NCBI GenBank assembly: GCA_964519305.1 | Contig: CAZFHY010000029.1 | Span: 1 to 26,380 of the forward strand | DNA: 26,380 nt | DNA from: Candidatus Undinarchaeota archaeon | GTDB taxonomy: Archaea; SpSt-1190; JASMDC01 | Direction of reading: 5' to 3' | Shown: one piece after another, positions 1-26,380 of the stretch | Numbering within the stretch: position 1 is the first letter of the stretch | Layout of the letters: the number at the start of each line of letters is the position of its first letter | The notes under the pieces: generated by a model | The model's input: only the letters and a program-made list of their open reading frames with translations | Told to the model about the DNA's origin: nothing | The model's database searches: none | Made by a program: the position numbers and the translations under genes

Positions 1-2
1 GT

Positions 3-713
3 TACGGGACCGACGACTACGTCACCGGACTCGTCGACTCCCGCCAGATCTGGGTGGTGCCCGTGGTCAACCCGGACGGTTCTATGAAGGTCGCGGATGA
101 CGTGACCGGGAGCGGTGACTCTAGCTGGCGTGGTAACTGCCGTGACAACAATGGCAACGGGAAGGTCGATGACGGCGACGGTGTCGACCTCAACCGCAAC
201 TGGGGTCGCAACTGGGGCGGCCAGGGGTCCAGCGGTACACCCGGCAGCCAGACCTACCGCGGCCCGGTACCCTTCAGCGAGCCGGAGACGGCCGCCATCA
301 AGAAGCTCGTCGAGGAGCACGACTTCGTCACATCGGTATCGTTCCACTCATACTCGGGGCTCATCCTATACCCGCTGGGGTACACGAACACCCCTGCCAA
401 GGACGAGGATATGCTCAGGTCGATCGCCGAGAACATGCGCGATCGTCAGCCTAACGAGAAGTACAAGGTCGAGAAGTCATCGGACCTCTACGTGGCGTCC
501 GGCGACTCGGACGACTGGCTCTACGAGGACAAGGGCGTGCTCGCCTTCACTTTCGAGGTCTACAAGGGCGGAAACAACTGGTGGAACACGTTCAAGCAGT
601 TCAATCCGCCAGAGGACCGCATCCAGTACCACGTGGACAACGTCGTCCCCGCGGCCCTCTACGCCGCAGAGATCGCCGACGATCCATCAAGGGCGCTGGA
701 GGAGCGAGCATAG
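3..713 (+). CDS. M14 family zinc carboxypeptidase (carboxypeptidase T-like), 5' end outside window
   Basis: Open frame from position 3. Motifs NPDG, WRGN..GVDLNRNW, YRGPVPFSEPET, SFHSYSGLILYP, SGDSDDWLY and FTFEV match M14 peptidases. Confidence 0.92.
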   Translation, partial: YGTDDYVTGLVDSRQIWVVPVVNPDGSMKVADDVTGSGDSSWRGNCRDNNGNGKVDDGDGVDLNRNWGRNWGGQGSSGTPGSQTYRGPVPFSEPETAAIKKLVEEHDFVTSVSFHSYSGLILYPLGYTNTPAKDEDMLRSIAENMRDRQPNEKYKVEKSSDLYVASGDSDDWLYEDKGVLAFTFEVYKGGNNWWNTFKQFNPPEDRIQYHVDNVVPAALYAAEIADDPSRALEERA

Positions 714-856
714 CTGGACTGGCCGGGCATCAGGGTGGAGGTCTTAAAAAAACTGGAGCGATAAGAACTCGCCACCACCCATCGAGCTAGCGAAGCGGAT
801 GACCACCCGCGCCCCGCCAACCACCAGACTATTTCTGGTGCTGCCGACGTGCAGGG

Positions 857-1558
857 CTAGAACGAGTAACCTCCCGCCTCCATCCCATCCCTAAGCCGGT
901 CTACATAGTCGCCGTAGCCCTCTGCGACCTTGGTCCTCTTGGGATGGTCTAAACGTGCCTCTGCCGCCATGTCGTCGAGCATCCTGTCGAGCGGCTCGTC
1001 GGTCGTCGTTGGGACCGTGGAGGGGTCGATGCCGTAGAACGCCTTTCGTGCATCGTAGCGCCGTGCGTCCGCCTTTATCCCGTTGTAGATCTCCTTGACG
1101 TCGGACGGCCCCATGGGAAGACCTAACGCGTGATGGGCCAGCCACGTCTCACCGGCCTCGCCGAGCATCTCCTCCATGGTCCCCTCGGTGTCCTCTGACG
1201 ACCCTTTAGAACCGTAGCTCTTGGCAGTTCCCTTCCCGGGACCATGCCGCCCAGTGGTGCCTATCAGGTATTTCATGCCCTGGTGCGCGGGCACCTTGGC
1301 ACCGGCGGCGGCCAGGAGACCTGTGGCACCGTTGGCGACGGCGTCAGCGTAATGCCCGAACCACGGCATGCTCGCAGCAAGGTACTCCTGGGCTCCCGTG
1401 GCGTCAATCCCATTCTCCGCCGCGAAGTAGGCCCCGAGGCCGACGGCCACGGCGCCTGCTGCGTCGTACGCGTCCTCGTGGAGGCGGTAGTGCTGTATGG
1501 CCTTGTCCTTCGCCCGCTCGTAACCGCCTGAGAGACGCTCCAGGGAGAAGGGGCCCAT
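857..1558 (-). CDS. Hypothetical protein with hydrophobic Ala/Gly-rich segments in the N-terminal half
   Basis: 233-aa ORF with GC3-rich codons and a TTTATATA box about 24 bp upstream of the ATG. No family recognised. Confidence 0.7.
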   Translation of the reverse strand: MGPFSLERLSGGYERAKDKAIQHYRLHEDAYDAAGAVAVGLGAYFAAENGIDATGAQEYLAASMPWFGHYADAVANGATGLLAAAGAKVPAHQGMKYLIGTTGRHGPGKGTAKSYGSKGSSEDTEGTMEEMLGEAGETWLAHHALGLPMGPSDVKEIYNGIKADARRYDARKAFYGIDPSTVPTTTDEPLDRMLDDMAAEARLDHPKRTKVAEGYGDYVDRLRDGMEAGGYSF

Positions 1559-1581
1559 CAGTATATTGTAGGTGCTCCTGA

Positions 1582-1589
1582 TATATAAA
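1582..1589 (-). promoter_or_regulatory. Archaeal TATA box, probably for a leaderless transcript of 857..1558
   Basis: Minus strand reads TTTATATA about 24 bp upstream of the ATG at 1558. Confidence 0.65.
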
Positions 1590-1834
1590 GATTACCACTT
1601 AACAGTAGTGAACTTCTTTATCCTACACTACACTGGGCACATCGCCTGGCGACGTACCGTGCTGCCTTCCCGACGGGCACGGCCGTGGGGACTATCCCAT
1701 CGTTTAGCTCCGACGGCTGTGTCCTGCCGCTGAGGATGGAAGGGGGGATCATTCGGTCATGACCCTCGCCGGTGGGGGGCGGCGCGTACTGGCGGACGGG
1801 TAGGGTGTGCCTTGGGACGGCACGGTGAAGGGCG

Positions 1835-2653
1835 CTAATCCTTACCCTCGGAATCCACGAACTGCTCGAACCTGTCGAAGAACAGGTCGTCCAGCAGGAA
1901 GGACTCCTGGGCCCACGCATAGTTCTCCCTGTCGACCTCGTACCTCTCCGTCTTGAGCTCGTTGACCGTGTCCTTCAGCTCGGACCTGCGGGCCTTGTGC
2001 GCGTCGAGCTGAGCCTCCAGCTCGTCCCTCGCATCCTCGGCACGCCCGATGTCCGACTGGATCGCCCCGTATCCCTCGGTGGACTCGGGGTCCGAGATAC
2101 GGTTGTTGTAAATGTTGAGCGCGACGTTGTACAGGTTGATGTCTGCCTGGGTGTCCCAGGCAGCTTTCTGGGTATCCTTGATCTCCTGCTTGACGTCCTT
2201 GAGCTGCTGGTAGCCTTCCTCGATGGACTTACCGAGCTCGTCGTACCGTTGCTTGGTACTATCGAACTGGGCGATCGTGTGGGCGTACCTGCCCTTGATC
2301 ATGTCGCCGATGACGTCATCCACGTCGCCGTACTTGCGCTCCACGGTGTCGTGGAGGACGGACTTCATCTCCTTCTCCTCCTTCGAGAGGTGGAGGTAGC
2401 CCTTTACGTGCTTCCATGCCCTACCGAGCATGGTGTCGGCGTCGTGCCTGACCATCTCCTTCAGCGACCGCTCGCCCCTCGCGGCGGCGGAGTCGTAGCC
2501 GTGGACCGCCTCGGTGATCTCGACATAGCTCGACTGGGCAGCATCCCTCCCGGCGAGCTCTTTTACGGCGCCGTAGGGCTCGTTCATCTTCAGGTCGGTG
2601 TACGCGTCGACGACACGTTCCAGGTCCGGGTTGGCTTCGAGCATGTGGATCAC
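1835..2653 (-). CDS. Hypothetical coiled-coil protein
   Basis: 272-aa ORF with long E/K/Q/D-rich heptad helices. ATTTAAATA box near 2695-2703 (-). Start is GTG 2653 or ATG 2644. Confidence 0.75.
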   Translation of the reverse strand: MIHMLEANPDLERVVDAYTDLKMNEPYGAVKELAGRDAAQSSYVEITEAVHGYDSAAARGERSLKEMVRHDADTMLGRAWKHVKGYLHLSKEEKEMKSVLHDTVERKYGDVDDVIGDMIKGRYAHTIAQFDSTKQRYDELGKSIEEGYQQLKDVKQEIKDTQKAAWDTQADINLYNVALNIYNNRISDPESTEGYGAIQSDIGRAEDARDELEAQLDAHKARRSELKDTVNELKTERYEVDRENYAWAQESFLLDDLFFDRFEQFVDSEGKD

Positions 2654-2827
2654 CAGTTCGGGATTGAACTGAAGGATTCACGGTCCCCTGCCACTATTTA
2701 AATCTTGTTTTGAGTAAAGGGTAGTTATACGACAGGCCTACGGTCGTTGAGGGATCCCCGAAAGGGAACATGGAGGATCTAAGATAGCTCCCGGGCGGTC
2801 TCTTACGTGCAGGATATTCTTGAGGAC

Positions 2828-3172
2828 CTACCAGGCGGTCATCTCCCGGCGTACCTCGTCGGTCCACATCTGGATAATGGTCAGGATCCGCCGCTTCAGC
2901 TCCTCCTTGTCGCGAATGGAGTAGAGGAATGTATAGCCGCCCTGGGGACGGTTTGCCTGCCGCCGCCTGAGGATGCCCTTCTCCGTCAGCGAGCTGACGG
3001 CGCGCTGGACGGTGGTGCGGTCCCTGCTCAACTCTTGGGCTATCTCAAGGGCGGTGAGCTCTTCTCCAGTGGATAGTAGGTGTAGCATCACGGCGTACTC
3101 GCCCTTGGTGAGCTCGAAGCCGCAGGTGATGATCCCCTTGAAGGACACGGATTGACAGGCGAACTTGGCCAC
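2828..3172 (-). CDS. Winged-HTH transcriptional regulator (archaeal TrmB/MarR-like, COG3355-type)
   Basis: FAC..IITCGFELTKGEY..LTALEIAQELSRDRTTVQRAVSSLTEKGIL..GGYTFLY. Start moved to GTG 3172 because a cgaaagg-TTCATAT box lies about 25 bp upstream. Confidence 0.85.
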   Translation of the reverse strand: MAKFACQSVSFKGIITCGFELTKGEYAVMLHLLSTGEELTALEIAQELSRDRTTVQRAVSSLTEKGILRRRQANRPQGGYTFLYSIRDKEELKRRILTIIQMWTDEVRREMTAW

Positions 3173-3255
3173 GGGACCGTGCCAGAAGGCCGAGAGATAT
3201 GAACCTTTCGCCTGACCGCTTTCTTTTCCGATCTCGATGGACGGCGGAGGTAGCG

Positions 3256-3411
3256 TCACTCCCCCTTGATCCTCGGTAGGAAGTCCGCCTTCCCGTCCTT
3301 CAGGAACTCGACCGCGTGATCGTTGCAGAAGTACCTATTCCTGGTCCCATGCTCCTTCTCGTAGTAGAACTCTGCCTCCTTCTTGCACGACGAGCACTTC
3401 GGCCGCTTCAC
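3256..3411 (-). CDS. Small zinc-finger protein (CxxC...CxxH)
   Basis: KCSSCKKEAEFYY..RYFCNDHA. Likely GTG start at 3411 after aggaag; the longer upstream part of the track ORF looks non-coding. Confidence 0.6.
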   Translation of the reverse strand: MKRPKCSSCKKEAEFYYEKEHGTRNRYFCNDHAVEFLKDGKADFLPRIKGE

Positions 3412-3637
3412 GTCGCTTCCTGTCACAGACAAAGCATAGTAAGTCTTCGGCAGGACCTCGGATCGAACAGCCGAATTGATAGTGGATTTTACTGAATAAA
3501 ACGGATGCCCGTCCGGGGGTCTTCTGCCGCTGTTTAAATCGCTTCCACGATTCTCCAGCCATGCTTCAATTGGAGGTAAAAATATGGCATTTGGGAACCT
3601 AACCTTTCGGACGGCCATAAAGGGGCAAATCCTCTTC

Positions 3638-4189
3638 TCAAGGCTTTATCTCGCCAATATTCCGCAGTCTTTCCAGTAACATATCGAATACTTCCCGCAC
3701 GTCATCCAAGCTCCTCGCTCCTGCCACCACGAACCTGCCCGTGCTGAAGATGAGGATGGCCGCCTTTGGCTTTATTGTCCGGAATACCATCCCGGGGAAC
3801 TGCTCAGGTTCGTACTCCACCCCTTCAAGCTTGTAGGCGAGTCTGTCCAGGTGGAGTTCGAGGTCGGTCTTGACGGAGGCAACCAGGTTCACGACCTCGA
3901 CATCGGGCTCACATTTGAATTCCACGTTGAAGCCCGCAAGAATCTCCTTCACCTTCCCGACCGCCACGTGCACGTCATCAAGGCTCTTCCCGCCCGTGCT
4001 CACTATCTTCCCCGTGCCGAAGAGCAGGTTTGCCGTCTTCGGATTCTCCAGTCGGAGGACGAGGCCGGGGAACTGCTCGGGGTTGAACTCGGCATTATCA
4101 GCCCCTATGGCCACTGTTTCAAGCGGTATCCTGCAGTGCAGGTTGATGGAGGCGACGATGTTCTCTACAGTGATCTCGATCGGGCTCAA
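3638..4189 (-). CDS. tbp: TATA-box-binding protein
   Basis: Two TBP repeats: ENIVAS..FNPEQFPGLVLR..LLFGTGKIV and VNLVAS..YEPEQFPGMVFR..LIFSTGR. GGAGG RBS before the TTG start. Confidence 0.97.
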   Translation of the reverse strand: MSPIEITVENIVASINLHCRIPLETVAIGADNAEFNPEQFPGLVLRLENPKTANLLFGTGKIVSTGGKSLDDVHVAVGKVKEILAGFNVEFKCEPDVEVVNLVASVKTDLELHLDRLAYKLEGVEYEPEQFPGMVFRTIKPKAAILIFSTGRFVVAGARSLDDVREVFDMLLERLRNIGEIKP

Positions 4190-4246
4190 ATTCTACGCCT
4201 CCGCCGTGCTATTGGGATGCAGTTGCAAGCTTCAAAAGGTTTCCCG

Positions 4247-4510
4247 TTACTGATGAACCAGCCCATCAATCCGGGAGAACACGGCCTCTCCCTTCGCGGT
4301 GAGACGGTAGTTGATGACCGACTTCCTCCCCATCTTGCCCATCTCGGTGTCCACGAGGCCGGCATCCTGGAGCCTCTGGATCTTCCGGGTAAGCGTCCTA
4401 TCGCTCGCGCACACCGGCTTAAGGTCTGAGTACCGCTTCGGTGATTCCGAAAGCGTGCGCAGGATCTCGTATACGTACTTCTCGCCGACAAGACGGAGTA
4501 ACTTTATCAT
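4247..4510 (-). CDS. HxlR-family winged-HTH transcriptional regulator
   Basis: GEKYVYEILRTL..KRYSDL..SDRTLTRKIQRLQDAGLV..YRLTAKG. Confidence 0.88.
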   Translation of the reverse strand: MIKLLRLVGEKYVYEILRTLSESPKRYSDLKPVCASDRTLTRKIQRLQDAGLVDTEMGKMGRKSVINYRLTAKGEAVFSRIDGLVHQ

Positions 4511-4646
4511 TCGACAGCTAACAGCCGCCGTTGATAGTAATGTGTTTTCGAGCGCTCAAGACAGCGCTATATCTTTAGCGATAGTTTAATATCACTTGTG
4601 ACCATCACATCGTCATCAACACTGACACGTAAGGGGATGATCACAC

Positions 4647-7600
4647 ATGCAGCCCTCTCCTCAAGATCGTTCCAATGGAACCGCATCAAAGGGATTCAGC
4701 ACAGCCCTCCTCATCATCTGGTTGATCTCTGCCAGTGTCTGTGCCGACGCACCACCGTTCGAGTACGTGAGGACGATTGGGACGGGGGCCGCCGGCGACG
4801 GCAACATGGAGTTCAGCAATCCCCTCGGGCTGGCCATTGACGGTTCCGGAAGGCTGTTCGTCGGGGACATGGCCAACCACCGTGTGCAGGTGTTCGGCCA
4901 CGGCGGGAACCACGTTGCGACCCTGGGCGAGAGCGGGGTCGGTGGGACCGACATCGGGCATTTCAGGTTCCCGCACGGGGTCGCCTGCGGCCCCCTTGGG
5001 GGGGTGTACGTAGCGGACCAGCAGAACCACCGGGTCCAAGTCTTCAACTCCTCCCTCGACCACATGGCGACAATCGGCGAGAGCGGGGTCTCGGGGGCCG
5101 ACAACGCCCACCTCAACCTGCCCCAGGATGTCTTCATCGACCCGTCGGGGAAGGTGTACATAGCCGACACCGGCAACCGCCGCGTGCAGGTATTCAACGG
5201 CGAAGGGAATCACATCGGGACGATCGGCACCACGGGAGTCACCGGCTCCGGGAACGACCAGTTCGGCAACTACGGTCCTAACGGCATCGCTGTGGACGCC
5301 TCCGGTAGGATTTACGTCGCGGACAAGTTCAACTACCGGGTCCAGGTCTATGACAGCGGCCTCAACCACGTCTCGACCATCGGCACCGGCGCACCCAGCA
5401 CCGAGAACGTGGGCCTGAAGGCCCCCGAGGGCATCGCCCTGGACGGCTCGGGCTCGATCTACGTCGCGGACGGCGGCAACCATCGTGTGCAGGTCTTCGG
5501 CTCCGATGGAAGCTACGTAGATACGCTGGGCGTGGCGGGCGCCAGCGGCACGGACAACGAGCACTTCGACAAGCCGGCAGGGGTGGTCGCCGACGGGACG
5601 GGGCACTTGTTCGTCTCCGACTTCAACAACCACCGCGTCCAGGTCTTCCGGCGGAACATGACGCTCCTCGCCCTCTCCTTCAACGGCACCCTCGACGGCG
5701 CGGACGGTGAGGGCGCGACCTCCTCGGGGACTGACTTCGTCGACGGCGTCAGCGGAAGCGGCGTCAGGATCGACGGCTCCGACACGCTCCAGTATCCCTA
5801 CGAGGGGAACGTCGACCTCTCTGGAGGTACAATCGACCTGTGGGTCAAGCCCCTCTGGGACGAGGTGAGCGACCTCGACGACCACCGATTCCTCCTCTCG
5901 GCGGTCGAGGATCGCCTGAGGAATGAGCTCCGGGTCTACCGCCGGGGCGGGGAGGGCCGACACGAGCTCTGGTTCGAGCTCGTCGACGGGAGCGGCGCAT
6001 CGGCTCACATCGCCGCGTCCATCGCTCCGTGGAGGTCAGACGAGTGGCACCACCTGGCCGCTACCTGGGACATCCGCCGATCCGGTAACGGCGAGATGCA
6101 CCTCTACGTGGACGGGGAGCACGCCAACGGGACATCAGGGCTCACCCTCTCGATGGGCCGCCCCACCCTCCCCATCAGCGTCGGGTCGGACCATCTCGGC
6201 CGCTTCCAGCCCGATGCGGTCATCGACGAGCTGCATGTGCTCAACCATCCGCTGCCTGCGGGTGACATCCGGACAAGGTACTCCCGGCTGAAGCCCGAGG
6301 CCACCTCCCCATTTCCGTACAAATCGACGCTCTCGAGCGGGGAGGCAGCCTTCGTCAGGCCCCGGAGGGTGTTTGTGGACGCGAACGGGACACGCTACGT
6401 GCTCGACTCCGGGAACAACAGGGTCCAGGTATTCGACTCGGATGGCAAGTTCGTCAGGACAATCGGCTCGGGCGGAGACGGCCAGGGTCAGTTCAACGAC
6501 CCCCACGGCATCTTCGTCGACTCGGCTGGAAGGATCATCGTTGCGGACCTGGGGAACAACCGCGTCCAGATACTCTCCCCTGGGGGCGAACATCTGGATC
6601 AGATGGGGACGGGATTGGCGGGGGTCGGAGACGACCAGCTCAATCGGCCATCCGACATCTTCGTGGACGCCGATGGACGGACCTACGTCAGCGAGTACGG
6701 CAACCACCGAGTTCAGGTGTTCGATTCCGACGGAAGCCACCGCGCAACGCTCGGGACCGCCGGGGCCGCGGGCTCGGGAGAGAACGAGTTCAACAGCCCG
6801 AGGGGACTCTTCGTCGATCCCTTGGGCAACCTATTCGTCGCAGACTTCGGGAACGACCGCGTGCAGGTCTTCGACTCCGGCCGGAACCTCCTCCGGACGA
6901 TCGGATCGGGTACCGGTGGGGACGGCCTCCACGGTCCGCGTGGCGTGTTCGTCGACTCCGAGGGACGGGTGTTCGTGGCCGACGCATACAACCACCGCAT
7001 ACAGGTGTTCACCGGGACCGGAGAGCATCTCGCCACCCTCGGCAGGACCGGGGTTCCTGGAACCGACAACGATCACTTCAACTACACGGAGGGCATCTTC
7101 GTCGATTCGCGGGGAATGATATACGTCGTTGACCAGCTCAACAACCGCATCCAGGTCTTCTCCGGCGCTGCACCGACATCCATCACCACGCCAACATCAA
7201 TCCCCACGGCGACCCCCGTCCCCGAGCCCTCGGCGACAGCATCACCGACGCCCCTGACCACGGCAGTAGCCACAGCGAGCCCCGGGGCAACGACCACACC
7301 ACTACCAACGGCGACACCTACGACCATCCCTGAATCCACTCCCACCTCCGTAACCACGTCCGAACCGACCGCCGGGCCCCTGATCCAGCCAAGTCCCGTG
7401 GTGCCCCCATCGCCGACTCCCGCCAGCCCGGGGAATGCTATACCAACCACCTCCCCATCACCGTCGCCGCCTGCCCGCGTGGGCATCACCGCCTCGCCCT
7501 CTCCCGGCCCGAGCTCGACCGCATCCGCGGCCAATCCACCACCCACCCCCACCGAAGGAGCAGCCCTCGCCGACAACGGCCGGCTCTGCACCTCTCCCGC

Positions 7601-8453
7601 AGAGTGCCAGAGCGGCAACTGCGGAGGGGGTGTGTGCTGCATCGAAGGGATGACATGCTGCGACGCCGACGCGGACTGCGCCCCCGACCACCGGTGCGAC
7701 ATGGAGCGGTCCTACTGCGTACAAGAAGGGGAAGACTCGTCAGGTGGTGATGCCACCCCCCCGCCCTCACGGGAGGAGATGAGGGCTGGTGCGGAGGGCA
7801 GGCTCAACGAGCTCAGCGTCCGGCTTTCGGAGCTGAAGGCGCGTGCGCCGAAGCTGGAGGTCACCGCTTTCGAGTCCCTCATCACCCGGGCTAAAGAGGA
7901 GCTCTCCGCAGGGGATGTCGCCGAGGCGTACCGCCTGTCCGTGGAGGCCAGCACCGCGCTCGACGAGGTGAGGAGGAAGCTCAGGCTGGCCATCGGCGAG
8001 CTCTGTTTCGAGGACTTGGAGTGCGAGACGGGGAACTGCCAGAACGGGGTGTGCTGCAAGGTGGGAGAGGTGTGCTGCTCCCGGGACGCCCACTGCAGGG
8101 AGGACCAGCACTGCAACAACGAGCGCTCGTACTGTGTATCGAAGGGCGACGGGAGGGAGGGCCTGACGCTCCAGGAGCGCACCGCCGACGCGCTCACCGA
8201 CCCGGAGACCGTGATGTCCCTCGTCGCCGCCGTAGTGCTCGGTGTGGGATTTGGCCTTTACCAGCTCAGAGGTAGTATCAAGCAGAAGAGTGCGGAGGAA
8301 CGATTCGAGCATCTCGCGGAGCATGTCGACCACATGGAGCAGACACAACATTATCAGGCCCCCGTCGGTCAGTGGCAGCAGCCTCCTGGATACAAACAGT
8401 ACTCCCGGGGGCAGCATGAATGGGATCTGCCGCCCGATCAGGGAGGCCTGTAG
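4647..8453 (+). CDS. Large membrane-anchored surface protein: signal peptide, NHL-repeat beta-propeller, LamG-like domain, second NHL propeller, Thr/Pro-rich linker, two Cys-rich repeats, C-terminal TM helix
   Basis: About 12 repeats of FxxPxGIxVDxxGxxYVADxxNxRVQVF; GTIDLWVKP..WHHLAATW..LYVDG..IDEL (LamG); PT-rich stretch at about 7170-7560; hydrophobic VMSLVAAVVLGVGFGLY near the end. Confidence 0.9.
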   Translation: MQPSPQDRSNGTASKGFSTALLIIWLISASVCADAPPFEYVRTIGTGAAGDGNMEFSNPLGLAIDGSGRLFVGDMANHRVQVFGHGGNHVATLGESGVGGTDIGHFRFPHGVACGPLGGVYVADQQNHRVQVFNSSLDHMATIGESGVSGADNAHLNLPQDVFIDPSGKVYIADTGNRRVQVFNGEGNHIGTIGTTGVTGSGNDQFGNYGPNGIAVDASGRIYVADKFNYRVQVYDSGLNHVSTIGTGAPSTENVGLKAPEGIALDGSGSIYVADGGNHRVQVFGSDGSYVDTLGVAGASGTDNEHFDKPAGVVADGTGHLFVSDFNNHRVQVFRRNMTLLALSFNGTLDGADGEGATSSGTDFVDGVSGSGVRIDGSDTLQYPYEGNVDLSGGTIDLWVKPLWDEVSDLDDHRFLLSAVEDRLRNELRVYRRGGEGRHELWFELVDGSGASAHIAASIAPWRSDEWHHLAATWDIRRSGNGEMHLYVDGEHANGTSGLTLSMGRPTLPISVGSDHLGRFQPDAVIDELHVLNHPLPAGDIRTRYSRLKPEATSPFPYKSTLSSGEAAFVRPRRVFVDANGTRYVLDSGNNRVQVFDSDGKFVRTIGSGGDGQGQFNDPHGIFVDSAGRIIVADLGNNRVQILSPGGEHLDQMGTGLAGVGDDQLNRPSDIFVDADGRTYVSEYGNHRVQVFDSDGSHRATLGTAGAAGSGENEFNSPRGLFVDPLGNLFVADFGNDRVQVFDSGRNLLRTIGSGTGGDGLHGPRGVFVDSEGRVFVADAYNHRIQVFTGTGEHLATLGRTGVPGTDNDHFNYTEGIFVDSRGMIYVVDQLNNRIQVFSGAAPTSITTPTSIPTATPVPEPSATASPTPLTTAVATASPGATTTPLPTATPTTIPESTPTSVTTSEPTAGPLIQPSPVVPPSPTPASPGNAIPTTSPSPSPPARVGITASPSPGPSSTASAANPPPTPTEGAALADNGRLCTSPAECQSGNCGGGVCCIEGMTCCDADADCAPDHRCDMERSYCVQEGEDSSGGDATPPPSREEMRAGAEGRLNELSVRLSELKARAPKLEVTAFESLITRAKEELSAGDVAEAYRLSVEASTALDEVRRKLRLAIGELCFEDLECETGNCQNGVCCKVGEVCCSRDAHCREDQHCNNERSYCVSKGDGREGLTLQERTADALTDPETVMSLVAAVVLGVGFGLYQLRGSIKQKSAEERFEHLAEHVDHMEQTQHYQAPVGQWQQPPGYKQYSRGQHEWDLPPDQGGL

Positions 8454-8679
8454 CAGGGTCTGAAGGCTCCTCCACGATGAAGATGGGACGGAAACCACTA
8501 TTTGAACCGTTCGAGCTCGCCCGTACACCTTTCGTCGAGGATCGCCGGTCTGGGGCATCCAAGGGGGCGGGTCCACGTTGACCCGCGAAGCTCCGCCATA
8601 GGCGAGCGCAATCCCGTCCGAGGATGTTTTCATTCAAGTGCGTGAAGCTGACTTGCGACTCCTCGCTCTGGCAGCATGA

Positions 8680-8790
8680 AGGGTGGTCCAAAATCCCCCC
8701 CTCTGAAACAAGAATCGCGCTTGGCTCTCTAGTTGCGTTTTCCTATCGGAAGGCCGACTGGCCTAAAAACACCACTTTTTGGACCACCCT
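8680..8790 (+). mobile_element. MITE-like element, copy 1 (111 bp, perfect 14-bp terminal inverted repeats)
   Basis: AGGGTGGTCCAAAA (8680-8693) and TTTTGGACCACCCT (8777-8790). A second copy of the same length lies at 12856-12966 on the other strand. No clear target-site duplication. Confidence 0.65.
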
Positions 8791-8916
8791 CGCAGCCCTG
8801 TTCGGGGGACGGAGCCTGCCTGCCTGAGAAATCGAGCTCCGTGCATGCAGGTGTGGTCGCCAGGGAGGGCGCCGTCGAAAGGCTCTAATAGTTTCCTCGT
8901 CCACAGGTGGGCGACG

Positions 8917-10854
8917 ATGGCTGGGGACTCATCCGTGGGGGGAAGCGGTACCTTCATCCGCCACCCCCTCCTAGTCCAGGGGGCGGTCGAGGATCGGCTC
9001 TACCAGCAGGTCATCCTCGGCACGGCAGCCGCGCGCAACACCCTTGTCATCCTGCCCACTGCGCTGGGAAAGACGGTCATCAGCCTCCTCGTCGCCGTCC
9101 TGCGCCTCACGAGGTACCCATGGGGGAAGGTGCTCGTCATGGCTCCAACGGTGCCGCTCGCCACCCAGCACCGGGAGTCGTTCCGCCGGTTCCTCAACTC
9201 CGATGTCCCCGACGGGGCCATCTCCCTGGTCACGGGGAAGGTTCCCCAGGGGAAGAGGAAGTTCCTCTGGGATGCGTCCCGGCTCGTGTTCGCCACCCCC
9301 CAGACCGTGCGCAACGACCTGCGGAAGGGGAGGTACGACCTCTCGTCGGTGTCGCTCGTGGTCTTCGACGAGGCGCACCGGGCGCGCAGCAACTACGCCT
9401 ACACCGAGATTGCGCGCCGCTACCTCAAGGACTGCCCGGACACCCTCGTCCTGGCACTGACTGCGTCGCCGGGGAGCACGCGCGAGCGCATCGGCGAGCT
9501 GTGCGAGGCGCTCGCCGTCGAGGCCATCGAGTTCCGCTCCGACGCGGACCCCGACGTTGCGCCCCACGTCCACGCCATCGAGCGCCGCTGGCACGAGGTG
9601 GAGCTCTCCGACGAGTACCGGCGCATCAGGGACCTCCTGCGCTCACTCCTCGACGACCGTATCAAACAGCTCCGGTCCATGGACCTGCTACCCCGCGGGG
9701 GGAAGAGCGGCAGGGTGTCCAAGACCAAGCTCCTAGAACTGGGAAGGGAGCTGCAGAGGAGGGTCGCTGAGGGCGCCAAGGGCTCCATCTACTGGATGAT
9801 CGGCCTGCAGTCCTCCTCGGTCTCGCTGATGCACGCCATCGAGGTGCTCACAACCCAGGACGTGTCCGTGCTCCTCCACTTCCTTCGTGAGATGGAGAAG
9901 AAGGAGAGCAGGACCGCAAGGAAGCTGTGCGGGGAACCGCGGTTCAGGGAGGCGGTGGCGCTGGCGGAGCGAAACCGGGACCACCCCCACCCCAAACTCG
10001 CCGCAGTCTCGCTCCTTGTGGGGGACGAGCTGGAGCGCGACGGCGACGCCCGCCTCATCGTGTTCACCCAGTATCGCGACACTGTCGACCGCATCATGTC
10101 CACCCTCGCAGCCGTCCCCGGCGCGCGGCCGGTGCGGTTCGTCGGCCAGGCGAAGAAGGCGGGCAGCCCCGGCCTCAGCCAGAAGGAGCAGCACCGCATC
10201 ATCAGGGAGTTCAGCGACGGGCTCTACAACGTCCTGGTGGCGACCTGCATCGCCGAGGAGGGCCTGGACATCCCCTCGGTGAGCAATGTGATCTTCTACG
10301 AGCCGATCCCCAGCGAGATCCGGCTCATCCAGCGGCGCGGCCGCACCGGCCGCAAGCAGGCGGGCGCCGTGGACGTCCTCATCACCCGCGACACCCTGGA
10401 CGAGGTGTTCTACTGGGCGAGCAAGAGCCGTGAGAAGCGCATGAAGTCCATCGTGTCCACCCTCAACCGCGGGCTGTCGCGGAGCATCGAGCGCACCCGC
10501 ATACCCGAGCCGCCGGGCTGGGAGGAGCGCGCTGCGGATGTCCGGGCAAGGCTCGGGCGAGGGAAGAGGGGGCCCCGCCCCGCTCCCGCACGTGCGGAGG
10601 CGCCGCCACGACCGGCCGCACCCGCCAGGCCGTCCCCCTCCCCGGCTGCGGGCCCCGCCGCCGCGCCGTCCCGCGTCGTCCGGTGGGTCGTCTCATACGT
10701 CCAGAGGCACGGGGGCGATGCCGAACTCGACGATCTGCTCGCGTTTGCGGAGGAGGAGGGCCTGGACGCCGCGTCCGTGGGGGCGGCCCTGGAGCGGCTC
10801 GCCGCCGAGGGCGTCATCTACCGCCCCTCGCCCTCGCGCGTGGGAATGGTGTAG
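8917..10854 (+). CDS. Hef/FANCM-like SF2 DEAH helicase with C-terminal winged helix and no ERCC4 nuclease domain
   Basis: FIRHPLL..RLYQ, LPTALGKT, FDEAHRA, LTASPG, HPKL, IVFTQYRDT, ATCIAEEGLDIP, IQRRGRTGR. ATG at 8917 after AGGTGG. Confidence 0.93.
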   Translation: MAGDSSVGGSGTFIRHPLLVQGAVEDRLYQQVILGTAAARNTLVILPTALGKTVISLLVAVLRLTRYPWGKVLVMAPTVPLATQHRESFRRFLNSDVPDGAISLVTGKVPQGKRKFLWDASRLVFATPQTVRNDLRKGRYDLSSVSLVVFDEAHRARSNYAYTEIARRYLKDCPDTLVLALTASPGSTRERIGELCEALAVEAIEFRSDADPDVAPHVHAIERRWHEVELSDEYRRIRDLLRSLLDDRIKQLRSMDLLPRGGKSGRVSKTKLLELGRELQRRVAEGAKGSIYWMIGLQSSSVSLMHAIEVLTTQDVSVLLHFLREMEKKESRTARKLCGEPRFREAVALAERNRDHPHPKLAAVSLLVGDELERDGDARLIVFTQYRDTVDRIMSTLAAVPGARPVRFVGQAKKAGSPGLSQKEQHRIIREFSDGLYNVLVATCIAEEGLDIPSVSNVIFYEPIPSEIRLIQRRGRTGRKQAGAVDVLITRDTLDEVFYWASKSREKRMKSIVSTLNRGLSRSIERTRIPEPPGWEERAADVRARLGRGKRGPRPAPARAEAPPRPAAPARPSPSPAAGPAAAPSRVVRWVVSYVQRHGGDAELDDLLAFAEEEGLDAASVGAALERLAAEGVIYRPSPSRVGMV

Positions 10855-11008
10855 TGCGGCGGCGGCACCGGGCCGATCGGGAGCATGGGGACGGGCGAGG
10901 TCTCGGCATTCCGCCCGACATGCCAACACAATTAAAGATTCGCCGCGCGCTATCGGTATGCGCGCCGGGGGCCGAGGCCCGCGGGCGCGAACGAGCGAAG
11001 TGGTTGAC

Positions 11009-12043
11009 GTGGCGAAGGTCGGCAGGAACGAACCGTGCCCCTGCGGCAGCGGGAAGAAGTACAAGAAGTGCTGCATCCCCCTGGGGGTGGAGGCCGCCGC
11101 GGGTGGAGCGGGCCCTACTGGAGCGGTGGCCGGTCGGCATGAAGGTAGCACCGGTCGCGACCTGAAGCCCGCGCGTGACCCCCTCCACGACATGAAGGGT
11201 CTGGACATCCCCTCGCTCCCCGAGGGCGTCAGGGGGATGTCCACCGAGCGGATCGTCCAGAAGCTCCGCGAGTTGGGTGTCGACTTCAGGGAGGAGGTCT
11301 TCCTCAAGGACGTGAGACAATTCCGCTCCGCGGTGGAGCTTTCCGAGCACTGGTGGGATGTACACCCCGTCACGGCGGAGGATCACGAGGAGGACTTCAT
11401 CTGGTCGGCCGCCATCGTGCTCTGGGAGAGGTTGGCACCGGACGTCGTCAACGTGGAGATGCTGGATGACATGATGAGAAAGGGCTATAGCCTCACCGAA
11501 GAGGGGCAGTTCACGGAGGGCTGTAACCTCTGGCTCGACCTGTGGGAAATCCTGAAGGGATGGTTCACCCCGGACATGCGCTCGATATGGGATGCTGAGC
11601 GGGTGTTCAATGGATCGGACTTCCTCTTCAACTGGTGCCAGGAGCTGGAGAGGCGTCTGGGCGAGGCCGGGAGCATGGACCCATCATTCCACGAGAGGAG
11701 GCTTGCCTTCTGCCGGGAGTTCTGCAGGCTCTTCCCGGAAACGGACGAGTCCCTGCTTATCCGCATGAGGGTAGCCGAGGCCAGGTCCCTTTTCGCCCTC
11801 GCGCGAGCCGATGAGGGGGACTCCGCCTTCGAGGCCCTGACACAGGAGTACCCCCATCTGGCGTGGCCCGTAATCGAATGGGGAGACATGTACCACAGGC
11901 CAAGAATGAATGATGTGGTTCGCCCTGATCTTGAAAGGGCGAAGAGGATCTATCGTATGGGGCTGGGGAGGGACGACGACGAGGCGGTCAACAGGCGGCT
12001 CGCGAAGCTCGAAGGGGAGATGGATGGTAGCCATGGGGGCTGA
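11009..12043 (+). CDS. SEC-C (Zn-binding) motif protein with helical/TPR-like C-terminus
   Basis: KVGRNEPCPCGSGKKYKKCC directly after GTG 11009. The upstream part of the track ORF overlaps the helicase and is spurious. Confidence 0.85.
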   Translation: MAKVGRNEPCPCGSGKKYKKCCIPLGVEAAAGGAGPTGAVAGRHEGSTGRDLKPARDPLHDMKGLDIPSLPEGVRGMSTERIVQKLRELGVDFREEVFLKDVRQFRSAVELSEHWWDVHPVTAEDHEEDFIWSAAIVLWERLAPDVVNVEMLDDMMRKGYSLTEEGQFTEGCNLWLDLWEILKGWFTPDMRSIWDAERVFNGSDFLFNWCQELERRLGEAGSMDPSFHERRLAFCREFCRLFPETDESLLIRMRVAEARSLFALARADEGDSAFEALTQEYPHLAWPVIEWGDMYHRPRMNDVVRPDLERAKRIYRMGLGRDDDEAVNRRLAKLEGEMDGSHGG

Positions 12044-12122
12044 TGAGCCGGTCCGATGTGCCTTCCGCAACATCCCCGTCAAGGGCGATCGCGCGGAGCA
12101 ACAAGGGGCACATCCGCCGTCA

Positions 12123-12737
12123 CTACCCAAGCTCCGAGAGGCGGGACGCGATCAACTCGCCGATGTCGCCGTCGTACTCGAACGTCCAGATGGTGCCCTT
12201 TCCGGAGGCGTGGATCCTGCGAGCCTCGCCGTAGTATCCTCGTGCAAGCCCCTTCGCCCCCCTCACCTTGTAGAACCGCCACCGGTTGTAGTACGTCTCC
12301 CCCAAGTGGAGGGAGCCCTCCAAGGCGTCCGGGTGGGATTCGAGGACCTTCCGGTACATCGGGATGGCCTCATCGTAGCGGTTCATGCTCCTGAGCACGT
12401 TGGCGAGCCGCACGAGCGTCCCGGGATCGTCGGGCTCCTCGCGTGCACGCTTCCGGGCGAAGGGGAGCATCTTGGAGAACTCCATCTCTCGTCCGAACGC
12501 ACGGACCGCCTCGGGAAAAACCACGTCCTCGAACTCCCTGAACGCGGAGCCGACCCTCCTGAGCATGAGCTCCATTTCCGAGGGCTCCACCCGCTCGACA
12601 TCGTGGCTCCCGCACCTGCGGCACATGATCTCAAGCGAGTACATGACCGTATCGGCTCCATCACCGATGACCGTCACCAGGTCGACCTCGATGACAGACC
12701 TCTTCCCGCATCCCCTGCAGAGGAACTTGCACTTCAC
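12123..12737 (-). CDS. Zn-ribbon plus tetratricopeptide-repeat protein
   Basis: CRGC..CRRCGS, then LVRLANVLRSMNRYDEAIPMYRKVLESHPD..LHLGETYY. GTG 12737 with an aaggTTTTATT box about 25 bp upstream. Confidence 0.8.
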   Translation of the reverse strand: MKCKFLCRGCGKRSVIEVDLVTVIGDGADTVMYSLEIMCRRCGSHDVERVEPSEMELMLRRVGSAFREFEDVVFPEAVRAFGREMEFSKMLPFARKRAREEPDDPGTLVRLANVLRSMNRYDEAIPMYRKVLESHPDALEGSLHLGETYYNRWRFYKVRGAKGLARGYYGEARRIHASGKGTIWTFEYDGDIGELIASRLSELG

Positions 12738-12855
12738 GCGCTCGTTGTAAGGGCCTACGAATAAAACCTTGCCGCTCTCGCCGGCGTGATGGCGGCTACG
12801 CCATCGGCGCAGTCGTGGTGGCCGAGGCGGGTAGATTCGGGCTGAGGGCAGTGTG

Positions 12856-12966
12856 CGGGCGGCCCACAAAGGGGTGTTTTTGGACCGGTCGCCCTTCCGT
12901 GAGAAAAACGCTAGCAGGGGGCCAAGCGGGATCCCGGTTTCCGAGGGGGGAATTTTGGGCCACCCT
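12856..12966 (-). mobile_element. MITE-like element, copy 2 (inverted relative to copy 1, degenerate right TIR)
   Basis: Ungapped alignment to 8680-8790 with 87/111 identities by manual count. Confidence 0.65.
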
Positions 12967-13197
12967 CCAGCCACATGAGCGAAGAGGCGCGGAGTCCAGC
13001 TTCAAGCTCGTATATAATTAACTCCCGAACTAGGTACACAACTATAATATTTATCCACTTATATTCTCGTGATAATACAAGCGAAGCTCATTGTATGTAT
13101 TATATAGCTGTGGCACCTGAAACCGCTAATAAGAGGCTGAATCCAGGTGATAATTTATCCCTGTGTTCTAGAATTGTCCCCACTTACAACGAAATAC

Positions 13198-13221
13198 CTA
13201 TCGAGAACGCTATCGAGAACG
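13198..13221 (+). repeat. Tandem 12-bp direct repeat CTATCGAGAACG x2
   Basis: Exact copies at 13198-13209 and 13210-13221, in an AT-rich stretch upstream of the gene at 13262. Confidence 0.8.
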
Positions 13222-13261
13222 TCAGTTTTTTATGTATGCACCTTTTTCTACTTCCGTAAAG

Positions 13262-13633
13262 ATGGGAGCGCGTAAAAAGAAGAGGTTTCCGAGTCAGATA
13301 CGGTACGATCAAAAGCATCCATCAGTCGGTGTGAGGTTGCCCAGGAAGGAGTATGATCAGGTCTGCAGGACCGCCGAAAGGCTCGGGAAGAGCGTGAGCG
13401 AGGTCATCCGTGACGCCTTGCTTCGCCGAGTGAGCGGTGAGCACAGATCCTGGGACATGGGCCATGCCAGGGGTTACGAGGACGCAAAGCGGGACTACAG
13501 GGTCTGGTTCCGCTGTTCGCGGTGTGGTCGGGAGATAACGGTCCGTCCCTGCTCCGAGGGCCACAAGACGTTGATCGAACTGATGAGGGAGGCTCGCATG
13601 GCTCACGTGGAATGCCCCGGGAGCACGTCTTGA
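13262..13633 (+). CDS. RHH/CopG-like DNA-binding protein with C-terminal Cys/His zinc motif, paralog A
   Basis: SVGVRLPRKEYDQVCRTAERLGKSVSEVIRDAL (RHH pattern); CSRCG..H..HVEC. Clear paralog at 14604..14987. Confidence 0.8.
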   Translation: MGARKKKRFPSQIRYDQKHPSVGVRLPRKEYDQVCRTAERLGKSVSEVIRDALLRRVSGEHRSWDMGHARGYEDAKRDYRVWFRCSRCGREITVRPCSEGHKTLIELMREARMAHVECPGSTS

Positions 13634-13639
13634 CCACCT

Positions 13640-13940
13640 CGTGCATTCCCGGCTTCTGGCGGGGCTGCCGATGGAGGGGGCTGCCGTCATCCCTGCCCTC
13701 TCCGTCCTCGCCTCCGCCGATTCTGGCTGGTCCCGGGGCCCATCTGCCATCTCCTGGAGCTCATCCACGACGTTGCGGACCGACTACGCAATGCTCTCGC
13801 TCGCCGGCTCTCTGATGACCTCGGTTCAGGCTCTGTCCATGACCGGGCCATCGGCCTCCAGGAAGGCTCTCGTAGGGACCTGGGACCGCCTCTGGTGGAT
13901 GTTCTGGGAGGGGTGTCCCCCCAGTACCTCATGACGATGC
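13640..13940 (-). pseudogene. Possible decayed ORF with two in-frame stops
   Basis: Track ORFs 13826..14086 and 13322..13768 share a frame that reads AFLEADGPVMDRA*TEVIREPASESIA*SVRNVVDELQEMADG with coding-like GC3 bias. Boundaries approximate. Confidence 0.3.
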
Positions 13941-14418
13941 CTGTTGGGCCTCTGATGGGAAAGGTGTGCGGCTTCCCCCGAACGGTATCCATCGGGGGTT
14001 GGCTTGGTTGATGCGGCGTGCGGTCCAAGAGCGAGAAGGGGACGTCCATATCCGGCGGCGTTCCGAATGCGGCATCGCTTCCGCACCCCTTCTGCAGCGC
14101 ATTCAGGTGTGACTTACGAACCTTCCCTTCGAGTGCCCCTCGGACCCCCCCGGGCGCCATGCACCGTTGCCTATCCTTGCGATGTTGTCGGAACTGCACG
14201 GGTTGCACCGCACTGGGGCCCATCTAGACCGAGCATCTCCTCCTGGGATGACACCATAGCAGTAGTAGCGGCAAAGTAGAGTGCTCCTGCATCAGGCACC
14301 CTCCATTCGGTGGAGCAACCATTAAGATACGGCCTTGCTTATCCCCTGTCACAGTCTAGAATGTGCCCCTTGTTCACGATTCACCATGGCGGCCTTTGCT
14401 CATTAACCTGGGAAAAAA

Positions 14419-14510
14419 CCATCGTTTTCGCAATCGCAATCGTCATCGTATACGTCAATGAGCCATGCTTCCATCGTTTGCGATGGCGATTACGATGTGG
14501 ATTGCGACGC
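14419..14510. repeat. Inverted pair of degenerate hexamer arrays (NNATCG)
   Basis: ccatcg ttttcg caatcg caatcg tcatcg tatacg tcaatg, then ccatcg-tttg-cgatgg cgatta cgatgt ggattg cgacgc. Confidence 0.6.
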
Positions 14511-14603
14511 TATCGGGGAGGGTCGGTCCATTCTAACGCGAAAGAGCGTGGGATCTACCCCTCAGGCCCCGAGTCATGCTCCCGCCCTCGATCGTCGGCC
14601 CGG

Positions 14604-14987
14604 TCACGTCTGTTTGTTGTGGCATGATGCGTGGCCCCAGCCTTTTTCCTTCATCATCTCAATCATCGACTTGTGATCATTATCGTTTGGTAGCATCGTT
14701 ATACGTTTACCACATATAGCGCAGTAGTACCAAATCTCATGCTCTATCTTGGCCTTCCTGTACCCGGCGTTGTGCCCCGTGGTGTGCCCCGCCCTGTACC
14801 TGCTCGTCTTGTTCTTGACGTCCTTGTTCAGGGCTTCCCGTACCAGCACGCCGATTGTCTCGCCCTCCTGCTCGGCCATCTCCTTAATCATCTCGTACTC
14901 CTCGGTGGTCACGCGGAAGGAGATGGTTGGATGCTTTTCATCGTAGCGGATCTGGCTGGGAAAGCGTCGATGCTTCTTTTGACTCAT
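14604..14987 (-). CDS. RHH/CopG-like DNA-binding protein with C-terminal Cys/His zinc motif, paralog B
   Basis: RFPSQIRYDEKHP shared with paralog A; TISFRVTTEEYEMIKEMAEQEGETIGVLVREAL; CAICG..H..HASC. Confidence 0.82.
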   Translation of the reverse strand: MSQKKHRRFPSQIRYDEKHPTISFRVTTEEYEMIKEMAEQEGETIGVLVREALNKDVKNKTSRYRAGHTTGHNAGYRKAKIEHEIWYYCAICGKRITMLPNDNDHKSMIEMMKEKGWGHASCHNKQT

Positions 14988-15245
14988 CTATCCTTCGCCA
15001 CCATCGACGCGGACGAACAGACGGCTCCTGCCGTCAATCGTTAGACAGAGCAATCCGATGTAGGTCCCAATGGGAACTTCGCCCAGGGCACCCTGAAGTG
15101 TCCTGGCCTCCTCGGAGTCCAGAGGGTAAGCCAATAGGCGATCATGTACGATGACGCGTAGCTCATGGCCGCGCCTTTCGAACTTGTTCAGCTCTCCGCA
15201 CACCTCGCGACAGTCCTTGAGGCTTGTCCTACGGATTGGTGCCAT
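14988..15245 (-). CDS. Small hypothetical beta-rich protein, coupled to paralog B
   Basis: Its TAG directly abuts the ATG at 14987. Start uncertain (ATG 15245, or as far up as 15311). Confidence 0.6.
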   Translation of the reverse strand: MAPIRRTSLKDCREVCGELNKFERRGHELRVIVHDRLLAYPLDSEEARTLQGALGEVPIGTYIGLLCLTIDGRSRLFVRVDGGEG

Positions 15246-15484
15246 GATCCCGGAGCAATCGGGCTCCCTCCTATCAGGGGAATGACCTTCGTTGCCGCCC
15301 ATGTTGTTCACTGTATAACTCTAAGGGCTTGGAACGTAGATAATGACTGCCTTGGAAGATCGCGATTTCGACACACGGAAGGGGATGTCGTGGGGGAGAA
15401 CGCCAGATGTGAGCCCCCTTTCGGATTGGATGAAGTTGGAAGCTTTTTAAAGAGGGAGTTGGGAGTAGTCCAAGGCACCTCCAA

Positions 15485-16426
15485 GTGGTCAAGATGCGAA
15501 ATCCCAAGCAGCAAAAGCTCAAGCATGAGGACGATGTCAGGGAGGTCTTCAAGGGGCGGGAACGGATGACGGGGCGTGAGCTCAGGAGAAGGCTTCGCGA
15601 AGAGCGCAATATGTCATCATCGAGTGCAGACGATACCGTAAAGAGGATGTCAAGGAAAGGGAGGGAACCCCCCCGGATTGAGCCAAGGGGCGGCTACCTG
15701 CGCTTCATGGACCACGAGGAAGGCGAGAGGGAGGCCCGCGATGAAAATGAGACGTTGTTCATCGGCATGCTGGAGGAAGCCCTGGGCGACGGGCTCGCCG
15801 CAGCCAACGCACCCGGGGCAGTCCGTGAAGGGAAGCTGGACTTGGCCTTGAAAGGTATTAGCGGCCTCATCAGGGATAAGGGGCGAACCGGCACGGGACT
15901 TGCCCACGTACTGACCGAGGCATTGCACCGCGACCTCCCCATTGACCACAGGAGGACGGTCTCGGACCTCCTCCTTGGGCTCATGAGGAACGCCAAGGCC
16001 ACCACCGATGGCGATGAAACGACATTGTCCTTTTTCCGGGGCGCCCTCGTGGCTAAGGAGGGCAGTGACTGGAGGGGCCTGATGGCTCTTGCGATGGATC
16101 GCTCGGAGGACAGCGAGGTGCGATCCAACATCATCCGCCTCATGGGTGAGCTCGGCGACGGGAGATGCCTCACGTTACTGGGGATGATCGAGATCGTGGA
16201 TGACGATGAGGAGTATGGTCGCATCCAGCTCCCCCTCCTGTACTTCATCAGCAGGACCTACAACGAGAACAAGGTCACGGTCCGTGACATACTGTTCAAA
16301 TACAGGACCCATGAATCCGAACACGTAAGGAAGAGGGTAGAGAGGGTGCTATGGGAATTTCCCTCGATCGTCCACCTGGGAACGATCAATGACAGATGGC
16401 CCTATCCAAGCTTCGACCGAGACTGA
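15485..16426 (+). CDS. Protein with N-terminal winged-helix-like region and HEAT/ARM-like helical repeats
   Basis: MTGRELRRRL..SSSSADDTVKRM..GGYLRF; EDSEVRSNIIRLMGELGD and HESEHVRKRVERVL are HEAT-like. TTTTTAAA at 15444-15451. Start GTG 15485 or ATG 15494. Confidence 0.7.
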   Translation: MVKMRNPKQQKLKHEDDVREVFKGRERMTGRELRRRLREERNMSSSSADDTVKRMSRKGREPPRIEPRGGYLRFMDHEEGEREARDENETLFIGMLEEALGDGLAAANAPGAVREGKLDLALKGISGLIRDKGRTGTGLAHVLTEALHRDLPIDHRRTVSDLLLGLMRNAKATTDGDETTLSFFRGALVAKEGSDWRGLMALAMDRSEDSEVRSNIIRLMGELGDGRCLTLLGMIEIVDDDEEYGRIQLPLLYFISRTYNENKVTVRDILFKYRTHESEHVRKRVERVLWEFPSIVHLGTINDRWPYPSFDRD

Positions 16427-16441
16427 GGCGACGGCTCGCCC

Positions 16442-17422
16442 CTACACCCCGAGCTGCGGCACGTGCGCCAGGTACGCCTCGCGCAGCTCGTCGCGGGTTA
16501 TCCGGTCGTAGATGTCCACGGCGTCCCGCCGCTGGTCGCCGCGGAGCTCCTGCACCATCTCGCGCCGCATGCCCGCCTTCATGAGCGCGTGGGTGAACCA
16601 GTACCGCAGGGAGTGGGGGCCGAAGTGGTCATCGTGCTTCTCGGACCCGGGCTTGTGGAGCCCGGCCCGCTCCGCATGCTTGATGACGAGGGAGTAGACG
16701 CCGTTGCGCTTCAGCCGCGTCCCGTTGGTGCCCACGAAGAGGGCGGGGCTCCTGACGTTCAGCTTCCCGCGGACCTCGACCCACCTGCGGAGCACCCGGG
16801 CGCACTCCTCGTCGAGGAACACCGTCCGGTTGGTCCGCTTGGCGAACGAGTCCTTGAGGGTGATGGAGCCCTCCTCCCAGTCGATGTCGTCCACATCCAT
16901 TGCGATGAGCTCGCCGCGCCGGACGCCCGTCTTTGCCAGCAGCACGACGAGCGCCCTGTCCCTCGGGCTGACGATCGACCTGACGAGGTTGGAGAGCTCC
17001 TCCGTCGTCGGCACCCGGCGGGGGGCGCCGCTGCTGTTGTTCCCGTTCTTCTTGTAAGTGCGCAGGTACCGCTCGCGAACGGGCAGGACGGGGTTGATGG
17101 GGACGAGGTCCATGTACACGAGGTACTTGTAGAAGCTTGAGAGCGCGGCGAAGTAGTTCTCCATGGTGGCCTGCGCCAGGCCGCGCTCCGAGCGGAGGTG
17201 CCACAGGAAGGCCTCCAGGCCCTCCCGGCTCGTGTCCGGGCACCTCCCCCTGTCGTGCAGGAACCGGGCCCACGTGCGCAGGTTCGAGCGGTAGCTTCGG
17301 ATCGTCTCCGGCGACATGCCCCGCATCTCGCAGTCGGCGATGAAGCCGGCGATGTGCCCGTCCAGGTCCCCCGGCACGGGGACGTTGAACCCGTTCCCGT
17401 TGGCATGCGTCGCGCCCGCCAT
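16442..17422 (-). CDS. Tyrosine recombinase/integrase (XerC/D-like)
   Basis: SAM-like N-domain (RGMSPETIRSYRSNL..ALSSFYKYL..NP); KTGVRRGEL, KRT, HSLRY, LRGD..DIY. The ATG at 17422 overlaps the upstream stop (TGATG). Confidence 0.95.
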   Translation of the reverse strand: MAGATHANGNGFNVPVPGDLDGHIAGFIADCEMRGMSPETIRSYRSNLRTWARFLHDRGRCPDTSREGLEAFLWHLRSERGLAQATMENYFAALSSFYKYLVYMDLVPINPVLPVRERYLRTYKKNGNNSSGAPRRVPTTEELSNLVRSIVSPRDRALVVLLAKTGVRRGELIAMDVDDIDWEEGSITLKDSFAKRTNRTVFLDEECARVLRRWVEVRGKLNVRSPALFVGTNGTRLKRNGVYSLVIKHAERAGLHKPGSEKHDDHFGPHSLRYWFTHALMKAGMRREMVQELRGDQRRDAVDIYDRITRDELREAYLAHVPQLGV

Positions 17423-17988
17423 CACTTCAACATCCACCTCCACCCCTTCGGCGTGGGCTTGATGAGCTTGAACCGCTCCAGCACCTCAAGCTGCGCGGTG
17501 ATCGCCGTGACGGCCTCGGCGTCCCCCGGCGTCACGCCGAGCTCCTCCAGCAGCTCGTCGTGGGAGAGGTAGCCCCTCTTCATGAGGAGCCTGGGGAGCC
17601 TCTCGTCGTACTCCCTCTCGCCGGTGAAGCCCTCATCGGTGAACGATCCTGACAGCTTGAGCCTGCAGGCGCGCAGGTCGTCGTCCAGCCGCCTGACGAG
17701 CATGGCCTTCTGCCGGAGCTCCTCGCTGAGCCCCGCCTTCTCCCTCTCAAGCTCGTGGATTCGATTCACGAGCTCATCGGGGGCGACGTACTCGTCGTCG
17801 CCCCTCCTCGCGATGTAGTCGTTGATGACCCTCTGGATGAACTTCGAGAGGAAGTACCGCTTGGCCCACTCCTCCTCGGGGATGCCGGCCTCCCTCGCGG
17901 CGACCCTCGTCCAATCCACCTTCATGTCCTCCGTGGGCAGGTAGATGTTGACCGTCCTCTTTATGATCGTCTTCGTCTTGTCAGCCAA
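17422..17988 (-). CDS. Integrase-coupled putative DNA-binding protein (RHH-like N-terminus, coiled coil, C-terminal winged helix)
   Basis: RTVNIYLP..LSKFIQRVINDY; heptad RIHELEREKAGLSEELRQK; LSHDELLEELGV..LERFKLIKPTPKGWRW. Confidence 0.8.
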   Translation of the reverse strand: MADKTKTIIKRTVNIYLPTEDMKVDWTRVAAREAGIPEEEWAKRYFLSKFIQRVINDYIARRGDDEYVAPDELVNRIHELEREKAGLSEELRQKAMLVRRLDDDLRACRLKLSGSFTDEGFTGEREYDERLPRLLMKRGYLSHDELLEELGVTPGDAEAVTAITAQLEVLERFKLIKPTPKGWRWMLK

Positions 17989-18045
17989 TGCGGGACACCA
18001 CTAACTACCGTGGCGCTCCAGCTATAAATAAATTGCCATTAAAAT

Positions 18046-18133
18046 TGGTGCGGGGGACGGGATTCGAACCCGCGCAGGCACTAAGCCACAGGGCCCTCAA
18101 CCCTGCCCCTTTGGCCAGCTGGGGTACCCCCGC
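18046..18133 (-). tRNA. tRNA-Leu(GAG), CCA encoded, no intron
   Basis: GCGGGGG..CCCCCGCACCA acceptor stem; anticodon arm CAGGG-TTGAGGG-CCCTG; long variable arm; GGTTCGAATCCC T-arm. Confidence 0.96.
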
Positions 18134-18158
18134 ACTGGTTGGATTGTTGCTTCTACTA

Positions 18159-18959
18159 CTATTCCAGCGCCCTGACCCCGTCTTCGAACTCTAGGGCCTT
18201 CTTCTCCAAGATGCGCGCCGCCTCGAGAACGATGCTCTCGGGAGGGAGCTGTCCGAACGACTCCACGGTGAATACGAAAGCTGTGGGATCGCCCTTGATC
18301 GAAATCCCTCCATCTGAGGCCTCCTCGCACGCTTTGCACAGGGAGCATTCCGCTTCGTTCTTGAACGCGGGCAGACGCTTCTTGGCCACGAGGATGTTGC
18401 GGGGGCAGGCGTCGATGATGGTCTCGACCTTCCCCTCACATTTCTTCGCGTCGACCTCGATGGTCGGGAGGTATTTGTACCCGATGAGGCCGGGTTGCCA
18501 CTTCACATGGTTCCTGCCCCTCCCGAGGCGAGCGACCGCCTCAAGCTCGAGCTCTTGGTCGTTCAGGAGAGTGATAAGGGGGATGGTGGCCGTGCTCGGG
18601 GCTACGGTGGGGTCCGTGGGGACGAGGTCACCAGAGTATACCCTTTTAGGTTCGGCCTCGCCCTTGGACTTCAGCGTGAGGAAGGCCGAGCAGTTCGGGC
18701 AGCCCTCGCCGCCACACTGGCATTCCTCCGGTGGCACATAGGCCCCGAGGTCAGTCTTGAGGGGGACGAGGCCCAGGCGAAGAGCAAGAACCTCATCATA
18801 GAGAGCTGAGGAGTTCTGTACGTAGTTGACCTCCTCGATGGCCATCGTGGGGACCTCGGACTTCATAATGCGTCGGAGGGTGTTCGCGAAAACCGGATCG
18901 CTGTCCCTGAGGATGAAGACGAGCTTACGCTCATCCTTTGAGACGATCTCGACCTTCAT
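18159..18959 (-). CDS. rpoD: DNA-directed RNA polymerase subunit D (Rpo3) with Cys-rich ferredoxin-like insert
   Basis: FANTLRRIMKSEVPTMAI, NSSALYDEVLALRLGLVPL, HVKWQP, CPRNIL..CSLCKAC. ATG at 18959; syntenic with rps11. Confidence 0.97.
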   Translation of the reverse strand: MKVEIVSKDERKLVFILRDSDPVFANTLRRIMKSEVPTMAIEEVNYVQNSSALYDEVLALRLGLVPLKTDLGAYVPPEECQCGGEGCPNCSAFLTLKSKGEAEPKRVYSGDLVPTDPTVAPSTATIPLITLLNDQELELEAVARLGRGRNHVKWQPGLIGYKYLPTIEVDAKKCEGKVETIIDACPRNILVAKKRLPAFKNEAECSLCKACEEASDGGISIKGDPTAFVFTVESFGQLPPESIVLEAARILEKKALEFEDGVRALE

Positions 18960-18960
18960 C

Positions 18961-19356
18961 TCAGACCCGCCTCCCCCGTCGACCCCCGGGCTTCGTTGTC
19001 CCGTCATGGGGGATAGGGGTGACGTCCTCGATCTTACCGATCTTCAGGCCAGCGCGGGCAAGGGCCCGGATCGCGGGCTGAGCTCCTGGACCGGGATTCT
19101 TTGACCGGTGACCTCCGGGAGCGCGGACTTTTACATGCACGCCCGTGACACCCTTCTCTTTGACCGCAAGAGCGGCACGTCGAGCAGCCATCATGGCAGC
19201 ATGAGGTGAGGATTCGAGCCGGTCGGCCTTAACCTCCATGCCTCCCGAGGCCTTTGCTAGGGACTCGGCACCTGAGAGATCGGTTATGGTGATGATCGTG
19301 TTGTTGAACGAGGCGAATATGTGGGCAACGGCCCAGCGCTCCTTCTCTCCTGCCAT
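18961..19356 (-). CDS. rps11: 30S ribosomal protein S11
   Basis: [50 protein letters not shown]. Confidence 0.98.
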
Positions 19357-19922
19357 TAGGCCTTCACCTCCTCGGGTGCCTCGCTCTCAGGCTTGGACTC
19401 GGTCCGGGCCTGTACGACACGCTCAACATGGTTAGGATCGGACATCTTGGATGTGTGGTAGAAACCAATCTTGGCCACCTCATCACGTCGCACCAGGTAA
19501 CTCGGGCTAGTGATTCGCCTACCGAAAAGAGTGATGTGACCGTGGTTTATGAACTGGCGCGCCTGCTTCATGCTGCGGGCAAGCCCTTTCTTGTAAACGA
19601 CCGTCTGGAGACGGCGGTCCATAATGCTCTCTGCCGTGAGAGCAAGGATGTCGTCGGTCGTGGCGTCATCCCCCACGATACCGAGCTTCATAACAGTGTC
19701 CATCAGCTCCTTCTCCAAGCGCTTGGCGTTCTCACCGCGGGCAGCGATGAGATTGCGAGCCCGTGCCCTTAGGCGTCGTACCAATGTCTGCACACGCCAC
19801 ACTTCGCGCTTGTTCTTGAGCCCGTAAGTGCGCTTGATCTGGGCTTCCTCCTCAAGCCTTCCCTTTTTCCAAGGGTGCTGAGGGGTTTCATACATCTTCC
19901 TCGTCTTCTTGGGATCGCCCAT
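19356..19922 (-). CDS. rps4: 30S ribosomal protein S4
   Basis: [51 protein letters not shown]. Confidence 0.98.
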
Positions 19923-19932
19923 GGTCAGTCAC

Positions 19933-20400
19933 CTACTTTTTCGTGCCCGGCTGCACCTTGCGCCGGACGACTCCGATGGCCTTACCCTTGCGGAAGGATG
20001 CCTTCGTCCGCTGGCCCCTGCATGGGAGGCCGAAGCGGTGCCTGCTCCCGCGGTAAGAACGGATGCGCTGTAGCCGGTTGATATCCTCTCTCTTCCTGAG
20101 ATCGAGATCGGAGGTCACCAAATGCATATTGTCACCCGTAGCGAAGTCCCGGTTCCGGTTAAGGAGCCAGTCCGGGATGCCATATTTGCTAGGGTTCTTG
20201 ATGATTCCCTCGATTTTTTCGATCTGCTCGTTGGAGAGGTCACCGACCTTGATATCCTTGTCGAGCTTGGAGACATGGATAACCGCAGTAGCGTACCCGT
20301 GGCCAATCCCCTTGATGCCCATGAGAGCGGGGATGAGCTTTCGGTTCCCTGCTATATCCATGCCGACGATCCTAACTATGTGTCTGAACTCGGTAGCCAT
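19933..20400 (-). CDS. rps13: 30S ribosomal protein S13
   Basis: FRHIVRIVGMDI..IKGIG..IPDWLLNR..YRGSRHRFGLPCRGQRTK; ATG at 20400. Confidence 0.98.
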   Translation of the reverse strand: MATEFRHIVRIVGMDIAGNRKLIPALMGIKGIGHGYATAVIHVSKLDKDIKVGDLSNEQIEKIEGIIKNPSKYGIPDWLLNRNRDFATGDNMHLVTSDLDLRKREDINRLQRIRSYRGSRHRFGLPCRGQRTKASFRKGKAIGVVRRKVQPGTKK

Positions 20401-20440
20401 TGTTGACACCGTAACGGTTTTGGAGCCTAGATGCGGCGAG

Positions 20441-20455
20441 TTTAAAAAAGTTTCG
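20441..20455 (-). promoter_or_regulatory. BRE/TATA promoter of the rps13 operon, overlapping the aroK stop codon
   Basis: Minus strand reads cgaaac-TTTTTTAAA about 40 bp upstream of the rps13 ATG. Confidence 0.6.
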
Positions 20456-21305
20456 ATGACGGGACCGCAATTCTGGTTTTTTCGTAATTGAATGCGACCA
20501 CACTGACCTCACCCTCATACGCACGGAACGCCTCAACTACCTGGTGGGCCCCCTCCTTACGTGCCAGCGCCACAAAGGCAGAACCCGTTCCGCTCAGACT
20601 AGCGCCGAGGGCCCCAGCGTTCAGGGCTTCTTCCATGGGTGACGAATCGATGTTCAATGCCTCGCACACAAGCCGGCCGTTAAGGGTCATACCGCGAGCA
20701 GGATCCTTTAGCGTAATTTCCCAGGCGTTCCGGGCCCGGGACGCCAAACGGCGGAGTGCCTCCACGTCGGTGGCGGCCGTTGGGCTCGGCTCGGGGGGGA
20801 TGAGCACGACGGCCACAGCGTCTGAAGGGAGCTCTAACGCCGTCACCATCTTACGTTGCAGATTGTCCGTGGCAACAGCGCCTCCGAAGTACGATGCATG
20901 AGCGTCGTCCAAGGCACCGGTCACCGATACTCCCATCGCAATCGAGATATCGATGGCCGCATCAAGCACTGCAGAATCATCTGGATCCGCTCCGGCCGCG
21001 ACAGTGGCCGCTAGTACCGCGGCATTTGAGACTGCCGAACTTGAGGAGAGCCCGCGGGCCACGGGGACTGAAGATATCACCTCCACCCTTGCACCTGCAC
21101 GACACTCCACCCTCGCGAACGTATCGGACACGCATCGATGGACCAGATCCGGATTAGTCTCACAGGTGATCTCTAATGGGGCATCGATGTCCGTGAGCTC
21201 CACGGTCACCGCTAAAGGGAGATCGAGGGAGAATGCCGCACCGCGGCCACATGGGATAGCGTTCACCAAGGTCGCTGATCCATGAGTGATCGCCGTAATC
21301 TTCAC
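20442..21305 (-). CDS. aroK: Archaeal shikimate kinase (GHMP superfamily)
   Basis: HGSATLVNAIPCGRGAA, PVARGLSSSSA, GVSVTGALDDAHASYFGG..TDN, ASLSGTG; overlaps the aroE stop. Confidence 0.93.
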   Translation of the reverse strand: MKITAITHGSATLVNAIPCGRGAAFSLDLPLAVTVELTDIDAPLEITCETNPDLVHRCVSDTFARVECRAGARVEVISSVPVARGLSSSSAVSNAAVLAATVAAGADPDDSAVLDAAIDISIAMGVSVTGALDDAHASYFGGAVATDNLQRKMVTALELPSDAVAVVLIPPEPSPTAATDVEALRRLASRARNAWEITLKDPARGMTLNGRLVCEALNIDSSPMEEALNAGALGASLSGTGSAFVALARKEGAHQVVEAFRAYEGEVSVVAFNYEKTRIAVPSSKLF

Positions 21306-22147
21306 AGTTCCCCTCTCCTTTCAAGAGCTCTCACGAGCCCGCCCTCCATCACTTCAAGCGAAGCTGGCTTTCCAGTCCATAGCCTGAACGATTCGGCCCC
21401 CTGGTGAATGAGCATGCGAGTACCCGGGACGGTGACCGCCCCCGCATCCTCGGCCTCACGCAGGAGCCTCGTATGGAGTGGATTGTAAACACAGTCGAGC
21501 ACCGTCATCCCTGGATGGAAAGCATCGGAGGGTAAGGGTGAACGGTCCTCCCCCATGCCTACCGTGGTGGCGTTCACAACAACATCACAAGCATGCACAC
21601 GGCGCACCGCTTCCCTGTCAAGCAAGGATCCTGTCTCGACACCGCGGGCGGGATTCAAGGAGGTCGCGAGCTCCTCTGCATTAGAGAGAGTTCGGTTCAG
21701 GATAAGGAGGGACACATCCCTTGGTGCCAATGCATGACAAATGGCCGTTGCCGTACCGCCGGCACCGAGCACGACCACGGAGCGACCGTCCAGAGAGGTG
21801 GCCTCCTCAAGGGCGGAGATGGCCCCTTTGCCATCTGTGTTGTGTCCAACGAGCTCTCCGCTCTCGGCGACGACCGTGTTCACAGCACCGCTCTCGGCTG
21901 CAGATGGCGCCAATCTGTCGAGGTATTTGATTATATCTCGTTTGAGCGGGGTCGTGACATTGGCACCGACGATTCCCAATCCCTTCAGGCCGCGCACGGC
22001 GTTCCCGAGCCGTTCGCGCGGTACCTGGAACCGCAGGTATCGCAAGTCAAGCCCCAGATGGGCGAAGGCCGCGTTATGCATGTCAGGTGAGAGGGAGTGC
22101 TCCACGGGATCCCCGATAACGAACACGTAGCCGGTCATCCCGGCCAA
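21302..22147 (-). CDS. aroE: Shikimate dehydrogenase
   Basis: IGDPVEHSLSPDMHN, GANVTTPLK, GAVNT, GHNTDG, GAGGTA, NRT, NATTVGM, MLIHQG. Start TTG 22147 or ATG 22138. Confidence 0.96.
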   Translation of the reverse strand: MAGMTGYVFVIGDPVEHSLSPDMHNAAFAHLGLDLRYLRFQVPRERLGNAVRGLKGLGIVGANVTTPLKRDIIKYLDRLAPSAAESGAVNTVVAESGELVGHNTDGKGAISALEEATSLDGRSVVVLGAGGTATAICHALAPRDVSLLILNRTLSNAEELATSLNPARGVETGSLLDREAVRRVHACDVVVNATTVGMGEDRSPLPSDAFHPGMTVLDCVYNPLHTRLLREAEDAGAVTVPGTRMLIHQGAESFRLWTGKPASLEVMEGGLVRALERRGEL

Positions 22148-22149
22148 CC

Positions 22150-22503
22150 CTACGCGAACCTTTGTGAATGGAGATTCGAGGAGATGCCTGCTCGCTCCAC
22201 ACGCCAGCGGATAGCCTCGAGATGGATGAACTTATTCCCGATGACGCTCTTCACTTTTTTAAGGAGGCTGTTGATGACCTGCTTCATCATATCATATGTG
22301 AGGGCTTCTTTCGGGGTGACCACAACAAGGATCGACTCGCAAGTGGCCTCGATAACATCCACCACGATGAAGTCCTTTATGTCCTCGGTGATCTCGAACG
22401 AGTCGATGACCTCGGCGACATCGAGCATCTCGTTGACCGAAAGGCCGCTCGTCTTGATGATGAGCTCGAACGGATGCTTGCGATAGGTATCATCTGAGTC
22501 CAT
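22150..22503 (-). CDS. Hypothetical acidic alpha/beta protein heading the aroE-aroK operon
   Basis: 117 aa; stop 2 bp before the aroE TTG; CTTTTTATCT box about 25 bp upstream. Confidence 0.7.
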   Translation of the reverse strand: MDSDDTYRKHPFELIIKTSGLSVNEMLDVAEVIDSFEITEDIKDFIVVDVIEATCESILVVVTPKEALTYDMMKQVINSLLKKVKSVIGNKFIHLEAIRWRVERAGISSNLHSQRFA

Positions 22504-22558
22504 GAGATATCACATTATCGGGATAAAGATAAAAAGATGTGGAGGGGGTGCGTGAACG

Positions 22559-24790
22559 ATGCGAACGCGAGCCCTCCTCCTTTTGATAGTACTTCTTCTG
22601 GTCATGAGCCCCGTCGTGGCAGAGGAGTACGCGATCAACGCCTATTCTCCCATGTCGTCCGTAGCGGTGTTCGTGCTCTGGGTGCTGGTGTTCTTTCTGG
22701 TGCTTGTCTACTGCGACGAGATCCGCCGAGCCACCCTTGCGCGCGTATGGTCGCTCGCCACCAGTGGGCAGGTGCTGTTCCTTGTTGGGCTTACGATAAT
22801 CCAGGCATCCTATCTGTCGATACCGTTGAGCGCCTACGAGCCTTGGATCGCCCTCAATCCCGTCCCGACCGCCGTAAGGCTCCTGTTCATCTTTTCAGTT
22901 GTAATATCTGGCCTCCTATTCCTCGTTGAGTGGTCACGCATATTCTCGCTCTCACCACGCATCATGGCTGTACGGAACCTGGGTTTCCTCCCCATTGCAG
23001 TTGTGTTGGCGGCCCTGGCCTTCGCCTTCCCCTTCCTTGATCTCCCGAACGTAGGTCTCGAACCTCGGACCATGACCTTCCCCATCATCGCATGCGCGGC
23101 GTTCCTTGCCTTGAATGCTTACTTCACCCTCACAGGGTATTTCCTATTGACGCGTGTCCGCGTTCTCTCGCGGTTCAAGTGGATGGTTGGTTATTCGGTC
23201 CTGCTCACATGCCTTATGATCGTGATGATTGGCGAGTACGTGGCAACTCCTGAGGGTATGCGCGTCGCCGTGTACGCGCCCATCGTTTTCCCTCTCTTTA
23301 CGGGTACCCTCATCCTACTCATAGGCTACGTGCTCCATCTTCAAGCGATGCAGCTTTTCGTCAAGGCCTTGCTCCCTCAGAGTACTGAACAGGAGGTCTC
23401 CGAGATCGAGGGTGAACTAGCGCTTGAGGTCATAACTTACCTTGCAGGTCGCTTCATCAGCGAGGCACCGATAGAGGGCATGCTCATTAAAGCGGTCCGG
23501 GACGAGCCCGCTCTTGCACAGCTCAAGTACGACCGGGAAAAGCGTTGTCTAAAGACCAAGGGTCTTGACACGTCCTCCGAAGCGGTCCTAGTTGGGCTCA
23601 CCGACCTCTACCAGACCCTGTTCGATAGCATCGTCAGGTTCCACCCGCCGGTCGTGGACGAGGACTATACCGAGGATTCACTGAAGGCTCGACTTCTGAA
23701 GCGTTTCAGCGAACAGATCGAGGAACTCCCTCCCAAGATCACAGGGCACCTTCTACCCCGCTCTCGTGTACTAATGACCGCTTTCCAGGAGACCATGGAC
23801 GCCCTTCTTTCCGCTCTTCCATTAGAGGCAGGGTTCAGCACGGCCGTTGCCGACAAGGCACATGAGGCGTGGGAGGGCGAGTTCTTCGAACATGTGGACA
23901 GCGGTCTTGCTTTCGATGCTGAAGGTTTCTTCAAAGAACTCGAAGAGGAAGGGCAGGACGAGGAAGAGATTGTGGACGTTGCCATTCAGAAGTATCTCAA
24001 AGCACACCGTGTGATGTTCGCACCAATAACGCGGCTCATTGATCACAAGCACCTGAAAGCTCTCCTTGAGGAACATGTTCGTAAGGTTGTCGAGAAACCA
24101 CTTTATCGGGCGGCCGATGTCTCGGAGCTCCTGCTCAACGCCTATTTCGCACGTGATCACAGTTGGGGCCTCCAGGAACTGGAGACGGAGATTGGCAGGC
24201 TCCATGCAGGATATCTTACATTATTGGCGGCAGATCCCGGCTTTCCCAAAGAGCGCTTCTGTGCTGCCTTCCTTGCTGAGAACCTCGAGCATTACCGTAA
24301 CGCTCTATGGGTGACACAGGCGAAGCACGCCGTGCTGACCGAGTTCATCTCAGCCTATCTGCCGGCCGAGGCCCTGCTGAATGAGAACGCCCTGAAGCTG
24401 ATGCGCATTGATGCGACAATCGAGGGCGTAACAGAAATCGGCACTAATGTCTATAGAGTGGGCGATCGATTCGCGGACATTGAGTGGAGCGTGAAGAAAG
24501 CGCTGGAGAGCTTTCCTCCTTCCGGTGTATGCACCGTCCTCTCCTTACCGGTACCACTTCTCCAGAAGGAACCTCTGGAACTCTACAGGTTCACTAGTGC
24601 CCTCAAGAGCTTGAGCGAGACCTATAATGTCACCTTCATCCTTGAGGTCAACAACGAACTGTGCGACGATCGGTCCTTCGCCGTTCTGTCCGACCTCAGC
24701 GAGGTTGTGATCGAGGCGAAACGGGATGGTCGGATCAAAGCTCAGATTGTGGGGACAACCAAGGAATCTTACGCTTCCCTCACCCTTTAA
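22559..24790 (+). CDS. Multi-pass membrane protein (signal peptide plus about 7 TM helices) with helical cytoplasmic region and C-terminal degenerate KaiC/RAD55-like domain
   Basis: Hydrophobic segments within about aa 1-265. C-terminal SWGLQELETEIGRLHAGYLTLLAADPGFPKERF..LSDLSEVVIE follows the KaiC/RAD55 pattern with a broken P-loop. Confidence 0.75.
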   Translation: MRTRALLLLIVLLLVMSPVVAEEYAINAYSPMSSVAVFVLWVLVFFLVLVYCDEIRRATLARVWSLATSGQVLFLVGLTIIQASYLSIPLSAYEPWIALNPVPTAVRLLFIFSVVISGLLFLVEWSRIFSLSPRIMAVRNLGFLPIAVVLAALAFAFPFLDLPNVGLEPRTMTFPIIACAAFLALNAYFTLTGYFLLTRVRVLSRFKWMVGYSVLLTCLMIVMIGEYVATPEGMRVAVYAPIVFPLFTGTLILLIGYVLHLQAMQLFVKALLPQSTEQEVSEIEGELALEVITYLAGRFISEAPIEGMLIKAVRDEPALAQLKYDREKRCLKTKGLDTSSEAVLVGLTDLYQTLFDSIVRFHPPVVDEDYTEDSLKARLLKRFSEQIEELPPKITGHLLPRSRVLMTAFQETMDALLSALPLEAGFSTAVADKAHEAWEGEFFEHVDSGLAFDAEGFFKELEEEGQDEEEIVDVAIQKYLKAHRVMFAPITRLIDHKHLKALLEEHVRKVVEKPLYRAADVSELLLNAYFARDHSWGLQELETEIGRLHAGYLTLLAADPGFPKERFCAAFLAENLEHYRNALWVTQAKHAVLTEFISAYLPAEALLNENALKLMRIDATIEGVTEIGTNVYRVGDRFADIEWSVKKALESFPPSGVCTVLSLPVPLLQKEPLELYRFTSALKSLSETYNVTFILEVNNELCDDRSFAVLSDLSEVVIEAKRDGRIKAQIVGTTKESYASLTL

Positions 24791-24816
24791 CGGTTGCTGG
24801 GCCCCCTCGCCGTATA

Positions 24817-24824
24817 TTTATATA
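24817..24824 (+). promoter_or_regulatory. TATA box for the KaiC-like operon
   Basis: TTTATATA about 24 bp before ATG 24848. Confidence 0.65.
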
Positions 24825-24847
24825 ATATGTCATAGTTGGCTGGGCCG

Positions 24848-25561
24848 ATGAGCTATACCTTGGGCTTGGGCCCGCTCGATGCTGTAGTGGGTGAGGTGCC
24901 TGGCGGCTCGAACATGGTCATATTGGGCCCCCCCATGAGCCATAAATCAGAAGTAGCAAAGATCCTCATGCACCGGGCACTGGAGCGTGAGGAAGGTGTC
25001 ATCTACATAAGTACGAACGATACGGGTGAGAAGCTCCTCGACTGGTTCGATGCCAACGGCCTCGACCTAGAGCCTCATGTTGAACGTTTCGGTATTATCG
25101 ACTGTGTATCAGCATCTGTGAACGTCGGTCTGAGTGGTCCTGTCCACACATCCATCCGTCAGGTCAACGGTCCAATGGACATGGCAGGCATGACGATCGA
25201 GGTCACCGACCTCCTCAATACCTTGTGGCGGAAGCAGAATATCTCGAAAGTCTGGATCTTCGTGGACTCCTTGTCCATTATCCTCATGTATGCCAATCTC
25301 CCCACAGTGTTCCGATTCCTGCACGTGCTATCCAGCACCGTGAGGAAGATAGATGCCATGGGCGTGTTTATTGTCGAGGAAGGGATGCATGATGAGCAGA
25401 GCATAGTCACTATCAACCAGCTCGTGCAGGGAGTCATTGAGATACGTAAGGAAAGTGACGCTAAGGAAATGCGCGTTGTAGGCCTTCGATCCACGCCGTC
25501 CGAATGGTACAAGTATAATGTCCAGAGCGGTAACATCCAGTTCATGGAGGAGGGTCCGTGA
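24848..25561 (+). CDS. KaiC/RAD55-like RecA-superfamily protein with non-canonical Walker A
   Basis: LGLGPLDAVVGEVPGGSNMVILGPPMSHKS, IIDCVS, IFVDSLS, FRFLHVL, EGMHDE..LVQGVIE. Confidence 0.88.
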   Translation: MSYTLGLGPLDAVVGEVPGGSNMVILGPPMSHKSEVAKILMHRALEREEGVIYISTNDTGEKLLDWFDANGLDLEPHVERFGIIDCVSASVNVGLSGPVHTSIRQVNGPMDMAGMTIEVTDLLNTLWRKQNISKVWIFVDSLSIILMYANLPTVFRFLHVLSSTVRKIDAMGVFIVEEGMHDEQSIVTINQLVQGVIEIRKESDAKEMRVVGLRSTPSEWYKYNVQSGNIQFMEEGP

Positions 25562-26380
25562 TCCTTCCCACATGCATTCCCAAGCTCGACGCCCTCCTCG
25601 GCGGCGGCGTTCCTGGCGGTCGGTCCCTTCTATATCTGATCCAACCCGGTATCGACGGGAGCGTGTTCGGGCTCCAGACCGCGGTCAAGAGTATTGAGAA
25701 CGGTATGCATGGGGTGTTCGTTGTATCGACCACTCATCCATCGAAGGTCCAGGACTCCGTCGAGGGCTTCGGTTGGGACTTCGAGGTCATCAAGGACCGA
25801 CTCAACATCATAGACCTTCACTCCGGACTGACCAAATCCCCTTCCGATGCGAAACACGTGGTTGAGGACCCTGAGGACCTTGAGAGCATCGATGCCACTA
25901 TGATCCAGGCCATCGATAACTCCACAGGCGCTCTGCTGTTCTTCGAGTCCCTCTCGACCATCATGGACCTCTGCGGTGAGGAACGGTCACTGGAGTACGT
26001 GCATCGCTGGTTGAAGCAGGCACGGCTCAATGACTGTGTCGTTATCGCTAACTTCACTGCCTGGCCTTATGCGGAGGAGACAGTCTCCCGGATCCGCGAT
26101 ACGCTCTTCAATGCCGTGGTCCGGGTCGGGGGCGTGGGTGAGCGGGTGATGTTCGGACAGTACTACGGAGTGCTGCGAGCGGATTGGATGGACACCCAGA
26201 ACGAACGAACCCTGTTGTTCAAGGTATCGCGGCCCGGTGGAGTTAAGGTCTACATCCCGAAGCTTCTCGTCACCGGACCGTTCAACGCCGGGAAATCTAC
26301 TTTCGTACAGTCCCTTTCCAACACCTCGGTGTCGGTGGACCGTCTCGGGACGACCATTGCCCTTGACTTCGGCCATATAG
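25558..26380 (+). CDS. Fusion of a degenerate KaiC/RAD55-like domain and an MglA/Arf-like small GTPase, 3' end outside window
   Basis: Absent from the ORF track because it has no stop. GTG overlaps the upstream TGA after GGAGGAGG. Reads MILPTCIPKLDALLGGGVPGGRSLLYLIQPGIDG..FFESLSTIMD..KLLVTGPFNAGKSTFVQSLS..TTIALDFGHI. Confidence 0.9.
   Translation, partial: MILPTCIPKLDALLGGGVPGGRSLLYLIQPGIDGSVFGLQTAVKSIENGMHGVFVVSTTHPSKVQDSVEGFGWDFEVIKDRLNIIDLHSGLTKSPSDAKHVVEDPEDLESIDATMIQAIDNSTGALLFFESLSTIMDLCGEERSLEYVHRWLKQARLNDCVVIANFTAWPYAEETVSRIRDTLFNAVVRVGGVGERVMFGQYYGVLRADWMDTQNERTLLFKVSRPGGVKVYIPKLLVTGPFNAGKSTFVQSLSNTSVSVDRLGTTIALDFGHI

Follow-up and report, generated by a model that had tools for sequence, protein, structure and literature searches.

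A widespread archaeal KaiC-like, GTPase and Roadblock module bracketed by polytopic membrane proteins with a dead-KaiC domain, and interrupted by mobile repeats in an Undinarchaeota genome

Pairs of a small GTPase and a Roadblock protein are thought to be older than eukaryotic G-protein signalling, and it has been proposed that archaea use KaiC-like proteins as their main signalling hubs. Diverged RecA-fold proteins poor in ATPase activity also form hetero-oligomers, as a ring or a stack, in Elongator (Elp4/5/6) and in the Rad51 paralogue complexes. Makarova, Galperin and Koonin reportedly described the archaeal KaiC-like proteins in 2017 as a signal transduction hub that includes inactivated KaiC (iKaiC), a study cited in PMC5847659. 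In these hub proteins and in FlaH/ArlH and Sso2452, single RecA/KaiC domains serve as signalling parts, often fused and often with degenerate Walker motifs. On the GTPase side, MglA/MglB of Myxococcus xanthus and Thermus thermophilus consist of a Ras-superfamily G domain encoded next to a Roadblock/LC7 protein, and the actinobacterial conservon (CvnA-D), in which the MglA-family GTPase CvnD and its Roadblock partner CvnB are joined by the membrane-bound histidine kinase CvnA as sensor, has been interpreted as a G-protein-like relay (available text of PMC4316618). That survey, by Wuichet and Sogaard-Andersen, deals with single-domain GTPases and in its available text gives no conserved neighbours for archaeal group 4; the words KaiC and RecA are absent from its main text (PMC4316618).

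The window, i.e. the whole stretch of DNA analysed, is a contig of 26,380 nucleotides from an uncultured marine Candidatus Undinarchaeota archaeon. Its end belongs to a lineage-specific form of a widespread archaeal module composed of a KaiC-like gene, a fusion of a dead-KaiC domain to a GTPase, and a Roadblock/MglB-like gene; in this genus two polytopic membrane paralogues, with a C-terminal, predicted cytoplasmic dead-KaiC domain of a third kind, bracket the module. The neighbouring of a G domain and a Roadblock/LC7 gene recalls MglA/MglB, but the G domain is here fused behind a dead KaiC of approximately 228 aa, with another KaiC-like gene next to it in every case. What may set the locus apart from the known KaiC hub proteins is that three different degenerate KaiC-like domains are present in one operon, one on a 7TM family for which there is no Pfam model and one on the GTPase. 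The candidate sensor differs from CvnA of the otherwise similar conservon in that it ends in a dead KaiC, and no histidine kinase domain was found among the cluster genes scanned in this genome and its sister. A set of RecA-fold proteins that have diverged and whose sites are weak or dead recalls Elp4/5/6 and the Rad51 paralogues by analogy only; neither tRNA modification nor DNA repair is linked to the locus.

The three genes of the locus lie on the forward strand, in the order ORF1 (22559..24790, 743 aa, no Pfam or NCBIfam match), ORF2 (24836..25561, 241 aa, a single-domain KaiC-like protein of the DUF7504 type) and ORF3 (25558-26379, 274 aa, with no stop codon before the contig end). The spacing is operon-like, with a gap of 45 bases between ORF1 and ORF2 and an overlap of 4 bases at the start of ORF3. 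Since dN/dS against the sister genome (G001) is 0.12, 0.12 and 0.10 for ORF1, ORF2 and ORF3, respectively, all three are real genes, and they are under purifying selection. Upstream of ORF1 a divergent ORF of 117 aa (22150..22503, reverse strand), 90 % identical in the sister genome, has no assigned function. The other scanned neighbours in the window and at the sister locus comprise shikimate genes, ribosomal proteins, a phosphorylase-like gene and a carbamoyltransferase. The sequence-only reading had proposed three co-oriented genes each with a KaiC-like domain, and this was borne out by Pfam for ORF2 and ORF3 and by profile-profile comparison and fold search for ORF1.

ORF2 matched DUF7504 with 74 bits (cut-off 27) and KaiC (PF06745) with 42.1 bits (cut-off 26.6); it matched the FlaH/ArlH models weakly, and the Elp4 model PAXNEB weakly matches ORF2-type proteins. 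Its Walker A motif reads GPPMSHKS, with His at the place of the expected Gly, and it has the Walker B Asp without the usual catalytic Glu pair, although some ORF2-type relatives retain GxxxxGK[ST]. The N-terminal domain of ORF3 (aa 1-228, 25558..26241, assigned by Pfam and alignment) matched KaiC over residues 4-153 with 63.1 bits (cut-off 26.6) and has QPGIDGSV at the Walker A place, where GK[ST] occurs in none of the 22 aligned fusions. In the C-terminal domain of ORF1, DPGFPKER, whose Lys is invariant in 19 aligned sequences, takes the place of Walker A, and LSLPVP that of Walker B. The Glu pair following strand 2 is replaced in all three domains, so that the combination of Walker A GxxxxGK[ST] with catalytic carboxylates that marks an active KaiC-type ATPase or autokinase is found in none of ORF1, ORF2 and ORF3. 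Because Walker A is degenerate in all three, these domains would be scaffolds at best. A clock-like or phospho-relay role of the KaiC-like proteins was considered and rejected for the same reason. A complex prediction for ORF2, the ORF3 N-domain and the ORF1 C-domain, run without controls, gave a score of 0.00 against a mark of 0.32, which weighs neither for nor against their assembly.

ORF1 is built of a signal-peptide-like start (aa 1-21), seven hydrophobic helices (34-268), a helical middle domain (approximately 283-507) and a degenerate KaiC/RecA-like domain (508-743). As expected from the first reading of the sequence, hydropathy revealed a hydrophobic stretch at residues 3-21, ending in VVA/EE, and seven more hydrophobic segments between residues 34 and 268, with matching long helices in the AlphaFold2 model (pLDDT 82.1 overall and about 90 in the C-terminal domain). 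Cleavage of the signal peptide and the topology, with extracellular loops of at most about 15 residues, are predicted from hydropathy and the positive-inside pattern. The membrane part matched no Pfam family and resembled none of the known 7TM receptor families (rhodopsin/GPCR-like, 7TMR-DISM, HisKA_7TM). Foldseek comparison of residues 1-507 with the PDB gave no match at E <= 0.001 (best E 0.27), the best scores among the Atlas look-alikes of residues 1-515 were <= 0.83, with a HisKA_7TM-bearing cluster at the chance level of 0.78, and a search of PDB sequences with the ORF1 family profile yielded no meaningful match (best E 0.038).

The KaiC/RecA-like nature of the ORF1 C-terminus (24080..24787, delimited by hhalign, Foldseek and invariant columns) is visible only by profile-profile comparison and fold search. 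A nine-sequence profile of the C-terminal 236 residues aligned by hhalign with the ORF2-type profile over 214 columns (97.1 %, E 5.6e-11) and with the profile of the fusion N-domain at 92.4 % (E 5.1e-7). The best PDB folds found by Foldseek were FlaH (4yds), Sso2452 (2w0m) and KaiC CI (4tl9), with E of 2-6e-6 and target TM of 0.63-0.69, and BCDX2 chains were also among the matches. The RecA fold suspected for this C-terminus was thus confirmed.

The genome encodes seven paralogues of this 7TM-dead-KaiC family, and the module lies between two of these. An exhaustive profile search of 1.84 billion protein representatives returned 17 matches, and every match spanning the membrane and middle parts was an orthologue 84-92 % identical to one of the seven paralogues, or a fragment of one; full-length members therefore occur in this collection only among their close orthologues. 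A word-indexed homologue search with ORF1 found a single 91 % orthologue and missed the paralogues of the genome itself. A distant family of about 680 aa follows the same plan (multi-TM part, helical domain, dead KaiC) with an additional winged helix; a profile search of 401 genomes identified three members, and single-protein scans of genome and metagenome contigs gave no match. The plan common to both families fits a sensor and transmitter unit with an exchangeable output.

The last part of ORF3 is the start of an MglA-type small GTPase domain (26254..26379), recognised by its G1 and G2 motifs. The intact P-loop GPFNAGKST occupies residues 240-248 (26275-26301) and TTIALDFG residues 265-272, both as first read from the letters, and the G2/switch I motif GTTIALD lies at 26347-26367. 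G3 to G5 are absent from this contig since the gene is interrupted. The motifs expected downstream were found in the sister-genome orthologue, which is 91 % identical and encodes a complete fusion of 390 aa with G3 GTPGQ, G4 NKQD and G5. In the alignment of 22 fusions GxxxxGK and TT are invariant, and GTPGQ and NKxD are nearly so (at least 90 % of sequences). According to the available text of PMC4316618, MglA groups 2-5 have Thr-Thr in G2 in place of the arginine finger of group 1, GTPGQ in G3 and [NT]KxD in G4. Judged by sequence, the motifs of the fusion (TT, GTPGQ, NKQD) are those of groups 2-5, G1 and G2 being read in the window and G3 and G4 from the sister orthologue and the 22-sequence alignment. 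Among the 60 matches listed, the closest solved G domains by sequence were Arf-like proteins, and MglA was not one of them. Instead of a stand-alone G domain of about 160-200 aa, the protein is a fusion with an N-terminal dead KaiC, and so are its database homologues, of which there are at least 120: all 120 listed are fusions of about 390 aa with KaiC and Arf/Ras Pfam domains. A full-length fusion was found in 9 of the 40 other genomes searched and a split one in one more.

In the sister genome the complete fusion is followed directly by a Roadblock/LC7 gene (PF03259, 43.2 bits, cut-off 23), a gene for a small four-helix membrane protein of 164 aa and an ORF1 paralogue of 768 aa. The Roadblock protein matched the CvnB5 structure 3leq with E 3.9e-9. 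The same tail is located at the end of another contig (C13) of the present genome, where it comprises Roadblock aa 37-123, the 164-aa protein and the ORF1 paralogue. Each of the two genomes of the genus has an ORF1-family gene on either side of the module, encoded on the same strand. All nine relatives with a full-length fusion have a Roadblock gene and an ORF2-like gene within the fetched flanks, these neighbours being Pfam-checked in two of the nine. The anticipated Roadblock partner is therefore present, and the predicted conservation of the neighbourhood holds for the trio of KaiC-like, fusion and Roadblock genes, but not for the 7TM protein, which adjoins the module in one of the nine, i.e. 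in this genus only.

The suspicion that related loci might already be catalogued was justified: the fusion at the heart of the core module (ORF2-like gene, fusion and Roadblock gene) is common in databases, and what is new is the 7TM-dead-KaiC family and the double interruption. The literature searched contained no experimental study of the module and nothing combining KaiC-like proteins, transmembrane proteins, archaea and small GTPases. It held no mention of DUF7504 or DUF7090, and the only relevant match for iKaiC was PMC5847659. The fusion was not described in the literature retrieved for KaiC with Roadblock or KaiC with MglA, but genes of this kind may appear in the supplementary tables that accompany PMC4316618 and PMC4858521.

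What ends the ORF3 frame at 26380 is not only the end of the contig but also a mobile repeat inserted at that place. This multi-copy repeat cuts the fusion after codon 274 (junction at 26377..26380), between switch I and G3, and another mobile repeat cuts the Roadblock gene at codon ~36. In the Logan contigs of all four sequencing runs, which belong to two studies and are possibly the source samples, the region is in three pieces with repeat termini at each junction and overlaps of 6 and 4 bases. The four bases 26377..26380 are common to the pieces on both sides, one ending at 7987 and the other beginning at 7984 of L013, and this overlap at the ORF3 junction is likely a target-site duplication. 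The loose ends at the junction are repeat termini present at 4+4 contig ends of the genome. The middle piece of about 524 bases is missing from the assembly and forms a separate contig of similar depth in the runs. Within the assembly no contig-end overlaps and no G-domain fragment on other contig ends were found, nor did tblastn with the sister fusion detect a copy of aa 275-390. As encoded, the interrupted fusion protein would run on for 15 codons of the inserted element before it ends, without G3 to G5. Since both the fusion and the Roadblock gene are cut, the GTPase switch is probably inactive in this genome. A minority of cells may carry intact fusion and Roadblock genes, as contigs drop rare variants.

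The reading that we consider probable, with moderate confidence, is that the locus represents a module variant in which dead-KaiC scaffolds link the GTPase to the 7TM proteins, the switch being broken here. In such a system the fusion GTPase would cycle between GTP and GDP states, and the Roadblock protein, by analogy with MglB and MglA, would act on it as a GTPase-activating protein and possibly as an exchange factor. The nucleotide-dead KaiC-like domains would serve for oligomerisation, as RecA-type rings or pairs, and would keep the GTPase close to ORF2; in this genus they would also place it at the membrane, beside the 7TM proteins. These proteins, because of their short extracellular loops, would detect a stimulus inside or at the membrane and relay it to the switch. 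That the membrane proteins are coupled to the switch is our inference, and it may be questioned: the 7TM-dead-KaiC proteins could be independent membrane sensors or regulators that adjoin the module by chance, with no physical or functional coupling. We regard this as possible but unlikely. Five of the seven paralogues lie elsewhere in the genome with no KaiC-like, GTPase or Roadblock gene close by, eight of the nine relatives have no such membrane protein beside the module, and the distant relatives, with a winged-helix output of their own, adjoin no module gene in three of three genomes. All seven paralogues remain open in a genome with a cut switch and so may not need it, but the insertions may alternatively be simply recent. 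Coupling is favoured over chance by the two same-strand paralogues that bracket the module with operon-like spacing in both genomes, by the lack of any Pfam output domain in ORF1, unlike in the distant relatives, and by the C-domain of ORF1, which aligns best with the KaiC-like partner encoded in the module.

It is highly improbable that this organism has a receptor/G-protein-like system that is intact and working, the strongest form of what had been supposed. The domain content is as described and the sister genome has complete GTPase and Roadblock genes; against this, both genes are cut in the contigs of all four runs, the piece between the two cuts is missing from the assembly, and no fold or family link of the membrane part to known 7TM receptors was found. 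It is also improbable, if less so, that what the module controls is a surface filament resembling a type IV pilus or an archaellum, with the membrane proteins as part of that platform. KaiC-family ATPases and arCOG02603 Roadblock proteins are reported from archaeal type IV pilus loci or their vicinity (available text of PMC4858521) and bacterial pilus motors are under MglA control (available text of PMC4316618), yet no pilus-related family is present among the scanned neighbours in the window or at the sister locus. A bolder extension of the favoured scaffold reading, which we hold to be a rather unlikely speculation, is that the 7TM-dead-KaiC proteins form a new class of archaeal membrane receptors whose dead KaiC slots into a mixed ring carrying a tethered MglA-type GTPase. 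If so, seven receptor paralogues would converge on one small-G-protein switch. This would be a receptor-coupled G-protein relay in a prokaryote, with RecA-fold proteins as its scaffolds, and in the sister family a DNA-binding domain of the protein itself would replace the GTPase route.

To the GTPase/Roadblock switch the locus adds a candidate membrane input with the same scaffold domain, and hence a testable idea of how the switch may be wired to the cell surface. The module is also subject to decay, as the switch has two cuts in one species, and in the sister species a flanking candidate receptor gene, the ORF1 orthologue, has an early stop, an in-frame TAG at codon 51. This decay warns against taking the local copy as functional, and it offers a natural comparison of broken and intact lineages.

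Three co-oriented genes on the forward strand of the window encode a membrane protein, ORF1 (22559-24790, 743 aa), a single-domain KaiC-like protein, ORF2 (24836-25561, 241 aa), and ORF3 (25558-26379, 274 aa), which is open at the contig end and joins a KaiC-like N-domain to an MglA-type small GTPase. ORF1 and ORF2 are separated by 45 bases, and the last 4 bases of ORF2 also belong to ORF3. The dN/dS values versus the sister genome of the same genus (G001) were 0.121, 0.115 and 0.099 for ORF1, ORF2 and ORF3, respectively; therefore all three code for proteins and are under purifying selection. The sequence-only reading had assigned a KaiC/RecA-like domain to each of the three genes and this was borne out, for ORF1 by remote methods only (profile-profile comparison and fold search). 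ORF2 scored above the cut-off for DUF7504, KaiC and DUF7090, and residues 4-153 of ORF3 matched KaiC, with weak matches to P-loop GTPases beginning at residue 233. The Walker A position reads GPPMSHKS in ORF2 and QPGIDGSV in ORF3. Since GK[ST] was found at the Walker A place of the N-domain in none of 22 aligned fusions, this domain is dead family-wide. ORF2-type proteins differ among themselves at Walker A, GxxxxGK[ST] being retained in some relatives.

ORF1 had no family match in Pfam or NCBIfam. Hydropathy analysis indicated a hydrophobic segment at residues 3-21, ending VVA/EE, and seven more segments between residues 34 and 268. The Arg/Lys-rich loops lie on alternate sides, which suggests that the C-terminal part is in the cytoplasm and that the outside loops would be about 15 residues at most. 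Seven ORF1 paralogues of 736-783 aa were found in the genome of origin and aligned over their full length together with two from the sister genome. The profile of the C-terminal 236 residues matched the ORF2-type profile over 214 columns (97.1% probability, E 5.6e-11), with DPGFPKER placed over Walker A and LSLPVP over Walker B, and matched the N-domain of the fusion with 92.4% probability. The AlphaFold2 model of ORF1, built with 19 sequences, had a pLDDT of 82.1 (about 90 in the C-terminal KaiC-like domain), and its best PDB matches were FlaH, Sso2452, KaiC CI, DnaB and Rad51-type proteins. Residues 1-507 modelled separately (pLDDT 79.6) gave no PDB fold match at E <= 0.001, the protein atlas provided no lead to the membrane part and the PDB sequence search no meaningful match, so that none of these searches linked it to a known 7TM receptor family.

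The rarity of ORF1 was evident when 1.84 billion representative proteins were searched exhaustively with a profile, as only 17 matches were obtained. Eight belonged with the seven paralogues, as 84-92% identical orthologues or fragments of them, one further was a short 91% fragment, and the remaining eight matched the dead-KaiC domain only. Five of the latter, of about 680 aa, begin with six or seven hydrophobic segments and end in a winged helix; in between lie a similar middle region and the dead-KaiC domain. This winged-helix family was present in 3 of 401 archaeal genomes searched and in none of the three did it adjoin a GTPase, Roadblock or module-type KaiC gene. In two of them (L039:4072-7836 and L040:3075-6844) it lies beside genes for cupredoxin/COX2-like, cytochrome c and Fer4_5 membrane proteins; it possibly acts from the membrane to regulate a copper or redox gene cluster.

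The operon of the sister genome comprises, in this order, the ORF1 orthologue, the ORF2 orthologue, the complete 390-aa fusion, a 123-aa Roadblock/LC7 protein, a 164-aa hydrophobic protein and a 768-aa ORF1 paralogue. In the genome of origin the Roadblock gene (from residue 37), the 164-aa protein gene and the ORF1 paralogue sit at the end of another contig, C13. The sister fusion is 91% identical to ORF3 and matched the KaiC and the Arf/Ras families. In the full fusion GxxxxGK and TT are invariant, and GTPGQ and NKxD nearly so; thus the G3 and G4 motifs that the sequence-only reading had suggested looking for are present in it, and a Roadblock gene, also to be looked for, directly follows the sister fusion. 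According to the main text of Wuichet and Sogaard-Andersen (PMC4316618), MglA groups 2-5 lack the arginine finger and carry Thr-Thr in G2 and GTPGQ in G3, a signature to which the G motifs of the fusion correspond. The same text covers single-domain GTPases, whereas the GTPase described here is fused to KaiC; the words KaiC and RecA are absent from it, and archaeal MglA group 4 is described there as having no conserved neighbours.

Several further features were observed in the two genomes. An in-frame TAG (L013:11652-11654, minus strand) is codon 51 of the sister ORF1 orthologue, a position occupied by Tyr in the genome of origin and in a third lineage; the longest ORF, which restarts only at residue 63, would be devoid of the signal-like start and first helix. 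At C1:445963-446884 (L024:4964-5885) the genome of origin has a second Roadblock gene, 55% identical to that of the sister operon and again followed by a gene whose product, a small membrane protein of four helices, is related to the 164-aa protein. A third, orphan Roadblock gene (C5:21486-21917) adjoins a Na/Ca exchanger gene. Neither of these two non-operon genes has a GTPase gene alongside.

The full-length fusion was found in 9 of 40 other genomes and a split form in one more. In all nine, the fetched flanks contain a Roadblock gene together with an ORF2-like one (confirmed by Pfam in two), but an ORF1 relative adjoins this core module in only one, the sister genome. The neighbourhood conservation that the sequence-only reading proposed to test thus holds for the ORF2-like/fusion/Roadblock trio and not for the membrane protein. 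In a distant relative (G018), genes for a further KaiC-like protein and for a TPR-repeat protein lie directly downstream of the module (L014:5796-7339); which accessory genes accompany the core thus varies between lineages. The fusion gave 1420 matches at E <= 1e-5 in a large protein collection; among the matches listed, all 120 were fusions of about 390 aa, from Methanoperedens, Methanosarcinales, Halobacteriota and Hydrothermarchaeales records, named just 'ATPase domain-containing protein', 'GTP-binding protein' or similar. The core module counts as known insofar as it is widespread and carries annotation. Literature searches at the level of listings and main-text passages found no paper describing it, and the 2017 KaiC hub paper may list it.

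Beside the observed parts list, core conservation, motif pattern and insertions (see below), a mechanism may be proposed. By analogy with the MglA/MglB paradigm, the G domain would act as a GTP/GDP switch whose hydrolysis would be controlled by the Roadblock protein. The behaviour of RecA folds and the degenerate sites suggest that the KaiC-like domains would be oligomerisation scaffolds and not enzymes. In the most speculative step, the 7TM proteins would dock onto the switch via their own dead-KaiC domain and supply it with a membrane signal or with a position at the membrane. Such docking is favoured by the bracketing synteny in the genus, by the fact that ORF1 has no other output domain and by the resemblance of its C-terminal domain to ORF2; it is disfavoured by the five paralogues that are not linked to the module, by the narrow distribution and by the lack of linkage in distant relatives.

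The assembly of the genome of origin comprises 3.63 Mb in 42 contigs, the window being all of contig C29, with a completeness of 99.83% and a contamination of 4.29%. The phylum is represented in the genome collection by only 17 species, and the 15 outside the genus have genomes of 0.6-1.2 Mb. The genes directly upstream of the ORF1 locus mark the organism as an archaeon: archaeal models matched those for RNA polymerase subunit D, ribosomal proteins S11, S4 and S13, shikimate kinase and shikimate dehydrogenase, with a tRNA-Leu (GAG) gene (18046-18133, minus strand) immediately ahead of the polymerase and ribosomal protein genes. A local G+C peak of 0.72 at 10001-11000 (about 0.55-0.65 elsewhere) covers the overlapping long ORFs 8779-10854 and 10538-12043. 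Positions 1-40 are the reverse complement of the final 40 bases of contig C37, so these two contigs are probably neighbours.

Two features are new here: a dead-KaiC family anchored in the membrane, and an operon that is disrupted twice. Residues 275-390 of the fusion and 1-36 of the Roadblock protein had no copy in the assembly. To map the break, Logan contigs of four runs holding the window, from two studies and possibly from the source samples, were aligned to the sister locus. In all four runs the locus was in three pieces: the first reaches Roadblock codon ~36, another runs from fusion codon 274 onward, and a separate contig of ~524 bases, with about 89% identity and similar depth, spans exactly the missing part. 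Adjoining pieces overlap by 6 and 4 bases, and every piece terminates in 27-30 letters foreign to the locus. These letters are the termini of two repeats found solely at contig ends of the assembly, at 4+3 ends for one and 4+4 for the other, with different flanks each time; at least two mobile-repeat families lie at the ends of many of the 42 contigs. The inverted ends are perfect over 13 bases in one repeat and imperfect in the other. We read the repeats as putative transposable elements with unassembled interiors, the G domain being interrupted between switch I and G3 by one of them and the Roadblock gene by the other. The frame derived from the contigs continues past the last base of the window into the repeat terminus for 15 further codons, followed by a stop. 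The insertion result is at the contig level, contigs being blind to minority alleles. Since each repeat has at least 4 copies in the 3.6-Mb assembly, chance is unlikely to have placed two insertions in one operon at a distance of 460 bases, and the double insertion may reflect either a switch under relaxed or negative selection or a hot spot.
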